NCBI GenBank assembly: GCA_965113315.1
Contig: OZ220366.1
DNA from: Podarcis vaucheri
Lineage: Eukaryota
Strand: one strand, 5' to 3'
DNA length: 64,000 nucleotides
A program made the translations under genes and the position numbers. A model generated the notes under the pieces. The model made no database searches, was not told the origin of the DNA, and worked only from the letters and a program-made list of their open reading frames with translations. This document shows, in pieces, positions 1-64,000 of this stretch (positions are counted from its first letter, which is position 1; each line of letters begins with the position of its first letter).

Positions 1-1075
1 CTGGGTAGAGAGAGTTAGGATTGTGCTAAGTTTCTTGATGTCTGACATGTGTGGATGTGTTCGTGTGTTCCTTTTTACTAGAGTAGACAGTAAAAAAATA
101 AATAAAACAGAAATATAGAATTGAATAAAACAGATATCTTAAAATAGAAATCTAAGAACATTTCAATGAATTAAATATTCAAAATTTATTAGAATTATCA
201 TCTTTTTTCCTACTGTAGGCTACCTCAGTAGGATACGCAGTTCTTGCAACTCCAAATTTCAGAAAAAGTAATTACATTTACATTTAATTAATGAAAGGAT
301 CCACAAAAGAAAAAAGTAAGTTGAGTTGAAAACAGACAACTGGTTCAAAGTATGGTGAAAATGGTTTGAACAACTACACATGTGATATCTTTTTCTAGTC
401 TTTGCTTTTGTAGATAAAAAAGTAATATTGGTGTCCCTTCCAACTCTATGATTCTAAATTGCTGGTAAAGCTAAACCTTTTCCGAAGAAGGGAGGAGTGA
501 ATCTTGGTTCCATCTTCATCTTTATAGACGATCCTCCCTGCCTCTGTGTTGAGAGAAAACCCTGGGCCACTCATATCTAATCCCAGCCATTTCCAAGGAA
601 AATATTGCAAAAGGGGCAGCTCATTCCCAAACTGCCAGAGCCCTGGGCTACTGAAGTCAAGAAAAGTAGAGATGATTCCCAAATCAAGTGCAAATCTCTA
701 CAGTTCTATGAGGCTCCAGCAAAGGGACATGATTAATTTCCCTTTGCCGGCACAGAAAATGAAATCCAATAGAAGCAACATCAGATCTAATAGTCTTCAA
801 CTGTAAAGTAGAAGTCCTAAACTTCCCAAAGTAGTAAACATCAACAACCACTAATGCCCACTTTGGCCTCTGTTCCATTTGAGTTGAGACCATCAGGCAT
901 AGGCAGCTTACTATAGCCAAAGATAATTCATGTTAACATGATACAGAGCTATCGCCATTAATGATGATCTAGAAGCAAAGGACGCCTCCACTCTGTCAGT
1001 GTTTTGTGGCAGGAATTCAAGGGCACACTGGGAAATTTAGGTTTGCACAATTGAAGTGGATTAAAGTGCTCTGTC

Positions 1076-1752
1076 TCCTTCATGGATCACTGCCTTGCCA
1101 TGGCGAAGGGGCTTGAATAACTCAGAGAAACTATGAGCTATGCCATGCAGGGCCACCCAAGATGGACAGGTCATAGTGGAGAGTTTTGACCAGATGTGAT
1201 CCCCCTGGAGTAGGAACCAGCAAGCCACTCCAGTATCCCTGCCAAGAAAACTCCATGGACAAAGACAACAGGCATATAAAAGTTATGACACTGGAAGATG
1301 ACCCCCTCAGGTCGGAAGGCATCCAACATGCTACTGAGGAAGAGCGGAGGACAAGGACAAGTAGATTCAGACCTGATGAAGCGGTTGGGCAATTATGGTG
1401 CTGGAGGGGACTCTTGAGAGTCCCATGGATTGCAAGAAGATCAAACGTATCCATTCTTCAGGAAATCAGCCCTGAGTGCTCACTGGAAGGACAAATCGTG
1501 AAGCTGAGGCTCCAATACTTTAGCCACCTCATGAGAAGAGAAGACTCCCTGGAAAAGACCTTGATGTTGGGAAAGATTGAGGGCACAAGGAGAAGGGGAC
1601 AACAGAGGACGAGATGGTTGGTCAGTGTTCTCAAAGCTACCAACATGAGTTTGACCAAACTGTGGGAGGCAGTGGAAGACAGGAGTGCCTGGCATGCTCT
1701 GGTCCATGGGGTCACAAAGAGTCGGACACAACTAAACGACTAAACAACAACA
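1076..1752 (+). mobile_element. BovB (RTE-clade LINE), internally deleted copy retaining both 5' and 3' ends
   Basis: BovB-like 5' region (catggatcactgccttgccatggcgaagggg...) joined at 1390/1391 to the RT C-terminus (LWCWRGLLRVPW...DSLEKTLMLGKIEG). Ends in a (CAA)n tail. 13-bp TSD aaagtgctctgtc at 1063-1075 and 1753-1765. Confidence 0.93.
1285..1743 (+). pseudogene. Chimeric BovB ORF: N-terminal peptide fused in frame to the C-terminal post-RT region
   Basis: Lies within ORF 1186..1743. MTLEDDPLRSEGIQHATEEERR resembles the BovB ORF start and runs without a stop into LWCWRGLLRVPW...HGVTKSRTQLND*. The endonuclease and RT core are absent. Confidence 0.75.
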
Positions 1753-2176
1753 AAAGTGCTCTGTCACCCTAGGACAACAAATAAACTGTAGAACAAAAAG
1801 GATCTGATTTTTTTGTGCTTAGGAAAGTGGTGGGGGAGCTGCTGATTGAACCATTAATCAATGGGAAAGCATAGTAACAGTCTGCAAGACAAATGCTCTT
1901 CATCATTATAACTACCCTGCAAGCAAATCAGAGCAAACGCTCAATAAAGACCGGATATAATCTAACCTCCACAAAGCCTTTGTGCCAGCAAGCCCAGTTG
2001 TGGGCTCAATTAATAGGTTGTCTGGAGGAGCCCCCAGACTGTTGTTTATGTCTAGCCAAAGTTAAAAAGAGTCTGAGGCACAGATTTGTGTCACAAATTA
2101 GAAACTACAAACTTTGATTAAAAATTAAGAGACAAAGGTAAAAACAAATAAACATGTGAATAGTTTTATAATACAA

Positions 2177-2194
2177 GGTTGCCACCTGGTGGTT
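2177..2194 (-). promoter_or_regulatory. Candidate CTCF motif
   Basis: Minus strand reads aaccaccaggtggcaacc, matching the CCASYAGRKGGC core. Motif match only. Confidence 0.35.
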
Positions 2195-5100
2195 AAAATA
2201 AATTCACTTCCATTCCTGCCATCTCTTTCAAAGCCAGAAAGGAAATAAATTAAAGCAAGACATGGTCATTTACTGGAATAATTCTTATTAATCTGTGCCA
2301 GTAATATGTGTTTTGGAGTTCTAGAATACATCTGCTAGCCATGAACTGAAATACACACAAACTGCAAATGTTCTAAGTATTATGAAAAATTATTTCTCAA
2401 ATAAATGGTTGTTACTTATAAACTAGCTAGTGTGACGTAGAACAAAACCCTTCTTAGGTGAGTTAAATTATCAATTTATCAATATAAAAGTTTCAGAAAT
2501 ATTGAATACACAAAATATTAGCGACAGGAGTGGGCTATTGGCTGTTTATCATTGTTAATTGGCATATGCATGCAAGAATACATAAAAGGCATATGTATAA
2601 GTGCTTACATAAACAATGGAGAAATTTAGCCTTACTATATATACCAGTATTAGCAGTCATCGAGCATTGTCCTGCAGCTTGTTGAAGTACTGGGGAAAGT
2701 CAGTAAAATAAATTATAGCTGTGCAAAGGAAATATATCCATAAGATGTAGACACATATTTAGTTTTCAAAACTTTTTAATATTCTCCAGGGAAAAGACAG
2801 GATTGGAAGCTGCATAATGGAATGAGGTAGGTGTTTTTAATAGTTCTCCCCTCCTAATTTCTCCAGAAATGACAATGTCTAGAGAAAGGATGGGGAAGCT
2901 GAGATTTTCCAGATGTTGTTGGCTGAAGCTGATCCCTAACTTGCAGTACTAGTAGTGATGTGGTAAAGGTCAGGAGGTATATAGTTTCTCCTTGATCTGA
3001 TTGTGTGGCCAAACTAGAAGAAACAGGACTTATGTGCCATGGAGTCTACTTTTCTCATTTCAGTAAAGGTACTAGCTTCATGCTACTATACTAAATTGCC
3101 CTTGCTCCCCACTGGTTGGATATTCTAAAATGTTAACAGGACAATACTTTTAAAGTTGTGCAGAGTACCACAGGGATTTGGTTATCTGTTCTATTTTCCT
3201 GACGTTAATCAGTGGTCTCAGATAGCAAAGTTCTTGGGTGATCTGAAATTTGCAAGCTTCTGTTGTTCATTTCTGACTGAATCATCTGCTTTCGCCTAGG
3301 CCCCAGATGTCAAACAGACCCTCTCACTGGAGGTTATAATGTGGCCATAACCATAACACCCAGCCACTCTCACATGTACTTGGAACAAATTGATATCAGA
3401 AGACTGAATACGATTATGAGAAGGGATTTGAAGTGAAAATATTTGCATGCTTCAAGAATGAAAGTACAGCAGAAATATGGACTGCTCCATATTGGTAGTA
3501 TTGAAGAAAAACTCAAAAACACTGTCTTGTTGTTAGGGATGGCCTAACACCTCCCTCACCACACAAGCCTATTGTAAGCATGTCCCTTTGGGCATGCTCA
3601 GTAGGCATGCTCAAAACTCCCTGGTGGATTTGTGAACCCTCACTTCCCCTGCACGCATTCAAATGGGGATGACTGGCATAGGGAGGGAATACAACCCAAT
3701 TCCCTGCTACTCCCTTCTCCAAAGGATGTTATAAATTACTCACTCTGGTGTGGGGGAAAGGATTTTGCTCTAACTCACAGCTCAAGGAGGCTCAGGTGTT
3801 TCTCTCTATACATGCTCCAGGGTGAGGGAGAAATTGGAGACTGGCAGGGAGTGAGCTGAGTGTCCAAGGCAATGGGTGAGCAAGTGGGCTTGTGCCAGTG
3901 GACAGGCTGAGAGAGGGGGGAGAAATGGTGGGAGTGAAGCAGGCAAGTAAGCTGGGCATGTGGTGGCAGGCCAGGTTGAATGAGAGGGGCACCGTGACAG
4001 CATGGATGGGTTGTAGAGGTTTATGAAAAAGAGGAGAGGAGATGGAGGACTTGAGCAAGGAGAAAGAAGTTAGAGGAAGGAGTTTCAGGGGAAGGAGGTT
4101 GGTGAATAACGCAACACCAAGCAGTATGTCTAAACAGAGCCATTGTGTTGCTTTTTTTTTAAAAAAAAAAAGAAATGTCAGTAACAGACCAGTAACAGAT
4201 TCTTTTCGATAAACAGAAGGCAATGGTGTTGGGATTGTGATATGTAATAACAATCTGTAGATGTGCATCACAGTCACGTAATGAATTTCCTGTATTGTAT
4301 GTATATTGGTTTAGTTACTAGGGACTCAGCTATACAGCTGCAAATAAAACGTTTTAACTGTGTTTTAAGTGAACTATACAAAGTGACACTAGATAGTGAA
4401 GGTGAGCCTTATGGAAAATTCAAGTATTTTTTAAAAAACCACTTTTTTAAAAAAGCATTTTCAGAACGTTTTTTATGTTTGTGTAGATTCCACCTAGGTG
4501 GTCCTGGAGTTAATTGTATCTGGGTGGAGTCACGAACTTCTTGCTGCTGTTCTGTTCTTGTTTAAGAGAGCCTATAAAGTTCTTATCCAGATTTCTAGCT
4601 GGTGTATCTATAATGCCTTCCATGACACTTGTCACATTTGTGTAGGAAACAGTTTATGGTGTGACTATATCTACTATCACATTTGTCACCCCCATGCTTA
4701 TTTTGTTGCATGTACATGCTGCAGGATATGTGTATTTGTTATATAAGAGGATATCTACATGCCACAACCCAGAGGTGAAATCAGTAAAGGAAATATGTCA
4801 GCCATGTGTTGTAACAGTGCATATTGTTTATTTGCTTTATATGAGATGAGCAAGTGAGGTACATTGGCTAAAGAGCTGTCCTGTGCACCAGAAATTACTT
4901 TCTTGACCTCTGCCCTAAAGTTACTATGCATTGTAAGCTCCAGAAAGCTACAAGGTCTCTTAGTCTCAGTTCCAGTCTTCAATAAAGAGAGAATACTATA
5001 TTACAGGTTTGTTGAAATTGTTATTGAGAGAACATATGCTCTGTATTTTGACAAAATAGTGTTTCTGTGTGTGCTAGTCTTAGAGGGAGAAAAGGACAAG

Positions 5101-6759
5101 AATAGGAATACCCTGGGATTTTCAATTTCCTTCAATATACTTTGAATGGAACATTCAGAATAAACTGCCTGTTTGGGTTTGGTAGAACAGGCATAACATT
5201 TTCCCCACCCATTTCTAAAAGGAGAACTTCAGAACTTTCCAGAGTGCACAGAAATGCAGCCATTTCTTGCATCTTTGGGGTCACGCAAGTGGAGTGGAAA
5301 TCAGGCTTTTCATAGTACACAATTCCTTTTGTATTATCTGTATAACTGTGGAACTCCATACATTAAATACACCAGTTATGATTGGCAATGAATGTAGCAT
5401 TTGGAAAAGCTAAACAGAAATGCAGCTGAGAGGCCACTGACACAAGTGAAGCCTGTAGTTTGAATGTTTTCTTGTCACAGTGTCTGTTGCCAGTCTTATG
5501 CACAGTACTGTTTTTGTTTTCACCCTTGGAGTTCTTCAGTAGCTCTCAGGAGTCAGCTCCCAGGTTGATTCACCAGGGGTTTTGTACTTGGCAGTTGCAT
5601 TACCCAGATGCCAACTTTAAACATGCTTTATAGAAAACCAATAGCACTTTATCCAAGGTCTATTTCCCCACTCGAGCATCCCTTTTTCAGGATTAAGTAG
5701 CTACCTGAACAGAATTAAATCATGGCCATGCCCAAATCCAGTACTATACTCATCTAGCTTCCTGACTGCTGTATCCTCTGAGTCTGAGCCTTCCATGATA
5801 GTGTAAGAAACATGGAATACCGAACAGAAGCAACTTGAGGAAAACAACATTTTAAAGTTTCATTGGTGGTAGTCTAAAGGGCTGGTGATGGCATTCTACA
5901 ATATATGGTTGGAGTTGCAAATACAAGTCCTTGATATACAGACATGGATTAAGGGCCTCCATAAAAAGGTATTCATCATGTTTTTCTAGGCAAAACCTGG
6001 CAGTTCTAGTATTGTTATTTTTCATAGTCTGGAGCCTTTTTGTCAGAGTAGCATGTTTTATGAGATCTCAGGTTTCTAATTTCAAATTTGTAGGCTATAT
6101 TTTTAAAGGGGTTTCCCCCTCTTTAGACTGTAAATGGATATGCAGGCAGCAAGGGATATCTTATTTTCTTTTTATGATGGAGAAGGAGTATTTTCCATCA
6201 ATAGTTTCCTATCGTAATTTAGGTGGTGGGAAAACATTGGCTAGATGGCCAAGACCACATATAGAGATTGTATTGTAGTCTCTGTGGCCATATGACAGCA
6301 GAAACCTATAATAACTGATATGGGTTTGTGGAATATGCTAAACCAAGCCTTTCCAAGTCTAAACAGTTGGTACACAAACTTCATAAAGAACCAACTCTAC
6401 ATTGCATGCGAACACATGTAGCTATAGCCCAACAGCATATTAGGATTTAGGGGGATACAGCTGGTAGTGGAAAGCCAGTGGAGAGAAAAGGACTCAGCCT
6501 GCCTCCATTGCTCTCCAAATGACACATCCCTCAAGCAGCAATAGGCTCAAGGGATGAATGAATCAGTCTAGTTCTTATCTGCGTTAGCCCAGAAATGTAT
6601 TCATTCATAAGTCTCATCCATCCTGTTTCTCCATTAATGTGCTATGGAGTGTGTGTGTGTACAAAATCAGTATGATTTTTTTTTAAAAAAAGTTTGTTTC
6701 TCAAGATATATTTTATCCTAAAAGACACCTTTTTAACCTATGTATACTATTTTAACCTC

Positions 6760-6874
6760 CTCCCTTGGAGGTTTTTTCAGCAGAGCTCGAGTGGCCATTT
6801 GTCATGGATGCTTTAGTTGAGATTCCTGTATTAGAAGACCCTCAGGGTTCCTTCCAACTCTACAATTCTACGAT
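6760..6874 (+). mobile_element. CR1 LINE 3' end fragment
   Basis: ccttggaggtttt...gggttccttccaactctacaattctacgat is a typical CR1 3' UTR and tail. Confidence 0.7.
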
Positions 6875-6990
6875 CCATTTCACCACAATGCTTCTAGGGC
6901 CAAATGGAGGGTCATTGAGTGATGTTACATGGGGGGAGGGAGCTTTGGGATGAAAGAAGATGGCTGATGCTGCAGTTGTCCAACCAAATA

Positions 6991-7231
6991 CAGTGGTACC
7001 TCGGGTTACATACGCTTCAGGTTACATACGCTTCAGGTTACAGACTCCGCTAACCCAGAAATAGTACCTTGGGTTAAGAACTTTGCTTCAGGATAAAAAC
7101 AGAAATTGTGCTCTGGCAGCACGGTGGCAGCAGGAGGCCCCATTAGCTAAAGTGGTCTTCAGGTTAAGAACAGTTTCAGGTTAAGAACAGACCTCCAGAA
7201 CGAATTAAGTACTTAACCCAAGGTACCACTG
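6991..7231 (+). mobile_element. Tigger/pogo-type MITE (family A, copy 1)
   Basis: TIR cagtggtacctcgggtta...ttaacccaaggtaccactg, TA on the left, internal 16-bp repeats ggttacatacgcttca. Near-identical to copies at 22992, 61533 and 61924. Confidence 0.92.
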
Positions 7232-8296
7232 TCCTTTTCCTCTCAATGCCAGGCCCTTAATTTTTAAAGTTGTACCAGTGTGCCTTCCACTACAATGACT
7301 TTTCTATAGCCTTGCCTAATGATGCTATTGGGCCTGCACATCACCGGATTCTTTTGGCCACAAAGCAAGAGAAATGTGGGCTTGGAATTTTATAGGATCA
7401 TAGAATGTTGCCTCATACCAAGTCAGGCCATTGATCCATTTTGCTCAGTATTGTCTACACTGACTAACAGCAGCACTCTAGGATTTCAGACAGGAAGTGT
7501 TTTGCAGTCTTCTAATGTATATTTCTGAACCCACATGCACGTCCAACACTCACATGTATTCATACACATACTATGAAGAGGTTGAGGGACTTTTGCTAGA
7601 GTTATGGTGTGCGTTTGTTATGAATATGTGTTTACTCTTAACCTTATGCCCACAAGAACTTCTCACACAAAAGAAATACAGAAAGATTGGTTTATTACAT
7701 GAAATGAAAGTGATAGAATATATAAACACTGCTTCAGATAGCAAAATTACAATTTATGCAGGCAGCAAATTCTACAGTACATACACACCTTGATCTAAAG
7801 AGTGAAAGACCACCGAGTATAGGGCAGTATATAAATTCAATAAAAAATAATAACTACTCTCAAAAGCCTGCAGGAAGTGTGACAATTTTTCCACAGAACC
7901 CACACTAATAGCAAGGAATGGAGAGGGAAAAGAGCAATGTGTAAGTTTCTTGCTGGAACTTGGAGAGCTAATCAACCATTGAAAATCTAGGCGTCTTGTA
8001 CTAATTTTAGCCAATGCATTCTAATGGAGAAGGGAGCAGAAATGAGCAACTCCTAGAATACCAATATTTTTATTGTCTCTTCCTAGAGTTTCCTGCCTAT
8101 TTTGCTGGCTTTGCTTAATTAAAAGTTGAACATATTCCTAGCAAGCAATGCCTAAACTGTCCATCCTTGTTTGTTTCCTGCCTTGAAGTTATCTTATTAT
8201 TTGTGTGTGTGGCAACCATTCTGTAACAGGAAGTGTTTAGATTTTACTGGCAACTAGATTACATGAACTGATTATGCACAACATATGAGGAGTTTA

Positions 8297-8652
8297 GGGA
8301 TGAGGGTGGCGCTGTGGGTTAAACCACAGAGCCTAGGACTTGCCGATCAGAAGGTTGGTGGTTTGAATCCCTGTGACGGGGTGAGCTCCCGTTGTTGGGT
8401 CCCAGCTCCTGCCAACCTAGCAGTTCAAAAGCACAAAGTGCAGGTAGATAAATAGGTACCACTCCAGCGGGAAGGTAAACGGCGTTTCCGTGTGCTGCTC
8501 TGGTTCGCCAGAAGCAGCTTGGTCATGCTGGCCACATGACCCGGAAGCTGTCTGCGGACAAACGCCGGCTCCCTCGGCCAATAAAGCGAGATGAGCGCCA
8601 CAACCCCAGAGTTGGTCACAACTGGACCTAATGGTTGGGGGTCCCTTTACCT
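8297..8652 (+). mobile_element. Sauria SINE, full length
   Basis: Head gggatgagggtggcgctgtgggttaaaccacagagcctagg, body and (ACCTTT)-type tail. TSD tatgaggagttta at 8284-8296 and 8653-8665. Confidence 0.93.
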
Positions 8653-8931
8653 TATGAGGAGTTTAGGATGTCTCCTTGATGCCTTGAAGGACACATTGGC
8701 AATAAGACTGGTACCAGGGGAACAAAACCTCATAGTGGGAAATCTCCTTTCATATTAAGTCATGTGAAACTTTACTCATGTCATGATCTACAGTAATAAA
8801 CCATGAAAAATGCTCAGATTGACACACAACCAAGCCAAGCCAAATGATTATATGCTCCCTAATTTATTCTTTGCCATGCCCCCATCCCCAGCAGCCATGT
8901 TATGTTACATCATGCCCCCAGAGAATGTAAC

Positions 8932-8983
<52 letters not shown>
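8932..8983. repeat. (AAAG)n microsatellite
   Basis: About 13 perfect units. Confidence 0.97.
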
Positions 8984-10383
8984 CACCGAAGGAGAGACAG
9001 AAAAAAACCCGAGTATCTAGAATATTAACTCACAATTGAGCAGAACATACTTGGAATATGAAAATTTTGATTTAAAATAGCTAAAGTACTTCATTGTAAA
9101 CAAAATATTGATTTTTTAAAAAATAAATATCAGTAAGTGCTACAAACCTTACATTTGGAAATTAAGCAATCATTTTATGTGTATGCCACCTTTCCAAAGT
9201 CAAAACCATGCTCAAGGTCTGTAATTCAGGGATTATTTGTTCTGTGTTTTTAGTGGCCAGGGTTAAGCAACAGGGTTGATTCCCCCCCCTCTCTCTCTCT
9301 TTTTTTTTTTTTTTGTAAATTGTATGTTGATTTTATTAAGGTCCAGCTTTAAAGATACTGGATTAGATGTTTTTGGTGCTTTGCTTTGAGTTATTATTTT
9401 AAAAGATGGTACAAAAGCCCAATTAATTAATTGAATTAATCAAGTTTAGTACTGTACTCTTAAAGTGCACATGCACACGCACACACGAATGCATGCAAAG
9501 AGCCAGCATTTTTAAAATACTGGATTTGTAAGTTCTTGTGTTCATTTATCATGCTCTCTGAAATCATTTGAAGCTTCTCTGAAATTCTCTGCCAAAGTAA
9601 ATATCTGACTCAAGCATTTGATGGCTTTATTGCCTGAAGATCATACACAGGTCAGAGCATGATGCAAGTGTCTTGAGTTGTACAGAGTGTGACATTTAAC
9701 ATGAACATTTGTTCAATTGCCTTTGGTAAACTACATGCTTCTTTGGTTTTTTAAGCGCCCAACTCCATGCTTTGGAAAGCATAAGACTGGAAGGAAGGAA
9801 CTATTTTAAAAACTAACCATAAATACAAACACACATATATTGTATTCCCGTCTCCAAACTCTTCAGTTGAATTTCATGAAAATGTACATTTGCTCAATTC
9901 CGTTTCTAGCATGAGAAAGGGAATCAAAGTAACATTTCTTAAGATAGCCTCAAAATAAATGGATAATCATCAAGAGGAAGAGCTCTCTGTCCGTACTTCT
10001 ACTAAACATCTTCAGCCTGCCGCTGTACACATAGACATTTACACCAAAGATAAGAGCTCACCCAGGATTCAAATGTCCTTTGGAGCCACACTTACATTTA
10101 ATGGGCAGGTGGTTAGTGGAAAGTCAGTTCAGTCACTTGTCAAGTATCAAATTGTGGAGTGGGGATGCACCTCTTTATCCCACTACACACTTAAATTAAT
10201 ATGTGATGCAGACCCTCTATACAGAGCCAGGCTGGCAGAGTGAGGTGGTGCCCTTAGTTGGCCGTTGCTGACAGAGGAGGCAGTGATAGTAGAGCACTAT
10301 GCTTTTCCCCTGAACCCCTTGTGTGATCCTGCCCTAAGCTAGCCTTCTGCCCTCTTATGTGGTAGATGACACCATCCTTTAAC

Positions 10384-10615
10384 CCAGGGGTTAACAATGT
10401 TTTTTGAGGCCGGTCCGGTCCACTCCCTGGCAGACCTCTCGGTGGGCCAGAGCGGGCATGCCTGTGCACACCAGCGCATGTGCTCAAGCTATTTCCAGTG
10501 CACTTCCAGGATGGAGGGGTCCCATGCGCATGCGCACATGCTATTTCCGGTGCTCTTTCAACCCAGGAGTCGGTCCCCGCAAGAAAACAAATGGCACCGC
10601 AGGGGGGGGGAGCAC
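10384..10615 (+). mobile_element. GC-rich hAT-like DNA transposon end fragment
   Basis: Starts caggggtt..., CpG-rich subterminal sequence with repeated gcgcatg and ctatttcc motifs. No second TIR seen. Confidence 0.5.
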
Positions 10616-11308
10616 GGAATCCCAGCTAAGAAGGGCTAGGATTGCAGCCTTAATTTTTTCTGATTGTGAATAATAAATATGTAAGAGTTGCCATACACTG
10701 AAATGTGGGAAATACGCTTCTGACAAGTACTACGTGAGAATCAACAACATAAGATGAACCCCTGTGCATATTTTGAATATTTTCTATTGATAAAAGCTCT
10801 GTGAGGGTTAGAGTGGCTTTTCCAAAGAGGAGTGGAGGAGACTACATTTCAAAGATGTATCCATTTATCTCATTTATACTCTGCTATTTTTTCTCATTAA
10901 TATTATGGAAGACAGTTCAGATACCCATTCAGGAAAGGTGGGAGCTGCATTTTAATTTCCAAAGTCTTAAAATAACTTTCTTGTCCATGGAAACAAATGC
11001 ACTTCCAGAGGGAGGGTAGCTAGCCTATAACAATGGGAAAAGGGCTTTCATGCTGCTTTGAGCTGCCTGGAAATGGAATGTACAAGAAAGAAGAAAACCA
11101 TCAGCTAAGTAAAAAGGGGCAGAGTGCATATTTGGGAGTACATGGAAATCATTAGATAATTTTTTATGTACTTAAAAAAACAGTCACCTTGGATATGTTA
11201 TTGGAAGGGAGGATACAAATATTGAGAATAAATACTTAAACCATAGCTACACCTTTCTTTTTCCTTTGGAAGGATGAAGGCAGGATAGAGATGTAGATTT
11301 GCTTAAGC

Positions 11309-11706
11309 TAGGGATGGATGAATCAACCAGTTTCTGTTTCACTCAGTTTCTCCATTTTCCATTCTTAAGTTCACTTCTCCACATTTCCATATCTGATTGC
11401 AGACTTTGTTTTAGAAAACAAGTCCTCGTGAAATTTCAGCAGCATTTTAATGTAAATTTATCCTAACATACACATCTACATATAGAATTCTGCCTGATAT
11501 ACACATTTTTGCAAAGCAGATTTCCATTATGTAATGTCTTTTTGTATGCTATTTTTATGAGCATATGCCTTTTTATCTCTGCTTTATCTTAGTATATGCA
11601 TTTTTATACACATTACTTGGTTGGAGAACTGCATTACAAAATTCAGAGAAGTGCGAATTTTGAGGGATGATTGTGTTTCAGGTCACTTATTGTTTTAGAA
11701 AGTGCA
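11309..11706 (+). mobile_element. Old non-autonomous DNA transposon (TAGGG-terminus, hAT-like)
   Basis: Starts tagggatgg. AT-rich body (atatgcattttt, ggagaactgcattacaaaattcag) is similar to 48082-48400. Confidence 0.55.
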
Positions 11707-13693
11707 ATGAGGCATCAATAATGAGATCCAAGTGGCCTGAATGACACAAGACGGAACACCAGGTATATTATAGTGGTGGGATGAGGGCTGTGACTGGGGA
11801 TTGCTATATGGATAAACTCAATAGGAAACAGATAACCATTTCCAACTTCTACTTCTAGGTTCTGTACCCAAGCAATCACTCTTTATGTACAACCTTAATC
11901 TCTAGATTAAGAGCCACTTCACCCTTGGTGCACCAAGCATGTTGTCAAGTAGCAAAGGAAGACAGTATCCAGGAGACTTGGCAACTCTCAGCTCCCTGGC
12001 ACATGTTGACAGCCAACGTTTAAGAGATGTTCTTCTCCCTGTCAAGCTTTCTTGGTCCACCTTCTGACACAAGGTTCACAAAGTGAAACATGGACTTTAG
12101 AAGCTGCATTATGTTGTGTTTGAAAGACAGAAAATACCTGGTGATATGCTACATGTGTTCTTGGCTTTCTTTGTGTAACAGTGTAACCTCTGTTAGGTCC
12201 TCATTCAGAACCCCTAATCATGCCTGGGTTTGTTTGAGGGTTTCTTTTTTGGATAAACTATGTCTGCTGCTTTGATCATGCTATCACTATTGTTTGCAGG
12301 AGACTCATGCTGCTATAGCCTGTCCTCTTGCCCATTCTAAATTCTTGCACTGTCTGTGGCCCTTTTGTTTAATGCCAGCTACACAAGAATGTTGGCAAAC
12401 AATCCACTAGTTCTGAACTGTGCTCTTTTGCTGACTTGGGAAGGTGTGTGGGAAAGCCTCTCCATCTCTTCGTGACAATGAGATCAGAGGGAGTCCTGCA
12501 AAACAAATTCCCCTGTGTTCTGCATTTTAAAAAGCAAACTTGTGGCATGCTTTCTTTTGCTGTTCTCTTCCCCTTGCTGCCTTTTGTACACTAACACCCT
12601 CAAGCCTCTCTTGTCTCCAAATAGTCAAATCTCACACGGTTAGGGTGCTTTGCCATTATCAAAGGCTCAGACAGCTTTGCAGTAAAGCCACATAGATGAC
12701 ACAGAAAAGTTCTGCTAACATCCATCGGTGGTTTTGTCACAAACTTTGCAATATTAGCAGTTTGTCATCAATTCTAAAGGGTTTCCTAATGAAATAGATA
12801 GCTTGGATGATTGATTCAATAAACTGCCTGCCAATTCAACACCCCTCTCAAGGCCCCATGTCAAAATTAGTCCTGCTTTTAGTATTGTTTTCTCAAAGTA
12901 TAAGCCTGTTTTGTAACACTGTAATTTCCCTAATTTCCACTTCAGGGAAACCTAGCAACCCACACCTGTTTACAAATGATTCATTTGGAAGCTGATGTCT
13001 TTGGGGCTCATACTTGGCTGGAACCCACCAGACGCATTAACCTTAAAGCCAAGCCCTTGATTGCCAGATTGGTGGGTTGGAAGAGACTGCTCAGTAGGGA
13101 AGAAAATACACTTTACATATGTTCAGAAGCACTGCCTAGATTTTACATAATATGATGGCAGATAATTAACAGGTGTGTGGCTACAGCTTCACCTGCCTGT
13201 CAAATGTGGCACATGGACAGTTGACCACTTTTGAATCTAACCCTGCTTTACAAGCATTTATAGGCATGCTATTAAATTAAAGTATATTTCACATAAAGTA
13301 CACCAAGAGTGAAACCCACAGTATTAACACAGAATGTCTTGGAGAAAAACTGATATATTGAGGGAAGTTGCCCTAAAGCAGATAATGGATGAATTCTAGT
13401 GAATCCATTGGAAGGGAAGTGTTTAATTCTATGGCATTTGAAAATAAAAGACAAAACTTCCAATTAACTTCAGTAAATTAATACTAGCATTGCTCTATCA
13501 AGACTATCAAGACTGTAGAATAGTCACACTCTTCTTGGAAGTCCTACATTTGAGGAGAACTTTGGGAAACATCACATTCATCAACTTTGGCCATTGACTT
13601 CCTTAGCTTCTGCATTCCTCCAAAAGTTAGGACACAAGATAGATTTTTTTCCAGGAGGAGGAGGAGAAGAAGACATTATCTGCTGTATACAAG

Positions 13694-13727
13694 GAAGAAG
13701 AAGAAGAAGAAGAAGAAGAAGAAGAAG

Positions 13728-13757
<30 letters not shown>
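13694..13757. repeat. (GAA)n microsatellite
   Basis: About 21 perfect units. Source of the poly-K and poly-R ORFs. Confidence 0.97.
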
Positions 13758-13758
<1 letters not shown>

Positions 13759-14134
13759 TATCTGCTATATACTTAGGCCACAAGCCAGGTACTTTGAAAA
13801 ACATGGTGATATTCCCTGACTGTCTTCTGAAAGCATTGAATTGGGATCATTTGAGTGGTTTATGATGACACAAAATTTTAGATTGCTTCACAGCATAAAG
13901 CCATCAAAGCAGTATACACAATAAAAATAGAATAAAACACACAGACACACATTCTGAAACCAATAAAACCAATTCAACAAACTGTACAAAAAAGAAAACC
14001 GCACATACAAACTCTAAAACCAACAACACAGTTTTATCAGACATAAAGTTGATCTTCCATAAATGACTGGGTTGCACTTAAGGGAAAGTCTTCTTAAACA
14101 AAAATGTATTCAGTAGGCACCTAAGCACTCAAAT

Positions 14135-14474
14135 TGGCGCTGTGGGTTAAACCACAGAGCCTAGGACTTGCTGATCAGAAGGTCGGCAGTTCTAATCCCT
14201 GCGATGGGGTGAGCTCCCGTTGCTCGGTCCCTGCACCTGCCAACCTAGCAGTTCGAAAGCACGTCAAAGTGCAAGTAGATAAATAGGTACAGCTCTGGCA
14301 GGAAGGTAAATGGCGTTTCCGTGCACTGCTCTGGTTTGCCAGAAGCGGCTTAGTCATGCTGGCCACGTGACCCGGAAGCTGTACGCCGGCTCCCTCGGCC
14401 AATAAAGAGAGATGAGCACCGCAACCCCAGAGTCGGTTACAACTGGACCTAATGGTCAGGGGTCCCTTTACCTT
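14135..14474 (+). mobile_element. Sauria SINE, slightly 5'-truncated
   Basis: Highly similar to the 8297 copy, with tail ccctttaccttt. TSD taagcactcaaat (14122-14134) / taagcacccaaat (14475-14487). Confidence 0.92.
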
Positions 14475-14638
14475 TAAGCACCCAAATGCTAGGTGCCTGT
14501 CTAGAATGGTCCCTGCTTATGGTGTTGCAGCATCACTACCCTGGTTCTCCAGGTCCTGGAAAAGTGTACCTCACCCAGCAGGAGCACTACCCTGCTTGAA
14601 CCCTGCCTGGGAGGAGGCCCAGCTTTCTCACCTGCTGT

Positions 14639-15236
14639 TGTCAAGGCTCAGGTCAGGCGTAGGTCATGAATAAAACAGCAGATCTCCATAAGTCAAGGTG
14701 AAACTGAAGCACCCTGGCCTAGAGGTCCCAGCAACCCTTCTCTGCAGGTCTTGATCTGATGAGGCAGGTATGAGGACTTCCCAGTGCCCACTACTCCCCC
14801 CCCATAGGACTTTCCCAAGCAATCTCAAACTGAACTTGCGCACAACTGATTTCTGTTCAGCCTGCTCTATTTCCCTGCATGTTGTTGGAGACCAAGTGAG
14901 TTGAGAGCTGAGTGCAGCCAGACGGGGAGATTCCCAGGCTTCTTCAGCATCATGCCTCTCTGTCTCCTGTCTCCTCACCTATCCAGACCCCTCTTCTGCC
15001 TCAGAGTCTGAACTGTCCTCTGTCTCCGCTTTTCCTGTTCACTAAACCCTATTGCCTCTACTGTGTATGAACCTTGGTCCTCCTGGTCGGCTCTTCCTCC
15101 TCCTTCTCTGTCGGATCACCCATCATCATTCCACCACCAATCCCCAGGCTATGAGCCATTTTCCCAAGGGAACTCCCTTGGGTGTTCCCCAGCTGTCGCC
15201 TCCCACAATTCCTCTGCACCCAGCCAGTCCATAACA
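14639..15236 (-). mobile_element. Solo LTR (probably Gypsy-type), 598 bp
   Basis: TG...CA termini (minus strand TGTTAT...TGACA) and 5-bp flanks gctgt/gttgt. The purine-rich minus-strand body resembles LTRs I recall from lacertids. No internal coding region. Confidence 0.75.
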
Positions 15237-15427
15237 GTTGTGGTCCTTGGAGCTGCTATCAATCTGAAGAGAGGTTCCCATGGACATGCTGTGTTCCTTG
15301 TGCCACACCCCTGGCCGTGGGGCAAAAACTCAGCATGTTGAATGTACTTGTATTCCGTTTGAGGTTGGTAAGCTAGGATTGCAAATGTACAGACTGACAA
15401 ACAAGGCTCCTGTGCTTTTCATGGGAC

Positions 15428-15620
15428 CATAGGAAGCTGTCAAACTGAGTCAGACCATTGTTCCATCTAGCTCAGGACTGTCTATGCTGACCACAAGTAG
15501 CTCTTCAGGTCCTGGTGCCAGGGGTGGGTGGCATTCCCAGTCCTACCTGGAGATGCCAAGGACTGAACCTGAGACCTTTTGCATGCAAAGCAGATGCTCT
15601 ACCTCTGAGCTATGACCCTT
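15428..15620 (-). mobile_element. tRNA(Ala)-like SINE with CR1-type tail, apparently nested in a hAT-like MITE (~15373-15729)
   Basis: Minus strand reads gggtcatagctcagaggtagagcatctgctttgcatgcaaaaggtctcaggttcagtcc (A/B boxes, TGC loop). Tail ...ggtctgactcagtttgacagcttcctatg. Flanks taggattgc... and ...ggtcacccta resemble TIRs. Confidence 0.7.
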
Positions 15621-16652
15621 TGGGTTTTTACCCTATACAGATTGTCATGCAGAGATGACAGATGTTAGTACTTCTTAACAACCATTAAAGGTACAGGATC
15701 CCTTTCCTAATTTACATCTGGTCACCCTATGTGCAGTTCTGACCTCCTGTCAGTCAGGTTAGGTTTGACAGCTGCTGCCAATTACCACATATGAAGCCAA
15801 TCAAGCTCATGCAGGAAACTCAACAGGAAATGAAGGAAATGGGAATCACACAGACATTGGTTCACTCCCTTTTGAATATTAAGTTCCAGAAATGTAACTG
15901 CAATAAAAACCTGTTCAGCAGGGACTTGATACCCAGATCTTGATGCGAACAGACTTCTAAAAATGGACACCTCCACCTCCAGTTATATTTGCTAAACTAT
16001 TTCATTTTTTTAAAAAAAACAGAAGGAAGGATAATGTTGCCAACAAACATCCTTCCTAACTTACATTGTGGCCCTGTGACTAGTACTAATTTTGAACTGC
16101 CTTTGCACTTTGTTAGTTTAATTCTTGATAGATAAAGCAATGAGCTATCCAAACCAAAACTCTGAAAATCTGCTGTGTGTAATCCACCCCTGGTATTAAA
16201 AATGAAAAGCCAGCTATTGTTTATAAGAAGGAACTGTCTGAACTTTCTGCCAAAAACGCACACACAAAACACCTGACTAACCAACTTTACATCTGCATGC
16301 CAGAGCACACAATGTTTTTGAAACATGACAACAGCCATGCATGTTTTGATAAAGGACACATGAGACATATACCTATGACTGGGTATTTGGGGGCACTGAA
16401 AAGCACACTCATTGTTCCTAGAGGAAGTCCTAGTACACTTAATGCTCAAAGTCAGATTAAGCCTTCAAAATTCCTAGTTAAGCTTTGGAAATTTAAGTAA
16501 ATTGTATGGTTTTGGTGTTTTACTTTGCTTTCATCAGGTCTCTGTGACAGTATCATAAAGTCTGAATTATATTTGCAATTAGAAGATGTGTGGTTCACTT
16601 TGATTTGCTTTGATTTAAATCTAAGCTTTGAATTCTCAAGCTTTAAATAAAA

Positions 16653-16776
16653 CATGTGGTGGCTAACCTGTTGCCCTCCAGATGTTGCTGGACTATAAGT
16701 CTCGCTATCCCTGACCATTGGCCCTGTTGGTGAGGAATGACAGCAACATGTGGAGGACCACAGATTAGCCACCCTG
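16653..16776. mobile_element. Palindromic hAT-type MITE
   Basis: ccagatgttgctgg...cagcaacatgtggagg inverted arms. Same family as 19293, 32444, 43299, 46263 and 61216. Confidence 0.7.
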
Positions 16777-17889
16777 GTCTACAACCTGCACAGACACATT
16801 TAGGGAACTTGATGTAGCAGCCCATTAGCAGGACTGGTCACAGACATTTTGCTGCAAATGGTGACCCTGCTGTCTCACCAAGGCAAGGTACATGAGACTT
16901 AAGTTCAGTCACATTATTTTGGCACCTGAAGTGGAAAATCCCACATGTTCCTCTTTTCCTTCCTGACAATAAAAAATACAACAGTAAATAGCTAGCAACT
17001 TGCTGCCCTCTCATGAAATTAGCTGAGATGGCTGCCTCGCTCAACCAATGGGCATGTGTTGCTTTCCTTGCAATCCATTTCCTTAACCATTTTTTTCCTC
17101 TGTGGTTGGAAGAAAACACAGTTCATTGGAAACTGGAACTTACTGGTTTGCCAGTTTCTCCTCTCATGTTTTTTTTCAGACGAATGTGAATTGGGAAATG
17201 GTAACAATCCAAACCAGCTAAGCTTACCTGGCAAAGAAGAAATTCTTGGATTAAAATGTGTATCCACAGATAAGCAGGAAATGTAGAAAGCATGTGTTAA
17301 GCAATTTACAACTTGTATTACGTAGTAGCTAGGCTGTGTTTTATCAATGTTTGGCTGAATCGTGTTTGTTGAGTGCTTCTGTATATGCCCTATTTGTTCC
17401 CCTACTTAGATCAGAATATTTTATTTGCCTTTAGCTTGTTAACACCTTTTCTTTGGAAGAGAAGAAAAGAGACATTAGGTTTGGGAATGCTGCCACTGAC
17501 ATCAGTGGAGAAAAGTCCAATAGCCAGATATCTGTATTGTTTCTTAATTCCTTTTTATCAACATACTGAGAAAGCTTCTGCCTGGCTACCATCCCTGTGA
17601 AGTGCTGTTACTTGACATGGCCTCCACCGGAGTAAAGTTTGGGTCCCATTTTTTTTGGCAGAAATCAAAGAACAGAGATAAAATGTGAGACTCTCAAATT
17701 ATGGAACTCCTTCCCTTTGGAGAGGCACACAATACTGTCATTTGTGAGATTTCAGCATCACTTTCAGATTCATTTCTTCATCTACTGTTTGGGGGAAATG
17801 AAGCTGACTGGCTGAAACTGATTTATCTATTGCTGTTGATATGCGTCAGGGCTAACAGTTTTAATGTTATGATGATTTTGATTCATTTA

Positions 17890-18345
17890 GATGGGGGGGG
17901 GGCCTTTGGTCCATGGGGCATTCTAATTTGGCCCACAAGGACCTGCCCCTGAGACCACACCACTCCCACCTTTGTAATGTCAGCTTTGTCCTCACCACAC
18001 ATCAGCTGATGTGCAAGGATGTCAGACTTGTCTAGTCTGAATGTGTAGGAGAGTTCCTCCAGAACTATGCAGAAAGCATGAGTGATCTCCCTGCACATCA
18101 ACTCATGAGCAGATAAGTAAGTTCTGCCCTGTTTAGGCACAGTAGATCCCAAAATAATGGATGCCTGGGAACAGCTGTGCAAAGGATTTTGACAGGAGGA
18201 CAGGACATCCCACCTGACAATCATCTGGTTCCATAACTGTCATGTGAATGACAGGTGGCTTGCCCCACCCACCTGTCAAAGGTGGCCCTTAGGGTAGAAC
18301 CAGAGAAGGTTCTGGCCTACAGAGCCAAAACAATTCCCCATTCCT
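17890..18345. mobile_element. Degraded hAT-like non-autonomous element
   Basis: tttggcccac / ggtggccc subterminal motifs and ...ttccccattcctg terminus. Confidence 0.45.
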
Positions 18346-19292
18346 GGTTTAGATGTATGGTTTAATGAGTGGTTTTACTGTTTTAATGGGAATACTGTAA
18401 ATCTCCTTGGATCCCTTTTAGATTAAAGACAACAAAAAACCTCTTGAGGGGGCTGTATTCAGGTCATGGGCCATGGGTTATCCGCCTCTGACCTAAGGGC
18501 TGCGTGTTATGAGAAATTTAGTATGCAGGTTCTAATAGCTTATTGCAAAATAGATACATACTGCATCAGTTATGAAGATTGCCTTGGTAATATGTTTCAG
18601 CTATTACCTTCCCCTTCAAAATACATCCAACAGGCAAAGGATAAGGCTCCACTTATGTGTGTTTTGATGGGAAAATCCCGGGCAGAAACAGGAAACCAAG
18701 TACAAACAACCAAGTCAAAAAAAGCTCCAGCTACAAATGCACCGTATCGTATGATGTATACATAATTGAAATGTATACACCACTTCCTAACTGGGCAGAC
18801 TTGCATAAATAATCTCACAATGCAGCACACCATATTCGTTACTTAACTGCTGAGTCACCTGGCACGGCTGCTCTTTCTGACCTCACAGAACCCTTGCTAC
18901 TTCACAGGCCTGTCAAAGTGTTTTTCTCCTCTCCCCCTCCCCTTTTTATTGGGACAGGGGCATTCCAGAAAGTTATTGATGGGTAAATGAATGCAAGAGT
19001 GAAATTTCACACATTCAGCAATGTTTTAGTAGAGTTTAAAAAAAAACCAAAAAACCCTGAGTCCAGATTTGTTCTGATGTGGAAAGTAAATACATTGGTC
19101 AGGTTCAGACGGCAGCCTTTATTTTATTAGCTGTGGGAGGAGGTCAGGTATCCTGTTGTTTGGAAACCATTTGATCATGCAGATAATGAGCATAGGTGAG
19201 AAAACAAGCTCATTCCCTGTTGTGGTGGTAATCACCCACCTTTTAATGCTTACCCTGTCATAGTACAATGACCACTTTCTGTTCATATAGGC

Positions 19293-19429
19293 CAGGGATG
19301 GGGAACATCTGATACTCCAGCTGTTGTTGTGTTCTGATCCCCATCATCCTTGAACTTTATCCCTGCCAGTTTAGGCTGATGGGAGTTGCAGACTGGCAAC
19401 ATTTGGGGAGCCACAGGTTCTCCTCCATG
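19293..19429. mobile_element. Palindromic hAT MITE with 8-bp TSD
   Basis: cagggatggggaac...ggttctcctccatg. Flanks atataggc/atatatgc match at 7/8, the hAT TSD length. Confidence 0.8.
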
Positions 19430-20852
19430 ATATATGCAGTGGGGCAAAATTGGAGTGATATGCGCAACCTTTTTTGTACTGTTGGGAATCCCTTAGAAAG
19501 GGGTTAGGAAACCTGTGGCTCTCAATATGTTACTAGACTAACTATTCTCATCTTATATTTTTAGGCTGCATACTACCTTGTGGTATTTCATATGAAAATA
19601 TGGTCTATAACTATTTAAACAAATAAATATGCACGAGGAGGACACAATTTTGGGGCAACCACTGGAAAATGGGACCCATATCCAGCCCAAGACTAAAATC
19701 AACAGAGAGTTTCACCTTATTGAAAGCTCAGTTTAGACTGCCAGGCCAGCTCCTCAGGCAACAACTAGGTAGGAATTAGGGCCTTCTACATCCCACACAT
19801 ACTCTGTTTGATTCAGCCAATGCCTGCAAATAAATAGGATCTTGGTCTAGTTATACTCCAAGACTAGTGTCCAATTCTTTATTGCCAAATGCAATCTCTG
19901 AATTGTCTCTCACTAGGGGCCTCTCTGAAACACAAAGCAGAAAATTACTTCCTGTCTGTGTTAAATTTTCTACTGAAAACATCAATTTAATTTAATTTAA
20001 TTTAACTCTGGAGTGCTCTGGAGCTGAAAGGAGGGAAATGAGATCCACCTAAGGCACAATTACTTACAACTTGTATCGTGCCAACTTCATCACGCAGCCT
20101 GCTAAACAACTGTGTGTTTACTTTAACTCTTTTAAAAGGCAAGCAATGACCTGAAGAGACACAGCAGCACTCCTCCTCCCAGAGCTTCTCCTCACAGGTT
20201 TCCTGGAGGCTAAGCTGAAGGATAGAATGGAAACTTTGGACCTATTCAGTCATAATGTTACCATGTGGTGCTAGCCATCAAAAAGATGCAACCAACTAAT
20301 GTGGGTGGGGCTCCACACAGCCCATATGAATGTCTTATACAGTGAACCACATGGTTTGGAGCTGTCACAAGAAATACTCCCATGCCTGCTAGTGTCCTTT
20401 TCTCCCTGCCAGCAACTGTTCCATGTAATGATAGTACTGAACCATATGGCCCGCTAATTACAAAAGTGACGTTAGATGTTTGTGTGTGTATCTGGCTTTA
20501 GAAACCAGAGTGCTGTTAGCTATAATCCTGCCCCACCTTGCCTATAACGCTCATTTGAAGATTCTGGGAAGAGGAAGGAAGCTCCTTCTTGCAGATGTAC
20601 AGCTTTAAAATAATGTCCAGCAAAGGAGAAGGAGGCATCCAGCCCCTCTTACAGAAACTGGGGTCTAGCAACTTGGGAACGGTAGGCCTTGCTGTGCAGT
20701 TACTGCTAATGTTGAATGCAGGTGATTTGGACGTGACTTTGCCCAAGAGCCCCTTAAACTGGGAGATGCCCCTAGATTGGTGGTAATCGAGAGGGAAAAT
20801 ATGTTTGTTTTCTTGATGCAAATTAAGCGAGACAACGTCTACTTCTGAGATA

Positions 20853-21072
20853 CAGTGGACCCTCCGGATACGAACTTAATTCATTCCAGGGGTCCATCAC
20901 ACCCCGAAAATTACTTAAGTAGAGGCGCCGCTTCTGCACACATGCGCGGCGCAATTGAGCGCTTCTGCACATGCGTGCACAGTGAAATCCAGAAGTATAC
21001 ACTTCTGGGTTTGCCGTGCTGGCAACCCGAAAGTTACGTTACCCAAAGGTAATGTAACCCGAGGGTCTACTG
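20853..21072. mobile_element. Tigger/pogo-type MITE (family B)
   Basis: TA|cagtggaccctc...gagggtctactg|TA with a CpG-rich, partly palindromic interior. Confidence 0.88.
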
Positions 21073-22991
21073 TATTGTGATTTCTTCTTAATTCCTACAC
21101 TAAACTACTTGAGCTATTTTCAGAGAAAAGGGCTTCTGATCCAAGTTATGTCTGTGAGATTGTCATATTTATACATCATAAAATACTCCATAAGGAATCT
21201 AGTATTGAATTTCTTAGGAAGTGTCTGAAAAGCGATACCAGAGTAATAGATGACAGTATTTGCCTAGAAGGCCAGCCCTACCATTAGCTGAAGTAAGGTA
21301 GCTGTGAACAAGTATGTGTGAATTTACTATATAGTTTATCTTTGTAGATTATAGCATAAGTATAAAAGTTGACATAATAGAAATATGACATGAGATTCTC
21401 CATCATGAACCTTGATTGACTTTGGTTCAAGCCTCAACTCAAAGTGTGTCCTAAAGGCATTAGGCATATCCTGAGTTCCTCACACCTTTTAAAAATCAAC
21501 ACATGTAAATCAAGGGCCATTACCAAGATAATGGTAAGAGAGAGAGCAGACAAAGGATAGCCAGTTCAGTCACAGCCCACTAAGGACAATTTTCATTCAA
21601 ACACTAATCTGCAAGATGGGTGAGGTGAGAAGCAGACAGGAAATTCTGGGATAAATTCAAAAGCACAATAAAACTAGCTGCTCATCTCAAGGTTCCCCTT
21701 CACTCTCCATTGCAATACCTTGACCTAAAGGTTATACAAACCCCAGATCCCTAAAATAATATTTTGGCTCTCTCAGCTCCAGTAAGACTGAACTTACTCA
21801 GTAATGCCAAAAATTCAGTACATGCCTAAAAGATAGGTATACCATTCTCCCCTCCCCTCCATTTCTTAACTTCCTATTAGTGTGGGTCTTGCTGACAAAA
21901 TTGTCATGCTCACTTCTGTAAGCTTTTGAGAATAGGTAGGGTTTCTTCCACCTTCCATAGTTAGAAAACTATCCAGTGAGGCCGGTAGTTGAAACATTCA
22001 TCCCATGCCTTGTGCAGCATTGTCCTATAGCACTACCTAGGATTGCACCAATCCATGAATCATGGCTGCTCTGTCTCCTCCGTTCCCTTTAATGGAGTAT
22101 GTGTGGGAATCTGTGCACATCCCAAAGAAATGAATGGACGTTGTCAGCAGTATCCCTTGGTGGGTTGTGCTTCTGTAATTTGGAGGATAAAGTAAACTAA
22201 ACTCTTCACTAAAAGTCAAAACCAAACCTAAAACAGATTTTTTTTTCCTGTTTCAGTGACAGCTGGATGGGATCCCTGTCTTCTGGTTCTTCTTATTTTG
22301 CATGAGGCGTAATTGTGCCAGAAACCTACAAGAAAAGACCTTACCAGTCTGCTTACCCAGAGAAGTTATTTAAAAAGTTACCAAGTTATAGAAGCTCAGC
22401 AAAAAATACATCAAACAATATTGTATATATCCTCTTCGGTTAAGAATTCCCATTTGGGATCTGGCATATTTTACCACATTGAATCCACGCTACCAATGTT
22501 TAATTTAAAAACAGCACTTGAATAACGTTGGTTAGGTCTTCTAAAAAGTTTAATGTGGAAAAGCAATACTTTACCAAGAGCAACATGGTCAGTTCAGCTG
22601 ACATTATTGGACACTTTCCTTGGCTCACAGCATGAAGTCATGATGTGGGCAGCACTATCTCCATTCACTTCCCTTTGTCCTAATGCATCTCCTCTTGCAA
22701 CAGGGATTCTCCTCCCCCCACCTACAGTTTCCTGTGCACTTCCAAATCTTGAGAGTTAGGGGACCCTCTGGAGCCGATTTTTGGAAAACATACAGGGGAC
22801 TGGATAAGAGAAACAAGAAGTCCCATTCGGCAAGTGGATTTCTTTTGTGCTCCCAGGTGAATATTGTTGGATGTCACATATAGATAGGCCAGCATCTAGT
22901 TAGCAAATCTAAATCAGTTTTAATCTGATTAGCTGATGGGGAATGCTCACAAAAAGACCCTGCCCTCCTAAAATGAGGACTAGATTGTTTA

Positions 22992-23233
22992 CAGTGGTAC
23001 CTCGGGTTACAGACGCTTCAGGTTACAGATGCTTCAGGTTACAGACTCTGCTAACCCAGAAATAGTACCTCAGGTTAAGAACTTTGCTTCAGGATGGGAA
23101 CAGAAATCGCACAGCAGCGGTGTGGCTGCAGCGAGAGGCCCCATTAGCTAAAGTGGTGCTTCGGGTTAAGAATAGCTTCAGGTTAAGAACGGACTTCCAG
23201 AACGAATTAAGTTCTTAACCCGAGGTACCACTG
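22992..23233 (+). mobile_element. Tigger/pogo-type MITE (family A, copy 2)
   Basis: TA|cagtggtacctcgggtta...taacccgaggtaccactg|TA. Confidence 0.93.
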
Positions 23234-23277
23234 TATTTGTTATTGCATTCATATAGCACACCCTATAAGATCTCAAA

Positions 23278-23470
23278 ATCAGATGTCAAAGAAATAAACA
23301 ACTATCTGACATTTAGAAGACATCTGAAGGCAGCCCTGTTTAGGGAAGTTTTTAATGACTGTTGTTTTAATGTATTTTTAATCTTTTCTTGGAAGCCGCC
23401 TAGAGGGCTGGGGAAACCCAGCCAGATGGGTGGGGTATAAATAATAAAGTATTATTATTATTATTTATTA
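23278..23470 (+). mobile_element. L2 LINE 3' end
   Basis: cagatgtcaaagaaataaacaactatctgac...gggtataaataataa plus (TTA)n tail. Matches the 24599 and 31593 copies. Confidence 0.8.
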
Positions 23471-24597
23471 TAACAAAAGAAGAAAGAAAATGAAACATCC
23501 TCCACCCCAAAACAATAAAAATTATAACAAATTCATTTTTAAAAATACCATTAAAATACAATGTAAAATTCAATTTAAAACAGAGAGACTCAAGCTGTAC
23601 CACAAAGTTGCTTAAAAGGCCTGGGTGAATAGAAAGGCTTTCAAATGGCACCACAAAATCCACAAAGATGGTGCCAGGTGAAGCACTCTGGGAATGACAG
23701 AGCCAACAAGGAGCTCAGCTTATTTCTGGCCAGGTTTCTTTAACCCAGATGGGCTTGCTACTTGCTGCACATCTGCTGCAGCCCTCCAAGAGCACACTTT
23801 GCCTTCGGCATATGAGTGTATATAAACACATAGCTCCTGTCAAAAACAAGGGCAATGTTCTTAAAGGCTTAACGAAGAGATGGGGTGGGGGACATAATGC
23901 TTGCACATACCCAGAAAGTTCCAGTTGAGGAAATCCAGAGAGCTCTCCTGAGGTAACTGCTGACAGGGATACAGAGACGGCTGATGGTTTAGGAGGCCCT
24001 GAACAATTTGGAACAGAATATTGTGTACCATCAAGTGAAGGGATCCAGAAGCTTCTCTGCTCTCTAGCTTTGCAGCTATTTACTGTTTCCCCTAAAACAA
24101 AGTACATGATTACTTGACAGGCCTGGCTCTACTGGACATTTTATTTCAACTAAACGGCAAAGTATGGCTGCTGAATCCTAATTACATCATTTTCCTGGAT
24201 AGGAGGTTTTACTGTTACTACTACATGGGTGAGGATCTGAACCACAGTACTGTTAGGAAACTGGATATCAAGATCTGAAAAAGTTGTTACAACAGTGGAA
24301 AGGGACTGATCAAAGACTTACAAATGCTGAGCTATTCCGGTTGCATCTGATTATTAAGAGGATGTATCAACTATTTTCCATTATTATTCATTTCTGGTTG
24401 TAAAAATAAAACATTGTTGAAGTTCGCCTTTGCAGAGAAGTTTGCCTTTTCACACTAGCAAAGTGACCCCAAGTCCTGTTTGTGTATTATTTAAATTGTA
24501 AGTTACCACATGAGGCAGGGTGGGTGGGAGAGCAGGGACAAATATTCTAGCTCCACCTCCCCTTCTCTGTGCCCATTCTCATCACATTTCACAAGCT

Positions 24598-24598
<1 letters not shown>

Positions 24599-24644
<46 letters not shown>

Positions 24645-25031
24645 TTATACCCCGCCCATCTGACCGAGTTTCCCCACCCACTCTTGGCGGCATCCAACAC
24701 AATATTAAAATACAGTAATGCATCAAACATTAAAAGCTTCCCTAAACAGGGCTGCCGTCAGATGTCATCTAAAAGTCTGGTAGTTGTTCTCTTTGACATC
24801 TGGTGGGAGGGCATTCCAGTGTGGGAGCCACTACCGAGAAGGCCCTCTGCCTGGTTCCTTGTAACTTGGCTTCTCACAGTGAGGGAACCACCAGAAGGCC
24901 CTCAGGGCTGGACCTCAGTGTCCAGGCTGAATGATGGGGGTGGAGACGCTCCTTCAAATACACTGGACCGAGGCCATTTAGGGCTTTAAAGGTCAGCACC
25001 AACACTTTGAATTGTGCTTGGAAACGTACTG
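24599..25031 (-). mobile_element. L2 LINE 3' fragment with (TTA)n tail
   Basis: Translation VRFQAQFKVLVLTFKALNGLGPVYLKERL is L2 ORF2 C-terminal. (TAA)n at 24599-24643. Confidence 0.88.
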
Positions 25032-27662
25032 CATGTACGGAATGCAACTGTATGTAGTGGGAAGCCTTTGTATCCCTGGTCACAAGCTGGTGTCCAATGA
25101 TATCTGGAGAACAAGAGGTTCTCCCTCCCTGGGATAGAGAAGAGACATGGCAAATTTGTTAGACATGATGAAACACTCACTTTAAAAGCAAACAGATCAT
25201 AGAACTGTACAGTGTGTCCAAATGGCATATCTGTTCTATCCATTCATGCAAAATTACGGCGTGTGATGGCTTTTGGTGTTCAAAAACGGTGATTTGAATG
25301 TATTTGCACCTTTTCAGGAATCAGTGAGCTGCCAATTTAGTTGTAATTCCCAGAGGAAACGTATAAATCTGATTAGAGCGCTCCTTGTTATACAGGAGCC
25401 CCATTTCAGAACACAGTTATGAAGGTAGTCATCACAATTCCTCCCAAGTGTGTTAGTGTTTATACTGGCATAAATGTCTAGAAGAGGACTGTTCAATTTG
25501 GTGTGTAACGTGCTATGAAAGGGGAGTTTAGTCCATGAAAGCTTAGCGTATTTTACTCAAAAGGCCCACAAAACTAATGGAAAACTGGGATTGTCGAGCT
25601 GAGTTTCTACCATAATGTCAGAGCTATAGTATATCAAGGGTGGTCTAATAAGAGTCTGTGGAAACTCCTTCTCACTCAAATGCTTTCCCCCCCCTTGTGG
25701 AATCTGGAGTTCGTTGTTCAGCACAGAGTGAATGACATAAAGGGCAAAATATGTCATCATTCTGAAACTTCATACATTATTTAAATTCTGGCAAGATTGT
25801 ACCAATGTTTGCTTTTACTGAAGGTGCAGATGAGAATCTTAAGATCTGAATATGGAATTTAGATTTTTAAATTTGAAGGAGCGCCAATGAAAATAATTTC
25901 AAACACACAACTATATTATATAATGACTGACTACATCATGTCTGACTGGAAAAGTAGAGATAGTTATGCAGAAATAAGAAGTGGGGAGTTTCAGTTACCT
26001 GTGAAGACTATGGACACAAAACATGTCAAGATCCCTACTGAAATTCGCTACAAATTTATTACAAGGTAAGTAGATTTGGCTGTTCTGATACTCTATAACG
26101 TCTGTAAGATAAATGTCATTTATGAGGGGGGGAGCAGAGGAGGGGATTTCTACAGGCAAGGGCTCCAATTTAGATGGGCACCACATTCTGGCAACAGGGT
26201 TTTCTTCTTTAAAATAAAAGTGGCAAGTTTGAGCACACTTTAAAAAAGTGTGCTTATTGCAACATGTAGCTTGGCCTTTATATTTTCCACTCAGAAGTTT
26301 CCATTTATTTTATATGTATTTATTTCATTTTATAAACCAACCTGGCCCTGTGATCATCATCACCATTCTTTGTGTGCCTCCTCCATGAGAGGTCTGGAGG
26401 GTGACAGCACAAGAATGGGCCTTTTCTGTAGTAGCTCCCTGTTTGTAGAATGCTTTCCTCAGGAAGGTACAATAAAAGAGTAAATAAAATCCTTATATGT
26501 TCCTGATGCGTTATTATAATATTGCCCAATTCCACAGTATTAGCTTTTGCAGCAGAACCTGTGTGCCAGCGCAATGCAGAGTAAGTATGTGTGGGCAAAT
26601 ATGCAAAGTCCTGCATGTAAGTTTTTCAGGGAAAGATACACTGTTTCTGATTAATTGTTAGTCATGTAACCAAATATTCTTCTGGAACTTAATTCCCTGG
26701 TTCCAAGAATTTGGAATTGGGAACAGAATTCTCCTGACCCAACTGTAGTCACAATGGTATTAGATGATGTTCAAGTGAATGAACCCTTTTGATAGTATGG
26801 CCAATTTTATTAGCTCCTGTAATAAGAGATTTGAAGAAGTAGGTCAAAAAGATGGAAAGCAAGACCTAAAAAGAAAAAAAGAAAAAAGACAGATTGCACT
26901 GGATTGCAAAATGTGCCATATTTTGTGACAGCTCTGGTATCTTTGTCATTAAAAGTTGGATGTCATATCTTTCTTTTGGGCTCATTTATGTACCATTGAC
27001 CAACTTTATTTACCTGCCCTACTCATTCCAGGCCTCATCATCAACACATCTGTGATTTGACTTTGCCTCAAGAGAATAAAGATTTTAAGGGATATGATTA
27101 TACTATGAAATTAATAGTGCACAAAACACAAACATGTTGAGGTTTTAAAAGTAGGCCATTCAAAATGCTATGCAGACACAGAGGAGCTCAAACAGCATCA
27201 CACAAATACTTTTTAAACAATGAAATAATGCTTAAAACAATTCTCTTTAATGATAGGATGTCTTTAAATTGTGTGTTGTTCTTTTCTCTTTTCAAGAGAC
27301 ATTGACATTCTGACTATGCTTTCTTTGGCTACAGTCCACCAGCCATTTAAGTTTACTAAAAGTCGCATGGCTCTTGCAGAGTGAATGAGTAGCTGGCTAT
27401 GGTTTACAGCTACAGTCTTTACCTTATAATGGAGCAAGACCACAAAATATTAGAGAGCAATTGAAAACATAACAAATGTGAAAATAAAATTGATATATCA
27501 ACTGTTGTTGGCATCCATCTGTTTTGAGAGACAATGAAGTCCACCTCTGGGGGTGAAGTGGCTGCCAGGGTGGTGAATGGGGCAACCCAATGGGACCGTG
27601 TATCACTGGTCCTGAAAGCACTGCATTGATTCCCAGTGACTGCTCACAGAAGTATTATATAT

Positions 27663-27865
27663 TTGCTAAAAGGGGTGGGGACAGAATGTACCCATTAGAC
27701 CAAAAGCCATGAGTGCAGCAAAAGTCCCCTATACCACTCACTGACTGATCTTTCAGGAACCACCACATCACTGTGCCTCCTAAGTCCAACTTGGATAAGC
27801 AGTCCAAGAGGATACCATGGTTGATAGTATCAAAAGCTGATGAGAGATCCAGGACCAACAGAGTC
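27663..27865 (-). mobile_element. Old L2 RT-domain fragment
   Basis: Translation LLVLDLSSAFDTINHGILLDCL...GGTVMWWF matches the L2 RT motif DLSAAFDT. Confidence 0.75.
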
Positions 27866-29474
27866 TGCACATACAGAATTTCAGGCCATTTACAATAATG
27901 ACTCATGCATATTAATATTCTTTCTTTTGAGTCTATGTTTCTGTCCGTCACAGTTCTTTGTCCCATGTTTTAGGACCAGTTCTGTTCTCAATATATCAAG
28001 CAAAATTTCTCCAGGATTATGTGGACTTCTCTATCTCACTAATTGCACCTTATCTGAGTTCCTTTGATAATTATGTTCCGGATCGAACATGAGCTGCTAA
28101 AAGAGACTTAACCCTATCAATATATCTCTTTACAAATGGCTAAGCATATTATATGAATCTGGATTAGACTCACATAATTTATTTCTAACAGAAACTTTAT
28201 AGGGGGGAGGAAAATTAATCTCAAGAAAATATCTATAAACTCTTAGTCATTAAAAAAGCATAGTATGTATTTTGACACATGGATGAACAATTGGAATCCA
28301 CACAACTATGCAACAGAGCCTTTAAAAATAAGTTTGGAGTATATATTTAATATATTTAGAGTTCATAGATATGAAAAATATATTGCATACCTAATCTGCA
28401 CAATAATTTGTAAATAAGTTTACATTAAATTAACTATGATCAAGTAGATTAAATATAGTTAAGCAGGAGGCTTTGTCTGTCCAGCTGTGTGCCAGTGGGG
28501 TGTGGGGAAGATAATACAAGGCTTTGCCATTCCTTGAACCCTTGATGTAGTTGGCCAGAGCACCCCTAGCCTGGTGTACCCTAGATGTTATCCCTGTTTT
28601 GCAGAAAATACCCCCAGAAGGTATTTCTGGTGACAAGGCTTAGGCTCATTATTTGGACCAAGGGATGAGTTGGATTGGACTGGGAATCAGGGGGCCTACT
28701 CCTGCATCTTTCCACACAGAAAGAAACAATGTGATCAGAATTTTCATTTGATCTTCATGGAAATGTGCCTGGAGATAATTTGCTCAGTAGCAGGAAATGC
28801 TATAAACTTGGAATTCTATTTAGTTCCAGAATAAAGAGAAGCATGGCTTACTAGGGGAATTGCATGCTCCAAGGGTGGTGGTTGGGTGCTTTTGATACTA
28901 TTAACTGTAGGAATTGTTTTCATAATTTGTGAGGAGTCATATGTTTGGAAGCAAGAGACTTTGCCAAAGGGAAATCCCAAAATATACAGTTTCTTCTACT
29001 TCCAAATGCGCTCCTGGGCTGAAAAGGTTTGGGAACGCCTGGTTTAGTATAAAACAGATTCATTTCACAATTTTAGTAATCAGCTTGAAAATCGGGTATC
29101 TCAGGCAGCATGTGGTTTGATAGCATGCTATAGTCCACGGATAGATTTAAATAACCTTGTCCGGAAAGAATTAGACACAAAGAATGGGATACAGTATATC
29201 TTAATCTCATACTATGTATCCCGTCTGTATCAGATAAAAGAAAAACTCAGTGAAGCTGGGTGGTTGGCAAAGTCAAAGCTAAAGGAGATTAATTAAGAAA
29301 CAAGCTGGGTTTTTTTCAGTCTGATTTGTTGGTGATTGTGAGACAGCTGTATGTATAGCTAAATTTTTGTTTGTTTAAAATGTCGAGGCTAAATGTATAA
29401 TTGCAGCAATACACTATTCTATAATCAATACAATCATATCAATAATGCCATAAGGACAACAACTGTAGTGGTAT

Positions 29475-30260
29475 CACCACACTCTGATATAGCCACAGTG
29501 ATCCATGTGACAGTCACCTCCAGGCTCATTTATTGTAACTCACTCTACGCAGGGCTGCCCTTGAAGCTGACCCAGAAACTCCAGTGGGTGTAGATTGCCA
29601 CTGTGAGGCTCCTTACGGGGTCCTTGCCACAGGACCACATTCATCCAGTGCTATAGCAGCTGCACTGGCTCCCGGTGGAGTACAGGGTCAGGTTTAAGGT
29701 GATGGTTTTAACCTTTAAAGCCCTATATGGCATAGGACCCTCGTACTTATGGGACCGCCTCTCCTGTTATGCGCCACAGAGGACCTTACAGTCCACAAAT
29801 AATAATATTTTGGAGGTTCTGGGCCTCAATGAGGTAAAACTGGCCTCAACCAGGGCCAGGGCCTTTTTGGCTTTGGTCCCAGCCTGGTGGAACACTCTAT
29901 CGCAGGAGACCAGGGCCCTGTGGGACTTGACGTCTTTCCACAGGGCCTGCAAAATGGAGTTGTTCCGCCTGGCCTTCGGTCCAGGCCCAGTTTGACCTCC
30001 CTGTATGGGACCCTGTCAGTTACCTCTTTGGCCCTTTTATCAGCTCATGTGGGATAGCTGGCCCTGATGAATACTTGAGGTTCCTGACCCCTGTGTTTGT
30101 AATTCATGGGCAATCATTTAATTTTATCCTGATTCTAATTTTTAAGCTGCATTTTAATCAGTTGTTTGATTGTGTTTTAATGTATTTGATATTTGATGTT
30201 AGCCACCCTGAGCCTGGTCTTGGCCAGGGAGGGCGGGGTATAAATAAAAATTTACTTACT
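29475..30260 (+). mobile_element. L2 LINE 3' fragment (second subfamily)
   Basis: VTSRLIYCNSLYAGLP...HWLPVEYRVRFKVMVLTFKALYG, with in-frame stops. Its 3' UTR ends gggcggggtataaataaa. Confidence 0.88.
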
Positions 30261-30501
30261 CTCTCAAGCAAGTAGTTGAAATATTTTATATCCCTTGGGC
30301 CTTGAGCTTCATCCTACTGCTCCCAAAACGTTGTGGACACCCAAACACCCAAAAAACAACAACTGGTGATGCTCAGAACCCCCACCCCAATATGTGAAGC
30401 ATGTACACATGTCACTAAAAACAAATAAAACACAGGGGAAACATTCCCCCTCCCCAAAATAAACCAAAATAATATCCTATTGTCCTATTATTTCACTATA
30501 A

Positions 30502-30659
30502 CTGGGATAGCTCAGTGGGTAAAAGCATGACTCTTAATCTCAGGGTTGCAGGTTTGAGCCCCACATTCCACAGAAGACTCTTTCATTGCAGGGGGTTGGA
30601 CTAGATGACCCTCAAGGTCCCTTCCAACTCTACAACTCAATAATTCTTCCATGATTCTA
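30502..30659 (+). mobile_element. tRNA(Lys)-derived SINE with CR1 3' tail
   Basis: gatagctcagtgggtaaaagcatgactcttaatctcagggttgcaggtttgagcccc (Lys-CTT-like head), then ggttggactagatgaccctcaaggtcccttccaactctac...atgattcta. Confidence 0.85.
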
Positions 30660-30934
30660 CATCCCCAAAATTCTTCCATCTTAAAACAAAGGCAAGAATG
30701 CAATGTAACTTTTAGAAGAGAAGCCCTTTCAGAAAACAAGGCAGTAATATTATATTATTCAATTTCAAAATGTGTTCCAAGTTGGTATTAAAAAGTGTTT
30801 CCCTTCTTTCAGTCCCAAACTTCAAGCTCTTTTATAATAATTATGAAATGATTACTTGCATAAGTAAAATATATGGAGACTAATGACACTCTGTGTTGCA
30901 TGTGTGGGCCTTTCTCTGATTTCAACAGCAACTG

Positions 30935-30953
30935 TACACCACCTGGAGGCCAT
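30935..30953 (-). promoter_or_regulatory. Candidate CTCF motif
   Basis: Minus strand atggcctccaggtggtgta is close to the consensus TGGCCACCAGGGGGCGCTA. Motif match only. Confidence 0.4.
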
Positions 30954-31592
30954 AATTTTAGCTCAGTGTGTTCACTAACAACCATCTGCTCCCTGCATCT
31001 CAGCAGATCCCCATTTGTAAGCCTACTGTCACTCGGCCGAATGCTGTACATGTGTTTAAAATGAAAGCCTCCTTTCTCCTCACGGTGTCCCTGTGTTAGT
31101 TACTGCTCATAAATGTGTTCACAATTAGCATTTTCTTCTTTGCTGTCCTTTGCCAGTAGCAAAATCTCATCTCTGATCCCTCCTTTATGAGCCATAATGA
31201 ATAGATTTGGAATTAAGATCATCTCCTCCAGATGTAGCAGTCCTTTGTCATCCCATTTTCATCCCTGTTTCCTGGGAATATATCGCCCCACCCAGGGTTT
31301 CTTTCAAGCTGATGGCCAGTTGTTCCTGCTGAGCTTCATGAACTCGTTCAAAGGAACCACAAAGAACACCTTTGAGGCTATCATTTCTTTTTACACCAGA
31401 CATTTGGAGTGCTTAGCCCAGCCCAGCACAGATTGGTAAAGTGAGCTGGGTGAAGAAGATGAAGGGGCTCCTGCACCTTTCAGAGTAATATAAAAGAGGA
31501 AATGCAAATTACACCTGGATGCATTTAGGACTCATGTGCCTTTAATAGTAATATAGAAAAGGGGGTGTAAGCTACACTGGGCTCTGGAGGAT

Positions 31593-32032
31593 TGGGTGAC
31601 TGGGCGTGGCTGCTGAGACCATATAACACTGGTCCTGAAAGACCTACATTGGCTCCCAGTACATTTCCAAATACAATTCAAAGTGTTAGTGCTTGGCCCA
31701 GTATAGCTGAAGGAGTGTCTCCACCCCCATTGTTCTGCCTGGACACTGAGGTCCAGCGCCGAGGGCCTTCTGGCAGTTCCCTCACTGCGAGAAGTGAGGT
31801 TACATGGAACCAGGCAGAGGGCCTTTTCGGTGGTGCTGCCCACCCTATGGAACGCCCTCCCATCAGATGTCAAGGAAATAAACAACTATCTGACTTTTAG
31901 AAGACACCTGAAGACAGCCCTGTTTAGGGAAGTTTTTAATGTTTGATGTTTTATTCTGTTTTTAATCTGTTGGGAGCCACCCAGCATGGCTGGTGAAACC
32001 CAGACGGAGGGGCGGGGTATAAGTAAATAATT

Positions 32033-32069
<37 letters not shown>
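31593..32069 (+). mobile_element. L2 LINE 3' fragment with (CTA)n tail
   Basis: ...KDLHWLPV... coding remnant and the same 3' UTR as the 23278 and 24599 copies. (TAC)n at 32033-32069. Confidence 0.88.
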
Positions 32070-32443
32070 GAGAACAGTTTTGAGGTAATGGGGTACAGGG
32101 GAAGTCCCACTGTGCAAACGAAGCTCACTCTGCTTGCACATATCTCACTTAGTTCTGTGTTGAATTTCACCCTTTAAGTTCAGAAAACCATTTAAAGTGT
32201 ATCATAATTTAAAAATGTGTAATTGTAGAAACATATGTATCCAATTCTGTTCCATGTCTATAAATAAATTGGCTTATCCAAATACATTGCTGAGTTGTTC
32301 CTGTTACTTAACTGTAGGCACATCTCACTGTTTCTAATGGAAGCTAATCATGCTAGATTTGATTTCCTTGGCCACCTACAATTCTATTGTTTCCCTGTAC
32401 AGATTTGTATTTGCACCACTTCGGTACAATTACCTTACAATTA

Positions 32444-32553
32444 CAGATGTTGTTGGACTCCAGTTCCTATCAACCCCAGCCAGAATGGTCAATGGTCAAG
32501 TATGATGGGAGTTAGTTCAGCAACATCTGGAAGGCCACAGTTAACCCCAGCCT
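32444..32553. mobile_element. Palindromic hAT-type MITE fragment
   Basis: cagatgttgttggactc...cagcaacatctggaaggccacag. Confidence 0.65.
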
Positions 32554-33539
32554 TGCCACAAGGAAAGGAAGACAACAGAAAAGAGTGAGCCTACAGAGGG
32601 TATCTGCCTCCGGCCTTGCGCTGTTTATGATACTCACCTTAGCAGGTCTTACAACTTTAAGTCTGGCTAAAGGCTGTTTCTTGCTGCCTATCTTCAAGTG
32701 TACAGTGAGATGTGAATTAGTTTTTCACTGCAATATTCTCAAGCACTGGGATTGTGTGCATGGAAAAGGGCAGTGCAAGGAGGAGGAGAAACTAATGCTG
32801 AAGACTGAAATCAGAATTCCAAGTTAGAGTATTTCCTTTGATAACAAGGAAAATCACTCCCATGAGTCTGAGCAACTCTTCCCCCTGCATGCACAGTTGG
32901 ACTGGCAAGTACAGCTTTGTTCAGGTGTTCATGTTATGTGCTCCTCCTCTCTGTACATTTGTTTAAGCTTCGCAGTGCCTCCTCTCTGCAGGGACTGGAT
33001 GTGTTATTGATTCCCCACAGGTGACTTTGTTGAGCAGCTGATCCGGTTCTGTCTCTACTTGCCCCACACCTAATGTCACATATTATTTAAGGTGTTGGAC
33101 AGGTGGGTATGGTTTGGGGGAAATGGTCTTTCAGGCAGCATTGTGGCCCATGCTGGTCCAGTTTGGCTTGTGGGCTGGAGATTCCCCACCCTAGATTTAA
33201 AGTGGCAATGCTTTCCTATTTGACCCCTTTTTAATGGGTCATTTTGAAATGTTTTGAAATGACCTTGCATACTTTTATGAATTGTAGGTTGGTAAACCCC
33301 AGGTAAAAATGATTGGGGCTCAATTTCTGGCTGAAGGTGTGAAGGAGCTACGTAAATATGTAACTTGCCCATTCGAATCAACAGGACTGAAAGCTGCTTT
33401 AATCTGACTGTCTCATCTGATAAACAAACAGACAGATAATCAAACAAACACTATTTTTTTGGCCAGGCCAGAATGATATTAATTGATTGAATGGGGGGCA
33501 CATCCTTGGTGAGGTGCAGCTTCACTAAATCTTAACGTA

Positions 33540-33945
33540 CCGTATTTTTCACTCTATAACACGCACCCGACCATAACACGCACATAGTTTTGAGAAGAGG
33601 AAAACAAGAAAAAAAATATTCTAAACGAAACGGTGGATGTATGATTTTTGTGGTTCATGCTGCGGCCACAGACATGTGATCTGACGGTGAGTTTGGGGTA
33701 GCCCAATGCAAAAATCCTGAGGATCCATGTGGATCCATGCTTTGTAACCATGTTTTTGCACCATTGTGGCCCCAGGCAACAGTGGGTGCGTGATTTTTTT
33801 GGCGCAGGCTGTAACCATGGATCCTCTGCTCACGACTGCAGCAGATCCCCCTGTCATCCGTAGGCATTCGCTCCATAACACGCACAGACATTTACCCTTA
33901 CTTTCTAGAAGGAAAAAAGTGAGTGTTATGGTGCAAAAAATATGG
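33540..33945. mobile_element. Tc2/pogo-type MITE (CCGTA termini)
   Basis: TA|ccgtatttttcactctataacacgcac...gtgagtgttatggtgcaaaaaatatgg|TA, with internal ccataacacgcac repeats. Confidence 0.88.
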
Positions 33946-36299
33946 TAGGTCTTACATAATGTCAGAAGATTAGACGGAAATAAATCTGGACAGTGGACTA
34001 ACTTTATGAGCAGTGGCGCATTTCCTTCAAGGAAACTACAATTGCACACTTGCAAAGATATTTTTAGCTTCGGAATGTGTATGTAATTGGGCTCTGGGTT
34101 TATTATTATTATTATTAACTCATTATTTCCATTTTGGATCTCAGGTCTCCTTTGCTATTTCTCTAAGGGGCACCTGCTGGAAATATATTCGAAGGGAAAG
34201 AATAACAAGTGCTTGTTGCTCTAACATAGTTGTTCGCAGCAGCTAGCATGGAATACAGATGCTAATGTAACGCCTAAAAGTGCCTGTCTTTCTAGTGAAG
34301 AAAGTTGCTAGTTATTTAATCACTTTTCAGTGTTGCATATTTGTTTGAATAACAGCAAAATATGCCCAGAAGCCACCTCATGCTTTAGTTTTAAAACTCA
34401 AAAGGCCGCTCTGCATAAAACAGACATCATGTTTGTTCCCAATGTAGGTAATGTAGCATTCCCCAATAAACTGTTAATTGCTTCATTCCTCCAAAGACTT
34501 CCACAGCTGTGGCTATATATAGCTGCATGTGCACACTGTGCACTATATGCTGCGGTAACATCCAGTGTGAAGCAAGTGAAGAAAGTTCATGCAACAAACT
34601 ATGCACTGAAACCCCGTTGACAGAATCCTTGCCCACCATATGTCAAGCATGCAACAGTTGTGATAGCTGGAAATCTTTAGGAAGATAATTAGGAGAATGA
34701 GGCCCATCCCACTCCTGCCACTGTTCTACTTTGTCACTGCACCCAGTCACAGTTTTACAGTGGATTGTGTCGTTGTGCTAACAGAGCAGCATCTTGTCTG
34801 TTGCCTCTGGAGCTCATCAAGTCACTGAAACAGAAGCCACAGACATGGAAGATAACCTAGACACGTTTTTGTTTTTATTGGTATAAATAATGTGGGGGAA
34901 GCTGAGAAAGGGGACACTGGCTGGGAAGCACCCAAATCCCATTTTTAAAGGCAGCTCAGCTTAATTTCTCATTAGTACTCCAACGATGTAGGTTCTCTGA
35001 GCAAATCCCTTAATATTTTTAAAAGATGTGTGGCACACACAAAGATGTGCACAATGGGTCAGGGATTATTGCTTCAGATGAGGTGTGTTGAAAGTGCTTA
35101 GACTGACGTAGTTGGCAATTGCCGACTTTGCCGTCTTAATTACTACCATCTGTGTCAACTCAGAGTATGCATTGCAAATGGAAACAGGGAAGGAATGGGG
35201 TGTTCTCTGTGTGTACGTGAGCCTGTTTGCATGCAACTCCAGATATCTAGAATAGACGTTACAAGGAGCATTTCATCACTGGTGGACTTGTCAAGGCTGT
35301 ATTATCGCTCTCCTACCCCCATCCCCTCTGCTTTCCTAGGCTGCAAACAAAAAGATTAACAGTGCAATCATATCTACCCAGAAGTAAGCCCAGCGATAAA
35401 GATTGGAGCCTAAATTACTTCTGCTGTTCCACATGTGTTTTCCTTAGCAGATCTCCCTCTCTCCCTAACTCATAAAGTGTCCTTATGCCAATGAAAAACA
35501 ATATTTCTGTCTTGCTGAACCTGCTGTATCTTATGGCACAAATCTTTTATAAGAGAGAAGGAGGGGAGGAACCCATGGTGGCTGGCACTTTATAAATTTA
35601 TAGCAAAACTGCATTGCCAGCTGAATGAAAGAACTAAGTACAGTCCTTGTGTTGTATATGTGAAGCACTTGGCATGTAGAGCTGTTTGGAAGCAACCTGA
35701 ATTATTTCAGGGAACTTGAGTGGATTTTTACCAACTGCAACTTCAGATCCCAGAAAAGGACTGCTGACACTAGATTCTTGAACTACCTTACTTAGTTTAT
35801 AGGCATATGACATTGGCCTAGTGTGAGGTTTGTAGAACTGCAGCTGAATACATTTCAACTGAGCTGTACTAAACCACCATGGCTGAAACACATCAGGGCA
35901 GTTAACTATGGCTACTTCACAGACTGATAGAACCAACAGCATTCAAAGTGTTAGTTCTGACTTGTAGAGACATTTACAGGCTGGGAACTGCATTTGTCAG
36001 AGAATGCCTCTCCACCTATGAGTACACATGCGCACACACCTTAAGAACATTATATCAGCCTTCAAATCTAGTCAACTTCCCTGTTTCCCACAGTAGCCAA
36101 CCAGATGCCCATGGCAGACCCCACAAGTGCAATAGCCATAAGTCAAAGAAAGCAAAAAGAAAAATACACAGCTGCACAAATGGTTATAAACCATTATAGT
36201 TCTTAGTTAAATCACTTATTCCTTTAAACTTATGGTGGTTTTATTCCTCTGAATACGTATTTCAAGACCACTTAATTAGAATGTTGATTGTTAAACCCA

Positions 36300-36481
36300 T
36301 ATACTGATTGTTTTTACTGTCTATGTAAGAGAACTATACAGAAATTCTGGTTTTAATATCCTGGCTATTTGGTGTAATAAACAATTGATTGATTGATTGA
36401 TTGATTGATTATTATCTTGAGTAGCAGTGTGTTTAAGTACATTTTAGTTGTTTGTTTGTTTGTTTGTTTGTTTGTTTGTTT
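36300..36481 (+). repeat. Probable LINE 3' tail with (GATT)n, followed by (GTTT)n
   Basis: aataaa followed by (gatt)n at ~36385-36410. (gttt)n at ~36448-36481. Confidence 0.6.
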
Positions 36482-37713
36482 TTGGAATAAGAGAAGAATG
36501 GATGTTTATAAGGACAAATCAGTACTGTGTATTACCCCAAATGCTTATACTGAGAAACGCATTTCGCAAGTGCTTGCCATTGAATAAAACTTGAAATTCT
36601 GGCCTAATTGTTCAGCTGGAGCTTGGCATATATCCAAGATAAAAGCCAGAGCAGTGCCTGGTTTCCATAATGGTATTCTTAGTGAGTGTTCTCAGTGGGC
36701 TGGCTGCAAGGGAAGGCTCTTCCTTCATAGACCTCAGTCATATGAACTGAGCATCGCCAAAATAAAACTTCATTCAATGGTTTTGGTAGGCTAAATTGTT
36801 TGCTGCTGGTGAAACTGAATGATTGCTAGGAAGGTATTTATATATAAGCAGATATTGAGATGAAGAGGTGATATGTGTCTGCTTTCAGAGCTATGATAGC
36901 AAAGCTTTGATTTCATTTCAGCACCTTATTAGGTTTTTTTGGGGGGGAACCTCCACTTCAAAGAGGCTTGGGTAGGACATCTTCCAGTAAACAGTATTCT
37001 TTATCTGTACACACTCGAACCCTAGTTTTGGCATAATCTAAGGAATCATCATTGACAGTTTCATTATTATTATTTTCTAATAATCTCCCAAGTCTTTTGC
37101 AAACCAAACGATAGCTGGTGTGAGGCAAATGTCTTTGGAATTCTTTTCACTAAAACAGCCCCTCAAATACTAAGCAAAGGAGAGCTCATGTTGTACAGTA
37201 CTTCTCTCATGAAAGAGTTAATATAAGTTTCTGTCTGGGGAGAAGGTAGAAAATCATCCCTAATGCCCAAGGAAGTTGACACAGTGCTTACGTGCTCTTA
37301 GTGATGGTATCTCAGGAAGTATGATCTAGGCCAGCTTAGCCACCCCACATCCAAGTACATGCCTTCACCACCCTCCCATCCTCTCCCTGCTGTTTTATGT
37401 GAGGTTTATCCACCTCTCAAATTGCCTTTCTTAATCCTCCCTAGAGACACTGTTTGGAAAGAACCACTTTTCTGTCATCACAGAAAGGGCCCTTGATACT
37501 ACTGACCCACCTACAGGAATTGCTTTATGTCATTGTTCCAGTAGGAAGCAGCCTTTGAGCAGATCTAACGTTGCTGCAGGACATTTCCTGCTATGAGGGA
37601 AGTGATTTCGGGTGGGGTTCACTTGTTTCAGTCACCATCACTTTACTCAGCCTCTCCACCAGGAAGGTAACAAAGCTGGATTAAAAAAATCCATGGCCTC
37701 AGTCACATGTCAC

Positions 37714-37850
37714 GCCTGCACCATACATTGAAAAAAGAATGGCTTCCCTAAAAGAATCTTGGGAAATGTAGTCTACCCCTCACAGAGCTATAGTTCCCAG
37801 CTCCCTTAACAAACAGTTCCCAACGGAAGCCATGTGTTTAAATGTACCAT
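37714..37850. mobile_element. Degraded palindromic MITE (Harbinger-like), related to 59169
   Basis: Shares ctgcaccatacatt, cccctcacagagcta and cccttaacaaac with the 59169 element. Confidence 0.55.
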
Positions 37851-40800
37851 GTTGATATAACCATACTGGGGTAAAATTTGCTCCACATTGCATACAGTGC
37901 GGGAAGGGGGGATAACCTTGCAACCACCAACATTTTATCAGCCCATGTTTCTATGAGGTATGCCTGATCTCTCAAGAGAGCCAGGAGCTGGAGTGTCACT
38001 GCTGATTTACCATTATCTTCCTCAGCATTCCCATGGTAAGATAGAGTAAAGAAGGAAAGAAAGAAAAAAAGTGTGGTGTTACATTCTTACAAGAGTTTTT
38101 GCCTACTTCCCTCTCTGTTTCATTGTCTGCTGCTTGTGGGAGTGGGGGAGAAGAAATGTTAATGTTATGACCTCACCTCACATTATTTTTTTTGTAATGA
38201 CAAGGGCAATGTGGGTTGGCATAACATGTCATTTTGGCCTTAGATCCCTTTTGGATTGTAGCCAGCCGTAGCTCCTAGGAACCTGTAGCTTTTTGGTCTC
38301 TCTGGCATCCTTAAAAACACAGAGCAAGAACATGTTTTGGAACACACTGATGTTCACACACAAGGTTTATTTGTCTAGACCACAGGGTCATAACAGCAAT
38401 CACAAATAATGAATACAATCATAAAACCAAATAATAAAACATCCTTATTACAGTCTGCTATAAATCATGCATAAATCATGCAAAAGACACAGTTTTAAGC
38501 CAGCAGCTATACAGTAAACTTCACTGAGTGAAGGGTTCTGAGCTTCCTATTCCCTGTCCTCCCACTCCTTAGATACATTTTTGGGGTTTATCTCGAGAAT
38601 GGGAGAGCAGGCCTTGAAGCACTTTGGGAAGTCTGCAAAAACACATTTAGGAAAACAAAAAGGGGAAGGTGCCGCTGAACAAGCTCTCTCCCCGTCAAGC
38701 TGTTTTGGGCCCCCTCTCCTCTTAGGGTTTATTTGAAAGGGTGTTGTTGTTGTTACTTCTGCAAACCTTGGGGCTTCCATGAGCTTTGTGGTTCCTTCTT
38801 CTCGTGCATGAATAGTGCCATTTTGGCTACATAAGGTTTGGTTTTCAGAGAATAAATTCATTAATATTAGTATAATGTAGGATAAACCTGAATCCCCAGT
38901 TGGCTGGCTGCAAAGGATGGCAGGGCAAAGCATTTGCCAGGACATCAGGGCAAGGCAAGCGTCTGTGGCTCAAACAGTATCACCATTATACTTTGTATGG
39001 AGCCCCCAAGATGCTTATAGGGAACAAGAATGAATTCTTGGTTTGCATACGTGTTGCCTCTTGGAGGTTATGCGTGCTAATATATGATGTCAGGCACAGA
39101 GAAAGTAGGTGTGATTTACCTCAAACAGCTTAAGAGTACAACCCCTGAGACTTGGTGGGCCTGGTTAGGATTGTAGGCTAGAGGTTTCCCACCCCTGATA
39201 TAACTGATGACAAATTCAGCTGAGTGTATGCTGAAATGTGAGCATAGAAAATGTTAACATGCTGTTGTATTTCCCAGAAAAGAATTGGTAAAAAAGAAAA
39301 GCCATTCAGCTCACTAAAAAGAAGGAGAAATAAAGAACCTTTCTTTTTGGATCTGAATGTACTTGCTTGGGTTCAGTTTAGATGACTTAATTTTGATCCA
39401 ACTTTCAAAATTTCAGTTCACTTCTACAGCCTTCTTATTGTTCCTCCTTCGTACTATTTCTGAGTGAGGGCATCAGGCCAGGCAAACAGAGTAGCTCACT
39501 ATTTTAATGCTTGGCAATGGCAAAACAAAATCTCCATCTAGGCTTGGACTCAGATCCCATGAAAAAGGTTAATTCACCAGAATATGAGGTGACAATTTAT
39601 AACACATCCACAGAAACGATCAAGCTGACATCTTATAGGGAAAAAAAGGAGAAAGGATATTGAAAATTGCAGATTTGATCAAGGTTTCAAGCCCAGTTAC
39701 ACATTATGAAACAAATACGTAATTTGGATGCTGGTTTTTTAGATGGAAGGAAGACATGAAGACTTAAGGTCAGTTTTGATGCATTGGCTGCTGCTGCTGC
39801 TAGAGCTTTGTAGGACAAACCAGCTACTGAAATGAGCTTCTCTACTGATTCACAAGAAGTGTAGTGAGAGACAGGCTAAGCTTAGAAGCATGGTGAAACA
39901 ATATCATGATGGCCACATTCTGCTTGCTTCAAAGTCCTTGTCACTGATATTTTACCCCAGAAGTTTCTGAGTTGTTCAAGACTTGGACAGAGAGAGAAAC
40001 AAACACAAAGCCACTCAAACATAGCTTCACAACCATTCGATTGATTTGCATGTGTCATTTCATCGATCCTCTGTTTGAGATCAGCTGTAGAAGAGAAGCC
40101 GCCATTTTATGCTACCATCAACAGTTCTCCGTGTGCACAAGATAACATCTCTAAGGATAATTGCAGGTATTACTTCTGCTTGCACACCACAGGAACCAGA
40201 AGGCATGATTTCCAGAAATGTATCTGGAGGCCACCACAGACTATGTCCTCTTTAGTATAAAACTATTAGTGAAGTATTTCTGGAACAAGGCAACCTAGTC
40301 CATTTTCTGGCAGCTCTCTTCTTTCTAGGCCTTGACTATATTATTCCAGATGCAGCCATTCTCTCCCTAAAAACGGGTGAACTATTTATATTGCTGCCAG
40401 GAAATATTATGTCATTAAAATGTCTAGTAGGACTTAGCTGCTCTTTGGATCATTGGATTCTAATCTTAGCATGGAAGGGTCCTGAAGAAGAACTTCTTTG
40501 GAAAGGCTTTAGAAGGGGAAAACATTAAAATGATGCCTATTAACCAAAAGATAATTTACAGATGTTGGTACTGACTTCTGTTATATGACCTTGGGCATGT
40601 AGGTCTATTTTGCCTTAGCCTTATCTTGGAAAAAGGCTGGTTGAGTGTCCTATTTTCTCAGCAGCCATTTATTGAGCTCCAGCCTCTTGCTTGACTCAGG
40701 TCACTTGTTGGCTCAGGGGTAGCCATACAGATGCTTTTGGACTACAGTTTCCATCATCCCTGACCATTGAACACATTGACTGGGAGAAGGGCCATGTTGC

Positions 40801-43298
40801 CTGAATCTGGCATGAAGGGTTACTATTTTTCCTCTAAATTTTACTTGCACATGCCAGTACCTTTCTCAAGGACTAAGTATACAGTTGCCAGAAGGAGGCA
40901 TATGCCTATCAAAATAAATGAGCCTTCTGAAACCCCTGACGTGTAGCAGCCTACACCACCAGTTCCAAAGGTGTAGAGCCGCTGCAACAAATCTTTTCAA
41001 AGGAAGCTTTATTTGTCATAAGGAGAGACAACATTAATTCTTCCATGAGCATTTAATATGGGAAGCCTTTGATGTGGCTTTCTCCAACAATGCAAACCTT
41101 TGTTTCCTTTACAAGTTCTGAAGTGCTTTAAAAAAATAATAATTTAAAAACTTAGACAATTTTCAAGACTCCAAAGCACACCTATACTATTGTAGCTGAA
41201 GATAAGCTATGAGTTGAAAACAAGAGGCAATCCATAAAGGAACCTTTGTATGGGAAGCAGTGGTGTATAATTATGTATTTATTGAGGATTGACTGTTCTC
41301 TTAATCTTTTATCAAGTTTGGTCTAGAGAAGTATGGTCAAATATCCAAACCATACCATTTCCTTTCAAGTGCATCCTACAGTTGAGTTTCAGGTATAATA
41401 CAACCTCTGTAAAAACACTTCAAGCTTTGTATCCCCCCCCCCCGACAGTATCCTCCTCCCCTTTCTTCCCTTCTATCTTGGCATGAACTACTTTTTTAAA
41501 AGAAGCACCAGACTGAATTCTCTTTTTCACTATTCATAAGGGAAGGGGTAAACCTCACAGACCTTCTAAGCAGAAAACCTAATTATCATGAGGTAGAGAA
41601 TAACAAGAAAAATGTATTTTTATGTGATGCCAAATCATTTTTCTTTTTTAGAGACATGTAGGACTTGGAGGTTGAGGATATGTGAAAATTGTGGAGCCAA
41701 CCCACCCCATTGAAGTCAGTGACAACTCTCCCTTTGGTTTTAATGGCTCTGGATTCTACCCAGCGTATTTTAGCTTTTATTTATGAGATTTTCTTTCTTT
41801 CCTTACCCCCAATCCCAAAGCAAAATGGGTGATGAGAGGTTGTCATTCTATGCCTGGCAAGTGCCAAGGTATCATAATCATCATACTCCTTTTTTTCTTT
41901 AGAAATATTCATCGAGGTTTTTAATTTCCAGACATCTCAGATCTAGAGCCAACTTGTTTTTTTTAAAAGGACTATCAAAACTCTATATTTTGCAAACTCA
42001 TGAAGATTAGTTCCTTTCATGCCCAATGAAGTCTAGAAAGGTATGAGATCTTTGGATGGCATTGTCTCAAAATGGGGGATAAAGAATATCTAAGAACTAT
42101 AGATAAAATGAGCAGTTTACTGTAAATAAGTAACAAAAAACACCTGAAATACAAAGTAAAAGATAAAATCATCAGAAAGCAAAAAGCCACATAAACACTG
42201 TACAACCTCAGAACTTTTCTTTTTAAAGAAATCAAAAACAGTTTTGAAAAACAGATGCTTAGAACATCTAAAGTTTTTACAATGCACAGGTGAAAAGAAG
42301 GGCCTTGCATTGAAAAAACACTGTGACGGCTATGATAACAGATTGCTGGCATAGATGGGCCTTTGGCCTGATCCAGCAGGGCTCTTCGTTCTTATGTACC
42401 CCTGAGGTGTACACCAACATAAGGAACAAGAATCTCCTGTCCCACCCAGTTACAGCACTTGTTCCCATTTGTAGCTACCTATGATGATCACCACATGTAA
42501 CACCTTTCTCAGCCAGAGCAGACAGCTTAGCGCCTTAACATTTGCTGTCTTGAGGGGAAGGGTTCCCTGACAAATGGTGGGGTGTGTCTCTCCCCCCCCA
42601 ACTTTCCCACCAAAGTCCTATATTTTCTTTAGCATCATCCACAGACAAAACAAAGCAATAGAAATTTCATACATTTACTGCTTTCAGCTAGAATTACTGG
42701 CAGATGGGGGCGATGTATGAAAGCGAGAGCAGATGCGAAAGCCATAACATGCAATCCATTTTCTTTCCTATGATAAGAGTGATTTCTAGGCTGCTTGGAG
42801 TTTCCAGATTACTTTCATTCGAGAAATGGTTCACCTATCCACATTGCAGCTTGGACTTATCAACTGGAAGCAATTAGCCTTTGAATGAGGAAGGTTTCAA
42901 TTGAGTAAGAAGGAGCAAGCCCCATCTGTAATGGAGTCCCTTTAGGCTATGTTGGCTAAAAGGTTCAATAAGTTGAAGTCAGCGTGTTTCCTTTTGAGTG
43001 TTCTTTTTTTAAAAAATAAAAAAGCTTCAAATGTTTCCAATAGAAAATGAGCCTCTCAGCCGTTTGTCTGACCACAGATGATTGTCCTTGTGGGGTGGCA
43101 GTAAGTATTGTATCTTTTATTTTTCTTGACATGGTTTGTTTGAAGTGTCAGTCTAGTACAACAGTGAATATATAGTCCAGATGTGGTGACTTCAGCATTC
43201 AGGACAACTACAGGAGATGATGATTTGTGATTGAACTTTTTTTTTTTACAGAAATCTTTCATTTAAATTAAGCAGCATGATGCAGCCACTGAAATAAA

Positions 43299-43438
43299 CA
43301 GGCAAGAATAAGGAACCTGTGGTCCTCCAGATATGGTTGGACTGCAGCTCTCATCATCCCTGACCTAGCTGTGCTGGCTGGGAATGATGGGATTTAGAGT
43401 CTAACATCAGTTGGAGGGCCTGAGGGTCCCCACTACTG
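43299..43438. mobile_element. Palindromic hAT-type MITE
   Basis: ggaacctgtggtcctccagat...gttggagggcc...gtccccactactg. Confidence 0.65.
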
Positions 43439-44629
43439 AATTAGGATCTCTAGGAATATGGCAGTATGGAAAACAGTAAATAACAGGTGTCTAGGCTGAA
43501 GTGTACATTTTTACATAGCAGTACTGGTAATTTCCATTGGATTCAACAGGACTTCTTCCAGATAGGTATGTTTAGAATTCCAACCTTAATTAGATAAACT
43601 CAAATATATAAAGCATTTATATGATACACACAATACTTGGTAGGATCTTCATCTTGCAACGAAGTTAGGCAGGGTCAAAATGCCTGCTTGTGCTCATATC
43701 ATATATACACTAAGAAATTTAAAATTATATATGATAAGTGTTTGTAGCAGTGGTGTGCAGTCAGTAGACTAGGTGGACTAGGTTAGTTCCCTAAATGTTC
43801 CCAGTAAATTGAAGAATTAAAGCCTGGTGCCTCCTTCCCAAAGCCCAAGCCTGGCTTAGGGAGGGAGGGTGTGATACTCATGCATGCAACGTTGCAACAC
43901 CACACACACAACATTGCCTCCCTGATCGCCCTTGCAAGCTGGCACCTCTGACTTTAATGTTTCCCTATGAAAACTTTCACCGCATGCCACTGGTTTGTAG
44001 ATTAAATTATAAAGAGTCATTGAGAAAGCAACCTTGATACATTTCCTCAAGAAAGGTTCCCTTGATTTTGATAAGTTTACTGAGAGGCAAAACAGGTTAA
44101 TGGGCCATTCTGATTGAGTCTCAGTTCTTAATACAATGCAAAATTTAAACTGGCAGTCCACAATTCTGTACTCTTAGAGCGAATACACAATGTGAACTGG
44201 CTTCCATTCTCAATTTGATCTCTCACGTTTTGTGTTTTTAACTCAGCTTATCTATTACAATTTACTGTATCTCCTTCCCAAACAAATCACCATCTCCAAG
44301 GATTTAGGGTTTGTCCATACCCTCTGAATGCGGTCATCTCATCCTCACAGCTGGAGTACAATTCAGTTAGACTATCCAATACCATAAGTATACATTTTGT
44401 TTAACAAATAATAAAAGCATTTTTGGCATAAGAATTAACAGAACTCTGAAAACAGAGACATGGAAATTTAAACTGTGCTTCCAGCTTTCAGGAAAATTGC
44501 TTTAACTGGGTCAGCGATGCTGCCTTTCCAAAAGTGCCCCAAGATGTTCTTTAACTAAAAAGGTCACTGTTCTGTGTAGCACGTCACCCCTATTGAGCAA
44601 GTGAATTGGACAAGTGTAAACTAATCTAC

Positions 44630-45379
44630 AAAGTGAGGAGGAATTAAAGAAATTAAAGAACCTTTTAATGAGGGTGAAAGAGGAGAGCGCAAAATATGGT
44701 CTGAAGCTCAACATCAAAAAAAACGAAGATCATGGCCACTGGGCCCATCACCTCCCGGCAAATGGAAGGGGAAGAAATGGAGGCAGTGAGAGATTTTACT
44801 TTCTTGGGCTGCATGATCACTGCAGATGGTGACAGCAGTCACGAAATTAAAAGATGCCTGCTCCTTGGGAGAAAGGCGATGGTAAACCTAGACAGCATAT
44901 TAAAAAGCAGAGACATCACCTTGCCAACAAAGGTCTGTATAGTTAAAGCCATGGTTTTCCCAGTAGTGATGTATAGAAGTGAGAGCTGGACCATCAAGAA
45001 GGCTGATCGCCAAAGAATTGTTGCTTTTGAATTATGGTGCTGGAGGAGACTCTTGAGAGTCCCATGGACTGCAAGAAGATCAAACGTATCCATTCTTAAG
45101 GAAATCAGCCCTGAGTGCTCACTGGAAGGACAGATCCTGAAACTGAGCCTCCAATACTTTGGCCACCTTATGAGAAGAGAAGACTCCCTGGAAAAGACCC
45201 TGATGTTGAGAAAGATGGAGGGCACAAGGAGAAGGGGACGACAGAGGACGAGATGGTTGGACAGTGTTCTCGAAGCAACAAGCATGAGTCTGACCAAACT
45301 GCGGGAGGCAGTGGAAGACAGGATTGGTCCATGGGGTCACGAAGAGTCGGACACGACTAAACGACTAAACAACAACAAC
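44630..45379 (+). mobile_element. BovB (RTE) LINE, 5'-truncated
   Basis: ORF 44732.. carries FTFLGCMITADGDSSHEIKR, FELWCWRRLLRVPWTARRSN. (CAA)n tail and 12-bp TSD aaactaatctac at 44618-44629 and 45380-45391. A small deletion near 45320 frameshifts the C-terminus. Confidence 0.95.
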
Positions 45380-45811
45380 AAACTAATCTACCTGCTTTGC
45401 AGCTCTCTCTGTGACTCTCAACAGACAGCTTTCTCAAGTATCATTTTTTCACAAGACCAACGTTATGTGTAGATGTAGTCAAAATTCTTTGCAGATCCTC
45501 TGTGAGCTTTCCCAGAATTTTTGTTTTAATGACTGATATTTGTTTCAAAGAGAATCAATCAAATTTTATAGTAAGTTGTATGGGCAAAACCACACCCATC
45601 TTAATTTTGAATAGACTTTATTAGACAGTATTTGGGAAAAGTTTGGGCCCAACTCTCTCCCTCTGCCTAATGAAATAGCTGCTATAGATGAGGGTGGAAC
45701 TTGATATAGCTGGTCCTTCAAGAGCATCCACTCTCATCTCAGTCTTATAAAGGACATTCTTTAAATTAAAAGATTAACCATTTACTGAGTTCATATCTGC
45801 AGGAATAACTT

Positions 45812-46072
45812 AGAAGAAGAGTAGAAGAAGAAGAGTTTGGATTTGATATCCCACCTTTCACTCCCCTTCAGGAGTCTCAAAGCAGCTAACATTCTCCTCT
45901 CCCTTCCTGCCCCACAACAAACACTCTGTGAGGTGAGTGGGGCTGAGAGACTTCAGAGAAGTGTGACTAGCCCAAGGTCACCCAGCAGCTGCATGTGGAG
46001 GAGTGGAGACGCGAACCCAGTTCCCCAGATTACGAGACTACCGCTCTTAACCACTACACCACACTGGCTCTC
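45812..46072 (-). mobile_element. Squam3-like tRNA/CORE SINE, full length
   Basis: Minus strand gagagccagtgtggtgtagtggttaagagcggtagtctcgtaatctggggaactgggttcgcgtctcc (A/B boxes), CORE-like gctgggtgaccttgggc, (TTC)n tail. Confidence 0.88.
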
Positions 46073-46262
46073 ATAATAGCCACATAATAGTTTTTTGAAA
46101 GCATAATGATGACACTGGCAGATTGTCAGGAGCTGTCAGGGTTGGAAAACAAAATTTTAATTTGATATATGATATCAGCTGTAGGGCATGTGGGTGTGGC
46201 TTGGGGAAAGCACCCATACAGGCCTGGTCTAATTAGGCATATACGATCCAGAGGTTCTCCAC

Positions 46263-46369
46263 TGCTGGACTCCAACTACCACCACCCCTGGCCAATGGAT
46301 GTGCTGGCTGGGGCTGATGGGACTTAAGTCCAATAATATTTGGAAGCCACCAGATATTGCCTTCCCCTG
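46263..46369. mobile_element. Palindromic hAT-type MITE fragment
   Basis: ggactccaactacc...gctggctggggctgatggga...cttcccctg. Confidence 0.55.
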
Positions 46370-46519
46370 ATATAGAAGATAAAAATCAGAAGTGGATCTC
46401 ATTTTTTTTAGCTTGCAGTTAAAGTTGGTTCAGCATCTAGAAAGATTGAAGATTTCTAAGCTGGATAGTCTAGTGAGTCTTTCCTCCCATGATTCTCATT
46501 TCCCTTATCCAAAGGTTTT

Positions 46520-47544
46520 CATAGAATCATAGAGTTGGAAACACCATCAGAGCACTCCTGACACATGGTTGTCAAGCCTCTGCTTAAAGGCCTCCAAAGA
46601 AGGAAACTCCACCACACTCCTTGGCAGCAAATTCCACTGTCGAACAGCTCTTACTGTCAGGAAGTTCTTCCTAATGTTTAGGTGGAATTTTCTTTCTTGT
46701 AGTTTGGATCCATTGCTCCGTGTCCACTTCTCTGGAGCAGCAGAAAACAACTTTTCTCCCTCCTCTATGTGACATCCTTTTATATATTTGAACATGGCTA
46801 TCATATCACCCCTTAACCTCCTCTTCTCCAGGCTAAACATGCCCAGCTCCCTTAGCCGTTCCTCTTAAGGCATCGTTTCCAGGCCTTTGACCATTTTGGT
46901 TGCCCTCCTCTGGACACGTTCCAGTTTGTCAGTGTCCTTCTTGAATTGTGGTGCCCAGAACTGGACACAGTACTCCAGGTGAGGTCTGACCAGAGCAGAA
47001 TACAGTGGCACTATTACTTCCCTTGATCTAGATGCTATACTCCTATTGGTGCAGCCCGGAATTGCATTGGCTTTTTTAGCTGCCGCGTCACACTGTTGGC
47101 TCATGTCAAGTTTGTGGTCAACCAAGACTCCTAGATCCTTTTCACATGTACTGCTCTCAAGCCAGGTGTCACCCATCTTGTATTTGTGCCTCTCATTTTT
47201 TTTGCCCAAGTGCAATACTTTACATTTCTCCCTGTTAAAGTTCATCTTGTTTGTTTTGGCCCAGTTCTCTAATCTGTCAAGGTTGTTTTGAAGTGTGATC
47301 CTGTCCTCTGGGGTGTTAGCCACCCCTCCCAGTTTGGTGTCATCTGCAAATTTGATCAGGATGCCCTTGAGCCCATCATCCAAGTCGTTGATAAAGATGT
47401 TGAATAAGACTGGGCCCAAGACAGAACCCTGTGGCACCCCACTAGTCACTCTTCTCCAGGATGAAGAGGAACCATTGATGAGCACCCTTTGGGTTCGGTC
47501 AGTCAGCCAGTTACAAATCCACTGAGTGGTAGCATAGTCAAGAC
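46520..47544 (-). mobile_element. CR1 LINE, 5'-truncated, with RT pseudogene
   Basis: ORF 46865..47485 has [21 protein letters not shown]...KFADDTKL and continues in frame into 46547..46840 after one nonsense codon. Tail ttccaactctatgattctatg. Confidence 0.96.
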
Positions 47545-48022
47545 TTTATTGCAGCATAAACCTCTTTTTTCAGCTAGTATTATCTAGCCTTGGGGCTGAT
47601 GCTTGCTTTTCAATTTCATGTTACCACTGTCTGTTTGCTGCATCATTTTGAGTTAAAAATTTAAAAAGGTTAAATCTAAACTATATACAGAAAATGATAT
47701 ATGTTACACTAGATAACTAGTGTAATAGCACCAGTTACATATCTGCAGTTTAAACCCACTGCTGTACTTGATTGAAGCACCAATAACAGCAATATAATGG
47801 TATACATTGTTACTCTTCATTCTGTAGGATTAGGGTCAACTTTATCATCATCATCATCATCTAAACAAGTGGGCTTATTGTCTCATATCTTTAACAATGT
47901 GCATTTGACAGTGGAAATATAAGCTTTATTTATAATCCCTTAGCAAGTGAGATGTCACATTATGAAGTTTATGCAGTTCAGAGAACTAGACATCTACTGA
48001 TAAGACCTAGCAGGTTTGTACC

Positions 48023-48061
<39 letters not shown>

Positions 48062-48072
48062 GAAAGAAAGAA
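48023..48072. repeat. (GAAA)n microsatellite
   Basis: About 12 units with one interruption. Confidence 0.95.
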
Positions 48073-48081
48073 CCCCATGAG

Positions 48082-48400
48082 TAGGGCTGGGCAAATTTTC
48101 AGTTTCTCATTTTTACTCTCTTATGTTTGTCACATTTCCACATCAGTGTGTGTTTTTGTTTTTTTAAGTCTACAGGAAAATTCAATAGCATGTTAGTGCA
48201 AATTTTCCCCAATGCTTGTATGCCATTTTCCTTAATAAATACCCTAACAATTCTCCCTAACAAAATGCATGTTTGTATGCCATTTCCACCAATATATGCA
48301 TTTTTATGCACTCTGTACCCTAATATATGCATTTTATCCTGCTAGGCAACTGCAATGAAAAATTCAGGCAAATGTGAATTTTGAAGCATGACTGGTTTTT
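48082..48400 (+). mobile_element. Old TAGGG-terminus DNA transposon, same family as 11309
   Basis: tagggctggg...cagtttctcattt...cacatttccacatcag...atatgcattttt. Confidence 0.55.
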
Positions 48401-51400
48401 AATTCCAGTTAGATAGCTTTACCTTTAATCAATTTTTGACCTGAATAATTTTTTTTCTCCCTTCCCTATCAATGGGACTCTCTTTATGGATTGTTTGTTG
48501 CCCCTTGCAATGGCTCTTTTCTAAATAAGTATCATTCTTTGGACTGCATTCAATTGTATCCATGCTTAAATGGGAGTCCAATCACTTCAGTGGGGCTTAA
48601 TATTTAGAAGACATGCCTTGGATGGCAATGTTAGCAAATTTTTCCATTTGGTTGTATAAAACATTGATACTCTTGTCACCAGGATCAGCAGATTGCAGCA
48701 TAAACCTCTTTTAATCCAAATGTTATGGCTCAACTGGCTTGCAGACCAGGCTGCTGTCAATAATATTCCTGTCCAAAGTACCTAAACAAATGCTGAAAAA
48801 AACTGTTGCCATTGTCATAAACTCCTGAAAAATAATATGGCTTGTTGTCACACTTGCTGAACCACAGCAGCAAGGCAAGGCAACTGCTTTCTTGTCACTT
48901 TAATCCCACCATGATTTACACAGTTTATGTCCTAAACTTTCCCATGTGCTCTTGGGACTGTTTTTCTGGCCAAAAATTCCATTTGTATATAAAGAATAGC
49001 TTGCAAAATAGAAAGGAAAGGCTTCATAGGCTCACTTAATAATTTCAATTAAGCTGCATTGTGACTGAACAAGAGCCTCTGAAAGTCTCTTTCAGCCCCC
49101 TGATCTCCAAATGCTAAGAGCATCTATTATGGGCCTACCCAATAATACAATAACTGTAGCACAACTGGACTGTGTCACAAGTTGGGGGAAGGGGAGGATC
49201 TGAAGGGAAAAAATACTGTACATTGTGATCAATGGTACAGAACACAATGTTCTGCCAACACCTTTCAGAGCATATATTTCCAAGTACTAAAACTTTTAGA
49301 AACACTTCCAAGATCCAGTGATGCTGCTTGTTGGTGAAGCATGGGGTGGGGGGGCGGGGGACAGAAGAAGAAATAAGAAGAGAATATATCAGAGAGATAT
49401 CTAAAGAAAAGTTTGATCAGAGTGACAGGTCACAGTGTGCTGACTACTAAGGACTATGAATATATCTGTCCTGTGGGCAAGAACAAAGATTATTCTTTTC
49501 CCATTCAAGATTATTCTTTTCCAATTCCCTCACTCTAAGTAGCCCTTCACTGGCACCCATAGATGCAAACTGTGAAGAAGAATTCTGCTCTCTCTGACTA
49601 CACTGGGCCCCAAAGCACTATTGGTGGCGGGCTACAGGGAGGCAATGCACATTGGCATCAGCATCAAGAGGTGTGGCTGCAGAGTTTTTAAATCCACGCA
49701 GTGCTTCTTTGGCCTTTTGACATAAACTCAGTCCATCTGCAGCTGCAGTGCAGGAATTCCAGTCACTTCTAGTCTGCATAGGATTTTTTCTTCTGTCCAA
49801 AGATACACTGAGTTGGGTAGGGTTTTATGTCCACTCTGCAGTGGATATTGCAGGTCAGTTAGGGTCTAAGCGTGGGTGTTGTTAAGTAAGTCCATTGGTC
49901 ACATTTTGGGAAGGTAGGTGTAAGAAAACCTAATGGGAGAGAAAAGTGAGCAGATGAGCACCCTTAGGCCCCTTTGAAGATGAGGGACATTTCCAGAGGC
50001 CAGCTACTCTGGGTTGTGGGGCCCATAATCTGAATGTGGATTTTTCTTGAGACTAACCTGTTGCACCTGCCAAGAATTGTAGGTTCCCAAAATAGGCTGT
50101 GGACAGAGTGAGCTTTCTACTCACTGGAAAGTGAGGCTGAGGCTTGGGGGTTTTCCTTGTCAAGTCCTTTGCCATGAGCTGGGTTTGGCTCATCCAACAG
50201 AGACATTTGAGATGAGCTTTCCATGCTTCTGTCATTTCCCCTGCAGATGTTATCAACAAAATGTGGCCCTAGTTCAACCCATTTCAGTGTCTTGTCTCTT
50301 TGTTCCTGGTTCTGGTCACAAAAGAACACAGTGTGCTTGCAGACATCCGTTTGCCATAGCCATGCGTAAGTCATTTGATGCATCGAGAGAGAAGATGTAA
50401 CAAGGTCATAATGAAGGATGAAACAGGCATCAGTAAAAATGGGGCAAAATATGATGGAGGAAAGGGTTTTAAAGCACCTTTTGAATGTGATGTGCTTTGT
50501 CAACAGCCTCAACTGTCCTCTGATTATTTTTTATTTCATTTTAGTTTGTGCATCCCTACACAAAAAGTCTTTCAAACAAGGAATGATGTTTAAATTTCAT
50601 TGTCCGTACCTGCATTGCAATTCTGAATGCACCCTTTGCAATTTCATGTGCCAGGCCCTGAACCTCACAGTTAAATTTGATGAAGAACACATGACAAACT
50701 CTACCTGTTCTTTAAGAGGACAAAACTGCTGTATGTTTAACGAAAGGCCAACAAAAATACTCATTCCTACTTCATTACCTGAGTCAGAGTTACTGACAGA
50801 ACATTTCACTCTGCCGGTGGAGTGCAAATAGTATTTCAACACACAAAGATTTTGAAAAATCAAGGCTAGGTCATATATTTTCAATACAGCAATGAGTTTT
50901 TCATCAGGCTAATGATATAATCATGATATTGAGAGCTCATGAAGGATACAATGCCTCCATGAAGTTTAAAGTAAATAGTGGAGTCGAATTCAACGGTTTA
51001 ACAATTTCAGATAAAGTCAAAATGAAAGCTTGATTTAAGTGTGTTATATCTGTGTTGATTTAAGGCTGCATTCACAATCTTGGCAGTTTGTTCCATTTTT
51101 ATTGTTTCCTTAACTTTAATTTCCACAATATATTTGAGCTTCCACATTATCAAAAATACACTTCTGGACCTATAGTGACATTTAAGACAATATTGCCATA
51201 TTGTTTGCAAACGGAAGCAAATAACTCATAAATGAGCACAAAACTTATTTCTTAAGACAAATCAAAAATACAAAATTGAAAGCTTTAATAATATGCATAC
51301 TTACTTGAAAATAAGTCTCACTGTACACTAAAGTGGGACCTGAATAAACACATAGGATTGCACATTTCATCATTGGCTGCATTCAGTCTTTCACCTTCTC

Positions 51401-51619
51401 CAGTGTAGCTGCAAAGAGGGAATTGGAAAGTTTTGTTTGGCAGATGCAATAAACTACAGCTAATTGGGCTTTTTTCAACAAAACATAGTTAGGATCAACC
51501 ATAGTTTGTCAGGGGTTTTCTATCATGACAAGCTATAGTCATATAGGTCCTTATAATATCAGTGGAAACAGTTGGTCTTGGCAAGTATTAACCATTTCCA
51601 ATTTTAACCTGAAGATTGC

Positions 51620-51786
51620 CACTTGTCCAGTTTTAGTTTTAATTTTAATGGTTTGAATTAATTGTGGGATGTATCTTAATTGATTGATCGCTTGTATTAT
51701 GCATATCATCTTATTTATATGATGTTAGCCGCTCTGAGCCTGGCTTTGACCGGGGACGGTGGGATACAAATTATTATTATTATTAT
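51620..51786 (+). mobile_element. L2 3' UTR fragment
   Basis: gatgttagccgctctgagcctggctttgaccggggacggtgggatacaaa plus (TTA)n. Similar to 30190-30250. Confidence 0.7.
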
Positions 51787-52004
51787 CAATTCTAAAATGA
51801 AAAGCTTCTGAACTCTTCCTTGCAGCTATGCCAGAGGAGAAGAGGGAAGTGCACAGCTTGTTTTTGTAATGTTTCTGTAAACCATGGTTCAGGTCCAAAT
51901 GAGGACATCATAATTTACTGTACAGTGAATAGCAAGTACCACTCACTCATACTTGTTGAGAGCTATTATCTTATTCTCTAGTGTTGTTTTTTAAACTGCA
52001 GATA

Positions 52005-54320
52005 CAGTGGTGCCTCGCAAGACGAAATTAATTCGTTCCGCGAGTTTTTTCGCCTAGCGAATTTTTCGTCTTGCGAAGCACGAAATCCCATAGGAATGCA
52101 TTGAAATTCAATTAATGCGTTCCTATGGTCAAAAAAAGTCCAAACAAAGCCAAATTTGGTACAACAAGAGTTTATTAAGTGCTCTTTAAAGTCACACATA
52201 CTGTAAAGAGCATTTCAAAAACTGAAGGAACAGTAAATTAAGTTTCTAAACATGACAGAAAAACATTTAAAAATCAACAAAGTGTACAGTACGTTTTCTA
52301 AGACTCTGGGGGACCACTCAAAGAAGGTTCCTCTTCCACTCTTTGCTTCTTGCTGAAGAACCTGTCCATGGTCTGCTGCTTCATCCGCCTTTTCAGCACC
52401 TCCCTGAAAGGCAACATGACCCTCGTATCAAAAGTGTTCACAAGGTCATGTGCCACGTGCTTGTCAGGGTGGTGTCGCTGTGCAAAAGCCTGCACATCCT
52501 TCCACTTCAGGCAAATGTCTCTCAGTTCTTTGGAGGACAGCTGTTCTTCAGTTGCTTCCTCCTCTTCCAGTGAGGCCTGCTCCTGCGCAGCCTCTGCCTG
52601 CAGTTCGACCAGCTCCTGGGTGGTCAGCTCGTGGTCATGCTCCTCCACCAGCTCGCTGATGTCCTCCTCTGTGACCTCCAGGCTCATGGTCCTCCCCAAG
52701 GCAACAATGTCCTGCACCACTGTTGACTCTGGTGCATCAGAGTCACTTGGTGCCACACAGTCCGGCCACAGGCTGCGCCAAGCGCAATTCAAATTTCTCT
52801 GGCTGATCCTGTTCCAGGCCGTGGTGATCATCTTCAAGCAGGTGACGATGTCGAAGTGGTCCTTCCAGAATTCCTGCAGGGTGATGGTGGTGCAATCAGT
52901 CACCTCGAAGCATCGCCTGAAAAGCTCCTTGGCGATGACCTGCTGATCCATCGGCTGGAGCAGTGGCATGGTGTTAGGCGGCAGGAACATGATTCTGATG
53001 AAGCTGAACTCCTCCAACAAGTCCAACTCAAGGCCTTTAGGATGAGCAGGAGCATTGTCCATCAGAAGCAAAGCCTTCAGCGGCAGGTCGTTGTCCAGCA
53101 GGTACTGTTTGACAGCAGGGCCAAAAGCAAGATTGACCCAGTCCACAAACAGCACACGTGTGACCCAAGCCTTACTGTTGGATCGCCACATGACACTCAG
53201 CTGCTCCTTGTCGACCTTGTGTTTCTTGAAGGCCTGTGGGTTCTCCGAGTGGTACACAGCAGGGCCTTGATCTTCAGGTTGCCGCTTGCGTTGGCACAGA
53301 AGAGCAGGGTCAGACGGTCCTTCATGGGCTTGTGGCCAGGCAACTTGGCCTCCTCCTGTGTGATGAAAGTCCTTTTGGGCATCCTCTTCCAAAACAGCCC
53401 GGTCTCGTCGCAGTTGAAGACCTGCTGTGGAACGTAGCCCTCCGTCTTCACAGCCTCCAGGAACTCTGCTGCAAAGTCTTCAGCCGCAGGAACATCAGAA
53501 CTGGCAGCCTCTCCATGCCTGACCACGCTGTGGATTCCAGATCTTGCCTTGAACCGGTCAAACCAACCTCTGCTTGCCTTGAAGACTTCTGGCTCGCCTG
53601 AGGTTCCTGGCTGTTCCCAGACGAGGTCTGCGTGCAAGGCCTTGGCCTTCTCACAAATGATGGCCTCAGTCACTGTGTCCCCTGCACACTACTTCTCTTC
53701 TAACCAGATGAGCAGCAACTTCTCGACCTCCTCCAGAACAGCTGGGCAGTTCTTCACGATCCTGGTGACTCCCTTGGCTGCATCAGTCGCAAGGATCTTC
53801 TCCCTCATCTTCAGGATGGTCCCGATGGTTGATGGGTTCCTGCCGTACTCCCTGGCGAGGTCTGTCACACGCATTCCACCGTCGTGCTTCCGGATGATCT
53901 CCTTCTTCATTTCCAGCGTCACCTTCTCCTTCTTCTTCTTGCCGGCCTCTGCAGCAGCAGTCTTCTTGGGTCCCATGGCAGCACAGCTCCTACCTTCGCA
54001 AACTCCAAAAAAAAAAAAAAATAGAATCAGTGCTTCACATCCAAAAAATTCAAAAGCACCCAGCCACCCACCACACAGAAATTCAAACCCAGAACCAAGT
54101 CCTTGAATTCCAAACACCCAACCCAAAATCCAAAACCCCCAAAAATAAGTTTTAAAAGTTTAACTTACCAAATGGCTGCAAAAGAAGTTTTGGAAAAGCT
54201 TCAAAAATCACCAAAGTCTCCCAAAACCTCAACTGTTCCCCCAGCCACCCACCCACCACACAGAAATTGCAAACCCCTCCCCAACTGTTGCAAACCCCTC
54301 CCCAACTGTTCCCCCAGCCA
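52005..54320 (-). mobile_element. Tigger (pogo family) DNA transposon: 3' TIR, transposase and part of the 5' region
   Basis: TA|cagtggtgcctcgcaagacgaa TIR at 52005, minus-strand AATAAA at 52171-52176, and the transposase remnant. Ends abruptly at 54320. Confidence 0.95.
52298..53976 (-). pseudogene. Tigger transposase pseudogene (CENP-B-type HTH domains plus DDE_1, DD36D)
   Basis: MGPKK...TLEMKKEII...LAREYGRNPSTIGTIL; FKASRGWFDRFK; VFNCDETGLFWK; LLMDNAPAH; LQPMDQQVI. Lesions: TAG at 53689-53691, a 1-nt frameshift at ~53257, and a probable short in-frame deletion after DQQVIA. Strong Kozak GCCATGG. Confidence 0.95.
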
Positions 54321-54334
54321 GCCACCCGCATCCC
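54321..54334 (-). mobile_element. Detached 5' head of the Sauria SINE whose body starts at 55700
   Basis: Minus strand gggatgcgggtggc matches the SINE start gggatgagggtggc at 8297-8310 (13/14). Confidence 0.75.
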
Positions 54335-55019
54335 TGTGGATTCCTATAGATGGAATTTTAATCTACCAAATTCCACCCCCTGTCCCAACACTCTGAATGC
54401 TTACAGGTTTCTGGGCCTGTCTTACTAAAACATTTTGCTTAATTTCTTAATATTTACTACTGTGTGGTGTGGTGTTAGTAATCTACCTAGAAGAAATGCT
54501 GAAGACAAAGAACAGTTTGGACCATAACTAAGGTAGCAAATCCATACGGACCTTTATGTCATGGAAGTGAAAAACTCATAGCTTTTTTCATGGTCTACAC
54601 AGAATGCGTGCTGAGTGTGCATAGAAAGAGACAGACTTACTGGATGGACATAGAAGTTATCTTAGGGAATTGTGTTTTTGTTTTTTAACAAGTCTCTTGC
54701 TTTAAAACTGGGAGGTGAGAATAACACTCCTGAATTAGAATAGAGCTGTAACCGTTTAAAACGTTGTGTTCATTCTTATAGCTTCAAGATTTTGTGGTCT
54801 GTTTTTAATTAATAGTATTACTAATGTTGAGAGTAGTAGTATCTGTTTAGGCACTAGTTGGCTAAAGAGATAACAAATGAAATGTTCTAGATTCATTATA
54901 AAGAATTTAAGCAACTATAAACAACTGCTGGGTTTTTTTGAGCTCTTTTGCTCTTGTTTTTTAAAATAAATCTCCAGCATTTATTTTAGTATTGAACATA
55001 ATATTAAGAGTTTTTAGTA

Positions 55020-55700
55020 CAGTGGTGCCCCTCAAGACGAATGCCTCGCAAGACGAAAAACTCGCTAGACGAAAGGGTTTTGCGATTTTTGAGTTGCTTC
55101 GCAAGATGAATTTCCCTATGGGCTTGCTTCGCAAGACGAAAACGTCTTGCAAGTTTGTTTCCTTTTTCTTAAAACCGTTAATACCCAGGGTGCATTGTTT
55201 GAAGAGGTGCAGTTACGACTTGAGGAGCAACTCATAGCACCTTCGAGCAACTTCGAGGAGCAACTCATAGCACGCGGTGTGGTAGCCTTTTTTGAGGTTT
55301 TTGAAGACTTTGTTGATTTTTGAAGCTTTTCCAAAACTTCTTTTGCAGCCATTTGGTAAGTTAAACTTTTAAAACTTTTTTGGGGGTTTTTGGATTTTGG
55401 GTTGGGGTGTTTGGAATTCAAGGACTTGGTGTTGGGGAGGGGTTTGCAAGAATCTGGAGGCTTGTGTGGTTTTTTCTGCATTTTTATGATTTTTGGTGTC
55501 CATTGGGCCACTCTGCTGTTTTTTTAAAAAAAAAATCTGGGTTTGAATTTCTGTGTGGTGGGTGGCTGGGGGAACAGTTGAGGAGGGGTTTGCAAGAATC
55601 TGGGAGCTTGTGTGGTTTTTTTCTGCATTTTTATGATTTTCTGTGACCATTGTGCCATGTTGTTGTTTTTTTAAAAAAAAATTCTGGATTTGAATTTCTG
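55020..55700 (+). mobile_element. 5' TIR and 5' region of the same Tigger, in inverted orientation
   Basis: TA|cagtggtgcccctcaagacgaa TIR. 55292-55430 is the reverse complement of 54094-54232. Contains a ~146-bp tandem repeat (units starting 55431 and 55577). Confidence 0.9.
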
Positions 55701-55870
55701 AGCCTAGGACTTGCCAATCAGAAGGTCGGCAGTTTGAATCCCCACAACGGGGTGAGCTCCCATTGCTCGGTCCCTGCTCCTGCCAACCTAGCAATTCGAA
55801 AGCACGTCAAAGATCAAGTAGCTAAATAGGTACCACTCCAGCGGGGAGGTAAATGGCGTTTCTGTGCGCT
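55700..55870 (+). mobile_element. Sauria SINE body lacking head and tail
   Basis: gagcctaggacttgccaatcagaaggtcggcagtttgaatcc...gtaaatggcgtttctgtgcgct aligns to 8329-8500. Confidence 0.9.
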
Positions 55871-57598
55871 GTTTCTCTGGCTCACTGAATAGGAGCTTTA
55901 AGTTTATCTTTGAACGTACCCTCCCCCCAATGGATGCAACATAAACATTTACAGAATTGCACGGCCATTTTTAATGCATTTTATTGACACAGGCATGCAC
56001 TCACACACCCAGGAAAGTCTGATTCAATTCCAAATGGCTTTACACCAAATCCTCAAAAATACAGAATGTTGGTTGAAGTCCTACAGTTGCAGCAGGTCAC
56101 AAACTGGGCCTAAGTTAAGATTATTTGCAAAATCCACTTTAAAAGTTCATGTGTGGTGGTTTCATCATGTGTAACACAGCTGCGTGAACGTGCCTAAGTG
56201 TGCTGTCTCTTTCCCTTTTTAATGCATTTAGGCTTGCACATAAAGCAAAACACTCATGCAGTATGTGCAATCTAAAGTCACAGTTGCAAAATGTATTCTG
56301 CAATTCCTTTGACATTAAGCAGCCTACCTAACTAAAACAAGCTGTTGTTCCTAGTGTTTTGATCAACTGGAAGATGTCCAATTAACTAAATGAGAGTGGA
56401 CTAAAAGTACAGAACAACAAGAACTTCTTATTTTTATTATTTTTAGTCCATTGTTTTACTATGTGATGCTGGTGATGTACTATGAAAGTAACATAAAAAC
56501 TGTTGGTTAAACAGATGAAGTGCATAGATGGCAACTCCTTTGGCTCTAGATACAATCTTTACATCTGGATGTCAGGCAGGACATAGATGAGCTATTAGTC
56601 AAGTCCTTCAGATGATTTCCATAGAATGAAAGGAAAAGGTCTTAGGTAGCCTTATTAAGAAACTTCAGAGTTTACCTTGTTAGTGTCTGCTATAAAGCAA
56701 TGTAAATAATATGCTTTGAAAACCAGCTAAAGATAAATGATTGAAGAGCTTTTTAAAGTTCTCTTTGTACCTCACCCCTCATAACAAGGAACAGCTGTTC
56801 AAACCAGGCATCAAAAACAGCTCTCTAGCTCAGATTTAACAATGCCAAGACACAGCTGTAATTGAAAGAGAGATGGATGGTTAGTGCTGAAGAAGATGGA
56901 AATTTACCAGAATGGATGGTGTTTAAATGTGTTCTTTTAAAAAGCTAATGAATAGGGAGATTTCTGCTGACAGAAAGCAAAATATAACAGTATAAAACAT
57001 GGATATTGATACAAAAGCTATCCTCAAACAGTTGATAATTGTGTCTGTTTATTTAAGCATAGGTGTATTTATGATAGGGTCAAAATCCTATTTGAGAACT
57101 GTACCCGAGTTAACTATGCTGCCCAACAATGCCAAAAAGTATTATTGCATCCGAGCAATTCATGCAAAACATATTTTGCCCGGGGATTGGTATATTTATT
57201 TGCAATATTTTTATCACCCAAACAAGAAGAGGGGATGATGCAGTTGCAAGGAGGAGCTCAAAACCTTTTGCTTTCATGATAGATGAACTGTAGTTTATAT
57301 TCAAGTCTAAATCTGGACAAACTGTGGTTAATCTTAAATACGGTTTGTTGAAACAAGCCAATGTCAATCCCTACGTTATAAAGCTGGTTTGTTTCAGGCC
57401 AGAGGGAGGAGGAAGAGTCGGGGCAGTCCCACCTTCTTCCCAGCACACGACCCAAGGCAGCTCACAGCATAAATTAAATTAGGTCTTTTGTGTCCTGTAG
57501 TTCCCCCTGTTGAAGAACTTGGCTTAGAGGAAAGCTGTGCACCTTGCAAAGCACCATGCTGGTGGGATCCCACCCAACCACCATTTTAATTTCCTGCC

Positions 57599-57740
57599 AT
57601 CATAGAATTGTAGAGTTGGAAAGTTCCATGAGGGTCATCTAGTACAACACCCTGCAGTGCAGGAATCTTTTTGCCCTATGTGGGGTTTGAATCCAGGACC
57701 CTGAGATTAAGAGTCTCATGCTCTACTGCTTGAACCGTGT
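57599..57740 (-). mobile_element. tRNA(Lys)-derived SINE with CR1 tail
   Basis: Reverse-complement relative of 30502 (gagactcttaatctcagggtc...ctagatgaccctc...ttccaactctacaattctatg). Confidence 0.82.
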
Positions 57741-57872
57741 GGCGCCAGCTATACTTATAAATTAGCACATGATGTTTTTATACAAATCTTTCACATATTT
57801 AAGGCCTGTGTTCTGGAACTCCCAGCCTATTAACACGAGGCAGTGCTGTTTCAGATACCCACTAAAATCTCT

Positions 57873-57875
<3 letters not shown>

Positions 57876-57904
<29 letters not shown>
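57876..57904. repeat. (GT)n microsatellite
   Basis: About 14 units preceded by (CT)n. Confidence 0.95.
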
Positions 57905-57906
<2 letters not shown>

Positions 57907-59168
57907 CAGCAACCTGATCCGGACATGTAAACAAGTAATATATACTTTACTGGTTTTGCTTGCATTTAGTTCGTTATTTTAAAAGGTTTGCTTAGGGGTT
58001 TTTTGATTAAACTGTTTGTACATTCCAGGATCATGACCTGCTTCAGGCAGCACCGTGTTGGTGGTGGGGTAGATAAAGGCAGGAACTGGTGCAATAAGCC
58101 TTGGCACCTACTTGCGAGGCCACCATTTGAAATCTGCTTCAGGGTCTTGCCAACAGCATCAACTTAAAAACAAATACTTCTTTTAAATAAATTTGGCTTA
58201 GGTAGATGCAGGGACCCTCCTTTCAATTATACTATTCAGGTTTCATTTAATAAAGACAGCACGGAGCAGTTTTAAGCGGTATAGACTCCCCACCCACTAC
58301 ATTTCCTAAGCTCTTGGAGATGACACTGTTGTAGTAAAGTTTGTTTCCTTAGTTACCTGATAGCTGCCAACAAGAGCGGCTATCAAGTGCCCTTCATATT
58401 TTTGCACTGTCCTCTATGTAATTGATTGGAACTGTCTTTTTCAGCATTCCTGCGGAGTGAACTGAACTGTGCTTTCCTTATCTTTCACAGACATAGTTTT
58501 GCAATGCTCACTAGCTATTCATTTGGGGAACAGTTCACATGTGTCACTTTTATTAAAATGAGTCATTAAAAAAAGAAGAAGTGTGGAAGCTAAGTGCGAA
58601 GAAAAGAGTGTTTATTTTCACAGTGATTACATGTACAACATGGCATCTGCATGTGCAGAGATGTGAACACCAGTGATTGGAAGAGAAAACAGGGAAGGCC
58701 ACCATCATTATAATCTATTTACACAAATATTCAGACCTGCAAAGGTCTGATGATTATAAATGAGATTACAATATAATATTCTCCCTGATTATACAGTATA
58801 TACCCTTTGGCAGTTCTTCTCCAGGTGATCTCACTGGAAATGCCACAACTTTTGCCACTCAAAATAAATCAGCTATGCCCAGTCACCTGATGGCATATCC
58901 AGGCAAGTTTGATCATGAGTATCCTGGTTTGGCAGAAAAATCCAGAACGGTCATGAAAAGGTCAACTATTAAGGTGAACCAAACTGTGATGTTTACAACT
59001 ATAGCCTTGGAAACCCTAACAAGAGGTAATGCATAAGCCATGGGAATTTACACACAGCTTGACTTCCATAAGTCGTGTCAAAAGGTCAGCAAAACATAGA
59101 ACTACCAATTTCAAAGAAGAGTTAAATGGCAAAGACACGGAGATGGGTAGGTTTCTCTAAGTCTCTCT

Positions 59169-59543
59169 GGGCCCATCTGCACCATACATTTAAAGTAGTA
59201 TTATACATAGCACTTTAACAGTCATGACTTGCCCCGCCCCCTGAATCCTGTGAATTGCAGTTATTTATTATTATTTTTAAAATCATTTTTATTGATTTTA
59301 CAATAAAAACAGCCAATCAACATATCCACATCATAATCCAATTAAAAACAATAAACTAAAATGATTTATTGTTATTTAAGGCTGCTGAGAGTTATTAGGA
59401 AACCCCATACCCCTCACAGAGCTACAATTCTGAGAATTCTCTGGAAAGAGAGAATGATTGTTAAACCACTCTGGGAAGTACAGCACTATGAGGGGAACAG
59501 GGATCTCCTAACAAAATTCAGCACCCTTAAACTGCATTTCTAG
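59169..59543. mobile_element. Palindromic MITE (Harbinger-like) interrupted by a ~100-bp insertion
   Basis: Inverted arms gctgagagttattagga...cccctcacagagcta / tatgagggg...tcctaacaaaattcagc. Insertion at 59268-59370. Confidence 0.65.
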
Positions 59544-61215
59544 TATAGTAGCTAGTATAGCAGATCCATCAGTTGTCCCAATTTAATAGGGGCAGTTTAG
59601 ATTTGAACCCCACAGCCCTCACCCTTGGCTGAAGCAGTGGCAGCAGGTACTGCCAAACGCCTTAGGACACCACCAGGCACCTGTGTCCCCTCGCATCCCT
59701 GAGAGTACAGTGCACCAGCTGTCTCAGCATGGTGAGGGTGCACCAAGGCAGGGAGCAGGGAGGCGCATGTGACAGTGGCGCAAATGGCACTTGGCTGCAG
59801 TGTGTGTCCTGTCCTGGCTGGGAGGCAAACGGCCAAGCAGGGTCCCACACTCACTAAGTGGTGGTGGCAGTGGAACTGCCTAGAGAGCAACATCTGACAT
59901 TGGAGAAGAAGAAGGTAAGCTCTGACTTCAGCTCCCTCCACTCCTCCTCTCTGCCTCCCAACTGGCTGTGTTCCTTGTCAGCAGTGGGCTTTAAGGAGAG
60001 AGTGTGCTCCCTCAGCTTCCAGGAAACTTGTCCTGCCAGGGCAAGTGGGAGATTCCAGCCTTGCTACATGACCCTCAGGAGCCCTTCCAACTTTGCAGTT
60101 CTATGAGTGTATGATTCTCTTAGTGGGTCATGTGACTCGGTCCCAAAAGACACCCCCCCTTTCCTCTGTGGCATATTGGAGGGTATGGTGGCTCCAGCTA
60201 ACTCACTGAGCCAGTTCTGTTCTAGGGGTTCATGGAACCCCCAGGAAGTGAAAAACACAGCAAACACTCATTTTAGGACCTAAAGAACACAGTGTTCAGT
60301 AAAGCAAAAAATATACCATTACCGACAAGATGTGAATGTTTTTCAAGGACCACAAAAACTTTCAGTGGGGCTTGATACAGCACGCAGGTCTTGAATTAAC
60401 CATTCCTGCTTTATTATTTTAGATTATCTTTAGGTTAATACACTTTGAAAACTTCCCTGAGGATTCTTCAGGATCAAAAGCACAGGATATGAAACACAAT
60501 AAATAAAATAAATGAATATTACATGTGGAAGCCAACCTAGAAATTAAGCATACAAGTGTTGTAACATTGGTCATGTATTTGAGAAAAAATTATGGCTTTA
60601 TTGCCATTACATTTCCAATGCTTTCCAAGCTATTTAATAAAATATTCAATGGCAAGGAAAACCCACATGGAGTATACCATAAATCTGTAGGGTACACTGT
60701 AAAGAAATACGGTATTCGCTGGTTTGAATATTTGTATTCCTACAAAAACATGACACAAAATGTGATGTAATCCCTTCAGATGTATGACTGACCCTTTCAC
60801 TTCTACCTGAATGCAGAGAATCAAAACGCTTCATAACAGGATTAACTCAACTTCTCAACTAAATTCCTTTAGGGTATCGTAATGCATGCAAAGATTTCCA
60901 GGCTGTACTATGAGATCACATTTTTCCTTCTCACTCTAAAATTGTCATAAATTCTATATGAGTACCAATACTGTTTGCTTTTTCAGTAGCTATATTCACC
61001 TTTAAAGAATGTTAAGACATCTATAAATAGCATTTAACATTATATAGAATGAAATAGTCATATGTCTATAAGGAACAAGGCATGCAACTTGGAAATGGGA
61101 CTGCCATTTTACAAGGGATTTCCAGGACACTATAGTTAATGCATTTTTAATTTAAGAACATATGTACTGAAAAGATGTAGCAGTTAAAATCAGGAAAGGC
61201 CTTCTTCTCCCATGC

Positions 61216-61353
61216 CAGGGATGGAGAACCTATGGGCCTTCAGTGGTGGATGAAGTCCAGCTCCCACCAACCCCAGCCTGCCTGGCCAGTGGTAAGGTAT
61301 AGTGGGAGTTGTGGTCCAGCAATATCTGAAGAGTCACAGGTTCTCCATTCCTG
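61216..61353. mobile_element. Palindromic hAT-type MITE
   Basis: cagggatggagaacct...aggttctccattcctg TIRs. Confidence 0.75.
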
Positions 61354-61532
61354 TATAACGGCAAACTAGCACATCTTTGGGGGAACACTGGCTGCTTATT
61401 TACAAAATCAAATAGCTTCCACTTGATGAAAATAAATATTCCAAATAACAAATCATTTTGTTTAGATTTAGCAATTGTCCAGCTAAAATACAAGGCTGAA
61501 TACTGGGGGTTGAATGTTGCGTCTTACCTATA

Positions 61533-61758
61533 CAATGGTACCTTGGGTTACAGACTCTTCAGGTTACAGACTCCGCTAACCTGGAAGTAGTACCTCAGGT
61601 TAAGAACTTTACCTCAGGATGAGAACAGAAATTGTGTGGTGGTGGCATGGCGGCAGCGGGAGGCCCCATTACCTAAAGTGGTACCTCAGGTTAATAACAG
61701 TTTCAGGTTAAGAACAGACCTCCAGAACGAATTAAGTTCTTAACCTGAGGTACCACTG
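61533..61758 (+). mobile_element. Tigger/pogo-type MITE (family A, copy 3)
   Basis: TA|caatggtaccttgggtta...taacctgaggtaccactg|TA, with one fewer 16-bp internal unit. Confidence 0.92.
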
Positions 61759-61923
61759 TATCTCTGATTCAAAATCAGACTCTAAGATCCCCCTCCCTGT
61801 CCCATGCCTTGTCTTGTGCCATGATGGGAGAAGGGACTGGGTTTCCATTTTAAAAAGAGAGCCAGAGAATATGATGATTCTCACACCATGACTTAAACTG
61901 TCAAAATAACCAGAACACAGATA

Positions 61924-62165
61924 CAGTGGTACCTCGGGTTACATATGCTTCAGGTTACATACGCTTCAGGTTACACACTCTGCTAACCCAGGAATAGTGC
62001 TTTAGGTTAAGAACTTTGCTTCAGGATAAGAACAGAAATCGGGCTCCAGCGGCGCGGCAGCAGCAGGAGGCCCCATTAGCTAAAGTGGTGCTTCAGGTTA
62101 AGAACAGTTTCAGGTCAAGAACGGACCTCCAAAATGAATTAAGTACTTAACCTGAGGTACCACTG
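61924..62165 (+). mobile_element. Tigger/pogo-type MITE (family A, copy 4)
   Basis: TA|cagtggtacctcgggtta...taacctgaggtaccactg|TA. Confidence 0.93.
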
Positions 62166-62721
62166 TACTGTATTCTGAAGTGTTGCTTGCTGGACTTTTG
62201 AATGGCTAAGTAAGATGCGACTGTTGGAATGTGACAAACCGGGCCTTCAGAAAAATATTGCAGTGGGATACTCCTGTTCAAGGTTCAGGGTTCCAACAAT
62301 GTCTTTTTCCAGGATACACCATTCCATTCCCCCTTGGCCTTCTCTCACCCACCCCCAGGTGTATCCATTAGTATCCATTAACTTGGGAGACAGGGCCGTA
62401 GCACACATCCAAGTCCCTAACACTCTGGTACGCATCACCCCATCCACTGTACCCATGTATGGGATCTTCAGGGGACATTTGCTCTCATTTGCTTGAACAC
62501 TGGTGGAACCCCTGCATGATCAGAGACCCTGCTCTCATCTTCCAAAGGTGTCCCTAGCTATTTTGACACCATGGTGGATCATTTAGCTGTAATTTTCCCA
62601 GCAAAAGAGATACTCATCACCTCTCACTTCAGCAAACCATACACAAAGTTTCCAATTTAAACCTCTGGGTAAGAAAACATCTGTGTAAATGAATCCTTTG
62701 TATTTTGATAGTGCATGCATG

Positions 62722-62735
<14 letters not shown>

Positions 62736-62766
<31 letters not shown>
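62736..62766. repeat. (CA)n microsatellite with adjacent (CG)n
   Basis: Alternating purine-pyrimidine tract. Confidence 0.95.
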
Positions 62767-62768
<2 letters not shown>

Positions 62769-63405
62769 GCATTGGAAGTACATGTTGGATGTTTTCCATA
62801 CATGAAATGTAAGGGAAAATAAAATAAATCCACCAGTTTGATTGATTTTCATTAGGAATTATTTTTAAAGCAATATGTATTAAACTATGAAGCATGAGTA
62901 ACATGAGCTAAATGTACAAAAATATTACAACCTTAGGCATTTACCTACATGGCACAGGAAGTGACTTTGTATTATCTCACCCCGAGGTACCATTTCAAGT
63001 TTCAGTAGTTGAATGTGTGGGGTATTCACTGCAAAGTTCACAGCAGCTGTTAATATTGTTACGAAGTATTAAGGCATGGGAAGAGGAAGATTTACCACAT
63101 CTTCTTAGCCATGCACACCTTTTTGTGTAAGAAATAAAAATAGGCACACACCTCCAGTTTATACATACGGTAAGTGAAATACACACATCAATAGATAGCT
63201 GCTCATGTCTCATGAAGGGTTGGTGAGTCTGTCAATTTTGTTTCCTTTGCTTCTCATTTTTCAAATCTTCAGCTGCTCTTTCAGATGATCTCAATGAAAG
63301 TGAAAATCATTCTGGACACAAAAGTTGTGGAGCCAAATCTAGACTTCTGTATGGCCTTGAACCTGGCTTAGTAACAAATAGATGTGTTTTCACATGCACA
63401 TTCCC

Positions 63406-63406
<1 letters not shown>

Positions 63407-63446
<40 letters not shown>
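63407..63446. repeat. (TTA)n microsatellite
   Basis: About 13 units. Confidence 0.95.
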
Positions 63447-63447
<1 letters not shown>

Positions 63448-63930
63448 GCTGCATTGCCAAAGTCAGAGAAATGCACATTTGAAGGAAAGACACATTTCAG
63501 TTTATGTATTGTTTGGGGAATGTCACTGCAAGCTGATTCACAGTAAAATGCAAACTGGACTGCATTTAATTCCCATCTCTCATCCCTGTCCATTCCACTG
63601 TCCTGGTTTCTGTTTGACTGCCATACAAAGTGGAAGAATCCTCATTGTCTTCCACCACCATTTTGCAAGCATTTGTTGCATCACATCCTTGACATTGTAG
63701 AAAGCCCCCTGTAAGAGGTCCACATACCTTTCCTGAATTTTTACTTTCAGGCCAGAATTTCTTGGATTGAAGGGGCTTTTGACCGCTGAGTAAATTATTC
63801 CATTTCTCCTCAGTTTCATATTTGCATGCTTATAGATTTTATGAGCTTATATAGTATGACTAAGTTACAGTGTGCATTGTATTGAAATAGCTTTTGGGGG
63901 AAAGTGGGATTTTAAAAATGCAATTCATAA

Positions 63931-64000
63931 CGTAAAATCTGGGTAACCGGGTTCGCGTCTCCGCTCCTCCACATGCAGCTGCTGGGTGACCTTGGGCCAG
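63931..64000 (+). mobile_element. Squam3-like SINE, 5'-truncated, running off the window
   Basis: ccgggttcgcgtctccgctcctccacatgcagctgctgggtgaccttgggccag is nearly the reverse complement of part of the 45812 copy. Confidence 0.85.

Follow-up and report, generated by a model that had tools for sequence, protein, structure and literature searches.

A 1.4-kb inversion that splits a Tigger DNA transposon and a SINE in the genome of Podarcis vaucheri

Kilobase-scale non-homologous inversions are a known class, and the closest described examples are human. In the study of human polymorphic inversions by Giner-Delgado et al. (2019, PMC6748972), inversions of unique origin that span 83 bp to 415 kb, and whose ancestral state is read from relatives, include ones that lack long inverted repeats at their breaks and carry small deletions on the derived allele; 18 of the 45 inversions studied bear this small-indel signature and may be single FoSTeS/MMBIR events. 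Pettersson et al. (2020, PMC7702065) deal with cytogenetically visible inversions, with NHEJ/MMEJ-like features at 17 of 25 resolved junctions, and include a clinical case, inv(6)(p11q13) of P2468_115, that has deletions of 2 and 15 nt and microhomology of 3 and 6 nt and was assigned to MMEJ. A replicative route is offered by the 1-3-2-4 type of Loytynoja and Goldman (2017, PMC5453318), in which the order 1<3<2<4 yields a pure inversion and creates no repeat; in that paper, 45% of short template switches are pure inversions of this kind, and the model is built for short-range events, long-range switches being excluded by its authors. Both routes, template switch and end joining, are listed in a review (PMC4576756).

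The locus described here belongs to this class. Within a window of 64,000 nucleotides of P. vaucheri DNA (the whole stretch analysed), positions 54321–55700 almost certainly represent an inversion of 1.37–1.38 kb that breaks a Tigger DNA transposon at one end and a SINE at the other (Table 1). It resembles the human polymorphic inversions in that its breakpoints lack long inverted repeats (overlaps of at most 6–7 nt on the left and 1 nt on the right), in its small deletions on the derived allele, its ancestral state read from relatives and its size. Unlike these, it is non-mammalian, each break interrupts a transposable element of a different class, so that the two elements act as markers, and it is described from an assembly and four runs, one of which shows the left junction, instead of from genotyped populations. 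The losses of 3 and 18 nt and the overlaps of 1 and 6 nt that we infer at the lizard locus are close to the values for P2468_115, an inversion of cytogenetically visible size as opposed to 1.4 kb. The geometry of the lizard inversion is that of the 1-3-2-4 type. We found no comparable published case of such a locus in a narrow literature search, which is not proof of absence.

Table 1. Features of the inverted locus, in positions of the 64,000-nucleotide window
Feature	Position	Strand	Remarks
TA target-site copy, Tigger 3' end	52003..52004	.	single TA at X2 empty site
Tigger 3' part, not inverted: 3' TIR (52005–52026), transposase gene, end of 5' tandem-repeat region	52005..54326	-	
Broken pogo/Tigger transposase: CENP-B_N, HTH_Tnp_Tc5, DDE_1	52298..53976	-	all three above Pfam cut-offs
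Left junction GGTGGC, likely microhomology common to SINE head and Tigger repeat unit	54321..54326	-	
Reversed 14-nt SINE head	54321..54334	-	
Inverted single-copy spacer, 683 bp, formerly between Tigger 5' end and SINE	54335..55017	-	depth 10–53, like unique flank; X2 contig
Second TA target-site copy, displaced by the inversion	55018..55019	.	
Tigger 5' 681 bp, inverted: 5' TIR, subterminal repeats, ~147-bp tandem units	55020..55700	+	
Right junction, one G common to Tigger and SINE	55700..55700	+	
Headless SINE body, also 3'-truncated	55700..55880	+	84.5–86.2% identical to two paralogs in window

The rearranged structure is visible in both elements. As a first-pass annotation of this DNA had pointed out, both TIRs of the Tigger, at 52005 and 55020, read TA followed by CAGTGGTGCC on the plus strand. 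In a search of the same genome with the Tigger 5' piece, in which 40 of 2555 candidates were scored and the 20 best non-self loci fetched, clean TA-flanked inverted TIRs were present at both ends in 16 of the 20 copies; one of the other four has no 3' part in the fetched stretch, and in three an end was misplaced by our script. Flipping 54321–55700 rejoins the SINE head to the SINE body and yields a single TA-flanked pogo/Tigger element of 3001 bp, both TAs included, in which 22 of 24 terminal positions match, again with TA counted. This flipped allele aligns in one piece to seven of 19 other genomic Tigger copies at 90.5–93.4% identity, the remaining 12 having internal deletions, insertions or extra repeat units relative to it, and the two Tigger halves are complementary to within 9 bp. 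The annotation's reading of a ~3.0-kb TA-flanked element missing about 9 bp, and of a reversed SINE head matched by a headless body, is thus borne out. Its inverted interval of 54321–55700 needs a small adjustment: the inversion itself holds, and the left break is ambiguous over 54321–54327, where six letters (54321–54326) are common to the Tigger 3' part and the SINE head, so that the inverted piece measures 1373–1380 bp.

Each junction word is unique in the 1.6-Gb genome and lies at this locus. The SINE head is therefore not part of the Tigger family sequence, nor is the joint a product of chance, and the earlier concern that a Tigger consensus might itself contain the SINE head is likewise dispelled by the genomic copies. 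Where the letters at derived non-CpG positions are compared, both Tigger halves agree mostly with one and the same copy, L025 (6 and 9 letters), followed by L032, L035 and L036 with 11 shared letters each; in a tree of 13 copies the window's element groups with L025, L032 and L035, with support of only 82/92. The rearrangement is a reversal relative to the ancestral allele: the flipped allele is colinear with intact Tiggers, and in a contig from another run (X2) the spacer runs into the left flank with the two on opposite strands.

The element, probably a Tigger, as the first-pass annotation named it, encodes a transposase in which 36 residues separate the second and third catalytic Asp. The reading frame is broken by a stop at 53689–53691, where eight of nine compared copies have a sense codon (the position was not located in one), and by a 1-nt frameshift near 53256. 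The annotation had stressed that the inversion separated the transposase from its 5' end; the separation is real, and it probably changed nothing, because the gene also carries this premature stop and frameshift. In TA duplication, TIRs of ~22 bp, length of ~3.0 kb and pogo-type domains the element agrees with the Tigger family of pogo (PMC9219625), in which squamate Tiggers range from 2336 to 3988 bp; unlike the Tiggers published there, the window's copy is split and its ORF broken. Intact copies contain a 145-bp repeat as a direct internal duplication, and the number of tandem units varies among copies. At this locus the 145-bp repeats (54088–54232 and 55292–55436, 94% identity, 1059 bp apart) have been turned by the inversion from a direct into an inverted pair, and a second flip between them is predicted to return the TIRs to inverted orientation.

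Several other features of the family came to light among the fetched copies. Most differ by 1.5–3.4% from the majority sequence, as in a young family, and L037 (G000:C10:120477000-120480800) has an ATG-initiated ORF of 566 codons, the longest among 20 sequences checked. Six copies (L021, L031, L040, L041, L042 and L043) are internally deleted, with deletions that start in the tandem-unit region (~650–730), a region toward which the choice of query biases the set of such derivatives. One deletion is common to L040 and L042, which suggests a non-autonomous subfamily.

The SINE, probably a Sauria element, has lost 18 nt between head and body, the length that the annotation had estimated: two paralogous SINEs at 8329 and 14157 of the window carry these 18 nt before GAGCCTAGG. 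The break presumably runs through the A box of the internal promoter. The lost bases coincide with a hairpin with a 6-bp stem, as they would in five of 340 such SINE windows, and the same 18-nt skip is rare in the genome, with three matches against 20,089 intact sequences. Deletions across the hairpin number 50 against 27 at a control position in five fully listed contigs, a weak comparison of raw counts in which the control catches slightly shorter deletions. Deletions of at least 11 nt across the hairpin occur in other copies of the SINE (210 matches, a figure inflated by one amplified array), and one such match, among the matches listed, reads GCTG directly followed by AGCC. The paralog at ~8297–8656 ends in ACCTT, as in an (ACCTTT)n-type tail, and its 15-bp target duplication has T as its first letter. 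These features and the very high copy number of the family agree with the Sauria SINE (PMC13295347); unlike the element described there, the window's broken copy has no 3' end.

Other SINE copies offered observations of their own. L044 and L046 have no head hairpin; in its place stands a short second copy of the G-rich word that precedes it, which suggests slippage at this site. At least 50 copies that share one small deletion lie in G000:C25:5835294-7799726, mostly 9–40 kb apart, with 29 on the plus strand followed by 21 on the minus strand among the matches listed; they mark a large, recently amplified segmental array in two opposed blocks, possibly a gene cluster. The 3' truncation of the window's SINE at 55880 appears older than the Tigger insertion, contigs of runs X2 and X5 being colinear with the window over ~55856–56500.

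Four of 24 runs (X1, X2, X5 and X15) were compared with the window as contigs, and the left junction is present in one of them. X15, which may be the source sample, shows 0 differences from the window in 1717 letters, and its contig covering 54291–55044 carries the left junction at full depth (39.4, compared with 36.7–43.5 in the flanks), also with 0 differences; the short side of this contig extends 30–36 letters left of the junction, which is borderline by a 31-letter rule. The right junction is bridged by none of the listed contigs and is taken from the assembly itself. The X2 run (organism B) contains a 776-bp contig that joins 54493–55016 (plus strand) to 52005–51770 (minus strand) and represents an empty site: the TA is single, no footprint is present, and the spacer has the flipped orientation. 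Hence there was one Tigger insertion, although the empty site could possibly have arisen by precise excision of a Tigger in the X2 lineage. In X1 (organism A) and X5 (labelled as X15 is), contigs enter the 5' TIR, to 55038 and 55040, which places the Tigger in these runs as well. At their other ends these contigs run 23 and 8 letters left of 54322/54321, past the SINE head, with letters that do not fit the window; a SINE continuation would match the window at only eight of the 23 letters there. X1 and X5 are thus likely uninverted, with an intact SINE beyond the head, as judged from this misfit and not from the letters themselves. Three allelic states of the locus are seen in these runs: empty (X2), likely Tigger-intact (X1 and X5) and inverted (X15 and the window). 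At window position 54750, inside the inverted spacer, X1, X2 and X5 have 13 extra letters that are absent from the window and X15, a deletion in the window's lineage.

These states point to the order SINE, then Tigger, then inversion, in line with the annotation's view that the event is younger than both elements. The X2 and X5 contigs begin inside the SINE body. Over single-copy flank, counted without three pieces at 51543–51756 (a repeated stretch) and without any Tigger pieces, X1 differs from the window at 10 of 1421 letters, X5 at 17 of 1366 and X2 at 25 of 1598. Of 2964 positions in the window's Tigger copy, 23 (0.78%) carry private substitutions, which fits an insertion around the split from the X2 haplotype, and the inversion would be younger than the split from X1, at 0.7% flank divergence. 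X1 is closer to the window than X5 despite their labels, which suggests a polymorphism within one species.

At base level the two junctions differ. In intact Tigger copies nine letters, mostly TGTGGTGGG, stand between GAATTTCTG and TGGCTGGGGG; a unit ending in GGTGGC is found in three of 19 copies, with eight exact genomic matches for the GGTGGC-type variant against 299 for the common form. The nearest copy, L025, has the variant, but in an earlier repeat unit rather than the last, and so does L032. On the sequence evidence, a perfect 6-nt left overlap with the SINE head, which was likely used, would require this rare variant in the ancestor; from the common form, the left junction would match at 5 of 6 letters, or over 7 nt accompanied by a 4-nt TGGC duplication. 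Microhomology of at least 6 nt is expected in 0.17% of random Tigger–SINE joins, and an overlap of 1 nt, such as the G at the right junction, arises in 43% by chance. The motif gggtggc that the annotation saw at both breakpoints accordingly stands as possible microhomology on the left only, the right sharing 1 nt. Its account of small losses is sound, with one correction: the G at 55700 is common to both elements, and the loss is ~28 bp rather than 27, to which the Tigger contributes ~3 nt, the SINE 18 nt and each overlap one of its two copies, as judged against paralogs rather than an ortholog and provided that no whole tandem unit was lost. Neither templated insertion nor copy-number gain was seen at the junctions, the TGGC duplication being possible only from a common-form ancestor. 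The Tigger break lies 0–1 nt from windows with a G4Hunter score of at least 1.5 in three close copies; 12–15% of the Tigger is within 15 nt of a G4 window. The observed left junction has one match in the genome, this locus, and other joins of SINE head to Tigger unit (by the 7-nt match) and the reciprocal junction have 0 each, so that no recurrent class is in evidence.

The annotation had left two routes, end joining after two breaks or a template switch, and the sequence of one allele cannot separate them, since the junctions fit both equally well. We lean slightly toward a microhomology-primed template switch and return, FoSTeS/MMBIR-like and of the four-point type 1-3-2-4. On this model, the SINE would have been in place first, a Tigger of opposite orientation would then have landed on a TA 683 bp upstream of it, and the inversion would have come afterwards. 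Because the two elements faced opposite ways, their shared GGTGGC would form a 6-nt inverted microhomology able to prime one switch, the other taking place via a single G; the growing strand would switch to the opposite strand and later back, within one replication accident, at a fork that may have stalled at the G-rich Tigger repeat and the SINE-head hairpin. One stalled fork is all that this requires, whereas end joining, in which double-strand breaks ~1.4 kb apart in the Tigger and the SINE would undergo resection and be rejoined the other way round, by the microhomology-mediated or the classical pathway, calls for two nearly simultaneous breaks within 1.4 kb. Against the template switch stands the absence of templated insertions or duplications, the clearest marks of replication, which makes a two-switch event less probable without excluding it; the 1-3-2-4 model was designed for short-range events, a perfect 6-nt match needs the rare Tigger variant, and the arguments from structure (hairpin and G4) are weak, having been made after the fact. 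The same overlaps of 6 and 1 nt, the small deletions and the lack of insertion or duplication suit end joining, and a human inversion with a near-identical signature has been called MMEJ in a study where most resolved junctions are also NHEJ/MMEJ-like (PMC7702065); this precedent, however, is one of cytogenetically visible inversions, and the SINE loss coincides with a hairpin. We regard end joining as a real but less than even prospect.

The remaining explanations are far less probable. The event could have been assembled in several steps, with part of the SINE hairpin or at least one 147-bp Tigger unit lost earlier and the inversion occurring separately, possibly with CTG as a longer right-junction microhomology; other SINE copies do have hairpin deletions of at least 11 nt and tandem-unit number does vary, yet the exact 18-nt skip is rare, and the X1 and X5 contigs end just past the junction as expected if they enter a common intact SINE there (as inferred from breaks in the assembly graph), so that we consider a multi-step origin very unlikely. 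Two further possibilities, an alternative or aberrant transposition driven by the Tigger transposase and recombination between inverted repeats, might be entertained at a DNA transposon with 145-bp inverted repeats and a relative, L037, that keeps a long ORF. Both are rejected, as highly improbable, because neither break coincides with a TIR or falls within a long repeat: the distances to the TIRs are 681 and ~2320 bp and both junctions lack a TA, as the annotation had argued against alternative transposition, and the 145-bp repeats, direct in intact copies and with neither break inside them, are a result of the inversion rather than a cause by NAHR. Twin-priming of the SINE was also set aside, as single-copy DNA and half a Tigger are part of what was inverted. 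An assembly artefact, or two independent Tigger insertions, is the reading to which we give next to no credence. Both breaks do fall within high-copy repeats, and no listed contig bridges the right junction, which leaves the annotation's concern about assembly answered for the left side, where an independently assembled short-read contig (X15) carries the junction at full depth; two insertions are refuted by the one TA at the orthologous empty site, by halves complementary within 9 bp and by diagnostic letters of the same subfamily.

The surroundings of the locus are rich in other repeats. Pfam scans of the 24 ORFs that lie outside the Tigger and the SINEs, among 35 listed of at least 110 aa, found no host exon and only one reverse-transcriptase fragment (46868–47545, minus strand; RVT_1, E 3e-17), probably a LINE remnant; scans of 115 of the 118 ORFs of 55–109 aa from 36000 onward likewise found no host exon. 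Short exons would escape such scans, and the locus may lie in an intron. MITEs of ~240 bp from a second family, TA-flanked and with CAGTGGTACC ends, lie at 6991–7231, 22992–23233, 61924–62165 and ~61530–61758, and a 44-nt inverted pair (84% identity), probably of another repeat family, flanks the whole region at 51467–51510 and 57316–57359.

Taken alone, the finding means little: the inversion is small, lies in repeat DNA, is one more of an ordinary kind and broke two elements that were probably inactive, and it gives no indication of function. A wider idea, that SINE-head hairpins and G-rich Tigger units are fragile sites that seed template switches between unrelated repeats throughout the genome, is improbable; if it were true, this locus, of which the empty, intact and inverted alleles all survive, would offer a type case that can be dated. 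Short-read callers tend to miss inversions in repeat-rich genomes, and elements split in this way could allow them to be counted there. The locus may also serve as a lineage marker, and it is a clean teaching case, in which the ancestral state can be read to the base from two broken elements and the order of events from three allelic states.
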